Part shown: one piece after another, positions 1-64,000 of the stretch
Layout: each line of letters starts with the position of its first letter
Position numbering within the stretch: the first letter of the stretch is position 1
Notes under the pieces: model-generated
What the model saw: only the letters and a program-made list of their open reading frames with translations
What the model was told of the DNA's origin: nothing
Database searches by the model: none
Position numbers and translations under genes: made by a program
Assembly (NCBI GenBank): GCA_024679065.1
Contig: JAGIQG010000020.1
Location: 13,144,001 to 13,208,000, forward strand
Length of the DNA: 64,000 nt
From: Sphyrna mokarran
Lineage: Eukaryota
Direction: 5' to 3'

Positions 1-1439
1 ATTATCATCTTGCCCCTGACTACCTCCTCTGCCTACACCCGGGGAGGCATCTTCTTGAGCACGTCCTGGAGCTGGCTGAGTGCTGTTGGAAGAGATCTGG
101 GAGTATGTCACATAGACACACCCCCTGCCCTTGTCTAGGATCGGTGCAATAATTTGGGAGGAGAAGGGGTAAAGACCCTGATGAAAAGAAGACCGCTTCA
201 AACTAGGAGGGCGAAAATTTGAAGAGAAATTGACTCTACAGAGAATGGTATTCTATAAGCTTCAGTAAACTTAGTAAATGTGTAAGTTGGGACTGGTAAC
301 CAATTGGTCTGGTTTCCTCCCATAATCCAGAAGTGTGTAGGTTAGGTGGATTAGCTATGGTGAATAGGCAGGGGGAGTAGACCTGGGTGGGATGCTGTTT
401 TGGAGAGTCGGTGTGAGTTTAATAGCGTCCTCCTGCACTCTAGAAATCCTAGGGATGGTATAGTAGCAATGCTATTGGAGTAATAATGCTGTGGGCACCT
501 GAAGACACCATAGTAAAAGTCAAATTCAATAAAAATCTGGAATTAAAAGCCTTGAGACCATTGCCAGTTGTTGCCATCTTATTACTTTAGGGAAGGAAAT
601 CTGCTGCTCTTACCTGATCTGCCTACATATAACTCCAGCCAATGTAGTTGACTCTTAAATGACTTAGATCTAAGCTATTCGCTTCAAGGGAAATTAGAGA
701 TGGACAATAAATGTTGGCCCATCCAGTAACCAAATGGAGAGGGGGAAAGAAAAATCTTACATTTGATTGGAGAGAATCCAAGAGGCAAATCAAGAAAGTG
801 GCGCCTTCTGACTTAATATGTTAACTTCCCCTTGTAGTGTTGAACTGTCCTGTTCATGTTGAGCAGCAGAAGAATTGTCCAAGTTTATGTCTGCCCTTCT
901 CGCCAGTCGTGTTGAGCTCCTTGGTCTGCTGAACCAGTCAAACCACTGTGTAGATGAGTAATGTTCAGATCTGATTGCCAGACTATGTTGTGTAAGATCA
1001 TCCCTTTGTTGGAGACAGAGAACAATTAGCCTTGGAACTGCTGAACTAGGGAGGAGAAACTAGGCCAGGCTACTGTTTGCTAACCAGAAGCATATGTCTC
1101 AAAGTTGGCAGTGAACATGCTCAGACTTGGCAGAGAAACATCCATAGTCCTATAATCTGCTGTCAAGGTTTTTGTGTGAAGAATGACCACTAGAGTGTAG
1201 TCTTGGAGGGAGAGGGATAGGATTATCAGGAAAACCCTGGTGACAGGAAACACAAATTGTGGTTAACTTTACATCTAACTCCTCCAACAATTCTGGTAAA
1301 ATAACTTGTACTGGAAAGATGTTTTGATCCGAGGAAGCAAAGTGAAGACTTGTCTGTTTGAGTTTTTACTGAAGATATTTTCTTCAGTGATTCAGTTTCA
1401 ATTACTGCCAGAGATATTAACCAAGGTAGGCTTTTTCCC

Positions 1440-1770
1440 TGTCCAGTAGTTAGATCATTCTATCTAGGACGAGAGGTCATAGTCTTGGGATAAGGGGTAG
1501 CACATTTAAAACAGAGTTGAGGAGAAACTACTTCTCCCAAAATGTTGTGAATTTATGGAGTTCGCTATCCCAGAAGTTCAGTGGATGCTGGGACACTGAG
1601 TAAATTTAAGGAGGGGTTAGACAGCTTTTTAATCGATAATGGATTGAAAGGCTGTGGGGAAAAGTCAGGAAAATGGGAATGAGGAGCATATCAGCCATGA
1701 TTGAATGGAGGAGCAGACTCAATGGGTCGAATGGCCTAATTCTGTTCCTACATCTTATCAATTTATGAAC
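1440..1770 (+). mobile_element. CR1 LINE 3' end fragment
   Basis: ctaggacgagaggtcatagtc...aggagaaactacttctccca...tcagccatgattgaatgg...gaatggcctaattctgttccta, typical CR1 3' end. Confidence 0.8.
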
Positions 1771-4471
1771 CAAGGGATTAAACAAAAACCCCTCAGTTTA
1801 TTAATTTTATCACTTGCCTCAAGAGGTCTTCACTGATTTTGGAATGCAACATTTCACAAGTGTTTGGCTGAAGGTTACAAACAGCCAGATATGTTTGTTA
1901 AAAAGCAGTTGGGCAAGTAAACAATAGCAATGACATATAGCAGATTTACAGCAGTTCCATTCTTAACTATCCTTCCTTGTCAGACACAAAAGGCACTTTA
2001 GCCTGGCACAGTGCCCCTGAATACTGGGTATTGTTCACTGCTGACCATCCAGGGAATCTCCTGGGCTTATTAATATCTTCCCAATGGCTTCAGACAGACT
2101 GCTCAGAAAAACTGAGCTGAAAAATTCAAAAGGGCAATCAAAATTTAAATGTGTATCTCTTTAAGCTTGGCTGTTGACCAGGTCTATATTCTTCTTGTAG
2201 TGAGGTGATCAGAACTGCGCACAATACTCCAAGTGGGGTCTGACTTCTGGATGAGTACATGGGATTTAATGGGATTGAGAGTTACAAATAGGCCTGGTAG
2301 GTATGGATATGATCGGTGCAAGTGTGGGCCGAAGGGCTTGATTGTGCTGTAGTGTTCTATATCCAAACAAAATCACAGGGCATTTGATTTACTCAAGAGT
2401 AAGATCTCTCAGAATCTTCTCTGCAGACCCCCCCCGAGGGCAGCGGGGTGGGGAGGGGGGGGGGGTGCGGGGTGATTGGTGTACAGCTAGCAGCAATGAT
2501 TCAGGTTGGTACCAACAATATGGGTAGAAAGAGGGGTGTGGTAGTGCAGTTGGAGTTTAGGGAGGTAGGTGAAGGAATTGGAAAGCAGGACTTCAAAAGC
2601 AATAATTGTCAGTTTTATTCCTTGTCCAAAACGCCGGTGAGTATAGAATCGGGAAGATAAAGCAGATCAATGTGTAGCTGGGAAGGTAGGCCGAAAGGAG
2701 GCTACTTCAGATTCTGGGAGCATTGGGATCCGTTCTGAGGTAGATGGGTCCTGTCGCGACTGGTTGCATGTAAACACAGCCATCACTAATTCCTTGTGGG
2801 GTGACTTTCTAGTGCTTTTGGAGAAATTTTAAGTTAGTTTAGCAGGAATGCGGGAACCAGCAGTTTAAGGTTTATATATTAATGTCACACATAGGCTTAC
2901 ATTAACACTGCAATGAAACCACTGTGAAAATCCCCGAGTTGCCACACTCCGGCGCCTGTTTGGGTACACTGAGGGGGAATTTAGCACGTCTTTCGGACTG
3001 TGAGTGGAAACCGGAGCACCGGAGATATTACATGGGTAATATCTGAGAGAGGGGATTCTCAAGTGCCAAGGATATTGGGAGAGAAGAGTAGAAATTGATT
3101 GGAGTCAGCTTTCAAGAGTAATTAATGAAGTTTAAATTAGGATAACACTGAATGTGCTGAGTGTGCTAAATAAGATTGAGTTGCAGATACAGATAGTCAT
3201 GTGGTAATATGATGTGACAATAACAGCGGCCTGATAAAAGAAGGCCAGGACTGTGGATTATATTCCTGGGTAAAGCACGTTCAGGAAAAGGAGGAGAGGT
3301 GGCAAAATCGGTGGAGGAAGACATTGCAGTGCTGGAGAAAGAGGATGTTCCAGAGGTGTCGAGGACAGAATATGGAAGAAAAATGGTGCAATCACATTGC
3401 TTAATGTAGCCTGTAGGCCAACAACCATTAAGAAAGATGTACAAACTTGCAAGTAAATTACAGTGAGGTGAGGAATTAACAAATAGGATGGAGTTGATTA
3501 AAGATCAAATATGGGATTTGCACCATTGGGGGAGGAATGGGGGATGGCCAATTATAAATAAGTAGTTCTGCACCTGACTTTCCCAAGGAAGGAAAAATGT
3601 GGGATTTAAGGATTTGAAGGATTTAAAATATTTATTAAAAACTTATTTGATTCACTAATGTCCTTTTGGGAAGCAAATCTGCTGTCCTTCCTCGGTTTGG
3701 CCTACGTATGACTCCAGATCCACAGCAATGTGTTTAACTCTGAACTCAAGCCATTCAGTTGAAGGGCAATTGGAGGTGGGCAATAAATGCTAGCCCAGCC
3801 AGCAAAGCCCACATCCCACGAATGAATACAAAAACAATTGATAAGGAGAGGCTGTTCTTAAAAGTTGATGAGGACAGTTGAGATGCATCTGAGCGAAGTG
3901 AGTGGAAATTGCAGAGGCGTCTGGTCATAACTTTCTAATTTTCCTTAGACATGGGAAGCGGGGGTGATGCTGTGGGCATCAGAGGGTCAAGAGTGTCCAG
4001 CAGAGGGTGGTGAGTGTCTGGAACAAGCTGTCAGAGGGAGCAGCACAGGCAGGTACAATTTTGTCTTTTAGAAGCATTTAGACAGTTACATAGATAAGAT
4101 TGATATAGTGCAATATGGGCTAGGTTAGCAGTGAAAACTGGATAAGTTAGGCCAAAGGGCCTGCTTCAGTGCTGTAAACCTCTATGACTCTATATTGTTT
4201 ATTTAAATTGAACAGCTTGGACACCTTTAGATAGCAATTGTAGATAATCTGTTCTGGGATATCATGTAACAAACAAACTGCATCATTTTCTTCCAGTGGC
4301 CGTGAAACTTGAATGTCCTGTTATAAATAAACAAGATAATAACTTAACAGATCATGAAAATAGAATGGTAAAATTTTGAAAACAGACAGATCGATGTAAT
4401 GTCAAGTGAATGTTTGCCCACCCAGTGCATTTTCATACTCTAGTCTTTAAAACTTTGGCTGTATTTCCCAG

Positions 4472-4632
4472 GTGTCACTGAGGTGTACCGTGTGGCAAAG
4501 AGAGTGGAAGGTGGAATGAAAACTCTAAACATTAGCAACGAAACACTTCAGCATAGTCTGAGGGACATTGAGATAATCTGGAACAATCTGCAGGCTTTTA
4601 TCTCTCTTAGCCCCTCTGTGTTACGGATGCTG
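4472..4632 (+). CDS. Synergin gamma-like gene, internal coding exon
   Basis: Acceptor tatttcccag, donor ctg|gtaagt. Translates (x)VTEVYRVAKRVEGGMKTLNISNETLQHSLRDIEIIWNNLQAFISLSPSVLRML, matching the SYNRG C-terminal region as I recall it (GVVEVYRVTKRVELGIK...LKDIDKVWNNLIGFMSL). Upstream exons are probably outside the window. Confidence 0.9.
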
Positions 4633-5364
4633 GTAAGTTAATGTAAGAAATCCCTGTTGGTGGCTGTTCTATAAGTGTGTTTAAATGATACTGCTTTGTT
4701 ATTTTAATAAAAGCATTTATTGCACTGTTCTATCAATTTATTTGAAGCACTACATTTTGAAGATATTGATAGGAAGGTGGTCTCATTTGAAAACATTTTT
4801 TAAGCATTGATATAATGGAGTGTGCGTGTGGCCAGATATTTAATTGTGAATCCTCTATGTTTAAAATGAATAAAGGTGAAGATGTCCAGTGATTAAAAGA
4901 GGAGTGGATCAAGCTGTAACTGTAAAGTAGACATTGTAAGAATAAAATTTCTAAAATACAAATAACTGCAAGAAGAAACAGAAGGCTTCTTGCTGATTGT
5001 GCATCTTTTCATGGATGAATATTCTGTTGCTGATTCTGGACCCTGATTATTTATGGATATTTTTCAGAACGTGCCCAGTTTCATTTTCCAAAATCATTAT
5101 TTACCTCCGTGAGTTGGTGTCTGCACAAACTCCTGTTTCTTGCCCTCAGTGAAGAAGCAGAGATAGAATTACTGACTCTACGCCACTTACATGGGACAAA
5201 TCAAACTGGTCTTATATTTGAGTACAAGTTACCCACTGCACAAATAATTTGAAGGGTTAAAATCCTTGTTATAGCACAATGCTTCTTCCAGCAGCAATAC
5301 ATTAATATAAATTAAAAAATGGCAGAATCACTAATGGAACAATGAGATAGGCAGCATGGGGTGG

Positions 5365-5645
5365 CGCGATGGCATAGTGGTTAGCACTGCTGTCTCGCAG
5401 CGCCAGGGACCTGGTTTCAATTCCCAGCTTGGGTGAGTGTGTGGAGTCTGCATGTTCCTCCCATGTCTGCAGATGCTCCAGTTTCCTCCCAGTGTCTGAA
5501 ACACATGCTGATTAGGGGCATTGGCCATGCTAAATTTTCCCTCAGTGTACCCGAACAGGTGCTGGAGTGTGGCTACTAGGGGATTTTCACAGTAACTTCA
5601 TTGCAGTGTTAATGTAAGCCTACTTGTGACTAATAAATTAACTTT
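5365..5645 (+). mobile_element. HE1/V-SINE-like SINE, subfamily with gcctacttgtgac-aataaa tail
   Basis: tRNA-like head tggcatagtggttagcactgctg...ggtttcaattccc and V-domain-like core. Related copies near 2865-3025(-), 6235-6620(-), 9562-9810, 36395-36580(-), 45990-46270, 51700-51990 and 54728-55020. Confidence 0.85.
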
Positions 5646-6784
5646 TATTTTAGGTACTCCAGAGACTGTGGCCGTGACAATGAACTGGCTGGGCCTGCAA
5701 TATTTATTTTCTCCTCTTGCCTCCTGTCTCCTTTTATTAGGATATTTTTGATGGATACTTGGTCTTGTGAACATTGACGGCCAATTTAGATAGTTGGATG
5801 GACAGGGTGGGTGTGGGAGGGAACATTCAGCCAAACCCAATGGCTACTTACACATGCACTTTCAGGAGGAGTCACTAGATGGTGATCAAGAGTGGGAATG
5901 GTGCTTGGCATTGGTTCAATTGTTATTAATATGGAAATGTTGTGTTCCTTGATGATTCATCTGGTTAAAGACAGTAAGTCTCGTTGAATCATATAGATCT
6001 GAGATCTCCAGTTTTGATCTCCAGTGTGTGCCTCAGTACAAGGACAAGTAGCAATAAGCTTCAGCGGGGAGGGAGAAGTCAGCTATTACAATAATACTCT
6101 CTACGTGCCATCCAGGTTAAGGGTCTGAGGTGGGCTTCCAGCTCTGATTTTTCATATTTTTGCCCTTTATACATCTTCCTCTGCCTTCAGAATAGGTTTG
6201 TGGCCAGAGGGTGTTGATTCTAATTTTTAGTTTTTAAAGTTTATTTATTAACGTCACAAGTAGGCTTACATTAACACTGCAATGAAGTTATTGTGAAAAT
6301 CCCCTAGTCGCCACATTCCGGTGCCTGTTCAGGCACACTGAGGGAGAATTTTAATCATGATGTGCAGATGCTGGTGTTGGACTGGGGTGGGCACAGTAAG
6401 AAGTCTCACAACATCAGGTTAAAGTCCAATAGGTTTATTTGGAATCATGAGCTTTCGGAGTGCTGCTTTGGGCTGTGAGAGAAAACCAGAGCACCCAGAG
6501 GAAACCCAGACAGATATGGGGAGAATGTGCAGACTCCACACAGACAGTGACCAAAGCTGGGAATCAAACCTGGATCCCTGGCATTGTGAGGCAGCAGGGC
6601 TAATCACCATGCCCACTGTGGTAGGCAAGTCCAGAACATTATAGCTGCAGGTGGCTTCATTTTCATCATGGGTACTGTTGAAGTGAAATGGTCACGCTGC
6701 ATTTCAGAAATTCACAAAAAGGGGCAAGTCACAGCAAACAGATTTTTATCATGTTTATTGTGAGAAATGGAAACTGAGTTAACT

Positions 6785-7070
6785 CCAGCCACCCCAGCCA
6801 TTCTCTCTTCTTCTGTCAGGAAAAAGATACAAAAGTCTGAGGTCATGTACCAACCGACTCAAGAACAGCTTCTTCCCTGTTGTTGTCAGACTTTTGTATG
6901 GACCTACCTTGCATTAAGTTGATCTGTCTCTGCACCCTAGCTATGACTGTAACACTACATTCTGCACTCTCTCCTTTCCTTCTCTATGTATGGTATACTT
7001 TGTGTAGCGCGCAAGAAACAATATTTTTCACTGTATGTTAATACATGTGACAGTAATAAATCAAATCAAA
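6785..7070 (+). mobile_element. Rex1-type LINE 3' end
   Basis: Closely similar to 40085-40370, with tail aataaatcaaatcaaa. Confidence 0.8.
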
Positions 7071-7585
7071 GAGTAATGGAATAAACTGGCTGTTATCGGT
7101 TACAAGAAGTAATGTATCAATGTAGAGAAATGTCAATACTATGAATAGACAGATGATAAAATGTCCATATCCTATAGCAACCTTGGCACAAACTCTTGCC
7201 ACAACTCTGACCTTCCTAAAATTAACTTTGCAATATTTTTGGTTACTTTAATTCCTGAGGACATAATGTTTAGATGACACATTGGCCTCCCTTCCCTCTT
7301 TAATCCACAAGCCTTTAAAATGCAAGGTTGGGGTACGACAGCTTTTTATCCCATCTCCACTCTTAAAACCCAGACAGAGTTAGGGGGCCTGCTTTCCCTT
7401 TTCCTGTCAGGCTGAACTAGCACGAGAGGACTCTGGAAGAAGGAGCGGAATATATCCCGAGGGTCACGTCCTACAGGATGAATAAACAAATTGCTATCTT
7501 CTGTGTGGAACGCAGGCCTTTGTCTGACAAGTAGTGCACAATGAGGGTTAAAAATGAGCAACACCACTGCAAGGCTAAACGTAAA

Positions 7586-7790
7586 GGCAAAATTCTGCGG
7601 GTGCCAGAAATCTAAAGTAAAAACAGAAAATTGTGGAAAATCTCAGCAGGTCTGGCAGCATCTACGGAGAGAGAAACAGAGTCAATATTTCAAGTCCATG
7701 CGATGAGTCACGTGGACTCGAAACGTTAACACTATTTCTCTCTCCGCAGATGCTGCCACTTCTGAGTCTTTCCAACATTTTCTGTTTTTT
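7586..7790. mobile_element. Second palindromic Penelope-like family; other pieces near 8147-8352, 42525-42610, 51625-51690, 53870-53962 and 57300-57365
   Basis: Inverted arms aaaacagaaaattgtggaaaatctcagcaggtctggcagcatct / agatgctgccacttctgagtctttccaacattttctgtttt. Centre reads gagtc-acgtg-gactc-gaaacgtt. Confidence 0.6.
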
Positions 7791-8557
7791 TATTATTATA
7801 GGTCAAAAGTTGTTTTGGGGAGGTTTACACTATGCGAAAGTCGACTGTCACTGGAGTATTGGTTATTCTTATCTTTGTGGTTCACGGGGTATGGGTGTTG
7901 AGTTGTCCATCCCTAAGTGCCCTTGAGGAAGTAGTCAGTGGTCAACTATATTGCAGTGGGCCTGGAGTCACATGTAGGCCAGACCAGGTAAGAATGGCAG
8001 ATTTCCTTCTTCAAAGGACATTAGTGAACCAGGTGGGTTCTCCTGTCTGTAGTCTGGCTCCAGTGTATGCTATCAGTGTTTTGCAGCACATGGGGTGAAC
8101 AAATATTTTTACAAGAAATCCTGCACAAGTCCCACACTAGATAAGAAGCAAAGTACTGTGGATGCTGGAATCTGAAACCAAAAGAGAAAATGCTGGAAAA
8201 TTTAGCAGCTCTGGCAGCACCCGTAAGGAGAGAAAAGAGCTGACACAGCTTGTCAAAGCTAAAAGAGTCATGGGGACATGAAACATCAGTTATTTTCTCT
8301 CCTTACAGATGCTGCCAGACCTGCTGAGATTTTCCAGCATTTTCTCTTTTGGCTCCATAAGTCCCACTTCTTGATCCTGTTGAGCATGTGCAGAACATCT
8401 TTTGACAGTCCAAAGCTACCTGAGAAAGAGAAGCTATTCCAACTCCAGCACTAACTTAACGGCAATATCTGGGTGGCACAGATAAGTTGCGCCGAAGGGC
8501 CTGTTTCCATGCTTTAAACCTCTACGATGTGGAGACAGTGTTGGACTGGAGTGGGCA

Positions 8558-8756
8558 CAGTAAGAAATCTCACAACACCAGGTTAAAGTCCAATGGATTT
8601 ACTTGGTTTCACAAGCTTTTGGAGTGCTGCTCCTTCACCAGGCGAGTGATGAACACACTGATAAATACTCACCTGATAAAGGAGCGGCACTCTGAAAGCT
8701 TGTGATACTAAATAAAGCTATTGGACTTTAACTTGCTGTTGTAAGACTTCTGACTG
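8558..8756. mobile_element. Palindromic Penelope-like terminal repeat with degenerate hammerhead motif
   Basis: Inverted arms agtaagaaatctcacaacaccaggttaaagtccaa / ttggactttaacttgctgttgtaagacttctgact. Contains tcac-ctgataa-aggagcggcactct-gaaagctt-gtga. Confidence 0.7.
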
Positions 8757-9370
8757 TATATCTCTATGACATGGTGAAAGTTACTGCTAGTATTGTACAG
8801 CAAGTGGCAGTCTGGTCAAAGGGTTATGTTTCATACCCAGATTCTGCTTGCAAATCTGGCATTATTAAAAAGGAGTGCAAGTATTTGACCAATCTGAACA
8901 TGGAAGTGTTTTAGGAGAAAGGAAGTAGAGGTTGTGTTAATAGGGTTAATCAGGATTCTGACTGTCAAAGCATTCACAACTGTGGCATGTAAATCTGCCT
9001 CTCTACTCCTCTGGCTCTGCAGAATATTTAGTTGAAACTGATCATTTCAGATGTGAAGCTTCATCACTACTAGTCCCATCAGCCCAGCACTTAGTGCATT
9101 TGAACAATTAATCACATTTTGAACAATTTGTGCAGTCTGCCATCTGAAGGTATCTTATAGAATGCTATCTGCAAAAGGTTTTTAAAAAATTAACAAGGAC
9201 ATTTTTATAGAAAATGTGTTTGATGACTGATACATTGGTTAAGTTTATTTCCACATTTTGGCATGTGATTTACGTCCTCCACTCCAGTATAATATATCAG
9301 CCAATATTCTTTTTGTTGAAATGTGTAAGTTTTCTGGTTAACGGAAGATTTTTATTTTCTGTATCTATAG

Positions 9371-9472
9371 CCTGCTGAATCCACCCTTGACTGTTCAGCT
9401 GCGACTGCTTCAGGAAGTACTCAGAATGAAACCTGTGGAGTGTGTCTGCTCAAAACAATGAATGAACCAAAT
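9371..9472 (+). CDS. Synergin gamma-like gene, penultimate recognisable coding exon
   Basis: Acceptor tttctgtatctatag, phase 0 consistent with the previous exon. Translates PAESTLDCSAATASGSTQNETCGVCLLKTMNEPN, similar to SYNRG PDENSLDFSSC...ACGVCLLN. The 3' end assumes the GC donor AAT|gcaagt. Confidence 0.8.
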
Positions 9473-11284
9473 GCAAGTATAAATGATTCTGGTTTTCTTT
9501 TTCCACGTATTTTAAGAACGTAAGAAATAGGAGCAGGAGGAGAATATTTAGACCATGGACATGGTATGGCATGATGGTTAGCACTGCTGCCTCACAAACC
9601 TCCCCTGGTTTGATTCCTGGCTTGGGCCACAGTCTGTGTAGAGTTTGCATGTTCTCCCTGTGTCTGCATGGGTTTCCTCCGAGTGCTGTGGTTTCCTCCA
9701 ACAAGCTGGTTAGTTGCATTGACCCGAACAGGCACCAGACCTTGGTGACTAGAGGAATTTCACAGTAATTTCATTGCAGTGTTAATGTAAGCCTTCCTTG
9801 TGGCTAATTTGACTTTTTTGAATGGTCAGAGTTAATCTTCAACTTAACCTCAATTTTCCTGGCCTGCTCCCCACCCCTCCAAAAATAATCCTTGATTTCC
9901 CTTATCCCAAGAAATCAAAATCTATCAATTTGGGGTCTGGAATACATTCAGGGATTGAGAATTACAATCCTGTGAGATAGATCATTGCAAATGTTCACAA
10001 GCATGTGGGTGAAGAAATTTCTTCTTCTTCTCTCCCCAATCTTAGATTATTCAACTCTACTTGTGAGACTAATAAATAAAGATACAAAATATGTGTTTAA
10101 TATTGTTCCAATCTCTTTGTGCCCCATGATAATTTTTGCAGTCTCTGCCTCTAAGGGACTGATGTTTATTTTGGCTACTCTCCTTTTTTATACACCGGTA
10201 AAAAGGCTTACAGTTTGTGTTTTTATATTCATGACTGATTTATCCTCATTCTATTGCTTTCTTTATTAGCTCTTTCATTGCCTTTTTCTGATTTCTAAAA
10301 CTCTCTCAATCCTCACGCATACCACAGTTCTTTGCAACATTAGAAACCTTTTGTTTTAATCCAATTTCACGCTTGTACAAATCTTAAGACACAGATGTAT
10401 CTTTCTTGTTCAGTTTTTGTTTTTTAATGGAATATACTAAAGATTTTGAATTGTTTCTTTAAATGTTTCTCATATATATTTATTGCCAGCTCTCTCCTCA
10501 CCAGGTTTTATGTTTTAAGGTTCTTGTTTGGAACTGGAGTATGTCACTTTCTAACTTAATACGAATATAATTATGTCCTGATCATTATTTCCCAGCAGAG
10601 TTCTTTTTAACAATGAGATTACTAATGAACCCTCCCTCATTGTGTAATACTGGCTTTGCAAAAGCTTTATCCTTAGTTGGTTCATTGACATATAGTTCCA
10701 GATAACTGTTGCAAAAGTATTCTATTAATTTATTTTCTATATTGCCTTCGCTGTTTTTATTTGTCTATGTGAAGATTAAAGTCCCCCATTATTACTTTGC
10801 CTTTATTACAAGTTCCAATTATTTCTCATCTTAATACCATGTCCAGCAATATAACCATAGTTAGGGGGCCTATATACTACTCACATCAACTTTTTTTGAT
10901 CCTTGTTATTACTATACTCCACTCTACAGAAATTCTGCTTCCTAATCTTCTGAGCCAAGATCCTTTCTCACTGATATCCTTATATCATCCTTTATTTTCA
11001 GAGCTACTCCCTCTTTTCCATTCTGTCTGCCTCATTCTTGTTTGGAAGTGATGTGTACCCTGGAATATTTATTTCCCAATCTTTTCTTGAAAGTCAGATC
11101 AAGGATTGACAGTTTTAGTAGAAACTGATCATAGCTCGACTCTGTATGACAGTACATGTTTTGAGACCAAATGGATTTGGCAATTGGCTTTGCCAAAACG
11201 TACGTGCCTCGAATCAAACTGATATGCAAACTCTCCTAGATGTGCCCTGGATGGATTTTAAAGTTTTGGAACATTGGTAACGCA

Positions 11285-11909
11285 CTGGGGTGAATTTTCC
11301 CATGGGAATCAAAGCAGATGGGGGAAGGACCCAGAAAGGTCCATTGACCTTAGGTGGGACTTCCCAGTTTTGGGACGAGCATGGTCAGGAAATCCCATCT
11401 GTTGTATCTTATTTGGCAGAAAGAAATGTGGGTCTCTCACATCATAGGTGGGATTTTCTGGCTGTGCTTGTCCCAAGGTCAGGAAATCCTGCCTGAAACC
11501 AACGAACCATTTTTTAAATTCATTTGTGAGACATGGGCATTCACTGGTTAGCCAGTATTTATTGCCCATCTCTGGTTGTCCTTGGAGGGCAGATGAGAGT
11601 CAACCACATTGCTCTGGCTCTGAGTCATGTGTAGGCCAGACCAGGATGGTAGATTTCTTTCTCTAAAGGATGTTAGTGAACCAAATGGGTTCAATGGTTT
11701 CATGGTCATCAGTAGATTCTTTGTTCCAGATATTTTTTATTAAATTTAGGTTCCACCATCTGCCACGGTAGAATTCGAACCTGCGTCCTGAGAACATTAG
11801 CTGAGTTTCTGAATTAATAGTCTAGTGATAGTACCATCATCTCCCCTCATGGATCATGTCTCGCCTGCTCTGATTCCTAATGTGGGCGGGACAGGAAAAT
11901 TGTACCCAG
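11285..11909. mobile_element. MITE-like DNA element with imperfect terminal inverted repeats and a SINE nested inside
   Basis: Ends ctggggtgaattttcc and ggaaaattgtacccag. Similar short elements near 13590-13718, 36811-36936, 37710-37845, 39195-39420 and 48718-48838. Confidence 0.5.
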
Positions 11910-12012
11910 TGGATCAATAAGTTTGCAAATTATTATCCTGGATCTTTTTAAAAGTATGTATGCTGCCTTTCACCTAACAAAAACATTTTGCTCTCTCATT
12001 CTGTTCCTACAG

Positions 12013-12228
12013 GACTTCAATGACGTGGAAAATTCAGTCCTTCACAATGGATGTCGCTATCACGCGAGCTGTGCAAACTTTTGGCTAAACTGTGTGGACT
12101 CAAATTTACCAGGGCTCCTTGCACCCCAGGACAATTCTGAGGCCTTGAATCTGGAAGCTGTCATGGTTCTTGGACCAAACTGCTTGGAGACCAGTTCTAA
12201 AGAGCTTATTGTTTCTATAGCTCATTGA
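12013..12228 (+). CDS. Synergin gamma-like gene, terminal coding exon
   Basis: Acceptor ctgttcctacag. Translates DFNDVENSVLHNGCRYHASCANFWLNCVDSNLPGLL...SIAH*, containing the SYNRG motif YHASCANFW(I/L)NCV....PGL. In frame with ORF 11923..12228. Confidence 0.9.
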   Translation, partial: DFNDVENSVLHNGCRYHASCANFWLNCVDSNLPGLLAPQDNSEALNLEAVMVLGPNCLETSSKELIVSIAH

Positions 12229-12799
12229 CTGTTTTAATTCTCCGAATCGAGGAGCTCTCTTTTTCAGAGCAGGCAGTTTTGTTGGAGGCATCCTTTTCCG
12301 AATGGCTTTTAAGTATTGGCTGTTTACAAATAATGCTTCAGAGGCATTTCTTAGCTGGAAAATGTTAACTGTTCTAAGACAAAACAAATGGAATCTATTG
12401 ATAGCACCAACACTGACCCGGAGAAAACACGACAAATCACCATGAAAAATATGTTAGAAAAATTATACTGATTATCTTCCTTTCTAAGCAAAGTATTGTA
12501 GTAAAAGTGGCTCTAGGTCTGAATTTGAATTTGGATATGAATCCAATTTGACAGCATTAAGCCCGACTCCCACTTTTTTAAAATGCGATTCCCCTCTCCG
12601 CTTTAATCCTTGCAACAATCTTGCATATATAATTGTGCTTCCTCACTAGAGGAAGTGCGGGTGTTGTGGCACAGCAGTTGGAGTATTTCATATACATTCT
12701 GTACCGAAAATATCAGCTGGGAAAAGGCAGATAGATATATAGGTGGACTATTTGCAGTTTGATACCTCCTCAACTCCAAGCTGTTTTATAATCCTACAT

Positions 12800-13355
12800 T
12801 AGGAATAGAAAGTAGAAGCAAGAGTCAGCTATTCGGCCCTTTTCTTTACATGGGACTTTTTCCATCCATCACGATCGCGGCTGACCACCAAATTCAATAT
12901 CCAGGTCCCTGCTTCACCCTCATACCCCTTTAGCCCCAAGAGTGATATCTAATTTCTTCTTGAAATCACCTGATGTTTTGATTTCAACTACTTTCTGTGG
13001 TAGTGAATTCCACACCACTCCCCTGGGTGAAGAGATTTCTCCTCATCCCATTTCTAAAAGGTTTACCCCTTATCTTCAAACTATGATCCCTAGTTCTGGA
13101 CTCCCTCGCTATTGGGGACATTCAATCTGAATCGACCCTGTCTAATCCTGTTAGAATTTTACAAGTTTCGATGAGATCCCATCTCAGTCTTCTAAACACC
13201 AATGATTACAATCCTAACCGACTTAGTCTCTCCTCATATGACAGATTTGCCATTCCCGGAAATCAGCCTGGTAAACCTTCGCTGTACTTCCTCTACAGCA
13301 AGGACAGCCTTCCACTGATGAGATCTCCAAAACTGCACACAATACCAGGCCTCAA
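12800..13355 (-). mobile_element. Decayed CR1 LINE 3' fragment
   Basis: Reverse-strand similarity to the CR1 3' copies at 44680-45220 and 43345-43870. Confidence 0.75.
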
Positions 13356-16300
13356 CTGTTGAATGCAATATTGCTGAACATTTCTCAAGACATGTGTGGA
13401 AATGTTAGTATTACTTAATAACACAAAATCTGGAACAGAATTGAGTTTTAAGCATTCAACTCCATAAGCCATTTTTACTATTAGCTGAGGTCCCTTGATG
13501 TTTTGGTGATCTTTGTCTGAAAATTTCAGGCAGAGAAACAGGGAAAGAGAGGACAATTCCCCATAGCAGACAAACAATACATAAAACAGTGGCTGCAATT
13601 TTCCTGTCCCACTCACCATGGGAATTGTAGTGGGTGGACATGGACCATGCGAAGATTTGTTGACCATGGGTGGGATTTTCCGGCCTTGGGGTGAGTGCGG
13701 TAGAAGAATCCCACCCAGTATCTTTTAGCCATACTATAATATATATGCAGCTTTACCATGGCTTTGAATCCAATTCAAAAGCACACACACAATAGTACTA
13801 TTTCACCGGGTACCCATGCTTATGTTAGAAATATTGTGCTATTGATGAATACCACTTACTCTTCTTAGGCAAGGGGATCAAATGTTATTTGGGGGTAATG
13901 AGAATGTGGAATTAGAAACACAAACAGATCAGCCATGATCTTATGGAATGGCAGAGCAGACTCAAGGGGCCAAATGTCCTCCTCCTGCTCTTAGTTCGTA
14001 TGTACGTAACTGCAGAGTACACAACTCCTGAGTGACATGTGGTCACAAAACAAACCCCAATTTACTGATAAAGATCTTGACAGAGGGCTTGAGTACATGT
14101 ATGTCTTATATGATGTCCTATAGTCAAACAAGAACTTCCTCAAAGTCCTTCACAATGAATGAGTGACTTGTGAAAATCAGTCACTGTGCCAACCATGCTT
14201 ACACATTAAGATTCCATACACACGAAAACCCAGTTACTTTTGGCCGGTATACTTGCAGAATTTCTTCTTCTTTACATGGGACTTTTTATGTCTGGCTAAA
14301 CAAATTCATGAGGGAATCCCAATTCAATGTCTTGTCCAGAAAGGACACAAGTAAGCAATGAGGATAGCTATGAGTTTGCCTCGTATGTTGATAAGCAATT
14401 TTGTCCAGCAAAGATATCGATTCTTGACAATTGCCATTGTTGTTTAGTATTCGTAATGTAGATTGAACTAGCAACCTGCGGCAATTATGACATCATGGAA
14501 AATAAACCTAGCAGGAAGCTCGACAAGCAAGCCCAGAAAGGTTAACCTAGGGGTTGAGTGAAAAATATGGTAACAATGGCTTTAAGCACTTAGCACACAG
14601 GGATGCAAGATGAAACCTTTTGAAATATTGAGAATGCATTGTACTTTGAAACAGTTATGAATACGTAACCTCTGCTTAGTTTAATAACCTAGTTCTGAAA
14701 CCAGTTAAACAGAAACAAATGCTGTTATCATCTCAGATGTTCTGAGAAATGATTAGGATGATGACAGAATGATGGTTTCTGTGGAATGACAACAGTTTAT
14801 TCTAAATGATGTATCATCCACACACCACTGGAGTTTTCAGGCTTTGAAAGCACTTTCATGTTTATAAAATTGTTTCTTCCATCAGAGCAAATAATCTATC
14901 CCAAAAACAATGTTCTTAATCATTCCTTTAAGGACTGTAGTGAAAAATGCAGTTCTTCCGAATGCCACATTCATCCCTTCTTTCTCATGTGCATGGTTAC
15001 AGGGAAAGGATGGGAAAAAGACGGGGAAATGGAACTAGATGAGTTACTCAGAGAGCTAGTACAGACATTGTGGACCAAATGGCCTCCTGTGCTGTAACAG
15101 TTGTGATTCTGTGACTAATTGATGACTCCACAGACTGGTTTAAGGCACTTTCCTTAGAAAATTAAAAATGGTGGTATTTAGTTTGATATCAAATGCCTTG
15201 TTTTTACTTTGCAATTATTTCATTGTTAACTTACTAACAGTTACCTTCTCAAGGCTCTGCACTCCACGGACATACTTCAAGTCTTCTAAACTGCCCATCA
15301 CTTAGTAAAGAATGGGAGACAAATGAGAACAGCACAAGGTGGGTGGGTGGGGGTATTGGGCATGAAGAAATGTGAGACTAATGCTGAGGTGTGGGAAGTA
15401 GCTGGGTTAGAGCTGAAGAGGACGGTGCTACGCTCACCAACTGCAACCCAATTTCAATAGTAGGGAAGCCTCTAGAGAGGATCATTTGAAACAAAAATTA
15501 ATTGGCATTTGGAAAAATATCAGCATGAGTTTGTTAGAAGTGAGCTATATTTGTTTAAGTACTTATTGCTCCCAATAAGGTGGATAAGATTAGTGTGATT
15601 ATTGTCCTGTATATGGATTTTCAAAAGACACTTGACAAAGTACATTATCACATTGACTTGTCAACAAGAATAAAATCTATGGGATTGAAGAGACAGTGGT
15701 TGAGCGGATACAAGACTGGTGCAGTGACAGGGTACATTGATGAAGTGCTTTTGTAATCTGAAATGCATTGGTATTCTTAGGAATTGGTGTAAGGGTCACT
15801 GTCCTTTCTGATAATTGTCGGTGATCTGGATTTGGATATACAGGGCAATAATTTCAAAGTTGCAGGCGATAGGGAACAGTAAAATATGGTAAATGATGAG
15901 AAGGATAACAATAAACATCAGGAGGCAAAATGGCAGACTCCTGAAATTTTAACAGAAAAACATGATAAATATTTTGCTGAGAAGAAGGTAAGGCACAATT
16001 TTAAATAGGGTGTGGAGTTGTGGGAATGAATGCACACAAATTCTTGAAGGCAATTTAAAAATCATAATATTAAAGGCTGCCTTTCAGTCCATCAAGAAGC
16101 ATGTCCAAAAGATGTGCTGATTAGGTGCTTTGGCATGCTATAGAGTTATAGAATTCTATAGTGCAGAAGGAAAACATTCAGCCCATGGATCCTGCACTGA
16201 CCACAATCCCACCCAGGCCCATTTCCATAACCCCATGCATTTAACCTAGTTAATCCCCCTTATACTAAGCGCAATTTAGCATAGCCAGTCCACCTAACCC

Positions 16301-16474
16301 GCACATCTTTGGACTGTGGGAGGAAATCAGAACACCCAGAGGAAACACACAGACATGGGGAGAATATGCCGACTCCACACAGACAGTGACCCACGGGGAA
16401 AATTAAACCCAGGTCCCAGGTGCTGTGAAGCAACAGTGTTAACCACTGTGTCACCATGCTACCTGATTTGCAGG

Positions 16475-17655
16475 CTGGAACACTAGTTCGCACTGCTGCC
16501 CCACTGTGTAAGGGATCTGGGATCGATGCCTGGCTTTGGGTCATTGTCTGTGTGAATTGTGCACATTCAACCCTAAACCTCACCCTAACTCTGACCCTAA
16601 CCCTAACCCGAACCCCAACTCTAATCCCAAACCTAACCTGAATCCGAACCCCAACCCTAACACCAATCCTAACTCTAACCCTATCTCTAACCCTAACCCC
16701 AACCCACATTCAACCCTAACCCAAACCGTAACCCTAACCCACATTCAACCCTAACCCTAACTCCAACCTTAACCCCAAACCTAACCCTAACCGTAATCCC
16801 AACTCTAACCCCAAACTCTAAACCTAACCCTAACCGCAACCCCAACCCTAACTCATATTCAACCCTAACCTGACTCCAACACTAACCCTAACCCGAAACA
16901 TTATCTCAACCCCAACCCACATTCAACCCTAACCCCAAACCCAACTCTGACCCTAGACCTAACCCACATTCAACCCTAACCTTTACCCTAACACCAACCC
17001 CAACCCTAATCCTAATCCACATTTAACCCTAACCCTAATCTTAACCCCAACCTCAACCCCAACCATAACCCTAACTCACATTCAATCCTAACCCTAATTC
17101 TGATGCCAACCCCAACCCTCAAACCTAACCCTAATCCTAACCTACATTCAACCCCCACCGTAACAGCAACCCCAACCCACATTCAACTTTAATTCTAACC
17201 CTAACCGTAATCGCAACCCTAATCCCACTCCAACCCCAACCCTAACCTACATTCAACCCTAACCTTAACCTCAACTCCAACCCGAACCCCCATACAAACC
17301 CCACCCCAATGCCAAACCCAACCCACATTCAATCCTAACCCACATTCAACCCTAACTCTAACCCTAAACCCAATCCTAACCCTAACCCCAACCACAAGCT
17401 CAACCCTACCTCCAACCCTAACCCACATTGAACCCTAACCCTAACCCCAACACCTACCTGACCCTAACCCACATTCAACCCTAAGCGTGCTCCAACTACC
17501 TCCCACAGTCTGAAAGACATGCTGGTTAGGTGCATTGGCCATGCTAAATTCTTCCTCGATGTATCTGAACGAATGCCGGAGTGGGGTGATCAAGGGTAAC
17601 TTCATTCCAGTGTTAATGTAAGCCTACTTGTGACACTAGTAAACTTAATAAAAAA
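16475..17655 (+). mobile_element. HE1/V-SINE-like SINE split by the telomere-like array
   Basis: 5' half (gcactgctgcc...gggtcattgtctgtgtgaattgtgcacatt) precedes the array. 3' half (gtgctcc...cctcccacagtctgaaagacatgctggttagg...gcctacttgtgacac) follows it. Confidence 0.85.
16569..17484. repeat. Degenerate interstitial telomere-like (CCCTAA)n array, about 0.9 kb
   Basis: Continuous CCCTAA/CCCCAA/CTCTAA hexamers with a recurring CACATTCAACCCTAA motif. Confidence 0.95.
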
Positions 17656-17849
17656 AATGAAGAATTCATGGAGGAGAACAGAAAAACAAGGGAGTTATAC
17701 TAAATCTTTATGAAGCACTGCTTAATTCTCAGCTGGACTGCATATGTCAGAAGGACGTCAAGCCTTCAGTGAGCGTCATCGACCTGCTGCAAAAGACCTG
17801 CAGTGCCTGGGCTTGGGCTAAAGGTAAACTTCACTCAACAAGCTGGAGA

Positions 17850-18194
17850 TCCAAGCCCCGCCCAGCAACAGGCCCCGCCCACGCAGTCCGCCCCCCCCCA
17901 AGCCCCGCCCACACGGCCCAGCCAGCAACAAACCACGCCCGCCCAGCCAGCCGCAGCTGAGCAACAGGCCCCGCCCACCTTCTTTATCTACATTTAGCCG
18001 CATAAATTAAAAAGATTCACATCTTCACATCCGATATCAGTACTGCAGTTACAAAACAAAACAACGGAATTTTGGAATTTCTAACAATAAAAGTATAACC
18101 GCAAAATTTACATCAAAAAAATACGATGCAACAATTCCCACATAATATGAGTATAAAATGTAGGCGAATTGGATCATTTATAAAGCATTTAGAC
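17850..18194 (+). promoter_or_regulatory. Putative type-3 (U6-like) RNA polymerase III promoter A
   Basis: Cluster of CCCGCCC GC boxes 17856-17975, octamer-like atctacat near 17986, TATAAAATGTAG at 18152 in the PSE position, and TTTATAAAGCATT at 18177 just before the N-run. Confidence 0.55.
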
Positions 18195-18328
18195 NNNNNN
18201 NNNNNNNNNNNNNNNNNNNNNNNNNNNNNNNNNNNNNNNNNNNNNNNNNNNNNNNNNNNNNNNNNNNNNNNNNNNNNNNNNNNNNNNNNNNNNNNNNNNN
18301 NNNNNNNNNNNNNNNNNNNNNNNNNNNN
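18195..18328 (+). ncRNA. 134-nt N-run; inferred hidden small Pol III RNA gene (U6 snRNA-like size), sequence not visible
   Basis: Only the flanks are visible. The Ns start 16 nt after the TATA, and the same layout recurs at 27704. Confidence 0.45.
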
Positions 18329-19049
18329 AACATTTCACCTTCTGCGAAACACCCACATTTTCCTTTGTTTCAAACTCCAGTTAGCACATAGATTCAACAT
18401 CTTTATTCAGCTCCTCTCCCACTTCACTCTATTCAAACTTTTAACTCCACAACCTTATCAAAGGTTCAGACTTGACTCTTAAATGGGAGCATTTAATACG
18501 TCTAAAACATTAATTCTTCACTTCTTCCTGATACATCTAAAGCAAAACATGACAGATGCTGCGAATTGAGAAGAAAAACACAAAATGCTGGGGAAGCTGG
18601 TAGAAGTGAAAAGCTGCTGGACACCAAGGCTGTGGGTCAAGTCTTCTGCTGGAAAAGAGTATTTTCAAATGGGTTGACTCCAGTTCATGAAAGGGTGGAA
18701 TGGGGGATGGGGAAGGGGCAGGGAAATGGTGAATGATGTCAATGATGTGACCCAAGATGTGAAATAAGCTTTGGAAAGACAGGAAGAGCTGGAAGGCACC
18801 TTACACAAAAGCAGGAGAAAACAATCCCAGTGTTGGTGTATTGGATGTGGAGATGAGAGGTTGTGTGTGACCGGGTTAGGGAGTTCAGTGTGTTTGTGTG
18901 GAGCTAGGAAAGCTGGACTTACTTTTTGAATTTGGTTGTTGGGTTTCCTGCTTAGAAAGGATAGCAGAACTAGAGGGCACAGCCTCAAAATAAGGGGGGA
19001 GAGAGGGAATGCAGTTTACATCGGAGTTAAGGAGGAACTTCTTAAAGAA

Positions 19050-19365
19050 CAAAGAACAAAATAGCACGGGAAACAGGCCCTTCGGCCCAACGAGCCTGTG
19101 CCGCCACCCCGATGTTCCCACCTCTACCCGTGGTCCCTGTCTATGTTTATAGATCTATGGATTGAAAACCAAATTTGAGACTATTTAGGGAGAATTTGTT
19201 TTGCCAATTAGCCTAAGAGCACATCTTTGGGATGTGGGAGGAAACCGCAGCACCTGGAGAAAACCCACGCAAGCATGGGGAGAATGCGCAAACTCCCACA
19301 GACACAGGCCCAAATCCATGTATGTGCACAGCACAGCGATAGTCACTGAGCTGTCGTGTTGCCCA
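19050..19365 (-). mobile_element. HE1-like SINE of a third subfamily; closely similar partial copy at about 58093-58283
   Basis: About 190 nt are shared with 58093-58283 (ggaaacaggcccttcggccca...ctatgtttatagatctatggatt...aagagcacatctttgggatgtgg). Confidence 0.8.
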
Positions 19366-19529
19366 TCAAATGGTCCAGGTCACGCGTACACTAACGACGT
19401 CAAGCACTAGGATACTCTCGAAAAAAAAATCCAAGAGCAGCCCTCTCACGACCCATCTCGTGTATGCCCCTTGTAAGACAACAAGGTGGACCAAAGCACC
19501 TGTAGGATAAAAACAAGTACATCAATATC

Positions 19530-19775
19530 ATTCACTCAAAGGCTGGTGAGTCTCTGGAATTCTCTGCCCGTTGAAGTGGTGGAGGCTACCTCGCTGAATA
19601 TATTTAAGTCACGGGTAGATAGGTTTCTAATAGACAAAGGAATTAAGGATTATGGGGAGAAAGCAGGAAAGTGGAACTGATCGACTTCAGATCAGCCATG
19701 ATCTTGTTGAATGGCAGGGCAGGCTCGAAGGGCTGGATGGCCTACTCCTGCTCCTATTTCTTATGTTCTTATATG
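19530..19775 (+). mobile_element. CR1 LINE 3' end
   Basis: FTQRLVSLWNSLPVEVVEATSLNIFKSRVDRFL followed by the CR1 3' UTR and a cttatgtt repeat tail. Confidence 0.9.
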
Positions 19776-22700
19776 TTCAGATATGGCCCTATGGTTGGAT
19801 GAAGTACACTAAATTTCATTTTGTGATGGTCTGTTTGCTTCAAACTCCAGCCAGCGCACATCCTTATTTCTTAATTCTCATTCTTTTTCTGTATCAATGT
19901 TTGGAAATCCCAAAATAGAAAATCTAATGTAATGCAAGGGTAAAACCATGATCAAGCAGCTGATTTGCCCAGGACGAGGCTATTCCATTGCACTGTGGGT
20001 ATGCTGATGCCTGCGATGTCCCCAAATGCGGGATACTCAAATTCTGGGGCATGATTTGTTTAGCTTACTAGTGTGTGACAGAAAGTAAACAAATAGTTGA
20101 AGAAATCACTGCAGGATACAAAAGTCTTGTCAACATTGAGGATTCATGAGGCACTGGTCTTCACCTGGAAATTCTGCTTGCTGCAGCAACACCTATGCTA
20201 AAGCTGGAACAATACAAAGAGGTCTTGCTTAAAAAAAGATAGTCGATGTTGAAACTTTCTGTATTGCACTCATCATGGCAATTTGCAAGAACATATCCAT
20301 GGTCAAGTTTTTCATTGGTGTCACAAATAGGCTTACATTAACACTGCAATAAAGTTACTGTGAAAATCCCCTAGTTGCCACACTTTGGCACCTGTTGGAG
20401 TATACTGAGGGAGAATTTATCGTGGCCAATGCACCTAACCAGCACATACTGGGATCAACGACAACTTTATACTTTGTAGAAGAGAGATCTGATGGATTGG
20501 CAAGTGGATTCACATTGATAGAGAATGGTCATCATGGAGAATGCAGCAGTTGACGTTTACTGACAGTTCCTGCTGGCTTGCCTTAATTAATTCACACATC
20601 TCCAACTGAGTATTCATATTGCTCCATATTATAATTTCTAAAAGATTTCCCACCACCAAGGTAAAATTGGCTGGCCTGTAGTTGCTCAGTGTATCCTCAC
20701 ACCACTTACTGAAAAAGGGTGTCACATTAGCAATTTTTCCATCCTCCAGCATCACACGTTGGTCCTTTTTTAAGGTCAAACCAAATAAACAAACTCAAAT
20801 TAAATAAGGCAAAGGGGCAGCTCCCCAGAAGGAAGGGGAACAGCCCGAACAAAAACAAATTATAAAGGAAACTTAGAAATGTCAAATTAAAATGTGATTA
20901 TTAGGATCGATAATGCACCCCAGGCCATGCGGTGCCCAACAGCATCACACACTGGTATCTCAGCAGAATTGGATGAATATGGCCAGCTCCTCCTCAATTT
21001 TCACATTTACTTCCCGCAGTAACTCAAATGCAACTCAACTGGTCCTGGTAACCTCTCCACATTAAGTAGTCAGTTGTTTTAATACATTCTTTTAATTAAT
21101 ATTAGTCCATCTAATAACTCAAGCATTTCCTGTTTCACTACAACTTAGGCAACATCTTTTTTCTTGATAAAGATAGATAAAGTATTCATTAGTTTCTCAG
21201 CTACATGCTTCACTTTCACGCATAAATTCTCTATTTGGTCCCTAATCAGCTCCCCTCACCCTTCTTTACTGCAAAAGATGAGACTGAAACATTTTCAAAT
21301 ATTTTTAGACGGAAGTACTGAGTGGATGATCCATCTTGGCTGCCTCTTGATGATCACAGAAGCCAGTATTCAGCCAATCTGACTGACTCCAAGTGATATC
21401 AAGAAATGACTGAATGCTTTGGACTATGGACCCTAACAAAGTCCTAGCTGTAGTACTAAAAATTTGTCCTGTAGAGCTAGCTGCACCTCCAGCCAAGTCA
21501 TTCCAGAGGTTTCAATCCTGAAATCTGCCTCACACAGTGGAAAAATCATTCCAATATGTCTGAGTCACAAAAAGCAAGACAAATCTATTCCAACCTATTG
21601 CCACCACATCAGATCATAATAAAGGAGTAGGCTATTTGGCCTTTTGAGCCAGCTCCAACATTCAATAAGATCGTATCTGATCTTCTTACTGCATACTTTT
21701 CCATTCTATCCCTTCATTCCTCGATTTCCTTAGTATCCAAAAATCTATCGATATTTACTTTTATAATACTCAAGCCACTTTCATCCACAGCTCTCTGTAT
21801 ATTCAGGAAGAAAATTCTCCTCATCTCACTCATCAATAACTCATGTCTTACTCTTGAGTCGTTGGGTCAAAATACTAATGGCATTGTGGGCCATCCCACA
21901 GCACAGGGACTTCTGCATTTCAAGAAGGCAGCTTACCAACATCTTCTCAAGGGTAACTAGGGATGGGCAATAAATACTGGACAGCCAGCAATGCCCATGT
22001 CTGATAAATGAGTTAAAAAATTGTAACCCCTAGTTTTAGACTTGGGAAATTATAATTTGCCTTTCTCAAACTTCTCTTAATTATCAGCAGAAAATCGAAG
22101 GATCATTGGCAATGCTATCAAACGGCATTTAATCACCAATAATCTGGACATGGGTGTCCAGTTTGGATTTCACAAGGACCATTCAGAATTTAGAATAGTT
22201 TGAAATCTTAAATCAGAAATGGCAATAAGAGTTGAATGACTGCCCTTTATATCAAGGCAGCATTTGACTGTGTCATCGAGGAGACCTATTAAAACTGAAG
22301 TTGATGTGAGCTGTGGGCCTCTTCACTAGCTGAACTCATACCTAGCATTAAAAAAAATGGATGTTGAAGATCTCAGCCTCAGGACTTCACTTGAGGAGTT
22401 CCACAGTGCAGCGTCCCAGATTCAACCATCTTCAGTTGCTTTCTTAAATATCCTCACTTATTATCAGGTCAGAAGTGGGGATGTTCATTGATTAATGCAG
22501 TACTCATCTTCAGTCGTAATACTTTAGATCAAGATGACATCCAATTTTATTCATCACTTTAAACATTTGCTTCTTCTTTCACCAGTGCACAAGGCCACAA
22601 TGTGTATCATCCATGTGATGAATCGCAGCAACTCATCATGCAGTCGTCAATGGAATCAGGGACCTCTATGGCCCCCAAGAAGGGAGGCAGTTGCATGGGA

Positions 22701-24175
22701 TCACCATTATCTCCAAGTTCCTCTCCAAGGCATACATCATCCTGAATGGAAATATATTATCGCTTATCCTCGTTGTGTCAAGGTCCTAAAAGCATCTTGG
22801 GAGTACCTTCAGTAAACTGACTGCGCAATTCAAGGGGACAGGTCACCACCACCATCTCCATGGATATGAATGGTGGGTCACAAAGGTTGGCCTTGCCTGA
22901 AAAGTCCACATCTCATGAAAGCATAAGGTAGGGCAGGCACTGATTGAAGAAGTAAATTAACCAGTCAACCATAATTCCTCTGTGGCGCTGGATCACCATT
23001 CAGAGGTCCCCCCAAAGACTAACCAGTCCTTTAGATACTAAGAGGACTCCTGTACATTCCAGACTTTCCAAATAGTATTACTGCACAGTATTTTATTACA
23101 GATTATTACTGCATCACAAAAACTTAGTCTTAATTATAGGTACTGTATAAAAGTGGGCAGCTGGAAACACATTATACTTGTGTATTTGTAAAAACAGTTC
23201 CAGACTTATCAATGTCATTACTCTGTTTTAATAATACACAATTATCATCATTCTAAGATGTGCTGCAACTTATTAAGCCTAGCCATGTAAAATTAATATA
23301 CCTTAAGAACTGAATACAATGTTCAGATATATATGTCTTAATTTGGATCACAAGTAGTGCTTTGAGCATGTTCTTCATACACATAGAATCCCAACTGTTC
23401 AGAAGAAGGTCATTTGGCCCATCAAGTCTGCACTGATCACAATCCCACCCAGGCCCTGTTCCCATAACCCCATTCATTTATCCCAGCTAGTCCCCCTGTC
23501 ACTAAGGGGCAATTTAGCATGGCCAATTCACCTAACCCGCATATCTTTGAAGGGTGGGAAGAAACCACAGCACCCAGGGGAAACCTATGCAGGCACAAGA
23601 ACATGCAAACTCCACACAGACAGTGACCCAAGCTGGGAATTGAAGCCAATACTGTGAAGTAGCAGTGCTAACCATTGTGCCACCCCATGGATTGCATCCT
23701 CCCAATGCAGCAAATTATCCAAAGACAGCACATCCATTGGAAGCAGAAATACATTATGATGGCAGCTTTTCCTCCTGAATCCTAGGGCAATTCAAATTAA
23801 TAACTGACCAGCAGCAAAGCTAGAGGAAAAGCTCAGCAGCGGCCAGGACTGAAGCAGAAGGGAGATGTTCCATTTAAATATCATCCCACTGGTTGACAGA
23901 ACAAGAGTTGATGACAGTGAGATGAAATGAGTGTAGTGGAGAGAAGATATCTACCGACCGCATATATTATAAAGAACAGTATTTTGGTCTACACCAGTTT
24001 TGTGAAGTTGTACCTTATCTTACATGAGAGTCATAGAACCTTTGGGACAAGTTATGCATGGTACCTAAAATAATGTTATCTTATCCAGGGATGCTTTTGG
24101 AGGCAAACACGTATAGACCTAACATACAGCATAAAGGTGCCAAGAAAATAAACATTATTCATTGGATGTACAGTA

Positions 24176-24763
24176 TCAACAGGGGACCATTCCTCTTGTT
24201 TCTTTTTCATATATGTCTGGGACAACTCCCAGTGGTGACATCACCATTTTGATGCTTGTTTTTCCAAAGAGTCCATCTTCATACTCAATCAGCTGCTTCC
24301 AGAATCCGTTGTTGGGCCTAATTATAGGTCTGCATGCCCTCAACCAGGCATGAGCCTCGAGCAGTGACATTTGGTGATATTTCATGAGGTAAGCAAGGCA
24401 CAAAGTGGCAGATCTGCTTACTCCTGCAACACAGTGCAGCAGTGTTCATCCACGCAATTTTTCAACAAATTGGATTTTGTCCGCCACCACATCAAAGTAC
24501 TCGCTTAACTGCGCGCTGGGAGAATCTGCAACAGGAATGCTCATATACTCCAAGTCGGGAAACATAGGACTGATCACCCCTGGGGTCACACTGATTACAT
24601 ATGTGACTCCACTGGTCTGCAAGAGACTTTGGCTGTGTGAAGCAACGGCATTGCTTAAATACAAACTGCGTGTGATCAGAGCCAGGCCTGAGAGTCTTGG
24701 TGTCGGCTGGACAGAGTGAAGTGATGAAATGTTTTTCCACGTTGAGTGGGGACTCAAATCCAT
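24176..24763 (-). pseudogene. DUSP18: DUSP18-like atypical dual-specificity phosphatase, single coding exon with one in-frame TGA (nonsense allele, young pseudogene or base error)
   Basis: ORFs 24446..24763 and 24176..24403 are in one frame and join through ...[55 protein letters not shown]..., giving 195 codons plus the final stop. VADSP acid loop and HCxxGxSRS motif are intact. Diagnostic residues fit DUSP18 better than DUSP14. A polypyrimidine/AG acceptor precedes 24808 on the - strand. Confidence 0.85.
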
Positions 24764-26939
24764 TACAAACAGAACATCAGGTTTTCTTCAAATCTTTGAC
24801 ATAACGTTCTTGTCGAGAAAAGAAAAGAGTAGAAGTACTAATTAGAGGAGGGACAACGATAGATTCTGACCAGAGAACAATATTCATGTGGACAATCCTG
24901 ACAGTGTGGAAGACAACTACTTGCATTTATAGAGCAGCCTTAACATGATTAAAAAAACCCAAGATGTTTCACAAGAGGATTATCGCATTATGATCACAGG
25001 TGGCAAAAATTGGGTAAAAGCAATAGCTCTGGAAAAGAACAAGAGGGGTAGAGAGGTTTAAGGAGGGACTTTCAGTGCTTATGTCCGAGAACACTGAAGA
25101 TACAGCTGCCAATGATGGGATGAAAGAAACCAGGAATGCACAAGAGGCTAAAACAAGGAAAATTCAGTGCTCTCTGTAGGCTGTAATAGGTTGCAGACAA
25201 AGAGAGGGTCAAACTGCATGCATTTTATAAGCGGCAATTACCAAAATATTGGGAGGAAATAAAAGGGATTGATTTGATAATATTGCAGTTAATGTAGAAT
25301 CATAGAATCCTACAGTGCAGAAGGAGGCCATTTGGCCCATAAAGTCTGCACTGACCACAATCCCACCCTGGCTCTATCCCCTTAACTCCATGCATTTACC
25401 CTAGCGAGTCCCCCTGACACTAAGGGGCAATGTAGCATGATCAATCCACCTAATCTGCACATCTTTGGACTGTGGGAGGAAACCCATGCAGATACAGGGA
25501 GAATGTACAAGCTCTACACAGACAACGATCAATGCCAGGAATTGAATTTGAATTCCAAACACTGTGAGGCAGCAATGCTAACCTTATCTGGCCTAACAGA
25601 GAAAATGCAGGGCTATTCAAATTAGAAAAAAAAAATCAGTGGCATTGGAAAGTCCACCATAAATGAAAAGTGATATGTTTCATAAAATATTGTAGAAAAA
25701 TACACTGGGAAGAATAAAAGAAACTTCAAAAGTTTATCAAAAAGTGTCAAAAAGTCAGGAAATCAAATGGATATAAATACACCTAAACTTGCTAGAAGCA
25801 ACAATGGGGAAGATTCAAGAACATTAATGGGGACAAAGAAAATACTTTATGTTCTCTTGAGTATATTAAGCATTATTTGCACAATAGTGTTAAATGCAAA
25901 GAACATTCACATTCTATGTTTGATATTACAATATTTGAAATGTATGCCAGATAGTTAAAAGTATGGGGGGAAATCGCAAAGACTCTGGTGATCAAATTTC
26001 AATTTTCCAGGACTACATGACTGTTGGCAAAGGACAGCCAATGTTGCACTGTTTGTACAGGAAAGGATAATCTGAGCGCTTATAGGTTAGTTTAACTTTG
26101 TGAACAAATTATTGGAATCAATCCTAAGGGACAGTGTAACCCTTCATTTCAAAAAGCAGAGATCAGGGATGATCAAACTTACTGAATTTAAGGGCCATCT
26201 GTGATAATTTTCACATGCTCCAGAGTTGCAAGGCAGTAGCATCCTTTACACAGGCTAATTACTGCCTTGTGTCTCTCCAGCCTGGGCCTAAGTCTTTGAA
26301 AATTGGGCTATGTGGTCAAGGCTGTATGAAGGAGGACTATCATTGACTTTATTTATTTATCTCAAGATGTTGTGCCAAAAATTGAAATGAGTTGCACATT
26401 AATTTTCTCAAGTTGAGGATATTTCACTTCTGGAACTTGCTTCCAGAACTCAAATGTGAATTAGTAATTTATGTATTAGCTCTAGACCCTCATCATCCTG
26501 GAAGTCCAATATTTCCAGATATTTTTGTAATATCATGTAACAAGAAGATTGAAAATTGGACAACCATCAGTGACCACATAAACCATGAATGGTTTCACAA
26601 GGCAGGTGAAACAGAGCCCCAACTTCTGGAAGCTATCAAATTATGATGTGGAGATGCCGGCGTTGGACTTCTTACTGGAAAATTACCAAGCAGTCCTTGT
26701 AATTTATCTTTGTGAGTGAGGATGCTGGGGTCGTGAGGATGGTGATTCCTTATCAACCTTTCCAAACAACCAGCCATTTGCACTGATACAATGCCTTTAA
26801 CTCCAAGTCACATTGCAATGACAGGATAATGGAGAGTGCAGCTGGGTTAGAGGTAAATAGTCAGGGATGCTGGAAGGACAGAGAGGTTTAGAAATGTAGC
26901 CCAGAGTTTAGTTGAAGGTTAAGCGTCCAGTGATTGTCC

Positions 26940-27480
26940 AGGGCGAGGGGTGGCGGGAAGAAGAGCTGAGGCCTGGCCAGGGAAAGGCCTGGAGCCTACA
27001 CTAATCCAGAAGTGTGTACACAGCGGGCAGACAGCTCAACTCAATCATACCGGCACTGAGGGCAACACTGGCCCCTATCCCACTCGCTCCGGCCTCAAAC
27101 TCCCAAACCCCGGGGCCAGTCTCACTCATCCCAGCTACCGGCAACGACCCGCCGAGTCTGCCCAGTAACAGACCCCGCCCCATAGCAACAAGTCCCGCCC
27201 AATAGCCACTGGCCCCTCCCACCTAACCGACTGGCCCAGATCCGCCGAGACTGCCGAGCAATAGACCCCGCCCCATAGCAACAAGTCCCGCCCAATAGCC
27301 GCTGGTCCCGCCCACCTAACCAACTGGCCCAGAGACTGCCTAGCAACAGACTCCGCCCCATAGCAACAAGCCTCACCCAACCACCAACCGACCCCGCTCG
27401 CCCAGCCACGCGCAGCCGCAGTTCGCATCTGTCCAGCAATAGGCCCGCCCACCTAACCACCCGCCTGCCAAAGCCCCGCC
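26940..27480. promoter_or_regulatory. CpG-rich island with tandemly repeated GC-box, CCAAT and RFX-like motifs; candidate DUSP18-like promoter and/or upstream region of the Pol III gene
   Basis: About 2.5 copies of a roughly 85-90 bp unit (agaccccgccccatagcaacaagtcccgcccaatagcc...cccacctaacc). CpG is retained against a CpG-poor background. Lies about 2.2 kb upstream of the DUSP exon acceptor. Confidence 0.65.
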
Positions 27481-27486
27481 CATCTG

Positions 27487-27703
27487 ATCTGCATTTGCTG
27501 ACCAGAATCCACTGCGGTTACATTTACTTTACTTTCAATACTTAGCTTAAAAGGATGATAAATAATAAAAGTAAAAATTAATCTCCTTTGCTTCTGTATA
27601 TCTTGTGAATAATATATAAAAATCCTAATTTAAAAGAAAACAAAAAAAACCTCACCACCATATAAAAGTAGTTGCAATGCCCAATACTTATAAAGCATTG
27701 AGC
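27487..27703 (+). promoter_or_regulatory. Putative type-3 (U6-like) RNA polymerase III promoter B
   Basis: Octamer-like ATCTGCAT 27487, SPH/ZNF143-like CCAGAATCCACTGCG 27502-27516, PSE-like CTCACCACCATATAAAAGTAG 27651-27671, TATA TTATAAAGCATT at 27688. Spacing fits the U6 promoter layout. Confidence 0.7.
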
Positions 27704-27840
27704 NNNNNNNNNNNNNNNNNNNNNNNNNNNNNNNNNNNNNNNNNNNNNNNNNNNNNNNNNNNNNNNNNNNNNNNNNNNNNNNNNNNNNNNNNNNNNNNNN
27801 NNNNNNNNNNNNNNNNNNNNNNNNNNNNNNNNNNNNNNNN
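27704..27840 (+). ncRNA. 137-nt N-run; inferred hidden small Pol III RNA gene (U6 snRNA-like size), sequence not visible
   Basis: Ns start 15 nt after the TATA of a complete distal element-PSE-TATA arrangement. Identity is inferred from flanks only. Confidence 0.5.
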
Positions 27841-29389
27841 AATAGGTTCACATTTGCCCCTTTTTCACATTGATGTCTGAACACTCATTATCTTACGGTG
27901 ACAATGTTTTCATTTACCTCCTTCCCCGGGTTCAATCTTATTCATTCTGTGCCTCTAAAGCAGCAGTAATTATTCACCAATGCCAGGTATTCTTTGCAGC
28001 TGATCGCATAAAATCAGGGTAATTAATCGTACAGCACGTTTCACACAGTTCAAATGCCCCGAGAGCATTAACAAACATAACTTGAGGCAAGACGATAGAG
28101 GGAGATATTAGAACCAGTGCCCAAACAGGCAAGAGCTTGGGTTAAGAGTGAGGTATAGAATCCCAGCAGTGTAGAAGGAGGGCATTTGGCTTAATGAGAC
28201 TACAATTCCACCCAGGCCCTATCCTAGTTGCCCCACATATTTACCCTGATAATTCCCCTGACATTAAGGGGCAATTTAAACATGGCCAATCAACCCAACT
28301 CACACATCTTTGGATTGTGGGAGGAAACTGGAGCATCCGGAAGAAACCCATGCAGACACAGGGAGAATGTGCAAGCTGCACGCAGACAGTGACCCGAGGC
28401 CAGAATTGAACCTGGGTCCTTAGCACTGTGAGGTACCAGTGTTAACCACTGTGCCACCGTGCCACTCACAATGGAGAGGTTTCAGGGGCATTCCACAACC
28501 TGTGCACCAAGCTGCTGAAGACACAAGCTGAGCGATGGGACTTGAAGATGTGCCATATTGGGGAAGATATGCTTTGTACTTTGTCACTAATATTTGAGGC
28601 TTATTGCCTTATGTTGCTTTACATCTAGCAGTCTCTGGGCCATTGGAAACCTGATGTGTGATTGAAGATGTCCCCTGTCAGGACTCCATGGAAGCCCTGG
28701 CGTGTGAACATTTATGGAAATTGCCCGGGAAGTTTAAACTTCTGATGGGTTCATTCTCTGCTGCCTGGGGCCTTGTGGAAATGTCTCCAACCCAAAGCTG
28801 GGCCACAATTTGTTGCCGTTCTTAGTTGCATCTTGAGGAGGCAATGTTGGATTTTGTTCTTGGGCTGCTGGTTTGATACGCCTGAGTTGCTCATCAAGGC
28901 CGATTTAGAAGGCAGATAAGAGTCAACTAAGTCAGTCTGAGACTATAATCACTCTGCACCAAATTTCCAGACCATTCTCAACGCTCTCCACTTCACAACA
29001 AACTTGGCCTGTTCTCGAATGTTGTCAAAACAAAACTCATATATAAACCTCCTGCGTGTTAAAGGAGAAACTCTGGAATGTACTGGGCCCTCTCCAGGCC
29101 TTGGCAGGCACCTCTCTCAATAGGTCAGCACTAATGAGGAAATCCAATATTAGTCCAGCTATGCTAGCTCATCTTGCTACAAGCTAAGTCAGGCTTAGGA
29201 GGAGGTGGGAAGAGGATGGGCTCCATGTCCAGTAAGACTCTAGCTGGTCGTGATTTAGACAGACCTCCCTTGGAAGTCAGTGCTCAGGAGCCTTACGGAG
29301 CTACTTTGGAACTGGCTCTTTTTTGACAGTTTACTCCAGAATATCATCACTGCCTGGAATCCAAGCCAGGCTTAACGGTAATGCCTGGA

Positions 29390-29530
29390 GCCAGTTTGTC
29401 CCCTGTTTTGCAGATGAGCAACTCAGGGTCTTGCTCGAGGCAATTAGTGACTGTCATGACATCTTGCTGCTATGGGACAGCAAGAGAAGGCCACCTTATG
29501 TGACTAAGAAGGACTGGATAGAGATGATTG
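29390..29530 (+). pseudogene. Relic of a Myb/SANT-like (Harbinger accessory protein-type) N-terminus
   Basis: PCFADEQLRVLLEAISDCHDILL...KRRPPYVTKKDWIEM fits the F.....L..LL..V......L.........W pattern of such domains. Short and without gene context. Confidence 0.4.
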
Positions 29531-30715
29531 GCCTTTCCATTGGCCCATTTGCAAAATCTACATCCAGTGTAAAGATGTTTAAAATTCATTTTACAGTTAG
29601 GGATGTGTGTGTGTATTGCTGGGTGGGCCAGCTTCTATTGTCCATCCTTAACTGCCCTCTGTCTAGAGGACACTTAAGAGTCAATCACATTACTGTGGAT
29701 CTGAAGTCACATTTAGGTCAGACTGGGTAAGGATGGCAGATTTCCTTCCTTAAAGGACATTAGTGCACCAGATGGGTTTTCCTGACTGTGGAAGGGGATT
29801 TTAGATCCACAGGCAGATTTTTAGTTTTAGTAACAGTTTGGTAGGAAAAAGTTAAAATGATTATCCAACAAGATAATGTTAATGGTTTGCTCATATGTGA
29901 ATGTAATAACAGATTTAAATAAATGAGACATGATTCCTAAAGTATTAAATATCTGTACATTGAAATATTAAGTGATTGTGCACTTTAACATATTAAGTGA
30001 ATTTTTACATATTAAGTGAATTTTTAATCGATGTAAATGTATTTGTTCGCCTCAGTCAAAAGTGCTACAGAAATAACAATATGAGTTCAGAAGTTCAGCA
30101 GTTAGAATCCATTAGACTATTCATTATAGTTTCAAATCCCAGGATAGTTATAGAAACATAGTGTATTAAATAAAAGGCATCTGTTGTCCAAACATGAAAA
30201 AGGGTCTTTCCATGGGCGCAAGGGTGATACTATCTGATTGTTTTGGCAATATGCCGATGGGAATGGAATTAGGATAGAGGCGTCCTTAGCAACAAAACAA
30301 GGAAGTGAGTCTTGACAATGGGAAGAAGTCTGGTATTAGACGGACAAACATTATGTCAAGTAGCATATCTCAATTGGCTAAAATAATCTGTCATGTTTTG
30401 GACTGACATGTTAACATGGAATGAAATTGAATCAAAGCTGATTAGAAGGAGTATCTTAGATAACAGTAGATATAATTGTATGTATTTTTGCTCAATGCCT
30501 CAGATCTTTGGAAGCATCTTGTAGCCCTGGCCCAGAGTATTCGACCATCTGAAGGCCTCCTAGCGGATATAGGTTAATGTTTTGTTTGTTTTGTATGATT
30601 TTTATGTTTTTTATAAAATAAATCTTAGTTATGTTTTGAGTAGAGACTTTCCCTTTGATACTTTTTAAGTAATTTTCAAGTTTTTTAAGAAGTTAGGTTG
30701 TCATCAAAGTGACAA

Positions 30716-31312
30716 TGTGGCACAGTGGTTAGCACTGCTGCCTCACAATGCCAGGGACCCAGGCTTGATTCCTGGTTTATGGGAATCCATGTGAAATTTG
30801 CTTCTCAGCCTTTTGGCTAAGATCAAGTGTAGTATCGACATGCTGTGCTTGGTTGAAGTTATTAGATTACGTTTTAGCTTCATTTGAAGCAATTTTTAAA
30901 AGCGGCATCTTGGCCTTTTGGCTAAGATGCAAATTAGATCAAGCCTTGGAGGAGAAGCTATATCTACTCCAATCAGCTTGGATCATGTAGATCAAGCTCA
31001 AGACAGAAGGTGAGAGCCCTGTCTTGTCAGCTTGTATCAGGAATGTCTCAACTTGTGGAGACTCTGAATTGGACTTGATTGGATTGAATTGGAATAAAAA
31101 GAAAAAAAAACTATATGGAATTTGCACATTCTGCCCATGTCTCCGTAGGTTTCCTCCGGGTGCTCCGGTTTCCTCTCACAATCCAAAGATGCACAGATAA
31201 AGTGCATTGATCATGCTAATTTCTCCCTTAGTGTACCCAAACAGGCACTGGAATGGCATTTAGGTGATTTTCACAGCAACTTTATTACAGTGTGAATGCA
31301 AGCCTATTTATG
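30716..31312 (+). mobile_element. HE1/V-SINE-like SINE hosting the U2-headed insertion
   Basis: Head gtggcacagtggttagcactgctgcctcac at 30717. Body resumes at 31111 (ggaatttgcacattc...ggtttcctccgggtgctccgg). Confidence 0.85.
30800..31110 (+). mobile_element. U2 snRNA-headed retroposon with A-rich tail and target-site duplication
   Basis: 30800-30836 matches U2 nt 4-40 at 36/37. A second U2 5' segment lies at 30905-30928. A-rich tail runs to 31110. Flanking 15-mers ccatgtgaaatttgc / ctatatggaatttgc match at 12/15. Confidence 0.8.
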
Positions 31313-31329
31313 AGCATACAGATAATCTA

Positions 31330-32210
31330 ACTAGGCAAGGGGTAATACTGACCTAGTCTTGGGAATGAGCATGGTCAGGTGGTTGATGTTTCAGTAGGGG
31401 AGCAGTTTGGGAACAGTGATCACAATTCAGTAAGCTTTAAGGCACTGATGGATAAAGATAAGTGTAGTCCCCAAGTGAAGGTGCTAAATTGAGGGGAGAC
31501 TAATTACAACAATATTAGGCAGGAACTGAAGAATGTAGATTGGGAGCAGATACTTGAGGGCAAATCAACATTGAGCATGTGGGAGACATTCAAGTGTAAG
31601 TTGATAGGAATTCAGGACCTGCACATTCCTGTAAGGATAAAGGATAAGCATGGCAAGTTTTGGGAATGTTGAATAATGAGAGATATTGTGAACCAAGTCA
31701 TAGAGAAAAAGGAAGCATTTATCAAGGCTAGGAGGCTGGGAACACACAAAGCAAGTGTGGAATGCAAGGAAAGTAGAAGGAAATTTGAGCAAGGAGTAAG
31801 AAGGGCTATAAGAGTGCACAAAAAGTCATTGGCCAGCAGGATTAAGGAAACTCCCAAGGCTTTTTACAAATATATAAAGAGCAAGAGAGTAGCTAGGGAG
31901 AGGGTTGGCCCAATTAAGGACAAGGGAGGGAATCTAGGCATGGAGCCAGAGGAAATGGGCAAGGTATTAAATGAATATTTTGTGTCAGTATTCATCAAAG
32001 AGATGGATGATGGGTCTGCGGAAGAGTGTGTAGATAGTTTGAGTTATGTTGAGATCAAAAAAGAGGAGGTATTGGGGCTCTTCAGAAACATTAAGATAGA
32101 CATGTCCACAGGATCTGATGGGATATACCCCAAAATACTGAGAGAGGCAAGGGAGGAAATTGCTGGGGCCTTGAGAGAATTTTTTGTATCCTCACTCGCT
32201 ACAGGGAAAG
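31330..32210 (+). mobile_element. CR1 LINE ORF2 internal fragment (endonuclease end and linker)
   Basis: ORF 31676..32269 contains IKETPKAFYKYIKSKRVARERVGPIKD...LNEYFVSVF...GSDGIYPKILREAREEIAGAL. An upstream degenerate LG.SDHNS motif lies near 31410. Confidence 0.9.
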
Positions 32211-32217
32211 TCAACAT

Positions 32218-32456
32218 AGTAAGAAGTCTCACAAACACCAGGTTAAAGTCCAAGAAATTTATTTGGTAGCAAAAGCCACTAGCTTTCAGAGCGCTTGCTG
32301 CTCCTACGTCAGGTGAGTCAGGTGTGTCTTTATATGCCCTGTTTGTGATCAGAACTCCTACCCACCTGATGAAGGAACAGCCAGTTCCAAAAGCTAGTGG
32401 CTTTTGCTACAAATAAACCTGTTGGACTTTAACCTGGTATTGTGAGACTTCTTACT
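32218..32456. mobile_element. Palindromic Penelope-like element with degenerate hammerhead motif
   Basis: Inverted arms of about 95 bp. Contains cac-ctgatga-aggaac...gttcc-aaaagcta-gtg. Confidence 0.7.
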
Positions 32457-33125
32457 TCTGCGCTTCACCAGGGTGAGTACTGATTCCGATTGGAACTATG
32501 GGTCTCTGTGGGCAGCAGTACTTGTTGGGCCTCAGAGGACGCAGAGCATGCTGTGGCCACGGCTTCATGTGTGTTACAGTGATGTGCGACAGTGTGACAG
32601 GTTGGGGGTGGGGGAGAGGCTGTGGGGGCAGGGGAAATGGGGCAGGCTGGTGGGGGAGGGGAAGTGGGAGGTGGTTCTGGCATGCCGTGGGGACCTAATA
32701 AAAACACTTTTTTGTCCTTGCTGGGAAAGAGGAGTCAATGCGCTGGAGTGAGGATTTTCCTGGGAATGTACTGAAAACGTGGAACCAAGTCGACTGGTCA
32801 CATAGTGACACAGGTATCGGACAAGGGTAAGAGTCTGAGGACGAGGAAAGAGATTGGTAGAGGGTTTAAAAGATGTGGGAGCAGCAGTTGTAAAACTGAG
32901 AGGCAATGTCCAATGATATCATTGCTCATCCATTCAGAAGTCTTGTCCAGTCTGAACAGCAACTAAAATGCATGCATTCTGATGTGTTATGATCTTCAAT
33001 AGCGATATTTTTGCTTCTTCCCTAAGATCATCATGACCTTCCCAAAGGACCAAAGGCCGATGAAGGCCTCTGGAGTTGTCCATTAGGCAGCAGGTACAGG
33101 ATGTCCCATGGGAGACACAGTGAAT

Positions 33126-33128
<3 letters not shown>

Positions 33129-33165
<37 letters not shown>
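33129..33165. repeat. (TG)n microsatellite
   Basis: Perfect dinucleotide run. Confidence 0.95.
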
Positions 33166-33167
<2 letters not shown>

Positions 33168-33385
33168 CATGGTCTCCGTATTAGAGGAGTGCATGTGGAG
33201 TGTATGCATTACATTGGTACACACAGCCTCCTTCATAGAGACAGAGTGGTGGCTCTCACAGAGAGGTATCTCCAGGAACTCCATCAGGGATTTCTGAGGT
33301 TGCGTTCAGACATGAAAACACACTCATTGGCAGTGATTCCAACAAGTCAGAGACAGCATGAGAGGCACTGAGTAACTCTGCTGGT

Positions 33386-34036
33386 ATAGATATAGATATA
33401 GAACATTACAGCACAGAACAGGCCCTTCGGCCTTCGATGTTGTGCCGACCAAAATAAAAAGCAATGCCCCTCCAAACTAAACCATTCCCTTCTCTTCCAT
33501 ATACTTATCAATTAACCTCTTAAACGCCACCAAACTTGGCGCATCTACAACAGCTGCAGGCAGGGCATTCCACTCCCTAATCACTCTTTGAGTAAAGAAC
33601 CTACCTCTGATATCCGTCCTATAACTCATACCCCTTAATTTAAAGCTGTGTCCCCTCGTGCTAGCTTTCTCCATCCTAGGAAAAAGGCTATCACTGTCCA
33701 CCCTATCTAAACCTCTAATCATCTTATATGCTTCAATAAGATCCCCTCTTAGCCGCCTCCTTTCTAACGAAAACAACCTCAAATCCTTCAACCTCTCTTC
33801 ATAGGACCTGCCCTCCATACCAGGCAACATCCTGGTAAACCTCCTCTGTACCCTCTCCAATGCCTCCACATCTTTCTTATAATGTGGGGACCAGAACTGC
33901 ACACAATACTCCAAGTGCGGCCGCACTAGAGTTTTGTACAGTTGCAACATGATGCTGCGGCTCCTAAATTCAATCCCCCTACCAATAAAAGCTAAGACTC
34001 TATATGCCTTCTTAACAACTTTATCCACTTGACTGC
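33386..34036 (-). mobile_element. Young CR1/HER1-type LINE, 5'-truncated, with open ORF2 C-terminus
   Basis: ORF 33477..34229 contains QVDKVVKKAY...LYKTLVRPHLEYCVQFWSPHYKKDVEALERVQRRFTRMLPGM...LERRRLRGDLIEAYK, typical of CR1 ORF2. The 3' UTR ends in TCTATA repeats. Confidence 0.95.
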
Positions 34037-37000
34037 CTAACAACTCAGATGGAGGTGGCAGATGAGTTGCAGCCCATGCATCCTCTTGTGCCATTCTCAA
34101 TGATGGCCTCTCTGCCAGTGATCTGATGGACCTTTTATCCCACCCTGGATACAGAATGCATGAAAAATGTGACAGCTGCCTGGCCGAAGCACCCCGTCCA
34201 CTCAAAATTGCTGACAATGACTTTTTCAAATGGCATTTATTGGCCTGTCAATTGTTGGGAAACATAGCTTTGACTTAAACACATGCCTACCAATTGAAAT
34301 AGTGCAAGTTAGCGCCATAATGTTGTCCCATTTCATGAACATTCATGTCAGCAGTCAATTGCTCAATGAGCCTATAGTGTCCTTCTTGAAATTCTAAAAC
34401 ATTCAAACAAAGCTCCTACAATATCTGTGCAGAGATTGTATGTTCTCCATGTGTCTGCATGGTTTCCTCTGGGTTTCTGGTTTCCTCCTACAGTCTGAAG
34501 GTAGGTGGATTGGCCATGCTAAATTGCCTCTTAGTGTCAGTGAGATCAGCAGGATAAATAATTGGCATTATTGGGACAGGGTGTGAGTGGGAGTGTTGAC
34601 AGTGCATGCTCGATGGGCCAAATTGCCTCATTCTGCACTGTAGAATATTTCTTCAGTGATTCTATATCAACTTCCATCATGATATGAAATTGATCTTTTT
34701 CTATACCCCAGTTATGATTGTAACACTACATTCTGCACCCTTTCCTTTCCTTCTCCCCCATGTGCTCTACGAATGATATGCTTTTTCTGTATAGCATGCA
34801 AGAGACAATATTGTTTACTGTATCCCAATACATGTGACAATAATAAATCAAATCAAATCAAATTAAATCCTTGGACTGGACAGGACATCCAGATGGTTAA
34901 AATGTGTCTCCTCTGCCAGGTCCTGTTTTCTCAACTCTCAAATGCTCGACATTCTACTGAAGGACTTGGCAACTGTTTCAATGACACTCTGAAGCTCACC
35001 TTGAAGAATAACAGCATTGACAATAATGACTGGGAAGAGTTTGCTACCAATGGTTCAAAATAACAGCAACTTGTCCATCGAGACATTTTGAGTCCAAATG
35101 CTTTAATGATGAGGCAGAGTTGCAGCATAGAAGAGGAGGAGATGGCCTAGTGGTATTGTTGCTCGATTATTCATCCAGAAACTCCTGTAATGTTTTGGGG
35201 ACCCGAGTTCAAATCCCATCACAGCAGATGGTGGAATTTGATTTAATAAAAATCTGGAATTCATTAAAAACTGATAGTCATTGTTGATTGTCGAAAAACC
35301 CATCTGGTTCACTAACGTCCTTCAGGGAAGGAAATCAACTATCCTTACCTGGACTGGCCTATATATGACACCAGAGCCACAGCAATGTGGTTGACTCTCA
35401 ATTGCCTTCTCAGGGCAACTAAGAGCTTTGCCCATGTCCCACCAATGAATAAATAAAAAGGAAAGTAGAGGAAGCAAATTCTGCACTTCAATCCCACTAT
35501 ATTGTGGGTCCATCTGCTCCATGTGGCCAAAGATTCAAGGGTCAAGAATCAGCCAGTTCAGCCACATGAAGGCCTGTGGCAGAATTGAAGGGCAACTAAT
35601 GCCGATGACCAACAAGGTATTATCAGTCCCATCCAATAGGGGGCAGCAAATCCCAATGTATCACCTTTGTACCAATGATTGTACCAATTATGAAAGTGAA
35701 GGGTAGGGGTCATAGCCGAGGATCTGCAGGCAGCAGTGAAGGAGCATCACTCATTGTTAACCTCCTAAAAAGTCGCCCACAAAGAGTTTTGAGCGCGGAT
35801 TTTCTTTATTCCAACATGACTTTAAATTTAAAGGGGATGTGTGGCATCCACCAATAGGGCAAGAGCAGGCAGGCTAATCAATCAGACAAATGACTTCTCA
35901 TGAAAGACAAAACAAGAAGCGAAAAGCAGTTTCTATAATTCAAACTTTAATCATTGTACACAAACGGAATTTAAAATTGGGACCCACCTTGGATTCAAGG
36001 GGGAAATGGAAATTGGGTATATATAAAAAATAAAACCTTACACTTGGTTTTATGATTTAAAAAGTCATTAGAACAAAGGAAACAGGAATAGGAGTAGACC
36101 ATATAGCCCAATAAACACACTCAGAGCTGGCTTTTTACTCAATTTCACTTTTCCCTTCCATCGTTTGATTCTCTGTTAGACCAAAAATTTATCTTAACCT
36201 TAAATACATTCAACAATGGGGCATCTATAACACTCTGAGGTGGAGATGCTGGAAGGTTTACAATCCTCAGAATGAAGTAATTTCTCCTCCTGTCAGTTCT
36301 AAGTGAGTGAACCAATATCCTCACTCTTTGTCCCCGTGTTCTAAACTCCCCAGCCAGGAGAAACAATTTTAGTTAAACCTTGTTAATATTATAAAGTATA
36401 TTTATTAGCGTCACAATAGGCTTGCATTAACACTGCAATGAAGTTACAGTGAAAATCCCCTAGTTGCCACACTCCAGCGCCTGTTCAGGTACAGTGAGGG
36501 AAAATTTAGCATGGCCAATCCATCTAACCAGCATGTCTTTCAGACTCTGGGAGGAAACCAGAGCATTTGGAGGAAACCTACTTATCATTTGCTTGCCTAA
36601 TTGCTTGCCATACCTGCATACTCATTTCCAATGTTTGTACACATCCAAGGTTTCCTGGACATCAATGTTGACAAGTCACCCATCTTTTAAATAACATTCA
36701 GCTTTTCTATCCTTTTTACCAAGGTGAATAACTTCACACGTCCCCACATTATACTCCGTTGACCATTTTGTTGATCATTCACTTAACTTATGTGTCTTTG
36801 TAGATACTTTGGGTGGCATTTTCCGACTGTGTTTGCCCGAAACCGGAAAATCTGCCTGAGGTCAAGGGACATATGCATGGTCTGTGCCCTTGCTAACTAC
36901 AATTCCTGTGGTGGGCAGAACAGGAAAATTTCCCCCTTTGTGTCCTCCTCATAGCTTATCCTCCCACTTAGTTTCTTAACATCAGCAAACTTAGATATTT

Positions 37001-39040
37001 CTCTCTGAGCACTTTGTTCAAATACAGGGTAATACTATCATTGAGTATTGGTTCTGTATTATGAATTTGATCAGTCAATCCAGTCCCTTTGTTTTTTTTT
37101 GGAGGTTATAGCGCTCATTTTTTACCTTCTGAAGATGATGTAAACATCGCTTAACTGTTCATTGCACACCAGAACTAGTGTACCTTTGGGACGGGGTGCA
37201 GATGGAGGACAGCTTGAGGGACTGAAAGGCCTATTTCAGTTCCTATTTTCTATGTTTCTAATCCGCTACTTCGGCATTCCCTTTGAAAGTTATGCCCGTT
37301 ATGCATCAAGTGGGAATGTAGGGAACTGTCAGCTTGAAGTCTTTCTGAAGGCCATATCTGAATTATATGGAATCAGAAAGTTCACATAACCCACTGGGTT
37401 GGAGCAGTGTTAGGCTGCAATTTTGTAGGAGGGTGGGGGGAGTTGTGATTGAATAAAAGTGGGGAGTGGCAGGGGGAACAGCATCTTAATTTGATTTAAT
37501 GGAGTCACAAGGAAAACTCCAGCTCATCCCGTGAACCTTACAGCAACCAATGGGGTACTAACTCTACCACCATCAACACCAATTCTGACAAGTTATAATC
37601 AGCCCCTTGAAGTTTACATTAACATCTTAATTATTAATAAATAGGGATGAAAATCAAACTAGATTAAATAATCCATATAACAAAAAATCTTTCATGGATT
37701 GGTAAAGGCTGGTAATTTCCAGCCTTTTAGGCTCCGCCCCTTCTGCAACTGAGGGCAGAGCATTTGGCACTCAGCCAAGCCTTCGTTCACTGTAGTGGGA
37801 CCAGGGGATCTGGCCGGCAGTGACCAACCAGAGAATCCCGCCCAAAGTGTTTCTTCACTTACAAGGGATGAGCCAATGAAATATTTACGGCATGTAATCA
37901 CTGTATTAATGTGGAAAACATAGCAAATAAATTGTGCACAACATGATCCCATAATCTGTAATCTGACACTGACCAGATAATCTGCTTTAATCCATGGAAC
38001 AGGCTCGTTGGACTTCTCCTGCTTCAGTTTCTTATGTGATCAAGGAAGGCATGTTCATAATGTGGTCAGACAGATTGAGAGTCAGCCAATAAATCCTTTC
38101 AAACAGCCGATGACTGGTCATAAGAGCAGAAGAGACTCCTGATCAGTCATGCTTGATGTGGAGTCAAACCTTATAAACTATAAACTCCAGGCAACAGATT
38201 AGTAACCTGTCCCAGAAATAACAAACTTTAGAAAAAGATAAAAGTCTGACTTAGTGCATCACTAAGACAAGAGAACTGGCATTCAATCAATTAGAAATTC
38301 AAAAGAAAATATTTTTACCAAAGACTGGTGAGAACCATAGCATCTCTACAATGCTGAAAGAGGCCCTTCAGCCCATTGAGTCTGCACCAACCACAATCCC
38401 ACTTAGGCCCTATTCCCGCAACCCCACACAGTTACCCTGTTAATCCTCCTGACACTAGGGACAATTTAGCATGGCCAATCAATCTAACCTGCACATTTTT
38501 GGACAGTGAGAGAAAATTCTCGCAGGCACGGGGAAAATGCACAAACTCCACACAGACAGTGACCTGAGGCTGGGATTGAACCTGGGTCCCTGGTGCTGTG
38601 AGGCAGCAGTGCTAACCACTATGCCACCTGAATACAGCACTCACAAGAATAGTCCAGGTGAATAACGTTTAAGGGGAATCTTGATAAACACATTGGGGGG
38701 GGGGGAGGGAAAGGAATAGAAGATTATGTTGATAGAGATAAACATGGGAGATGGGTGGGGGGGGGGTGTGGGGGATGGAAGGAGGTGACAACATCAGGCA
38801 GGATTATCCTGATCCGAATGCATTTGTAAAAAACAAGACAAAAATATTCGATATTATGGAGTGCATATTACATTACAGCTTAGGACAAAGTTTTACAGAG
38901 GCCAAACTACATGCTCAGACAGGTTTGCATATCCATGTGGTTGCTGGTTGAAGTTCACAGAGTTGTTGCTTGTCGAAAAGGCATTGCTAAGTTATTTTAC
39001 TACAATGTGGAGATGCTGGCATTGGACTAAGGTGGGGCAC

Positions 39041-39170
39041 AGTAAGAAGTCTCACAACACTAGGTTTAGAGTCCATCAGGAATCACAAGGTTTCAGAGCG
39101 CTGTTTCTGCATCAGGTGAGTGATGAAGGAGCAGGGCTCTGAAAGCTCGTGATTCTAAATAAACCTGTTG
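39041..39170. mobile_element. Palindromic Penelope-like element, same family
   Basis: agtaagaagtctcacaacac...catcaggtgag followed by tgatgaaggagcagggctctgaaagctcgtga...aataaacctgttg. Confidence 0.65.
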
Positions 39171-39844
39171 AAGTTATTTTACAGCACACAGAGAGCGGGG
39201 GGATTCTCCAGCTCCACCCGTTGGTGGGATCTTCTGGCCTGGCTGATGGTGACCCCCCCCCACCTGCCACATCCCCCTTGGCAGGTTTCCTGGTGGCAGG
39301 ATGAGTGAACCACACAACATACCATAAAATTTGGTGGCACCAGGAGATCCCATCACCGGCGGCCAATTGAAAGCTGTTTCCCGAACTGAAAAACACGCCA
39401 CGAAGTGGAAAATCACACCCAAAGTTAGCCAAATTAGTTTGCAAAGACACCAAACCATGTGGAAGCATTGTTTTCCCCCAAATATTGCAGCAAATCTCAA
39501 AATATCCCAACTATTTTTGATAAAAGAGGGGCTGTATTTGAGGTCTTTTTTTTCCTGCAATGTGGAGCTGAAACATTTGCAATGCTTTTTGGACTTAATT
39601 TTAACACTGTGCAAGTGGCTGGAGTTTTGAATGAATTAAAATGGGCCCCTAGAGATTTAATTCTGCTACTGGCACGAGGCAAAAAAGCACTTGCCAAGAA
39701 AGTTGACATTAATGAAGAAGAAACTTAATTAACTTTAATTAAGTTAAATTAATGACAGGTGTCCAAGATCTTCTGGTCTTAAAACGCCAGGCTTCAATAA
39801 ACACAAAACAGCAGAATAATAAATTTGGCTCTGACAGCTGAAAC

Positions 39845-40372
39845 TAAGAAAATTTGGCATGTTGGCTACGGTTCTCACCAACTTCTACAGATGCACCATA
39901 GAAAGCATTCTTTCTGGTCACATCACAGCTTGGTATGGGCTCCCGCTCTATCCAAGACCACAAGAAACTACAAAGTATCGTGAAAGTAGCCCAATCCATC
40001 ACACAAACCATCCTCCTATCCAATGACTCTGCCTACACTTCTTGCTGCCTCAGAAAAACAGCCAGCATAGTCAAGGTCCCCACACACCCCGGACATTCTC
40101 TCTTCCACTCTCTTCAATCTGAAAAAGGATACAAAAAGCTGAGGTCATGTACCAACCGACTCAAGAACAGCTTCTTCCTTGCTGCCATCAGACCTTCGAA
40201 TGGACCTTCCTCGCATTAAGTTGATATTTTTCTACACCTTAGCTTTAACATTACATTCTGCATTCTCTCCTTTCCTCTCTATGTGTGGTATGCTTTGTCT
40301 GTATAGCATGCAAAAAACAATATTTTTCACTGTACACTAATACATGTGATAACAATAAATCAATCAAATTGA
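39845..40372 (+). mobile_element. Rex1/Babar-type LINE 3' fragment
   Basis: Encodes LRKFGM...TNFYRCTIESILSGHITAWYGS...KKLQSIVKVAQSIT...HPGHSLFH.L.S...TNRLKNSFF..AIR. Tail acatgtgataacaataaatcaatcaaa. Confidence 0.85.
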
Positions 40373-40812
40373 ATCAGCAGACTCCAGTTATGTATGAACC
40401 GAGCAGCAAGAGGTGTAAATATGTGATAGTGGCTTGGCCACTTGCTTTATAGCCGGCTCAAATTTCCTTCCCATTCACTTCAATGGAAAAGAAAATGGCA
40501 GGGGGAGCAGTGAGTGTTTAACGGGCAGGCAATGCACTGGACTTCCAGCGACAAGGGAAGAGGCCAGCCCAGCATTCTATCTGACTCGACGTGAGCGATG
40601 CCACAGAAAATCTGCTGATTATGTAAGGCCTGTGCAACTGAATGAAGTAAGAGATTTAAGGTTTCAGTCTGTTCTGGGTTTCACTCTTTGGAGACTAAGA
40701 GGTCAAGGGTGAATCCTGAAGTAGGTGAGAAGACTGAACCAAGAAGAGTTACCCAGAAGCAAAGAGTAATATGGGACAGTAATTCCAGGCAGAATACTGA
40801 CTTCAGGTGGAT

Positions 40813-41790
40813 GCTCCTCAACGTTTTGGCTAAGATCAAGCGTAGGATCAAGCCCGAGGTCAGATGTAATGTCTTGTTAGCTTGGATCTTATATGTCTCT
40901 CCTAATGGGATTGTGAATTTGTTGCCTGTGAAATATTATGTACAGACACTTTGACCAGCTTATTACGGAGAACACATTTACTCAGGTACTCTTACTTTAT
41001 GAGACAAAGAATTGTGGTTTGAACTTAGCTTCATTGAAACAATTGCGAGTTAAAGAAACAACTCTTAATGAAATTAAGTTAACTTTTTCTCAAACTAGAC
41101 GGACTGCCTGAAAACACAAGCTAACCGTTCTGCTGAAGATGACAAGGCTGTTAGGGTGAATTCACTGAGTTTGTGTTGACAGATGAATTCAGGGATTTTC
41201 TTAGTATGAATGTAGACCTCGCACGTGCTCTTCCGTCGATTTGGATTGCAGTACGCTGGTCGAGAGCTCACTGCGGTTTTTCTTAAGATGTCTGTTTTCA
41301 TTCTCCTCTTTGAGCTCTTCTGGAAAGCTCTCTGGGTTGCAGCCAATGGGGATGACAGGGCAAGGGGTCTGTCATCCCCTGCCTTGTCATCCCTGTCTTT
41401 GGTGCAACCCAATGAGGTTAGGCCAGGTCATCTTAGGATACAAATCCCCTTCCAAGATATGGTTAATAGCAGGGAGTCTGACGGAACCTAGGGAATATAC
41501 AATCATAATGTCCTCTGACTGAGAACCTCCTGTTGGATTCTAGATCATACAGTTCCCCCATTGTTCAGGCCAAGCACCCCTCTTCAACATGCAAGACCTG
41601 GGCTGGTCCCTGTTGGGTTTTGACCTGCAGTAACCATGTCTGCATTTCATCAAGCTTTGTTTCTAGAAGCAGTTTAGCTGTATATTAAAGTATCCAATTT
41701 TATGTTGGTCCTCGTTACCCCGGCCATACATTGGATTCAATCTGAAGTTGTATTTTTTTTTGAGCAAGCGAGGAGATGGATTAAGGGCTG
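40813..41790 (+). mobile_element. Second U2-headed element, interrupted by an insertion of about 810 bp
   Basis: 40813-40849 matches U2 nt 4-40 at 31/37. Body is homologous to the 44512 copy up to about 40919 and resumes at about 41731 (ttggattcaat...gagcaagcgaggagatggattaagggc). Confidence 0.7.
40920..41730. mobile_element. Possible solo LTR inserted in the U2-headed element
   Basis: TG...CA-bounded 811-bp block, defined by its absence from the homologous copy at 44512-44670. No clean target-site duplication seen. Confidence 0.4.
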
Positions 41791-43344
41791 ATCCACTCTA
41801 CACCTTGGCTTTGTAACTCTGAGAAAGGAATAACATTTAAAAAGTAGAAATCATAGAATCCCTACAGTATAGAAAGAGGCCACTCGACCCATTGAGTCTG
41901 TACCGACTACAATCTCATCCAGGCCCTACTCCCATATCTATCCACTAATCCCACTACCTACACATTCAGGACACAAATGGCAATTTTTTTTTAAGCATGG
42001 CCATCTAACCTTATCTGCACATCTTTGGACTGTGGGAGGAAACCAGAACACTTGGAGAAAACCCAGCCAGACATAATGAGAAAATGCAAACTCCGCATAG
42101 ACAGTGACCCAAACCAGGAATCGAACCCAGGTCCCTGGAGCTATGAAACAGCAGTGCTAACCACTGTGCTACGCACTTCAGGGAGACGTGAGCACTGGCT
42201 GGCCCAGTGTACGGATACAGTGCACAAGATGAATTCATGGAAACAAAGCCAGTTACTGCTTGAGAGACTGTGGAGACTAAAGCTGAATTGTACAGTTAAT
42301 GCATTAATATTTAATAGACATTGAGCAACAAAAACATAACTTGCAGTTTGAAGTAACTAATTAGATGCAATTCCCAGTATGCACTGTAGTAATGTGTAGT
42401 TCACAGCAAATATTTCGATGTTTAACTTGTCCAGTACAACTTGTAACAACTTTCATGTTTGCTGTATTGTCTGCTCTGCGTATATAATCACTGATAGGTC
42501 AGGTACTTCCCATAAATAACAGTAAAACATGCTGGAAATATGTGGTAGGACTGGCAGCAATTGTAGACAGAAACAGAGTTGACATTTCAGGTCTCTTTCA
42601 CCAGAACTGGGACAAGTCTGAATGTAATGAAAAAGAAGAAATGTGGGCTCATGTAATAATAACCAGACAATTTATTTTAGTGACATTAGTTAAGAAGTAA
42701 ATGTTCCTCATGTAGCCTGGTTTTATTGTCAATGAACTGGCAATCCATAAAGCTAGGGCAATGATCTGGGGTCCTGGGCTTGAATCCCACCATGGTAGAT
42801 GGTCGAATTTGAACCTAAGGTCCTGAGGAGAACTTTTCTTTGATCAATGCTGTGGAATTTTTTAGATTTACCTGAGCAGCAGGCAAATTTCAATTTAATC
42901 TTTTGTCCAAAGGAAAGAAAGTGGGGTCATTTTTAACATTGTCACTAAGACAGTAAACAGGCAGTGCTGATTTCCCATTCAATTCCCAATCCGGGGGATT
43001 TGTTGTCTTTTTGGTCTTCCATAGATAACCAGATTCCTAATGGAACAAAACTTCAGGGCACTAATTCTCAGCAAGTCATTCAGCAGCATCCGTGGAGACA
43101 GAAACAGATACTTAGGCCTGTTAGCTTCCATCAGAACTGGGAAAAACACAAGTGATTTTGGGCTGGTGAAATGGGATGGGAGGGGTGAGGAATAGTGGGG
43201 CGGGGGGGTGGGGAGAGGGGGTGAGATTGGGAAAAAGATCAAAAGGGAAAATCTGAGATAGGGTGGCAGGCAGGAAAAGTTCAGTTTCAAGACATTTCAT
43301 TGTATCTCCAATTGCTTGAATGATCCATCCACCCACGATAATAT

Positions 43345-43870
43345 GTTCATTAGATATAAGAGCAGAATTAGGCCATTCGCTCCACTGAGTGCCCTGTGCC
43401 ATTCAATCATGGTTGATATGTCCCTCAACCCCATTTTCCTGCCTTCTCCCCATAAACCTTCAACACATCACCAATTAAAAATCTCTTCCTTAAATTTGCC
43501 CACTGTTCCAGCATCCGCCACACTTAGCAAATTCCACAGATTCACAACCCTTTGGGAGAAATAGTTTCTCAACTCTGTTTGAAGTTCCCCTTATCCTAAG
43601 ACTACAACCTCTCATTCTAGAATACCCCACAAGAGGAAGCATCCGTTCCACGTCTACTTTATCCAGACCTTTTATCTTGTGCACTTCAATTTGATCTCTC
43701 CTCATTCTTCTAAATTCCGGATAGTATAGACCTAAACTGTTCAATCTTTCTTCACATGACAAACCCCTCACCTCTGGAATCAATCTAGTGAGCCTCCTCT
43801 GAACTGCCTTCAGTGTCACGATGTCTTTCCATAGATAAGGGGACTAAAACTGTGCGCAATACTCCAGATG
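43345..43870 (-). mobile_element. CR1 LINE 3' fragment
   Basis: ORF 43490..43819 contains LKAVQRRLTRLIPEVRGLSCEERLNSLGLY...RRMRRD. Confidence 0.85.
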
Positions 43871-44511
43871 ATAATTTATCCACTTATTCTGCAGAGAAGG
43901 ACACACCTTTGTAGAAAGGCCTTCTTTAAGGGGATAATTTTTTTTGCCAAAAAGGTTCATTAAATCAATGGCTGTCGGTTACATTAGATTACCAGGCTCA
44001 CTGTTGGTAATGCTTTATTTAATCTGTCTTTGCTGGATTTGTTTCTTACAAGTGCTGAGCTCTGCTTATTGCCTTTGTTTTTAAATGGAAAATATCACCA
44101 CTAACAATATTCTGCTTCAACTTGTAAAGGATGAAGAAGGCCCAATGATCTTGAAGCTTGAAAGGATTGATGCTGCGTGCGATGTCAGGCCTATTGCTAA
44201 TTATTGAGTTCTGGATTAATACGAGGTGTAGCAGTTGCAACTTTACTGCCTAGCATAAAGTACTCAACTGGGGCACAGATGTGGCAGCGTGACTGTATGG
44301 TAATCCATAAACCTGGGGCAATGCTCTGGAGTTCTGGGCTCGAATCCCACCCACGGTAGATGGTTGTAGTGTGTAGTAGCTGTGTAGTAAGCAGTGTAGA
44401 ATGATGCTAGGCAGCAATGGGATCTTTCCAGTACCCTGCCTACCTCAGCATCGCTCAGTCCTCTGCCACACAATAGATTTCAGTAAGAAGCTTCTACCAG
44501 CAGTGCTTACA

Positions 44512-44670
44512 GGCTAAGATCAAGCATAGGATCAAGCCCGTGAGCATGTGTGATGCCTGCTCTTGTCATCTTGGATCTTGTGTGTTTCTCTTTTGGGGAC
44601 CATGAATTGGATTCAATTTGAATTTGAGTTGGTTTTTGGAGCAAGCAAGGAGGTGGATTAAGGGCATTGG
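44512..44670 (+). mobile_element. Third, 5'-truncated U2-headed element
   Basis: ggctaagatcaagcataggatcaagccc...cttggatctt...gaattggattcaattt...gagcaagcaaggaggtggattaagggc, colinear with the 40813 copy. Confidence 0.7.
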
Positions 44671-44679
44671 TGAAGCCAC

Positions 44680-45220
44680 ACCTAGAGCACTGTGTGCAGT
44701 TTTGGTGTCCTTATCTGAGGAAGGATGTTCTTGCTGTAAATGGAAGACAACGAGTATTTCCCAGGCTGATTCCTGGGATGGCAGATCTGTCATATGAGGA
44801 GTGACTGAGTCAGTTAGGATTATATTCACAGGAGCTTAGAATGGTGAGAAGGGATCTCTTAGAAACATAAAATTCTGACAGGACTAAAGAGGGTAGAATC
44901 AGAAAGAATGTTCCCAATGGTGGGGAAGTCCAGAACTAGGGGTCATAATCTGAGGATAAAGGGTAAATCTTTTAGAACTGAGGTAAGGAGAAATTTCTTC
45001 ACCCAGAGGGTGACGAATGTGTGGAATTCACCACCATAGAAATTTGAGACCAAAACATTGTCTGATTTCAGGAAGAAATTAGATGTAGCTCTTGGGGCTA
45101 AAGAGATCAAGGGATGTGGGAGAAATTGGGGATCATGATCAAACTGAATGTCAATTTAAGCTCGAAGGGCTGAATAGCCTACTCCTGCCTTTAGTTTCTA
45201 TGTTTCTATGTTCCTATGAC
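44680..45220 (+). mobile_element. CR1 LINE 3' fragment
   Basis: Degenerate CVQFW.P.LRKD...FFTQRV..VWNS coding trace and a ttctatgt repeat tail. Confidence 0.85.
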
Positions 45221-47217
45221 TTATACTTTCCATTGTGTGCATTGGCTATGAGGAAAGAATAAAATTAAAAGAAAAAGCTTCTGTCACCAGTAATGACTTC
45301 AAAGAAAATTTCCTACTGTTGTCAATATTGAGCTGTTTGGGCTGAGAGTGACTCTCATTACAGGTGTGCGGTAAAGCAACCGTTATCCCTCACAATCGCT
45401 GACGAACCAGAGGTGTGTGGCCTCATACCTGGCTTTGGCCACATGCTCTAATTTGAGTAGAAAATGTCTCTCACATAGGAGCAGATGTACCCCATACTTA
45501 ACATTTGCTTTACAAACATGGATCCCCATTCAGGTCCAAGACTGAACCTGAGGGAATATCATTAAAAATAGTGCTCAAGCCAGGAATGACTGTGAATATG
45601 ATACGGTGATTGATGTGTGGCACGAGCTGTCTGTGGTTAGAGGATTGCTGGAATAGGGCATTTATTTGAATGGGTTAATGTTAGTGGTTGATGGACATGA
45701 GGAGTTCAGATTCCCACTGACCATTAACCAACTCTCCTTTTATCTACACTTCTCATTTGGCTCTTATTCCAAAATCCCAAGCAGTACGGGACTGCAAAAT
45801 GAGGGAGGTGATGGTTTAGTGGTATAACCGCTAGATTATTGAACCAGAAACTTATCTAATGTTCTGGACACCCGGCTTTGAATCCCGCCACTAGGTGATA
45901 GAATTTGAATTCAATAAAAAATAATCTGGAATTGAAAATCAACTGATGACCATGAAATCATTTTTGGAAAAAAACCCATTTGGTTCAGATGGCATAGTGA
46001 TTAGCACTGCTGCCTCACTATACCATAGATTCATTTTCTGGTTTGGATTACTGTCTATGTGAAGTTGCACATTCTTCCCGTGTCTGTGTGGGTTTCCTCC
46101 GGGTGCTCTGGTTTCCTTCCACAGCCCAAAAGATATGCTGGTTAGATGCATTGTCCATGGTAAATTCTCCCTCAGTGTACCCGAATGAACGAAGAAGTGC
46201 GGGAGTAAGGGGATTTTCACAGTAACTTCTTTGCAGTGTTAATGTAAGCCTACCTGTGACACTAAGTAAAAAAATTAATATCCTTTAGGGTAGAAAACCT
46301 GCTGTCCTTACCCGGTCTGGCCCACATGCGATTCCTGAGCCATTGCAATCTGGTTGATTCTCAACTGCCCTCTGAGCAATGGCAACCAGAGGTGGCTAAT
46401 AAATGCTGGCCAGCCAGTGATGCCCATGCCCCATGAATGAATAAAAAAAATGCAATCCACCGTCCATGGGCAAAGATTCCTGACAGCAATGCCATTTCAA
46501 AAACCATTTCCTTTATCCGTTAAGGTATGCAATTAACTCAAATTCTTCAAGATGGAGGTAAAATCCATGGATGAAGGTATTTGGTCAAATTCTGATGATT
46601 TGCATGCGATATAACTTGTTTTATTGTCCTGACCCCCCTCTCCTTGTCCTCCTGTTAGACTTCCTTTTCATTATTCTAAACCTAAATTGGCATTTCATAG
46701 AGAGCAATCCTTGGCCACTTAATTATTAACATTGCCCTCTCCTTTACTTGACTCTTTTAGAATGAACTTTTAAAAAATGCCCCTCCTTGCTTGAAATCAA
46801 TAAATACTTTATCAAGTTTTCCTCGTGGGCTGGCATGAGGCTACTAAATTATGAACCATTTCTTTTCCATTCACATTTCTGCTTTAAGTAGATAAATTAT
46901 TAACTGAAGTGTTTACTTCATATGTCAGTAAAAAGACAATTAATTATAAAATGATTAGGCTTGGTCACACTTTGACTGCAAATCAATAACTAATTAATCA
47001 ACTAAATAGGTCATTTCAATCACTTCAAGTTTGTGTCAATCAAAGATAAATATTTTCTCACACACCCCGATAGGAAACCAACTTTTGCCTCACCCACTGG
47101 CCTTTATATCTATAATGATTTGCGAACCACATTTTTCTCAGAATGATGTGAGGAAACAAGTAGCAGCAGACAGCAATGGACTTTCTTTCATTTTTAACCC
47201 AAATTGTTGCTTCGATC

Positions 47218-47551
47218 GTAGAATCATAGAATCCTATAGTGCAGAAACAGGCTCTTCGGCCCATTGAGTCCGTACAATCCCAGCCAGGCCCTATCCCCAT
47301 ATCCCGACACATTTACCGTCTAACCCCTCTAACCTACACATCCCAGGACACTGAGGAGCAATTTTAGCTTGGTCAATCAACCTAACCTGTATATCTTTGG
47401 ACTGTGGGAGGAAACCTGAGCACCCAGAGGAAACCCACGCAGACATGAGGAGAATGTGCAAACTCCACACAAAAGTGACCTGAGCCCGGAATTGAACCCA
47501 GGTCCCCGGAGTTGTGAAGCAGCTGTGCTAACCACTGTGCTACCGTGCCGC
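47218..47551 (-). mobile_element. HE1-like SINE with CR1/HER1-type tail
   Basis: Same head as above, with a tail ending gattctatgattcta. Related copies near 16145-16460(-), 23380-23690(-), 25295-25585(-), 28155-28465(-), 38335-38630(-), 41845-42175(-), 47600-48070, 53017-53322, 53515-53772 and 59978-60290(-). Confidence 0.9.
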
Positions 47552-49177
47552 ATAAAATGGATTTTTAACTGAACCTTAAAAATTATTGCTTGCCAAAGTC
47601 ACAGTGGCACCGTGGTCAGCACTGCAGCCTCACAACGTCAGGGACCCAGATTCGAATCCTGGCCTGGGTCACTGTGTGGAGTCTGCCAATTCTCCCCATG
47701 TCTGCATGGCTTTCTTCCAGATGCTCCAGCTTCCTTCCACACTCCAAAGATGTGCGGGTTAAGTTGATTGGACATGCTACATTGCCACTTAGTGTCAGGG
47801 AGACTAGCAGGATAAATATGTGGGGCTAAGGGGTTAGGGGTGGGATTGTGGGCAGTGCAGACTCAATGGTCTGAATGGCCTCCTTCTACACTGTAGGGAT
47901 TCTGTCATTTTATGACCATCTGTGTCATTGTTAGGTTGATTAGTCATGTTAAATTGCCCTTTAGTATCAGGGGGACTAGCAGGGTAAAGGCACGAATTCT
48001 TGGTACAGGCTTGATGGGCCAAATGGCCTCCTTCTGCACTGCAGGGATTCTATGATTTTTTTATGATTCTAAGACTGCTCAAACCTGTTAGTATGTCATG
48101 GTTTTGAGAAGGGCATCTATTAAATGTTGACAAAGGATTTTCTGTGTTCCAGTTGGGCAGGTTTCCTGTCCTTCCCTGTGGCAGTTGGAATTACACATTT
48201 AATAAAAGGCACGGGGGGTGGGGGGGTGGTGTCAGGAACTGAAATTTGGGAGTATATGTCATTGAAGGTGGCAGGGCGGGAAAAGTGATTATTTTTACTT
48301 GTTGCTGGCTGGGTTAGTATTTATTGTCCATCCCTAATTGCCCGTGTGGAGGCAGTTACGAATCAATCACATTGCAGTGGATCTGGACTCTCATGTAGGC
48401 CAGATGAGGTGAGGATGGCAGATTTCCTTCAGTAAAGGACGTGAGTCCAGGTGGGTTTACATAACATCCCTTCATTGTCCAGAGGTTTACTAAATTCAAG
48501 TTACACCATCTGACAGGGTGGGATTCGAACCCCTGTCCCCAGCTTATTACTCTGGATTACTGTTTCAGTGATAATACCACTACACTACACTGCCACTTCC
48601 CTCAATGCGCAAGATCCTGGACTTGACAAATACAGGCATAGGCTGAAACGCTTGCACGATCTACTGGTCCAACCAACAGTGCTCCCCACTTTGTCATGGG
48701 TGCGGAGTGTGTAAACATTGGGAAAAATCATTGACAGTGGCAGGACTGGAATACCTGCCACCACCAATGGTGGGCTACCTCTGTGCTGGAAAACATGCTG
48801 CGGGATGAATTGGGGGGGGGGGTGGCAAATTTATCCCATAGGATACAAAAGCAATGAACTTATTGTGAACTGTGGTCAAGTGTCCTATGACACTCAGGAT
48901 TGTTACAGAAATATTAACATTTCACGGCGTGGTGGCACAGTGTTTAATATTGCTGCCTCACAGCGCCAGGGACCTGGGTTCCATTCCTGCCTTGGGTCAC
49001 TGTCTGTGTGGAGTTTGCATGTTCTCCCCATGTCTGCATGAGTTTCCGCGGATGCTCCAGTTTCCTCTCACAGTCCGAAGATATGCAGGTTATGTTGACA
49101 GGCCATGCTAAATTGCTCCTTTGTGTCCTAAAATGTGTGAGTTGGATTATCATGATATGGACTGGGGTAAAACAGAA

Positions 49178-49343
49178 CGAAATCTCACAACACCAGCTTA
49201 AAGTCCAGTAAGTTTACTTGTAGCAAACACCCTAAGCTTTCAGAACACATTGCTCCTGACGAAGGAACAACGTATTGCGAAAGCTTGGGGTGTTTGCTAC
49301 AAATAAACTTGTTGGACTCTAAGCTGGCGTTGTGAGATTTCTT
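49178..49343. mobile_element. Palindromic Penelope-like element nested in an HE1-like SINE (about 48925-49482)
   Basis: Inverted arms gaaatctcacaacaccagctta / taagctggcgttgtgagatttc. Contains ctgacga-aggaacaacgtattgc-gaaagctt. Confidence 0.65.
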
Positions 49344-49736
49344 TCTGAGTTGGATTAGCCATGGTAAATGTGTGGGGTTACGAGGATCTGGTGGGGGAGA
49401 GGACCTGGGTAAGATACACTGACAGAGAGTCAGTGCAGACTTGATGGGCCAAATGGCCTCTTCTGCACTGGAGGGATTCTATATTTTTAAAGAGAATGGA
49501 TAAAAACGCAAAATATGGAAGCCAAGTTTAATTCCATTTGGACTCTGCAATGTGCAAACTGCAGAGCTGGGACAGATAGTTTTCAGGGCAGTTTTCATAC
49601 AGCCAGGCCATGGACAGTTAACTTCTCATTGAAACAAGACAAGCCTGGAACTGTCCGGCCAGGTCTAACAGCTGCATTGCTTCAGAACGAACCTCCAGTG
49701 AACCTGCTTTGTTGGAAAAATGCTGTGCTGACCCGG

Positions 49737-50563
49737 TGTCACCCAGCTCAGTAGCAAGCCAGAGGTATCCTGTGACAAGGACGGCGCTAAACAGTTGAAG
49801 GTCCAAAACCACATTCTGCGACTTCCAAACTATGGAAAATGGCCACCTCATTGGACCTTCTTTTCCCCCGCCCAATGCTGGTATTGGACACAGGCCACAG
49901 GGTCTTTGAGAAGGGCGAGGAGAGAGGGTAAAAGAGATAACCTGGAACCTCAGCTCTCTCTGCTTTTTGCACATTCAATCTCTGGACAGCACCTTCGACT
50001 GGCAGCCGAGCAGCATCTCCAGCTCCTTGTACCTCATGGTGAGCATCATCAGAATGACCAGACCCAGAAGACCACCCCGGTGAGACAACCTGAAGACCAG
50101 AACCAGCCTGAGACAAGAGGGAAAAACCCAAATCGATGATTGCTGATCCTGAAACATCAGCCATCCCTCAGTGATGGAGGAACAGCCTGTCCCAGCCTTA
50201 TTGAACAGGTATTACCAGCCTTTACAGACAAACACTTCAAATATAGTGATAGGGAAATGTGGATCAGGTATAGAGAATCCTTGGAAGTGTGTATTAGAAA
50301 TAGATATCTGGAGTAGATTTGACTCTGTTTACTGAAGAGTCTCGTGAAGAGATTGATAGAGTTTAATTAACGTACAATAGCAGAGTCTGATAAATCTTGT
50401 TTTTCCTTGTTGAAGTGTTCAATAAAGTTGTGTTGGACTTTCAACTGACTATCTATCTATCTCATCTCGTCTATCTGATCTTATAACTTACCTGAATTAA
50501 AAAAGCTTACTATAAACTGGTCAAGGACTAGTCAGGGTACATTTATCCAACTTTCACGTGACA
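49737..50563 (+). mobile_element. Possible solo LTR
   Basis: Bounded by tgtcac...gtgaca, with AATAAA at 50421. No target-site duplication found, so the left boundary is uncertain. Confidence 0.3.
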
Positions 50564-50967
50564 ACAGAACATTCACAAAATCTTGATGCAGCCTCAGCTG
50601 GAGAACTGTGCTGAAATCTGAACATTACATAAACGCTTTAAACAGGGCACAGAAACAACTTAAAAATGGTCCACAGATGAGTGATTTCATGTGGATAGAT
50701 TGAAGTAGTTGAGGTTGTTCTCCTTGGAGAAGAGATGGCTAGGAGGAGATTTGACTGATGTGTTCAAAATCACAAGGTGGTCGACAGGCAGGAGATAAGG
50801 AGAAACTGTTCCCATTCGTACAAGGATCAGCCATCAGGTTTACAGAATCAAAGAATGATTAAAGCCACACTTTGCCCATTGTGTCTGTGCTGGTTCTCTA
50901 AATGAACTGGTTGCCAGTGAGGGCTTGAGAGAAAGACTGACGGCTTTGCTTGTGAAGGCAGATAAGG

Positions 50968-51351
50968 GAGAGTGAGACTGGCTGAGGGGGCAGTTGGAGC
51001 AATAGGGGGTAGAGACTGTTTGCAGGGAATAAAGGGGGAAATAGGAGAGGGAGAGACTGGTTGTGGGGCATGAGGGGGGACAGAAGAGGGAGAGACTGTT
51101 TGCAGGGAGTTGGGGATGGATCGGAGAGGGAGAGACTGTTTGCAGGGAGTTGGGGGGGGGGGAATCTGAGAGAGAGAGACTGGTTGCAGGGAGTGAGGGG
51201 GGAATAGAAGAAGGAGAGACTGGTTGAAGGATGTAAGGGGGGATAGAAGAGGGAGAAATTGGTTGCAGGGAATGGGGGGCAGAATTGGAGAGGGAGAGAC
51301 AGTTTGCAGGGAGTGAAGGGGGAATTAAAAAGCAAGAGACTGGTTGCAGGG
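50968..51351. repeat. Purine-rich minisatellite, unit about 32 bp
   Basis: About 11-12 degenerate copies of gagagactggttgcagggagtgaggggggaatagaa. Confidence 0.85.
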
Positions 51352-54300
51352 CGCATGGAAAACCACCCTTATTTTTTTAAAATCTGCTAATCTGGCCCTT
51401 GAAGTTGAAATGTGATGCCTCATGTGATAGGCTCAGACTGCAATGATTCAGTCCTCCGCCAGTAGTTGGCACCTTTTCTTTCCATGGAATTTTAATGGCC
51501 GCTCCTGCCGTCTGGATCTTCCCGTCCCTCCGCAATCAAGGGAATTTTGAACGCTCGCCGCATTTTCCTGCCCCGCCCCCAAATGCAACATGGCTGTAAA
51601 ATTCCCTCCTTAGCTTTCCTAAATAAAAACAGAAAACGCTGGAAACTCTCGGTAAGTCAAGCAGGATCTGTGGAGAGAGAAAATGTTAATGTTGCAGATA
51701 GCATGGTGGCACAATGGCTAACACTGCTGCCTCTCAGTGACGGGGGCGGCTGGGTTCAATTCCTGGCTCGGGTCACTGATTGTGTGGAGTCTGCACGTTC
51801 TTCCTGTGCCTGCATTATTTTGCTCCAGTTTCCTCCAAAAGATGTGCTGGTTTGGTGCCTTGGCCATGCTAAATTCTCCCTCAGTGTACCCGAACAGGTG
51901 CCAGAGGGCGGTGGCTAGGGGATTTTCATAGTGATTTCATTGCACTGTTAATGTAAGCCCACTTGTAACACTAATAAATAAACTTTAACACTCATCAGAA
52001 CATTTATTTCAGATTTCCAGCATTCACAATATTTGGCTTTTGAGTCTTGGGTTCCTGTGGTTGACCTGTATGAATGACCTCTGACCTTTAAGAAGGCCTG
52101 CAGCTTTATACTGCATCTGGAGCCTGTCCTTTGTGATTTTGTTTTTAATGTATCTTCACTTGTGTCAATCAACTCCCTTCCTATCAGTTTTATCTGGGAC
52201 TCTGATCTTCCCCTGGGTTCTGCTGTGTAAATACCATGGTCAATGACACAGGAGATTTGCAGATATACAAGTACAGATATTCTAATCAGACACTCCTGCC
52301 TGAATTCACTTTCACTGTCGCGAATTATTGCTTAAAGATTGTGGCCTGATAATGTTAAGTCACTTACTGCAATGTAATGATATCTGAATGCCTTACAGGT
52401 TCTTGCAGATAATCAGATTCTTATCAATTCAAACATTTATCTGTCTGGTTTATCAGTGTCAAATATCTGCATGTAAATTGAGTTCACATGTTATCAAACT
52501 TTCTTAGGAATTTCCACAATAAACTTTGCCCACACCGTAGCGATGACTGTAACACTACATTCTGCACCATCGCCTTCCCTTTTCTCATCCGATGAAGGAG
52601 CAGTGCTCCAAAAGGTTGTGATTCCAAATAAACCTGTTGAACATTAACCTGGTGTTGTGAGACCTCTTACTATTCTCTATGAACGATATGCTTTGCCTGT
52701 TTAGCTCACAAGAAACGATACTTTTTACTGTATCCCAATATATGTGACGAAATTAAATCAGATCAAATCAGTTACTGAATGCTTTTTAGGAGCTATGTGG
52801 ATGTTTTATTTCTTTTATTTTTCTTGGGGGGTTTTAATCTTGGCCTTGTCCTGAGATTGAATTCAGACTGGGAGTTCAGGATTTGACATGAAGTATGGCT
52901 GATGCAAACGGCTTCAGATTCAATTTGTGGCAAGGCCATTTAATGGGACAGCACAATCTCTGGAGCACGATCTTTCCCTACTGTTGAGATCTTTTCCACT
53001 GAATCCTGCAATCTACGGGCGGCACGATAGCACAGTCGTTAGTGCTGCTGCTTCACAGCTCCGGGGTCCTGGGTTCGATTCCTGGCTTGGGTCACTGTCT
53101 GTGTGGAGTCTGCATGTTCTCCCTGTGTCTGTGTGGGTTTCTTCCCACAGTCCAAGGACGTGCGGGTTAGGTTGATTGGCCAAGCTAAGGAAATTGCCCC
53201 TGAGTGTCCAGGGATGCATGGGTTAGAGGGATTAGTGGGTATGAGATAGGGATAGGACCTGGCTGGGATTGTGTTCAGTGCAGACTCAAAGGGCCTCTTT
53301 CCGCACTGTAGGGTTCTATGATCTTCCCTTTTACAGGCTGTTGAGAGGAAGGAGCTGCCTGTTGTTCTGGAGATCTCTCCTTGGCAGAGGTAGATTTGTC
53401 AGGGGGTTGGAGTAGTGTAAAATCTTGACTACAGAGAGTGAGTCAGCGCGATTAATCCTGTACACCAATCCCCCTTTACAAAATGTCTGCCCCCCGATTA
53501 CTGGGCTTGTAATAGGGACCCAGCTTCAATTTCTACCTCGGGTCACTGTCTGTGTGGAGTCTGCATGTTCTCCTGTGTAGGTTTCCTTAGGGCGCTCCAG
53601 TTTCCTCCCACACTCCAAAGGTGTGTGGGTTAGGTGAATTTGCCATGCTAAATTGCCCCTTAGTGTCAGGATGGCTAGCAAGGTAAATACGTGGGATTAC
53701 TGGGATAGTGCCTAGGTGCAATTCAGGCTGGATGGACTGAATGGCCTCCTTTCTGCACTGTAGGAATTCTACAATTCTACCTTTAGCTCCGATCACCACT
53801 GACTTTCCATTCTGACCACTCCTCTCCTGCAACTGTACAATTCATTGCAATATTTACCCTCTGTGGAACGATCACATGGTCTTGAAACATTAACACTATT
53901 TTTCACTCCACAAAAGTTGCCAGACTTACTGAGTTTTTCCAGAATTTTCTGTTTCTATTTCAGTAGGGAAGCACCATAAAGGAGGGAAAAGAAATTGCAG
54001 AGTTAATACAGATAAAAGGTTGGGGCGGAGGAGGGAGGTATGGGGGGGAAGTGGGTTTACACACAGGTGGGCCAAATTTCTTCCTTTGGTTACTGTAACC
54101 TTTGATCATATGATTCAAAACTTGCTCTGGTGCCAACCTGCCTCAAGTTAATGAGGAGTTCTTTCACTGCCCTGCAAACTGTGGCAGTGCCAAAGGTCGG
54201 GAGGGTACCAGGGTAGGCGCAACGTCAGTGCAGTGGCGGGCCCAGTGATTTTCCAGCTTTCGTAATCTCTCTCCCGCGTGCTCCAAGCGTGCAGAGGCCG

Positions 54301-54727
54301 GGGACTGCTTTACCGACTTTGTTGGTCGGGTTTCTCAGAACCAAGGGAACATGTAAAGTGGCTGCTGTGTTTGATTTGACTGTGCCTCAGCTGTCTCTCC
54401 CAATGCCACAAAGGTATTTGACTTGGTCTACTGCCCATTTGTAATGTACACCCATGTGGCAGATGGTGATTGCACAGCGTTACCTTATATGGGCTTGCAC
54501 TCGTTATTAACTGGCGGGGGGGGGAGGGTGGGGGGGGGGTTAGGGTGCCAACTGCGGCTGGACATTTTCTGAGAGCTTTTACTGGTTGACTTCCTGCCCC
54601 ACCCCCACCCAATGCGTCCATCATTGTGGTGTTCCCCCCCCCCCCCCCCCCCCGTTTACATAGTCAAAAACAAAAAGTTTTCGAAGCAAATAAAAAATAA
54701 GTACGTTTTAATTTTTCTTTTACGTTT

Positions 54728-55020
54728 GTGGCACAGTGGTTAGCACTGCTGTCTCACATTGCCAGGGACCCGGGTTCGATTGCTGGCTTGGGTCACTGTC
54801 TGTGCAGAGTCCGCATGTTTGCCCCGTGTCTGCGTAGTTTTCCTCTGGGTGCTCCAGTTTCCTCCCACAGTCCGAAAGACGTGCTGGTTAGATACATTCT
54901 ACCTCGTGCTAAATTCTCCCTCAATGTACCCGAACAGGTGCCGGAATGTGGCGACTGGGGAATTTTCACCTCATTGCAGTGTTAATGTAAGCCTACTTGT
55001 GACGCTAATTAATAAACTTA
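54728..55020 (+). mobile_element. HE1/V-SINE-like SINE, well preserved copy
   Basis: A box tggcacagtgg and B box ggttcgattgc. Many CpGs are retained, indicating a young copy. Confidence 0.9.
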
Positions 55021-55769
55021 AGCTTTCAAAGTTAAACTTTCTCCCAGATAACCTCAGAGATTATCTCTTATTTCCTCGAAACTCAGGAGAACTCAGCGTG
55101 GGAGGGCAGTGCTTTTTAATGATTCTTCATTAAGGGGCTGGAATTCCACCAATTACCTTCACTTGAGGACCACAGTGCAGTAATATGGAATCTTGGACCT
55201 TGAAATTAACTCTCCAAAGAATCCTTATGAAGAGATTGAGTAATTGAGAACAGGTTCCCACAGTTCAATTAGGAGACTGATTTGAAATAAACTATTGCCA
55301 TGCACATTTGCCAGATGTAGGGAAAATTTCGTAGTAAAAGGGAGGAGGGAAGTGCTAACTTCACACTTTTGGATGAGAAGGAGCAGGAATGCTCCTCTCA
55401 GCTTCCCCAGCCTCCCAAGCGAGGCTACATCTCCCCAAAGTCCAGCTCACCCTGATTGCAAATCCCCTGCCCCTTCCCAAGGCTGAACTGATAACCAACC
55501 TCTCCTAATTACTGGGAAAGACTTCTAAGAGATATCCCACTGAAGCATCGGCCCACACTCACCTCTTTTCCCCTCCCACTCCTCAAGCACCTCTCTAGTT
55601 ATCATTGGATTCTACACTAAGCCGAGGGTTCCACCTGTTCTCTCAGGAACACATCGAAGATCCATAAGCTGCCATTTCAATGAAGCACAAGGAAATTGTC
55701 CATGACATCCTGGTAAGAACTAATCTGTCAACCAAAATCATAACACTGATTATCTGATCATTGACTTTT

Positions 55770-56105
55770 ATTTTGATTTGATTTATTATTGTCACATGTA
55801 TTAGTGTGCAGTGAAAAATATTTGTTTCTTGCACAGACAAAGCACACTGTTCATAGAGAAGGAAAGGAGAGAGTGCAGAATGTAGTGTTACAGTCCATAG
55901 TTAGGGTGTAGAGAAAGATCAAGTAGGAAAGATCAAAAGGTCAGAAAAACAGCGAGGTGGGTCCATTCAAAAGTCTGACGGCAGTAGGGACGAAGCTGTT
56001 CGAGTCGGTTGGTATGTGACCTCAAACTTTGTATCTTTTCCCTGATGGAAGAAGGTGGAACAGAGTATGTTTGTGGTGTGTAGTTATGCTAGCTGCTTTT
56101 CCAAG
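55770..56105 (-). mobile_element. Rex1-type LINE 3' end; a closely similar copy lies at about 56575-56780
   Basis: tttgatttgatttattattgtcacatg...gagagtgcagaatgtagtgttacagtc, the reverse complement of the Rex1 tail. Confidence 0.8.
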
Positions 56106-57617
56106 GCAATGTGGAGAGGCGGTGGCATAGTGGTGTTATCACCGGATTAGTAATCGCCAAGGACAACCCAGGTTCGAATCCCACCTCAGCAGCTGGTAGA
56201 ATTTGAATTCAATAAAATCTGGGATTTAAAATTTAATAATGATCATGAAACCATTGTTGATTGTTGTAAAAACCATTTGGTTCGCCAATGCCCTTTAATC
56301 TGCTGTCGTTACCTGATCTGGCCTACATGTGGCTCCAAGTTCACCAGCAATGTGGTTGATTCTTAAAATGCCCTCTAAAATGGCCCAGCAAGCCACTGAG
56401 TTGAAAGGTGTACAATAAATGCAGGCCCAGCCAATGACAGTCACATCCCATGATCAAATGAAAACGAATGACTTCATTCCCTTTTGAGGGAGATCGCTGT
56501 GTGCAAATTACAACAATGACGACTTTTCAAAAATACTTAATTGGTTGCAAAGTGCTTTGAGACAACCCAAGAATGTGATTTGATTTATTATTGTCACATT
56601 TATTAATATCCAGCGAAAAATATTTGTTCCTTGCACAGAAAAAGTACTGTTCATAGAGAAGAAAAGGAGAGAGTGCAGAATGTAGTGTTACAGTCCATTG
56701 TTAGGCTGTAGAGAAAGATCAACTGGCGTGTAGAGAAAAGTCAGAAAAACAGCGAGGTGGGTCCGTACAAAAGTCTGATTATTTTTTCACATTTTATTGA
56801 GTGGCAAAAGTCTGTGCCTGCAACGTCCACAGAGTACTTTACTCTTTTCAAGCATAACATTATCAATCGGAGGCCCAAAACGTTCTTCCACAGGAAGGGG
56901 GTAAAATAGGACCATTCTGGAGCAACCTTTGTGAAAAGGTTGCTTGATGCACAGAAGGTGAGAGCATTTCCTTCTCCTGATTGACAGTCCCCAGCCGGGT
57001 GGGTTTGGAGAAGAGGCCCAGAGGCACAACGGGCAGCGAGGATGGCAAGCAGGTGAATGACCCTAGCCCCTGGTGTTATAACACGAGAAGCACTGGGTTG
57101 GACTAGTGCTGATTGAGGGAGAGGGGTTAATATCGTCTGGCTTTCGTCTCTCTGGGACAGGAGTGCTGTCTAATACTTGTGCAAGCCTGTGATTGGATCT
57201 AGAACCCTCCTTTTCTAAAAAGAAAATTAACTTATTTCAGAGACTGTTTTTCAAAGGTTAATTGTTACATATTTCCCTCTGCAGGTTATATTGAATGATA
57301 GCAGAAAAAAAGCTGGGTCTGACAGCACCTGCGGAGAAAGAACAGAGCCAACGTTCCGAGTCTAGATAGTCACGGATGCTGATACAATACCAATATTTCA
57401 AAAGCATCTTGACAGATACATGAATAGACAGGGAATAGAGGGATACTCATCACGTAAAGGCAAAAGATCTTTAGTTTAGTAAGGCATCATATGTTGGCTT
57501 AGGCTTGGTAGGCCTCAGAGTCTGTTCCTCTGCTGTACTGTTCTTTGTTTTCTTTGTACGTGGTATTAAGTTCATATTCTCCCTACTTCTTGAAAGGGAA
57601 GATTTTACTCCCAAATG

Positions 57618-58090
57618 TACCCACTCACTCCCTCTAACTCTCTTTCTTTCTCACACTCTCTCTTTCCCTCATACTCACTCACTCCCTCCCACTCTCACTC
57701 TCTCACTCTCTCCCACACTCTCTTTCTTCCACACTCACTCACTCACTCACTCTCTCCTACATTTTCTTTCCTTCCCACACTCACTCTCCTACACTCACTC
57801 AATCACTCACTCACTCAGTCACTCAATTTCATACTCACTCACTCACTCTCTCCCATTCTCTCCCATACTCATCCACACTCATTCACCTATTCATTCACTC
57901 TCTCCTACTCTCACTCACTCACTCTCTCTTCTATATTCTCTCTGTCTCTCCCACATTCTCTCTCTCAGACTCACTCACTCTTTCCTACTTCCATGTTCAC
58001 TCTCTGTCCCACATTCTCTCCCTCACTCTCTGTCCCACATTCTCTCCCACGCTCACTCACTCTCCCCTACACTCAATCTCTCCCACACTC
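57618..58090. repeat. Low-complexity (CT/CACT)n tract
   Basis: Degenerate ctct/cact/cccacact repeats. The S/H/L/T-rich ORFs here are artefacts of the repeat. Confidence 0.9.
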
Positions 58091-59054
58091 AAAGAACAAA
58101 AACAAAACAGCATGGGAAACAGGCCCTTCGGCCCAGTGAGCCCGTGCTGCCACTCCATCGTTCCCACCTCTACCCATGACCCCTGTCTATGTTTATAGAT
58201 CTATGGATTAAAAACAAAATTTGAGACAATTTAGGGAGAATTTGTTTTGCCAATTAGCCTAAGAGCACATCTTTGGGATGTGGCAATCCCACACTCAGTC
58301 TCTCCCACACTCAGTCTCTTCCACAATCATTCTCTCTTTCTTTCCCGTTAAGTAGATATCAGCGACTGGTAAAGATGTTGGCATTAATGCCGCGGACAGA
58401 TCTTCAGAGGTTTGAATGCCATATTGACCCAGAGTGGCCAGTGTAAATCCCAAATCACTGACCCAACAACAGATTGGCACTCAGCTGCCTCCATGTATTC
58501 ACCTTGGCTCACAAATGGTTTGGACATCATTCTGTGTTTCCTTTCTCAAAACTCGACAAATTAATTCAAGCAGTGGTGACCCAGGAAACTCTGAGGGTGG
58601 GGTGGGGGTGGGGGGGGGGTTGGTGTCCTGTCTCAGGTTCGAGAAAGATAAAAGACGTAGGGCTAATGGAGCTTGGGAGAACACACTGTACTTTGTTATT
58701 TTGCAAGGTTACTGAGTGTTCCCTCCCAATTCTCCACTTCTTGGCAGTCACACAAACTAAGAGTCACAACCTCCTCCTGCTCTGAAACTCTGCTCTTCCC
58801 TGAGGATTCCTGAGACAATGATATCAAGTGTGGCCATGTCAAAGGGGCTGAACTTCCTAGACTGACTGTTCCACCCTCCTTTCCCAATCTACTCTTGGCT
58901 TATCCTGAGGATTAATTGATAACAAGGGTTAGAGACATTGCTGACTAAGGGATTTTGCAGATTGCTATTTGTGGGAAGTACTCTATGCATATTGGATGCT
59001 GGATTTTCTACAACAATTATACTTCTTTGGCTATAAAGTGATTTGGTTACGAGA

Positions 59055-59745
59055 ATATATGGATTGGAGAGGCTGAGACTGTTCTCTTGTAGAAGAGAAG
59101 GCTAGGTGGTGATTTGATAGAGGTATTCAGAGTAGATAGAGTAGATCAGGAGAAACTGTTCCCACTCATAAAAGGGTCAAGAAAAAGAAGGCACAGAGTT
59201 AAAGTGATATTTCACTCAGTGATTGGTTCAGGTCTGGAATGCACTGCCTGGAAATATAGTGGAGGCAGGTTCAATCAAGGCATTCATGGAATCTCTACAG
59301 TGCAGAAGGAGGCCATTCAGCCCATCGAGCCTGCACTGACTACAATCCACCCAGGCTCTATCCCAGAACCCCATGTATTTACCCTGCTAATCCCCCAACA
59401 CTAAGGGGCAATCGAACACAGTCAATCAACCTAACCCGCACATCTTTGGAATGTGGGAGGAAACCGGAGCACCCGGAGGAAACCCATGCAGACATGGGGA
59501 GAACATGCAGACTCCACATGGATAGTGACCCAAGCTGAGAATCGAACCTGGGTCCCTGACATTGTGAGGCAGTAGTGCTAATCACTGTGCCACAATGCCA
59601 CCCACAAAGAGGGCATTGAATAGAAACAATGTGCAGGGGTACGGGGAAAAGATAAGGGAATGGCACTAAGGTTAAATGCTCATTTGGAGAGCCAGTGCAG
59701 ATACGATGGGCCAAATGACCTCCTGTGCTGCAACAGTTCTGTAAT
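59055..59745 (+). mobile_element. CR1 3' fragment interrupted by a reverse-strand HE1-like SINE (about 59285-59600)
   Basis: agaagagaaggctaggtggtgatttgatagaggtattc... then the SINE, then the CR1 3' UTR gatgggccaaatgacctcctgtgctg. Confidence 0.75.
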
Positions 59746-62249
59746 TGTGTCTGGGGAGGTCTTGAGGATGTGAAAGGTGCTATATTAATGCAAGGCTTTC
59801 TTCCTTCTTTCCAAGAGAAGACACTTGCTGCATAGTCCCTGAGGCATCAAGTACAGTGAAGCTAGATTGACAATCACTATACATGATGCACTCCCCAAAT
59901 TATAATTTTAAAACTCACTGTTGCTTCTTGCTTGACTGCCAGGGTTTTCCATCATGTTGTCTTGATCAGAAATATTCTGGAATCCCTACAGCGCAGAAGA
60001 AGGTCATTCGACTCATTGAATCTACATCGACTACAATCCCACCAAGGCACTATCCCCATAACGCCATGCATTTACCCTAGCCAGTCTCCCTGACACTAAG
60101 GGCAGTTTAACATGGCCAGTCCACCTAATCTGGACACCTTTGGACTGTGGGAAGGAACCCGGAACACCTGGAGGAAATCCATGCAGACATGAGGAGAATG
60201 TACGAACTCCACACAGGCAGTGACCCAAGCCGGGAATTGAGCCTGGATCCCTGGCGCAGTGAGCCAGCAATGCTAACCACTGTGCCATTGTGCTGCTGAT
60301 GATTTCTGTGAACACTCAACCTGAAAACTAGAGGAATCCAAGCAGTCATGATAAAGAAGTGTGAAATGGGCTACAATCTGCACTTAGAGAGATAGTGAAT
60401 TAGACCCCTGGTTTGAGGGAAGGACAGTAAGATGTCTGACAACACCAGGTTAAATTGCAACAGATTTATTTGATAAAACAAAAACCACAAGCTTTTGGTT
60501 GGTTGCCCCTTCATCAGGTGAGTGGCGGTCCTGTTCACAAACCGGGCATATAAAGACACAAACTCAATTTACGAAATAGTGCTTGGAATGCGAGTCTTTA
60601 GGGAACCAGAATCAGCACAGCGATGTGGGAACCTCGGAGTCACTCCAAGGGGTAGATTCAGAAGAAGTACTAAGGGATATAGCTAAAGCATTATTGATCT
60701 TGGCATGAAGATCACACCCTTCTACTACCCCTCTAACCCGCTGGAAAACTTCTGCTAACACAGAAAACAAACGTGTATCTCAAAATGCTGATGTGTGCTT
60801 GAAACCTTGAAGTGTGTGACATGTCATGTGGGAGGTTATCCCATCTCGGTGATAAAAACTTGCATTTATGTTGCAACTATCACAATCAACGGATGTCTCA
60901 AGACATTTGACAGCCAATTAAATATTTTGATGTGTAGTTACCGAAGCATGACAGCTAACTTGAGCAAACTCCCACAAATGCTAACGTGATAATAACCAGA
61001 TAATCAGTGAGAGAGTGTGAGGTTCATATTAAGACCAATGGAAGTGAATGGTGCGAGTTAAAATGGTTTGGCTTTCCTGTGGCCATATTTGGGCTTTGCC
61101 GCACCCCTTTTCCGGTGACAATCTCCAATCTGTCGGGCCACCAGGGTTTCCAGGATGCTAAATCTGGCCATGGGTGTGACTGTTCTATATTATTGAATTA
61201 ATTACTGAGTTTAATCAGCATGAACTAACTGTAAATAGAGGGGGTGATCTTGAGCCTGACCAATCTGGCAGTGCCAACCTGTGCTGGGGTCAGTGCCAGG
61301 GTGTGCGCTTGTGGGGGAGAATGGATGGGTGGAAATGTTTGTGTAGAGGGGATGGAGAAAACCTTTGTGGAAGGGGATGGAAATACCAGTGATTACTTCC
61401 GGGGGGAGTGAAAGGGAGATGCTGGCATTTGATGGGAAAGGATGGAATGGGGAGGAGAGATGCTAGCGCTGATGGAGCGGGGAAGACTGGAATTAGAGGG
61501 AATTCTGAGGACAACTCACAGGAAGCCGAGTCACTTTGGTGCCATCTTGAAGCAATTGGCTTCCTTAAAGCTTGTTTCTTTGGTGCAGCTTCCCCTAGGT
61601 GGGGTGTAATCAAACCTAAAGAGATCCTATCCACTCTTTAAGATGGGATTAGTGAGTAAAGTTAGTGTAACTCTATATTTTGGACATCAAGCCAACATTC
61701 AGAGTCACTATTCCGATCTTTGCTTGCTGGGACTTCTTGGAATGAGGGTTTTGGAGATGGAAAAGGCATCACTGACCCAGTGGTTTCTCTGTGGAGATAT
61801 GAGTATCCCGCTGAATGTCAGTTTTTTGTCGTTTGAGACCATATTCTCTAGTTTCCAATCACTGGAATTGTTTGCTTGAGGACTTACTGAAATCGTTTGC
61901 CTCAGGCTAAAGGCTCACTCTAAAGGAGGGGTAACTAGCACATATTATAGCCAAGCATCTAAACATGAGGTATTATTGACACCCATGACAGGAATAATGA
62001 CAGGAAGTAACCATGATAATAGTAGGAAGAGCACATCAAGTGTAACAGTTTTAATACATTGTGGATAGATAACAGACAGGTATAGAGTGATAATTCACAT
62101 TTATAATTGGTCGTTTGCATCTTCTAGAAAACAAGATTATAAATTGATGATCGCACACACTGGGAGTAATTATTAACTTCAGACAAGAGTGTCAAATGGG
62201 TGATAATGGATTTGGGCTCCATCGATATCTACCTTCATTTTTAGTTCCT

Positions 62250-62632
62250 TTTTTAAATTCATTCGTGGGACATGGGCATCACTGGCAATCCAGCATTTAT
62301 TGCCCATCTCTAGTTCCCCTTGAATTGAGTGGCTTGCTGGGCATTTCAGAGGGCAGTTGAGAGTCAACCACATTGCTGTGGCTCTGGGGTCACGTGTAGG
62401 CCAGACCAGGTAAGGATGGCAGATTTCCTTCCTCAAATGACTTTCATGAACCAGATGGGTCTTTCCAATAATCGGCAATGGTTTCATTGTCATCAGTAGA
62501 TTCCTAATTTTAAAAATTGAATTCAAATTCCACTACCTGCCGTGGTGGGATTTGAACCCAGGTCCCCAGAATACTAGCTGAGTTTCTGGATTAATGGTCG
62601 AGTGAAGATACCACTAGGCCATCGCCTCCCCT
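62250..62632 (-). mobile_element. Second tRNA-derived SINE family, full-length copy
   Basis: Reverse complement begins ggggaggcgatggcctagtggt...gggttcaaatcccacc (A and B boxes). Related copies near 455-735, 11510-11850(-), 35135-35460, 45800-46445, 48300-48600(-) and 56113-56460. The exact family name is uncertain. Confidence 0.8.
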
Positions 62633-64000
62633 TTGACTTCAATTGAAAAGAAATTCAGGAGAGACATTGTTATGTATTAATATAGTCAGCTCACTTGTAC
62701 AGCAAGCTAAAAGAATGAAAGGATTGTCGCAGGTTGGGTGATTTAACCAGTTAGTCAAGCTTTATTCACTAGGTGTTGCGTGCTGTTTAGGGTGGAAGAG
62801 AAGAAATATCCCGAAATGTCTCTTGCATCACTGCATGTCATGTGACTGATCAAGCAGAGATGCATTGGTTTACAATACAGAACAGATATTAAGCAGATGG
62901 ATGACCTGATATTGTCTGGTTTACTCTGTTGACCAAAAACAGAATTACACCCATTGTCTGCTAGTTGCAATTTCAATTTGGTTTGGCGGTGAAGAAATAT
63001 CCCGTTAGATCTTTTGTCCCAAAGAGGAGGTAAAATTGTGAGAGACATTCAAAATGCAGAGGTAATAATTTCTTTGCTTGAAGGCGGATTGTATTTGTCC
63101 TGAAATACATTTTTACCTATGCCTGCAGCCTTCCACCATCTTACCCTCTGCCCATTGAGGTGCGAAGCTCTACATCTAAACATACACAGAGTCGACGGCT
63201 AAGTGGTCAAATGGGAATGCTGGCTGATTTTCATTACTCTTCCTTGGCAAAACCCATTTGCAGTACTCCAAGTAAGTCAGCTCAATTGACATAGACTGGG
63301 AATTAAATCTGGGTCCTTTTAGTCAATGGCTTTATTGAAACGTGATAATCCCCAGGTTTGCATGGGGAATCACTGATTGACCTCCATGTAGAACTCGCAG
63401 AATACCTGGTGACTGGTAATTACTTTACCAGGTAGAGCTCGTGTACTGAGCCCGTTATAAAGCAAGCCCCTGAATGGGTCCATGACTGCGTTGCCCCAGT
63501 TGGGATCGGTTTGTATTCACCACAGACTTGCGACTTTTGCTTTACTTTATTTTGTGCAATAAAGCACTGTTCTTTTACAGTTGATTCCTAGGATTACTAC
63601 CTAAACAATCAGTAATCGAGTTTCCACCAAGTGAGTGACTGAAATTAATGCTTTAAAATCCTTTTATTTGGATTTCCCCTGTCATTTCTCCGAGTTTATT
63701 CACAACAGGTCCCTATCACATCCGTAACCTTGAAAACTGAACAAAATGGCACTGAAATTTAATCACACAAACATAGAGGCTGAGCCAAAGAAAGAGATAG
63801 GAGGAGGTTAGTAAAACATCGTCAGCAGCAGGTTTTAGAGAGAATCATGAAGGAAGATAAGGGGACAGAGAAACAATACAATATAAGAAAGGAGTTCTAG
63901 CGTTTAAGGTCCAAATGGTTGACGATGCAGCTGCCAACAATTGCGGTGAAGGGAATGTGGGACTCAGAAGAAGCCAGAGATGAAGGAAAATAGAGATGTT

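Follow-up and report, generated by a model that had tools for sequence, protein, structure and literature searches.

Vertebrate U6 snRNA genes (human RNU6-1, -2, -7, -8 and -9; fish U6 promoters) are the closest described systems to the locus reported here. According to the accounts of promoter layout in the cited sources, their PSE lies at -65 to -48 and their distal element at -250 to -170 (PMC9652321), the TATA box extends from -31 (PMC2235858, PMC8041756), PSE and TATA are separated by a spacer of 15-19 nt (PMC7949045), and Pol III is specified by the TATA box that lies downstream of the PSE (PMC9652321, PMC5493778). Five active U6 genes are described in human, among which U6-7 and U6-8 are separated by 1 kb, and U6-7 combines a suboptimal PSE with the weakest Pol III occupancy (PMC2082468). 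For salmon, 65 candidate U6 promoters with varied elements have been listed (PMC11541246), and in the tilapia and medaka genes that were compared, the U6 bodies are highly conserved but the promoters are not (PMC8041756). Y RNA genes, which are also small type-3 genes, form a cluster of three to four paralogues in the vertebrates surveyed (PMC4378963).

Here, we describe two putative type-3 Pol III units in a 64,000-nt stretch of the Sphyrna mokarran genome (the window, that is, the whole stretch of DNA that was analysed). The locus resembles vertebrate U6 genes, most fully in unit 2, in its distal octamer and SPH site near -220, its PSE near -65 to -48, a spacer within 15-19 nt and a TATA box near -30; those genes are about 107 nt long and exist as several dispersed active copies, whereas the shark body is unreadable. 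Unlike vertebrate U6 promoters, the shark distal region carries a repeated AGCAAC-plus-GC-box unit, and one of the two units (unit 1) lacks the TCACC core of the PSE. Human RNU6-7 and RNU6-8 are likewise a neighbouring pair in which one member has a suboptimal PSE and is less occupied by Pol III, but they are described as lying on opposite strands at a distance of 1 kb, with no annotated gene close by, whereas the two shark units share a strand, are 9.5 kb apart and flank a DUSP18-like gene. The vertebrate Y RNA cluster, with genes of 84-112 nt, differs in having three or four paralogues of unequal length where the shark has two units of near-equal length.

Two N-runs phased to a shared TATA box

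The window contains exactly two runs of Ns, 271 Ns in total, namely N-run 1 at 18195..18328 (+, 134 nt) and N-run 2 at 27704..27840 (+, 137 nt). Judging by the geometry, each would conceal a small RNA gene, most likely U6, starting near 18207-18210 and near 27717-27720, respectively. A distance of 9,510 nt separates the units, which share a strand and enclose the DUSP gene, in agreement with a sequence-only reading of this DNA, which had described two units in the same orientation bracketing a DUSP gene at 9.5 kb. That reading had also reported the same ordered motifs upstream of N-runs of 134 and 137 nt. The four motifs that it wrote out in full each occur exactly twice in the window, once before each N-run: atct(a/g)cattt at 17986 and 27487, actgc(a/g)gttaca at 18042 and 27511, TATAAAA(T)GTAG at 18152 and 27661, and a TATA 12-mer at 18178..18189 (+, unit 1) and 27688..27699 (+, unit 2), which is identical in the two units and found nowhere else in the window.

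The Ns follow the start of the TATA 12-mer by 17 nt in unit 1 and by 16 nt in unit 2. Counted from the T of TATA, TATAAAA(T)GTAG lies 27 and 28 nt before and the Ns begin 16 and 15 nt after (units 1 and 2, respectively), and the offsets of 27-28 and 15-16 nt given earlier hold on this count. When 40-nt stretches were drawn from the window as 100,000 random pairs, 24 pairs had a word of at least 12 nt in common, and only 2 had one within 1 nt of register. The phasing of the N-runs to the shared TATA box is therefore not chance, as had been argued on the grounds that independent gaps would not be phased to 1 nt.

Promoter anatomy of the two units

Consensus motifs were scored as printed in the relevant parts of PMC5493778 (the octamer consensus among them) and PMC5006282 (SPH). 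Unit 2 opens with a distal GC-box cluster and CpG island (27149..27482, +) comprising eight CCGCCC hexamers and a 93-nt tandem unit in 2.5 copies. This is followed by an octamer (27487..27494, +; 1 mismatch, about -231), an SPH (Staf/ZNF143) site (27499..27516, +; about -219, with 2 mismatches against the consensus of 18 nt) and a PSE (27652..27669, +; 2 mismatches, about -66 to -49), with a spacer of 18 nt to the TATA box. The SPH score is equalled at 8 of 127,356 window positions, no PSE-plus-TATA composite other than that of unit 2 occurs on the two strands of the window, and, with the TATA box as anchor, the octamer, SPH and PSE matches have a joint chance of about 3e-6. The spacer falls within the published 15-19 nt and the octamer and SPH site lie near -250 to -170; in both units, the TATA box is about 25-31 nt upstream of the inferred start site, which was assumed to lie 29-32 nt after the first T of TATA.

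Unit 2 thus has the anatomy of a textbook type-3 RNA polymerase III promoter in published order and spacing, and the presence of all type-3 elements in it at published spacing favours the same-strand Pol III pair proposed before. Part of the earlier description needs to be amended, as TATAAAA(T)GTAG is present in both units but is the 3' half of the PSE and not a TATA element of its own. Similarly, the 'actgc(a/g)' of another shared motif is the end of the SPH site. We consider it very probable that the two N-runs with their promoters represent a real pair of type-3 Pol III gene units.

In unit 1, the distal GC-box cluster (17857..17980, +) is CpG-rich and includes six CCGCCC hexamers and a 30-nt tandem unit. 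Downstream of it are a weak octamer-like site (17986..17993, +; 2 mismatches, about -222) and a motif matching the 3' end of the unit 2 Staf/SPH site (18042..18053, +); consensus scoring found no full SPH site in unit 1 better than 4 mismatches, and a further octamer match with 1 mismatch occurs at -102. At the PSE position (18142..18159, +; 18-nt spacer to TATA), the 3' 13 nt fit the consensus and all 4 mismatches fall in the TCACC core, in which four of the five bases differ. The best register is the one with a spacer of 18, and a match this good has a chance probability of about 7% in a 5-position window. Immediately upstream of this PSE, the two best M4-pattern matches have 2 mismatches each (background 0.0014 per position); a ZNF143-like word found there, for which the comparison site was SBS2 as given in PMC7154149, lies outside both and was not counted.

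Replacement of the C-G pairs at PSE positions -62 or -61 by A-T has been reported to cripple, not abolish, SNAPc binding in vitro (PMC9652321). With both of these pairs gone and the TCACC core lost, unit 1 is probably weaker or silent, as far as activity can be predicted from the motifs. A variant of our preferred explanation of the pair, not exclusive with it, holds that unit 2 is active and unit 1 a dead or nearly dead copy. The missing C-G pairs, the want of a good SPH site and the 2 mismatches of the octamer point in this direction, but the identical TATA 12-mer, the equal 18-nt spacer and the fit of the 3' 13 nt of the PSE to the consensus do not, nor do the GC cluster, which is still CpG-rich, and the masked length, which is nearly equal to that of unit 2. 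Further, no change around one residue abolishes SNAPc binding (PMC9652321), and we regard a dead unit 1 as less likely than not.

Likeness of the two flanks and origin of the pair

The distal GC blocks of the two units align with a score of 65 against a shuffle mean of 43, a score reached by 1 of 1000 shuffles. For the 330 nt upstream of TATA, the score is 70 versus 30 for shuffles and is reached by none of 1000, but it overstates the likeness because shuffling also destroys the layout of GC-rich and AT-rich blocks. Between the octamer and the PSE, the two units align no better than shuffles (618 of 1000 reach the score), and the short middle motifs are therefore not significant by alignment. 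The 3' flanks of the two N-runs give a borderline alignment (35 of 1000). A profile search with the upstream region of unit 1 matched unit 2 at E 4e-4, the reverse search at E 0.21, and neither profile search nor promoter motif scoring detected a third unit in the 64-kb window.

Both promoters stand out in composition, holding 14 of the 25 CCGCCC hexamers of the window and the most CpG-rich 300-nt intervals (observed/expected 0.55-1.0 vs 0.28 overall). A compound motif of AGYAAY followed by a GC box, a pattern defined after viewing the sequences, occurs eight times in the window (two in unit 1, six in unit 2), and all eight copies lie inside the two promoters, at 17864-17977 and 27164-27450. 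The first half of this unit resembles what we take to be an RFX half-site. A telomere-like repeat of 6 nt, in about 150 degenerate copies, occupies 16569-17470 and ends 400 nt upstream of the unit 1 promoter.

The shared flank might have proved to be the end of a dispersed repeat family, an outcome that the sequence-only reading had named as its own refutation. Self-comparison showed many interspersed repeats in the window, none touching either unit except the 93-nt tandem of unit 2, and neither self-comparison nor profile search found a further copy of either flank within the 64 kb. The flanks are not the end of any repeat family seen in the window, and an old local duplication, albeit not datable, is the simplest reading of the pair.

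Neighbouring genes

Upstream of unit 1, a synergin-gamma-like gene is represented by its last three coding exons (about 4471-4632, 9370-9490 and 12013-12228, +). In its comparison, 16 of 61 candidates passed, and the named ones were all from sharks or rays, with the best being Mustelus asterias at 87%. The gene matches short shark and ray proteins (164-256 aa) that bear only the synergin C-terminal domain, and is possibly a cartilaginous-fish paralogue, judging from these matches.

The DUSP18-like coding exon (24176..24763, -) lies between the units and is 93% identical to an M. asterias protein. Both neighbours point to a shark with Mustelus among its relatives. Its codon 106 is an in-frame TGA (24446-24448, -), four codons before the catalytic HC motif, where seven of the eight aligned shark orthologues have R and one has K. 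This stop may reflect a recent nonsense change, a polymorphic site or an error in the consensus. About 45 nt before the ATG (about 24810, -), the exon is preceded by a pyrimidine tract plus AG. On the minus strand, donor-like sites occur at 27051, 27126 and 27378 inside the unit 2 CpG island, and a second SPH match at 26942. The DUSP18-like first exon may start head-to-head with unit 2, to judge by such signals.

A Pfam scan of 415 of the 485 non-repeat ORFs of at least 42 aa returned only two DUSP pieces above or near cut-off, plus three sub-threshold matches. Since the library missed the synergin exons and the scan left out 70 non-DUSP ORFs between 18540 and 27629, this negative leaves room for a gene beyond unit 2. 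Long open frames at 31673-32269 (+) and 33477-34247 (-) have no Pfam match and read like what are presumably LINE retrotransposon fragments.

On a more novel reading, the pair would be a U6 locus, or one for another small RNA, under special regulation, in which unit 1 would be active without the TCACC core and the AGCAAC-plus-GC-box module and the unit 2 CpG island would also drive the opposite-strand DUSP18-like gene. We think this improbable; if true, Pol II and Pol III would have one promoter in common, through which a copy of a spliceosomal RNA would be coupled to a tissue programme, with conservation in sharks.

What the Ns may hide

The Ns set in 12-15 nt (unit 1) or 13-16 nt (unit 2) upstream of the predicted start site, at a point where the two copies do not share their sequence. 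If a symmetric 3' margin is assumed, the hidden core is 104-110 nt in unit 1 and 105-111 nt in unit 2, and if the 3' margin is dropped, the upper bound of the body is 119-124 nt. The two sides of each gap do not overlap, the longest words that they share being 8 and 9 nt. No T-run directly follows either gap, with the first run of at least four Ts at +30 and +21, and the terminator must therefore be under the Ns. Had identical gene bodies caused the breaks, these should presumably fall at the body or within it. Because the Ns start upstream of the start site in copy-specific sequence and there is no gap overlap, blanking with a margin fits better than assembly collapse. Of the two fates proposed earlier, bodies masked or collapsed, the first is thus retained in the form of masking with a margin, and the second fits less well.

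With the hidden letters unreadable, the identity of the genes has to be inferred from geometry and the assumed symmetric margin, and they are most likely two U6 snRNA genes, the core of 104-111 nt matching the 107-nt U6. A routine gene pair is the most likely outcome because the promoter is standard and the size fits ordinary U6 genes. To our knowledge, U6 varies hardly at all among vertebrates, which would make it a likely target of blanking. In PMC13484765 (Table 1 for the lengths of U6 and U6atac), U6 is given as 107 nt and multi-copy, U6atac as 126 nt and single-copy, U11 as 135 nt and U4atac as 131 nt, while the sizes quoted in PMC10498592 and PMC12193147 are 84-112 nt for Y RNAs, 88-100 nt for vault RNAs and 270-341 nt for 7SK, RPPH1 and RMRP. 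An Rfam scan of the whole window gave no match at either gap, and ARAGORN reported nothing at either. 7SK, RPPH1 and RMRP do not fit, as the gaps are too short and RNAs of such length would leave an Rfam-visible remainder downstream, where none was seen.

A U2 fragment close to the Rfam consensus over about 38 nt was left unmasked, and blanking therefore appears to need a longer match. U2 snRNA 5'-end fragments are found at 30797-30836 and 40812-40849 (+), about 38 nt in length and 87% alike; the first comes after a tRNA-like repeat head, and both look like truncated retro-copies. The interval between unit 1 and the DUSP gene contains a truncated, diverged U1 snRNA pseudogene (19938-20040, +; Rfam E 9e-11, model positions 16-119 of 166). 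A weak U6atac match at 13356-13474 (E 0.15, below gathering) was taken as chance.

The mechanism that we propose involves two same-strand type-3 Pol III genes that would have arisen by an old local duplication and now flank the DUSP18-like gene. Following the established type-3 pathway, Oct-1, Staf/ZNF143 and Sp1 would bind the distal element, SNAPc the PSE, and TBP/BRF2/BDP1 the TATA box. Pol III would start about 30 nt downstream of TATA and stop at a T-run inside the Ns, yielding for the major spliceosome an RNA of about 107 nt. Ns would have taken the place of the conserved gene bodies and of a margin of about 15 nt at either end. Unit 2 would be the strong copy and unit 1, without the PSE core, presumably weaker or silent.

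Two Y RNAs, or vault-type RNAs, behind the same promoters are an unlikely alternative to U6. Y RNA genes are type-3 genes of 84-112 nt, the larger of which would fall in the 104-111-nt range (in the sizes given by PMC10498592), and they form clusters in the vertebrates covered by PMC4378963. Their paralogues, however, are described as differing in length and having divergent loops (PMC10498592), whereas the N-runs differ by 3 nt and share the same offset, and the cluster known from PMC4378963 has 3-4 members, whereas only two units are present within 64 kb. Vault RNAs, in the human examples of PMC10498592, are 88-100 nt long and have hybrid promoters.

Hidden genes of about 120 nt, either U6atac or 5S rRNA with an upstream TATA, would require the Ns to cover little 3' flank, and we rate them slightly lower still. 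The Ns do span 119-124 nt from the predicted start, close to the sizes stated for U6atac (about 120-126 nt) and 5S (about 120 nt) in PMC12193147 and PMC13484765. Nevertheless, such genes need a 12-16-nt margin at the 5' end and none at the 3' end; a 126-nt U6atac exceeds the 124-nt maximum from predicted start to gap end, no T-run follows the gaps, and the single human gene described in PMC13484765 contrasts with two copies here. As for 5S, its promoters are internal in the description of PMC12193147, not of the PSE/SPH/octamer kind.

It is highly unlikely that the Ns are ordinary scaffold gaps or collapses beside the end of a dispersed repeat, with no gene inside. Short multi-copy sequences do break assemblies, but the phasing within 1 nt, the lack of another copy of the flank in the window, the lack of overlap across the gaps and their start in copy-specific sequence upstream of the start site all speak against it. 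Minus-strand Pol II snRNAs with the N-runs as their bodies are the least credible alternative and were rejected, for although the run lengths match U11 (135 nt) and U4atac (131 nt) and a minus-strand PSE-like 18-mer (27884-27901, 2 mismatches) points into the gap from 61 nt beyond N-run 2, a Pol II-type distance, that 18-mer has a chance of about 0.03 per flank, is probably chance and has no counterpart in unit 1, the 3' flanks hold no octamer better than 2 mismatches, no SPH better than 3 and no TATA or CpG island, the search of both strands for a 3' box gave nothing better than background (3-4 mismatches at best), and the shared plus-strand TATA would be left unexplained.

Implications

The oddity of the pair most likely comes from the blanked sequence and not from biology. 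Runs of about 135 Ns that stand in phase with a TATA box, 16-17 nt behind it, would offer a recognisable signature of blanked small-RNA genes. Judged by title and abstract, the literature searched contains no shark U6 promoter and no U6 locus beside DUSP18-like or synergin-gamma-like genes, the latter search having been made without DUSP18 or synergin as query names and carrying little weight. The pair itself is most likely ordinary, as vertebrates normally have several U6 genes that are dispersed or paired and differ in strength. In fish, endogenous U6 promoters can matter, as presented in PMC8041756 and PMC11541246, and unit 2 would be a ready candidate for a native shark U6 promoter from which guide RNAs or shRNAs could be expressed.

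Follow-up and report, generated by a model that had tools for sequence, protein, structure and literature searches.

U6 snRNA enters the spliceosome paired to U4. Its ACAGAGA box pairs with the 5' splice site, it also pairs with U2, and it holds the catalytic metals of the spliceosome, catalysis being carried out together with U2. For the human type-3 genes, the layout of DSE, PSE and TATA box and the factors that bind these elements have been described, and in human cells only 13 loci are reported to be occupied mainly by BRF2 and Pol III, so that activity is locus-specific (PMC3499247). A limited literature search returned no publication on the U6 snRNA promoters of sharks or other cartilaginous fish, a result which does not imply their absence from print.

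The gene described here begins at position 27718 of the window (the whole stretch of 64,000 nucleotides that was analysed). The layout of its promoter is that of human RNU6-2, with the octamer upstream of the Z-motif, in the same orientation and at about −230 to −205 (PMC3499247). The orientation is also that of the human U6 octamers, which Fig. S9 of the same source places at −214 to −241. The gap between octamer and Z-motif is 4 nt here against 5 nt in RNU6-2 (PMC3499247, Figs S9 and S10), and the Z-motif shares 12 of 17 letters, counted by eye, with the occupied Z-motif of human U6-2 (−228 to −212; PMC3499247). Two differences from RNU6-2 are evident. The Z-motif here carries TGA where YWC is expected, and the octamer corresponds to the ATGCAGAT variant known from human RNU12 and not to ATGCAAAA/T. 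According to PMC3499247 (Fig. S9), ATGCAGAT, which is the reverse complement of the octamer at 27487, is occupied by POU2F1 at RNU12 and at two RNU1 genes. The order of octamer and Z-motif is opposite to ours in human U6-1, U6-7 and U6-8 (PMC3499247), and in the buffalo U6 promoter SPH likewise lies upstream of OCT, whereas OCT lies upstream of SPH here (PMC3958870). The proximal elements of the buffalo and bovine U6 genes are given as −31 to −24 for the TATA box and −66 to −46 for the PSE (PMC3958870, PMC1142307), compared with −30 to −24 and −67 to −47 in this study. U6 retrocopies and U6/LINE chimeras (PMC6789731) share their RNA sequence with the gene at 27718, and many such copies are present in the genome; unlike the retrocopies, the gene is preceded by a promoter, its tail is not fused to a repeat and its sequence has not decayed.

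A U6 snRNA gene under the masked stretch

From a set of four promoter motifs, the sequence-only reading had deduced a hidden type-3 Pol III gene no longer than about 120 nt, most likely U6 or a Y RNA. All four are found where it had located them (ATCTGCAT at 27487, CCAGAATCCACTGCG at 27502, a 21-nt PSE string at 27651 and TTATAAA at 27688), as is the run of 137 Ns at 27704–27840. This run is a mask and not an assembly gap; the corresponding locus in the assembly (L003) shows no mismatch to the window at unmasked bases. RNA-family covariance models were run against the assembly to which the window belongs (G000, 2.77 Gb). RF00026 yielded at least 48 U6 matches, the first-listed of which (C772:13171718–13171824, tied best) corresponds to 27718–27824 of the window. 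It scores 118.8 bits (gathering cut-off 44) with an E-value of 5e-31 and covers positions 1–105 of the 105 in the model. With the masked stretch filled from its own assembly, the proposed Rfam scan recovered a full-length U6, and U6 alone passed when L003 was compared with all 4227 Rfam families at gathering thresholds. The search for a terminator of four or more Ts, also proposed, ended in a T5 run at the end of the gene. The predicted short transcript thus proves to be a U6 of 107 nt. Its start had been expected near 27719, which is right to within one base, the first base of the gene being the G at 27718. The option of a novel RNA is excluded by the full-length RF00026 match in the assembly. 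In an Rfam scan of the window as masked, nothing was returned at 27487–27840, and the hits elsewhere were U1 and U2 fragments and weak matches; no tRNA genes were found in the window.

The RNA matches vertebrate U6 (RF00026) over its full length, including the 5' stem-loop, the ACAGAGA box, the AGC triad and the U tail, and no difference in the RNA was found. We presume that it has the same sequence as human U6, and the names and roles of the ACAGAGA box and AGC triad are those that we assume to apply to this U6. The 5' stem-loop is intact and appears as a 5' hairpin in the computed fold. Folded alone, the RNA gives a z of −1.57, which is not significant; the structure of U6 is mostly intermolecular and we count this value neither for nor against the gene. 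We conclude, with a probability of roughly 0.93, that an intact U6 spliceosomal snRNA gene of full length occupies the locus and that Pol III likely transcribes it from a complete type-3 promoter (Table 1). It is an ordinary canonical spliceosomal U6, of a kind already known.

Table 1. Features of the two U6 loci in the window (offsets relative to +1 = 27718).
Feature	Position	Strand	Remarks
GC-rich block, 2.5-copy 93-bp tandem repeat, many CCGCCC boxes	27149–27481	.	just upstream of octamer
Octamer variant (DSE, predicted POU2F1/Oct-1 site)	27487–27494	+	−231 to −224; 1 mismatch to consensus
SPH / ZNF143 (Staf) site (DSE)	27499–27515	+	−219 to −203; 2 mismatches to pattern; 4 nt past octamer
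PSE (predicted SNAPc site)	27651–27671	+	−67 to −47; held-out matrix score 6.7 bits
TATA box	27688–27694	+	−30 to −24
U6 snRNA coding region, 107 nt	27718–27824	+	RF00026 match; N in window, read in L003
ACAGAGA box (U6 nt 41–47)	27758–27764	+	matches Rfam consensus in alignment
AGC triad	27770–27772	+	matches Rfam consensus in alignment
Pol III terminator, T5	27820–27824	+	directly after RNA; L003 sequence
Second U6, octamer variant	17986–17993	+	2 mismatches
Second U6, weak PSE	about 18141–18161	+	held-out score 1.4 bits
Second U6, TATA	18178–18184	+	sequence
Second U6 gene	18209–18315	+	RF00026 116.6 bits, third-listed; N in window, read in L005

Promoter of the U6 gene

The upstream sequence contains the elements of a type-3 Pol III gene, namely a TATA box near −30, a PSE and a DSE with an octamer and a ZNF143-type site, and the gene ends in a T5 terminator. 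The SPH/ZNF143 site had been correctly noticed but its start misplaced: the 17-nt site begins at 27499, three bases ahead of the string quoted at 27502. It breaks the CCC core, although PMC3499247 lists occupied human sites that have A or T there. By analogy with the human data, POU2F1 and ZNF143 would bind the distal element and give SNAPc a more stable hold on the PSE, and the selection of Pol III would fall to the TATA box together with TBP, BRF2 and BDP1 (PMC3499247). Pol III would start at the G at 27718 and stop within the T5 run, and the U tail of the transcript would then be trimmed to a 2',3'-cyclic phosphate (PMC6789731). The GC-rich block just upstream of the octamer may provide extra activation or may serve another gene, e.g. 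the DUSP gene on the opposite strand.

Used as a DNA query against the genome, the 300-nt promoter matched only itself. Among the public runs listed for the flank of the U6 gene there is one DNA run (X1) and no RNA run. The X1 contigs, compared with 24100–27703, give a depth of about 1 over the distal promoter, the listed pieces stopping at 27247; because this run possibly stems from the source sample, it gives no independent support for the promoter. The biological weight of the gene is small, since U6 and its type-3 promoter are textbook knowledge and the gene is immediately evident in a family search. Promoter grammar by itself sufficed to place a hidden gene with an error of no more than one base. 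The −300 to −1 fragment is a candidate for a native promoter with which to express guide RNAs or shRNAs in this lineage.

Single motifs and the complete set

The octamer, at up to one mismatch, has 92 matches in the window against 99.5 ± 10 expected, and the ZNF143-type pattern, at up to two mismatches, has 15 against 11.4 ± 3.7. Both occur at chance frequency and neither is therefore meaningful alone. The PSE was scored with a matrix derived from five further type-3 promoters in the genome (two U6, Y, 7SK and U6atac), the site under test being held out. The best offset was exactly −67, and the score of 6.7 bits is reached at 0.45% of the positions in the window. When the five matrix sites were themselves held out, three were recovered well, the second U6 was weak (1.4 bits) and U6atac failed (−6.0 bits). 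The promoter-bearing Y RNA, 7SK and U6atac genes are located on other contigs (L002 on C771, L023 on C1104 and L029 on C949, respectively), and the Y RNA search of the genome gave a single match among 51 scored candidates.

TATA core, PSE, octamer and ZNF143 site occur together at the correct spacing at one of the 75 TATA cores in the window, that of the gene at 27718, at none of 51 further cores in the neighbouring 40 kb and in none of 60 block-shuffled windows; this rarity is somewhat flattered, because the thresholds were set post hoc to the values of the 27718 promoter itself and the ZNF143 pattern was drawn from a published table after the site had been seen.

U6 copies in the genome

The copies were compared over the best 20 of the at least 48 U6 matches. 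Four of them carry a promoter (the gene at 27718, the second copy in the window and an inverted pair on C1215), and these are mutually identical at 102 of 102 positions of the body. Fifteen of the 16 promoterless copies are changed, at 2–16 positions (86–100 of 102 identical); the exception, L004, is also identical at 102 of 102, so that perfect identity alone is no proof of function. For the three distinct loci with a promoter, flank alignments score close to the shuffled level (z −0.2 to 2.7), except for the core promoter of the gene at 27718 when compared with L006 (z 4.4). An unchanged RNA within flanks that cannot be aligned is the pattern expected from purifying selection, and the comparison would fit such selection on both the U6 RNA and the core promoter. 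In the pair on C1215 (L006 and L007), the inverted duplication extends over about 865 bp with 2 mismatches, and its members lie 2.7 kb apart.

A real U6 gene might nevertheless be silent or weak, its identity being maintained by gene conversion with active copies and not through selection on the RNA that it produces itself. RNAs of identical sequence cannot be traced to one locus, another U6 copy lies 9.5 kb away, and the distal motifs are imperfect in that both octamer and SPH are off consensus. However, conversion of the coding region would not preserve four upstream motifs at standard spacing while the remainder of the flank diverges, and of the four promoter-bearing copies it is the one at 27718 whose promoter is fullest, whose distal element is best and whose terminator is longest. 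We therefore regard a silent, converted copy as improbable. The U6 gene at 27718 is probably active.

Far smaller still is the chance that the locus is a recent U6 retrocopy, i.e. a processed pseudogene, behind motifs that only look like a promoter. Retrocopies of U6 are numerous in this genome, 16 of the 20 fetched copies lack a promoter, one of these is perfect, and the single motifs occur at chance rates. Across the 33 fetched loci, however, a TATA core at −36 to −20 was present at seven, comprising four of the 20 U6 loci and the highest-ranking locus each for Y, 7SK and U6atac. Among the remaining 26 (U6, 7SK and U6atac) none has a TATA core in this interval and none has both distal motifs. 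The 300 nt 3' of the gene at 27718 have no repeat match among the sequences compared, whereas 11 of the 16 promoterless copies enter repeats within 25 nt. The presence of a promoter, the unique 3' flank and the lack of any change in the RNA set the locus apart from processed U6 pseudogenes. The suggestion of a Y RNA, U6atac, 7SK or a new RNA under the mask, which drew on a promoter type common to all of these and on a window copy consisting only of N, can be discarded, since the assembly shows U6 at the locus and only U6 passes on L003. Genome searches for Y RNA (RF00019), 7SK (RF00100) and U6atac (RF00619) map elsewhere, with no match at 27718.

Several promoterless copies are joined to repeats. 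The T tails of four U6 copies (L008, L009, L010 and L013) and two U6atac copies (L030 and L031) run straight into reverse-transcriptase-like frames, which we take to be CR1-like, and in three further copies (L014, L015 and L018) a SINE with a tRNA head follows. Such copies may be U6 chimeras of a non-L1 type or plain insertions into repeats.

A U6 copy joined to a possibly R2-derived element

The perfect promoterless U6 copy lies outside the window (L004:1501–3107 with L043:176–1840, on C446) and is joined to the 5' end of a dispersed element of about 1.55 kb. At the junction the T tail of U6 meets the start of the repeat, of which there are at least 40 scored copies with 95–100% identity. The first 28 nt of the repeat match 28S strings printed in PMC3774820, a source that for several species puts cleavage by the R2 ribozyme 28 nt upstream of the insertion site. 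All eight repeat copies checked can be drawn in an HDV-like arrangement, with P3 complete (3/3) in all eight, P2 (6/6) in seven and P1 (6/6) in five; since the copies are near-identical, the pairings provide no covariation evidence. A tandem duplication of the first ∼70 nt is present in many copies, and five of the eight checked are followed by TAG, which resembles the R2 target. Open frames of at least 100 aa are few in the repeat and, by eye, none resembles the R2 protein. At L004, U6 and repeat together interrupt a LINE-like reverse-transcriptase frame that resumes behind the insert.

HDV-like ribozymes of the R2 type leave a 5'-OH. RtcB joins the cyclic phosphate of U6 to RNA with a 5'-OH (PMC6789731), and ligation at the cut is therefore the natural reading. 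We tentatively suggest, at somewhat less than even odds, that U6 RNA from one of the few true genes was ligated in the manner of RtcB to the 5'-OH of an R2-type HDV-like ribozyme, that this ribozyme heads a young, non-coding, R2-derived element of 1.55 kb which would have spread outside the rDNA, and that the chimera was inserted as a unit. This model rests on one chimera and on pairings in near-identical copies. PMC5035012 reports R2 in an angel shark, and the only non-specific R2 families that it names are those of a planarian and a fluke; our literature searches found nothing on a dispersed R2-derived element of this kind in sharks. If the model is correct, U6 would here have formed a natural chimera with a partner other than L1, the junction being a predicted ribozyme cut, and a vertebrate would harbour an R2-derived family that has dispersed to sites away from 28S. 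The chimera at L004 is more interesting than the U6 gene at 27718 and merits a separate study.

The second U6 gene and the surroundings

A second U6 gene lies 9.5 kb upstream of the first on the same strand, under the second N-run of the window (18195–18328), which stands behind the same TATA context. It is identical to the first at 102 of 102 positions and ends in a T4 terminator. Its octamer variant is the U1-type variant in Fig. S9 of PMC3499247. No good ZNF143 site was found at this promoter, the best candidate having 4 mismatches to the pattern. GC-box-rich tandem repeats adjoin the distal elements of both U6 genes on the upstream side (27149–27481 and, before the second gene, an akin block at 17857–17957), and both contain recurring AGCAAC half-sites that we take to be RFX-like. 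The second U6 gene is preceded, at a distance of 0.7 kb, by a degenerate (AACCCT)n array (16569–17470; about 150 units) that resembles an interstitial telomeric repeat.

On the minus strand, the interval that separates the U6 genes holds a single-exon DUSP18/21-like frame (24763–24176). This frame contains an in-frame TGA (24448–24446) just ahead of the catalytic loop. An X1 contig, which may come from the same sample, has the same letters here, and two related DUSP frames on other contigs are without stops in the matched part. The frame with the TGA may be a pseudogene, a null allele or an error. Pfam scans that covered 145 of the 183 ORFs of at least 70 aa in the window and 70 of the 173 ORFs in 40 kb of neighbouring DNA gave, between them, only the DUSP domain and a reverse transcriptase.

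Fragments of other snRNAs are also present in the window. A decayed U1 fragment (19938–20040) and a 40-nt fragment from the 5' end of U2 (30797–30836, with a partial echo near 30914) both look like retrocopies. A hairpin at 49204–49316 gave weak microRNA-family scores, below the gathering cut-offs, and is probably an inverted repeat.

What the first reader, a model, noticed from the sequence alone, without database searches (positions are those of the whole stretch)
30787..31125. U2 snRNA-headed SINE-like retroposon with A-tail and target-site duplication
Seen: U2 nt 4-40 (including the branch-point pairing sequence GTAGTA), non-U2 sequence, a second U2 5' segment, hairpin-forming GATCAAGC...GCTTG(G/T)ATC units, AATAAA with an A-tail, and a 12/15 flanking duplication, all inserted in an HE1-like SINE. 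Known: snRNA-headed SINEs (SINEU) are described from crocodilians, and Keno (Tx1) and Utopia retrotransposons insert in this part of U2. Inference: an independent shark U2-headed non-autonomous family, perhaps born from a Keno/Utopia-interrupted U2 gene. The A-tail and 15-bp duplication suggest L1/Tx1-type rather than CR1 mobilisation. I do not know whether it is already catalogued.
Basis: partly seen in the sequence, partly recalled or inferred. Interest (0 to 1): 0.7.

Follow-up and report, generated by a model that had tools for sequence, protein, structure and literature searches.

The report
Jumping element built from splicing RNA
This is a short retro-inserted element, probably from a shark, built from a remodelled copy of the U2 splicing RNA with its intron-reading part disabled; it has two relatives nearby and resembles a kind of mobile element described from crocodilians.

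Summary
The insertion is real. A 311-nt element (30800-31110) with a U2 head, A tail and 15-nt duplication splits a tRNA-type SINE. Correction: the body is mostly not foreign. Its hairpin module is remodelled U2. A model built only from the four element hairpins finds real U2 genes at nt 22-52, the branchpoint stem-loop, and the relatives continue into the Sm-site region. The stem shows double-sided changes in 6 of 8 inner pairs (4 rows), while the branch-point hexamer is mutated or paired away wherever it occurs. Best reading: a SINEU-like, Pol II-type non-autonomous retroposon family of independent origin, moved by an L1/Tx1-type LINE (inferred). Untested: genome-wide copy number, expression, partner LINE, species, and Repbase/Dfam status. 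No shark report in six paper searches. The scan noted a different U2-derived element in another genome (e1-7834116).

The parts
30717..30801 (+). 5' part of the host SINE (HE1-like, label recalled)
   Evidence: 68 of 85 positions match the majority of 19 uninterrupted window copies
30787..30801 (+). Left copy of the 15-nt target-site duplication; its last two bases also read as U2 nt 4-5 (microhomology)
   Evidence: Same 15 alignment columns as the right copy, 12 of 15 identical, three shared departures from the majority
30800..30836 (+). U2 head 1 (U2 nt 4-40, stem I and intact branch-point hexamer)
   Evidence: 36 of 37 identical to U2 in L008; Rfam U2
30821..30854 (+). Predicted 15-bp hairpin that pairs the branch-point region of head 1 with a downstream arm (30840-30854)
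   Evidence: 15 of 15 positions pair, 9 Watson-Crick and 6 G-U; z -3.2, 2 of 200 shuffles
30855..30904 (+). Spacer of unknown origin with T4 and T5 runs
   Evidence: 30837-30904 shows no significant similarity to U2 or to the two relatives; T runs
30905..30930 (+). U2 head 2 (U2 nt 4 to about 28), changed into a perfect 11-bp hairpin; branch-point hexamer lost
   Evidence: (z -7.2, 0 of 200 shuffles)
30937..30984 (+). Hairpin module, first copy
   Evidence: Homologous to both relatives (0 of 500 shuffles each); structure
30990..31038 (+). Hairpin module, second copy; the inner stem corresponds to the U2 branchpoint-interacting stem-loop
31045..31062 (+). Small 5-bp stem at the position of U2 stem IIb
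   Evidence: Fold (z -1.9, weak); 31019-31083 aligns to U2 nt 40-107 (14 of 1000 shuffles)
31093..31110 (+). Poly(A)-signal-like hexamer and A tail, placed where 44512 has the Sm-site T run
   Evidence: tail 31060-31095 against 44512: 1 of 500 shuffles
31111..31125 (+). Right copy of the target-site duplication
31111..31330 (+). 3' part of the host SINE
   Evidence: 99 of 124 compared positions match the majority
40812..40919 (+). Relative 1, 5' part: U2 nt 4-40 head plus one hairpin module and stem IIb region
   Evidence: 31 of 37 to U2 head; 70% over 89 nt to the focal body, E 7e-6
41724..41815 (+). Relative 1, probable 3' part beyond an ~810-nt insertion: Sm-site T run and stem III-like U2 sequence
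   Evidence: Aligns to U2 nt 71-160, 0 of 1000 shuffles; 83% over 66 nt to 44600-44665
44512..44666 (+). Relative 2: starts at U2 nt 19, one hairpin module, Sm-site T run, part of stem III; abuts a CR1-like repeat
   Evidence: Body aligns to U2 nt 41-144, 0 of 1000 shuffles; 69% over 123 nt to the focal body, E 2e-10

Best explanation
The element is one retrotransposed copy of a short non-autonomous retroposon family that evolved from a U2 snRNA gene, working like crocodilian SINEU but probably arising independently. Shown: retro-insertion hallmarks; three related loci in 64 kb; U2 origin of head and body; a shared hairpin. Inferred history: a U2 copy duplicated about nt 23-40. The extra strand paired with the remodelled stem IIa region, and the weak branchpoint stem-loop became a stable inner stem whose loop, the former branch-point reader, drifted (form seen at 40812 and 44512, which keep the Sm-site region). 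A derived subfamily (the focal copy) lost everything from the Sm site on, gained a poly(A) signal and A tail, doubled the module, and added a fresh U2 5' end plus an arm that pairs with its branch-point hexamer. Inferred mechanism: Pol II transcription from outside promoters (a U2-type upstream promoter or read-through), polyadenylation, then target-primed reverse transcription by an L1/Tx1-clade LINE. The hairpins are kept because the RNA needs them for stability or RNP loading, and branch-point pairing is disabled because a U2 mimic that can still read introns would be harmful.
For: TSD and A tail. Body shared with two U2-headed loci whose flanks do not match each other or the focal left flank. 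U2 origin of the body: 0 of 1000 shuffles for 44530-44690 and 41724-41820. Model R1, built from four element hairpins only, scores 15.9-17.8 bits on U2 nt ~22-52 in 36 of 40 U2 loci, against at most 11.3 bits for background in the window; these U2 stretches are nearly identical, so this counts as one observation. Inner stem: 6 of 8 pairs change on both sides, 95% of cells pair, 0 of 500 shuffles, slid controls 29-40%; RNAalifold finds the same helix. The two focal modules are only 32 of 55 identical yet keep the stem, which decay after insertion would not produce. Four T4/T5 runs argue against Pol III, as reported for SINEU (PMC4494074). SINEU-3 keeps U2 nt 1-32 and deletes the next ~50 nt, which removes the same hexamer (nt 33-38).
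Against: Only one copy of the focal subfamily is known: 30837-30904 has no match in either relative. No TSD was found for either relative, and neither shows a clear A tail. All three loci lie within 14 kb on one strand, so local clustering is possible. The covariation rests on 4 rows and on a structure I set from these sequences; quasi-palindrome correction could make double-sided changes without selection. The relatives as wholes fold no better than shuffles (z 0.3, -0.95, -0.3). Direct similarity of the focal module to U2 is weak alone (22 and 14 of 1000 shuffles; first module 195 of 1000). No partner LINE tail matches in the window.
Confidence: 0.7

Rival explanations
1. 3' end of a 5'-truncated Tx1/Keno-type LINE whose 3' UTR contains captured U2 sequence, with a U2 5' fragment joined on by template switching.
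For: Keno and Utopia are followed by U2 from nt 39 (PMC4640811; PMC6136364). Some crocodilian Tx1-Mar carry U1 or U2 heads (PMC4494074). The poly(A) signal runs directly into the A tail, as in L1-type elements (recalled).
Against: Two of three loci begin at U2 nt 4 and the third at nt 19, and none has coding sequence upstream that belongs to it. The duplication brackets only 311 nt. Head 1 is paired by an arm inside the element, which suggests it is part of the master.
Confidence: 0.1
2. One-off chimeric retrocopy: a LINE enzyme copied a rearranged family RNA and switched to U2 snRNA, so the focal architecture is not a family.
For: Head 1 is far closer to U2 (36 of 37) than head 2 or the relatives' heads. 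snRNA chimeras by template switch are described (PMC4494074 discussion). The spacer is unique in the window.
Against: The 15-nt arm pairs with head 1 at all 15 positions, and all 6 departures from the exact complement are G-U compatible. The two modules diverged from each other with the stem kept. Both need time in a transcribed master.
Confidence: 0.1
3. Processed pseudogenes of a host non-coding RNA gene (a U2 variant or U2-derived regulatory RNA) whose structure is under host selection.
For: Strong folding of the focal element (z -6.4; body alone z -3.65 against a background minimum of -2.6 in 39 pieces). The relatives keep an Sm-site-like T run. Rfam fits the focal element into the U2 architecture above gathering score.
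Against: Two architectures with only 60-66% identity in the module, three loci in 64 kb, an A tail, and no intact accessible branch-point reader. The Rfam score comes mainly from the head.
Confidence: 0.08

Closest known systems
SINEU-1 (crocodilians; Kojima 2015, PMC4494074, main text read)
   Same: U2-derived 5' end, repeated U2 heads of different age, partial internal duplications, poly(A) tail, internal T runs, under 500 nt.
   Different: The SINEU-1 3' half is of unknown, non-snRNA origin; here the body is itself U2. The paper reports no SINEU outside crocodilians and describes no conserved hairpin. No sequence comparison was possible (figures and supplements not available).
SINEU-3 (same paper)
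   Same: Made almost wholly of U2; the branch-point hexamer is out of action (nt 33 onward deleted there).
   Different: Internal deletion there, internal duplication and remodelling here. SINEU-3 is 90% targeted to Mariner-N4_AMi; here 1 of 3 loci lies in the host SINE and no shared target is seen.
Keno (Tx1 clade) and Utopia (PMC4640811, PMC6136364; passages read)
   Same: They break U2 at nt 38/39, next to where head 1 ends (nt 40) and where the relatives' duplication lies.
   Different: They are autonomous, multi-kilobase elements inside U2 genes; no coding sequence or recognisable remnant is present here.
Tailless and chimeric U2 retropseudogenes (PMC5322556 passages; PMC4494074 discussion)
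   Same: Short U2 5' fragment with a target-site duplication.
   Different: Here there is an evolved, shared body and an A tail.

Membership tests
SINEU | 5' head derived from U1 or U2 snRNA | tested here: met
SINEU | Short (under 500 nt), non-coding | tested here: met
   311 nt between the duplications; no ORF of 120 aa or more overlaps it
SINEU | 3' poly(A) tail and target-site alteration | tested here: met
   Met for the focal copy; not found for the two relatives
SINEU | Many copies with one shared structure, not independent chimeras | tested here: inconclusive
   3 loci in 64 kb share head plus module; focal architecture seen once; no genome held
SINEU | Recurrent 5' addition of snRNA sequence | tested here: inconclusive
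   Two heads of different divergence in one copy; order of events inferred
SINEU | Internal oligo-T, so not Pol III-transcribed | tested here: met
   Four T4/T5 runs in the focal element; transcription itself not tested
SINEU | Shared target and mobilisation by a Tx1-Mar-type LINE | tested here: inconclusive
   1 of 3 loci is in the host SINE, which covers 8.8% of the window; no partner tail in the window
SINEU-1, -2 or -3 proper | Sequence homology of the body to the crocodilian consensus | not testable with these tools
   No Repbase or Dfam; the paper's supplements could not be read
Keno/Utopia-interrupted U2 gene | Retrotransposon sequence followed by U2 from nt 39 | tested here: not met
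   In the relatives the inserted ~25 nt is itself U2-like; no coding remnant. An erased ancient insertion cannot be excluded
Functional U2 snRNA gene | Intact stems IIa/IIb, Sm site, stems III/IV and upstream snRNA promoter | tested here: not met
   Identity to U2 stops at nt 40; upstream is the host SINE; ends in an A tail
HE1 / V-SINE (host element) | Sequence match to the HE1 consensus of sharks and rays | not testable with these tools
   Label recalled; PMC3747384 table lists HE1 for sharks and rays but gave no sequence; ARAGORN finds no tRNA gene in the window

The most novel reading that the evidence does not exclude
An uncatalogued, high-copy elasmobranch retroposon lineage made from U2, in which the branchpoint stem-loop was locked into a stable conserved hairpin and the branch-point reader repeatedly disabled. 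The RNA would keep enough U2 anatomy (stem I, locked stem-loop, Sm site in the older form) to use snRNP assembly or U2 proteins on its way to a LINE enzyme. Together with SINEU-3, this would show a convergent rule for turning a spliceosomal RNA into a parasite, and the transcripts could act as decoys for U2 snRNP proteins.
Probability: 0.2. Interest if true: 0.78.

Novelty: new variant of a known kind. Interest (0 to 1): 0.56.

Why it matters
In the papers searched, snRNA-headed SINEs are described only from crocodilians, and how they are transcribed and mobilised is stated there as an open question. A second vertebrate lineage with several subfamilies and a conserved RNA structure would show independent origins and give a comparative test of which U2 features such a parasite keeps (stem I, the stem-loop, sometimes the Sm site) and which it drops (branch-point pairing). 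If three loci per 64 kb is typical, it would be a major repeat that annotation may record as unknown or as U2 fragments.

Tried and rejected
No whole genome is held, and no read or contig depth was obtained, so copy number, presence or absence of the insertion in relatives, and expression stay open. A family motif found 0 matches in metagenome contigs; a second motif found 1 match in viral contigs, which shows no head or hairpin around it and is taken as chance. Rfam does not detect relative 2 (3 weak unrelated matches) or relative 1. Profile and covariance searches of the window find no fifth module. Pfam found nothing in 4 ORFs or in 8 read-through frames of the flanks and of the 40920-41729 insertion, so an L1/Tx1-like reading of 30250-30540 and the CR1 labels rest on recalled motifs. 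A 19-of-21 match of the spacer to 41025-41044 (E 0.2) is treated as chance. Pol III read-through from the host SINE was rejected because a T4 run lies 11 nt into the head. A ribozyme or microRNA reading has no Rfam support. Earlier-finding look-ups by sequence, place and words gave nothing in 4 of 5 calls. A Greenland shark preprint counts 1,221 snRNA loci (passage), which does not bear on copies below Rfam thresholds.

Full report
Observation. The described features are present. 30800-30836 matches U2 nt 4-40 at 36 of 37 positions against a vertebrate-type U2 gene fetched as L008, and it gives the window's only Rfam match at gathering score. A second U2 5' segment lies at 30905-30928, two hairpin units at 30937-30984 and 30990-31038, and a poly(A)-signal-like hexamer with an A tail at 31093-31110. 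The whole element folds far better than shuffles (z -6.4, 0 of 100).

It is an insertion. I aligned the two flanks with 19 uninterrupted copies of the host repeat from the window. The left flank ends and the right flank begins on the same 15 columns. They match at 12 of 15 and share three departures from the majority, carried by 3, 0 and 9 of the 19 other copies. That is a target-site duplication in a copy that had already mutated before the insertion. The host covers 8.8% of the window in 30 blocks. Its name (HE1) and the taxon (shark or ray) are recalled; a table in PMC3747384 lists HE1 for sharks and rays (passage), but I had no consensus to compare.

It has relatives. Two other loci share the body: 44512-44666 (69% over 123 nt, E 2e-10) and 40812-40919 (70% over 89 nt, E 7e-6) (0 of 500 shuffles each). 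Both begin with U2 5' sequence (nt 19 and nt 4). The second appears to continue at 41724-41815 beyond an ~810-nt insertion (83% over 66 nt to 44600-44665). Their left flanks do not match each other or the focal left flank. Against this: no target-site duplication was found for either, all three lie within 14 kb on one strand, and the focal segment 30837-30904 is in neither (290 and 408 of 500 shuffles). If two further loci per 64 kb were typical, the family would have tens of copies per megabase, but that is an extrapolation from one selected window.

The body is mostly U2. With the head excluded, 44530-44690 aligns to U2 nt 41-144 and 41724-41820 to nt 71-160 (0 of 1000 shuffles each), including the Sm-site T run and part of stem III. 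The focal second module aligns more weakly (22 and 14 of 1000) and the first module not significantly (195 of 1000), but both are homologous to the relatives. A covariance model built from the four element hairpins alone scores 15.9-17.8 bits on U2 nt ~22-52 in 36 of 40 U2-gene loci that I gave it, out of 132 fetched (rough E 0.015-0.05). Two more score about 10 bits and two do not score; background in the window reaches 11.3 bits. These U2 stretches are nearly identical, so this is one observation. It places the module's inner stem on the U2 branchpoint-interacting stem-loop, described as a weak, protein-supported helix with the branch-point reader in its loop (PMC13019295, passages). Only 30837-30904 is not recognisably U2. 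The focal A tail starts where relative 2 has the Sm-site T run.

Structure is kept while the branch-point reader is lost. Across the four modules 95% of cells pair, and 6 of 8 inner pairs change on both sides; 0 of 500 shuffles reach this, and slid controls give 29-40%. RNAalifold predicts the same helix with 4 double-sided changes. The two focal modules are only 32 of 55 identical. Caveats: four rows, a structure set from these sequences, related rows, and quasi-palindrome correction as a neutral source of such changes (head 2 is a perfected palindrome). The relatives as wholes fold no better than shuffles. The hexamer at U2 nt 33-38 is changed in head 2 and in both relatives' heads and in the module loops. 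In head 1 it is intact but predicted to be paired by a downstream arm, at 15 of 15 positions, 6 of them G-U.

Mechanism. Shown: retro-insertion, family links, U2 origin, predicted shared hairpin. Inferred: an internal duplication of about U2 nt 23-40, stabilisation of the stem-loop, then a derived subfamily that lost the Sm site, gained a poly(A) end, doubled the module and added a new U2 head. Four T4/T5 runs argue against Pol III, including read-through from the host SINE, so Pol II from outside promoters is likeliest. An A tail with a 15-nt duplication fits an L1/Tx1-clade enzyme (established knowledge); the partner was not found. That branch-point pairing is disabled to avoid harm to splicing is my hypothesis.

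Comparison with what is known. Kojima 2015 (PMC4494074; parts 1-4 of 5 read, supplements unavailable) describes SINEU only from crocodilians, with repeated U1/U2 5' additions, partial duplications, poly(A) tails, internal oligo-T and Tx1-Mar as the likely partner. SINEU-3 keeps the first 32 nt of U2 and deletes about 50 nt, which removes the same hexamer. The element works like SINEU; homology to SINEU-1/2/3 could not be tested. Keno and Utopia are followed by U2 from nt 39, and reptile Utopia makes 20-bp duplications (PMC4640811 section 6 and part 1 of 8 of supplement 1; PMC6136364 passages). That is compatible with the duplication seen in the relatives but not shown by it.

Novelty. Six paper searches listed no shark or ray snRNA-headed SINE; I read listings only, plus term look-ups in PMC5499810, PMC13343379, PMC5786205 and PMC10468316, none of which showed one. 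Repbase and Dfam could not be searched, and a repeat this frequent may be catalogued there. One earlier scan note (e1-7834116) describes a different U2-derived element lacking the branch-point region in another genome; it is unchecked and served as a lead only.

Verdict. A real element and a new variant of a known kind: a SINEU-like family probably of independent origin, with a remodelled-U2 body and a conserved hairpin. Confidence 0.7, interest 0.56.

Noticed in passing
L001-L003 (IMG/VR contigs of about 1.8 kb), around positions 395-440: Three circovirus-like contigs (Rep- and capsid-like ORFs converging; labels from recalled motifs) carry U2 nt ~8-42 just past the end of the capsid-like gene; L002 reaches the Rfam U2 gathering score. 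One paper search listed nothing on it.
   Followed up: partly
window 19938-20040: Isolated U1 snRNA fragment (model positions 16-119, E 9e-11, below gathering score) with no obvious A tail and no other copy in the window.
   Followed up: partly
window 40920-41730: About 810-nt insertion splitting relative 1; begins TG and ends CA, has an internal inverted repeat at 41325-41419, no second copy in the window and no Pfam match. Possibly a solo LTR.
   Followed up: partly
window 44660-45100: Relative 2 runs directly into a CR1-like repeat (80% to 12928-13341) with a few bases shared at the junction; could be a template-switch chimera or a later deletion.
   Followed up: no
window 30250-30620: Decayed reading frames that resemble the C-terminus of an L1/Tx1-type ORF2 followed by a T-rich 3' region (recalled motifs; no Pfam match).
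   Followed up: partly
window 49204-49316 and 7654-7757: Long inverted repeats giving weak microRNA-family matches below gathering score; probably small DNA-transposon remnants.
   Followed up: no
L105 and L117: Metagenome loci in which a U2 5' end is followed by non-U2 sequence at nt 40 (L105) or is tandemly repeated and truncated (L117).
   Followed up: no
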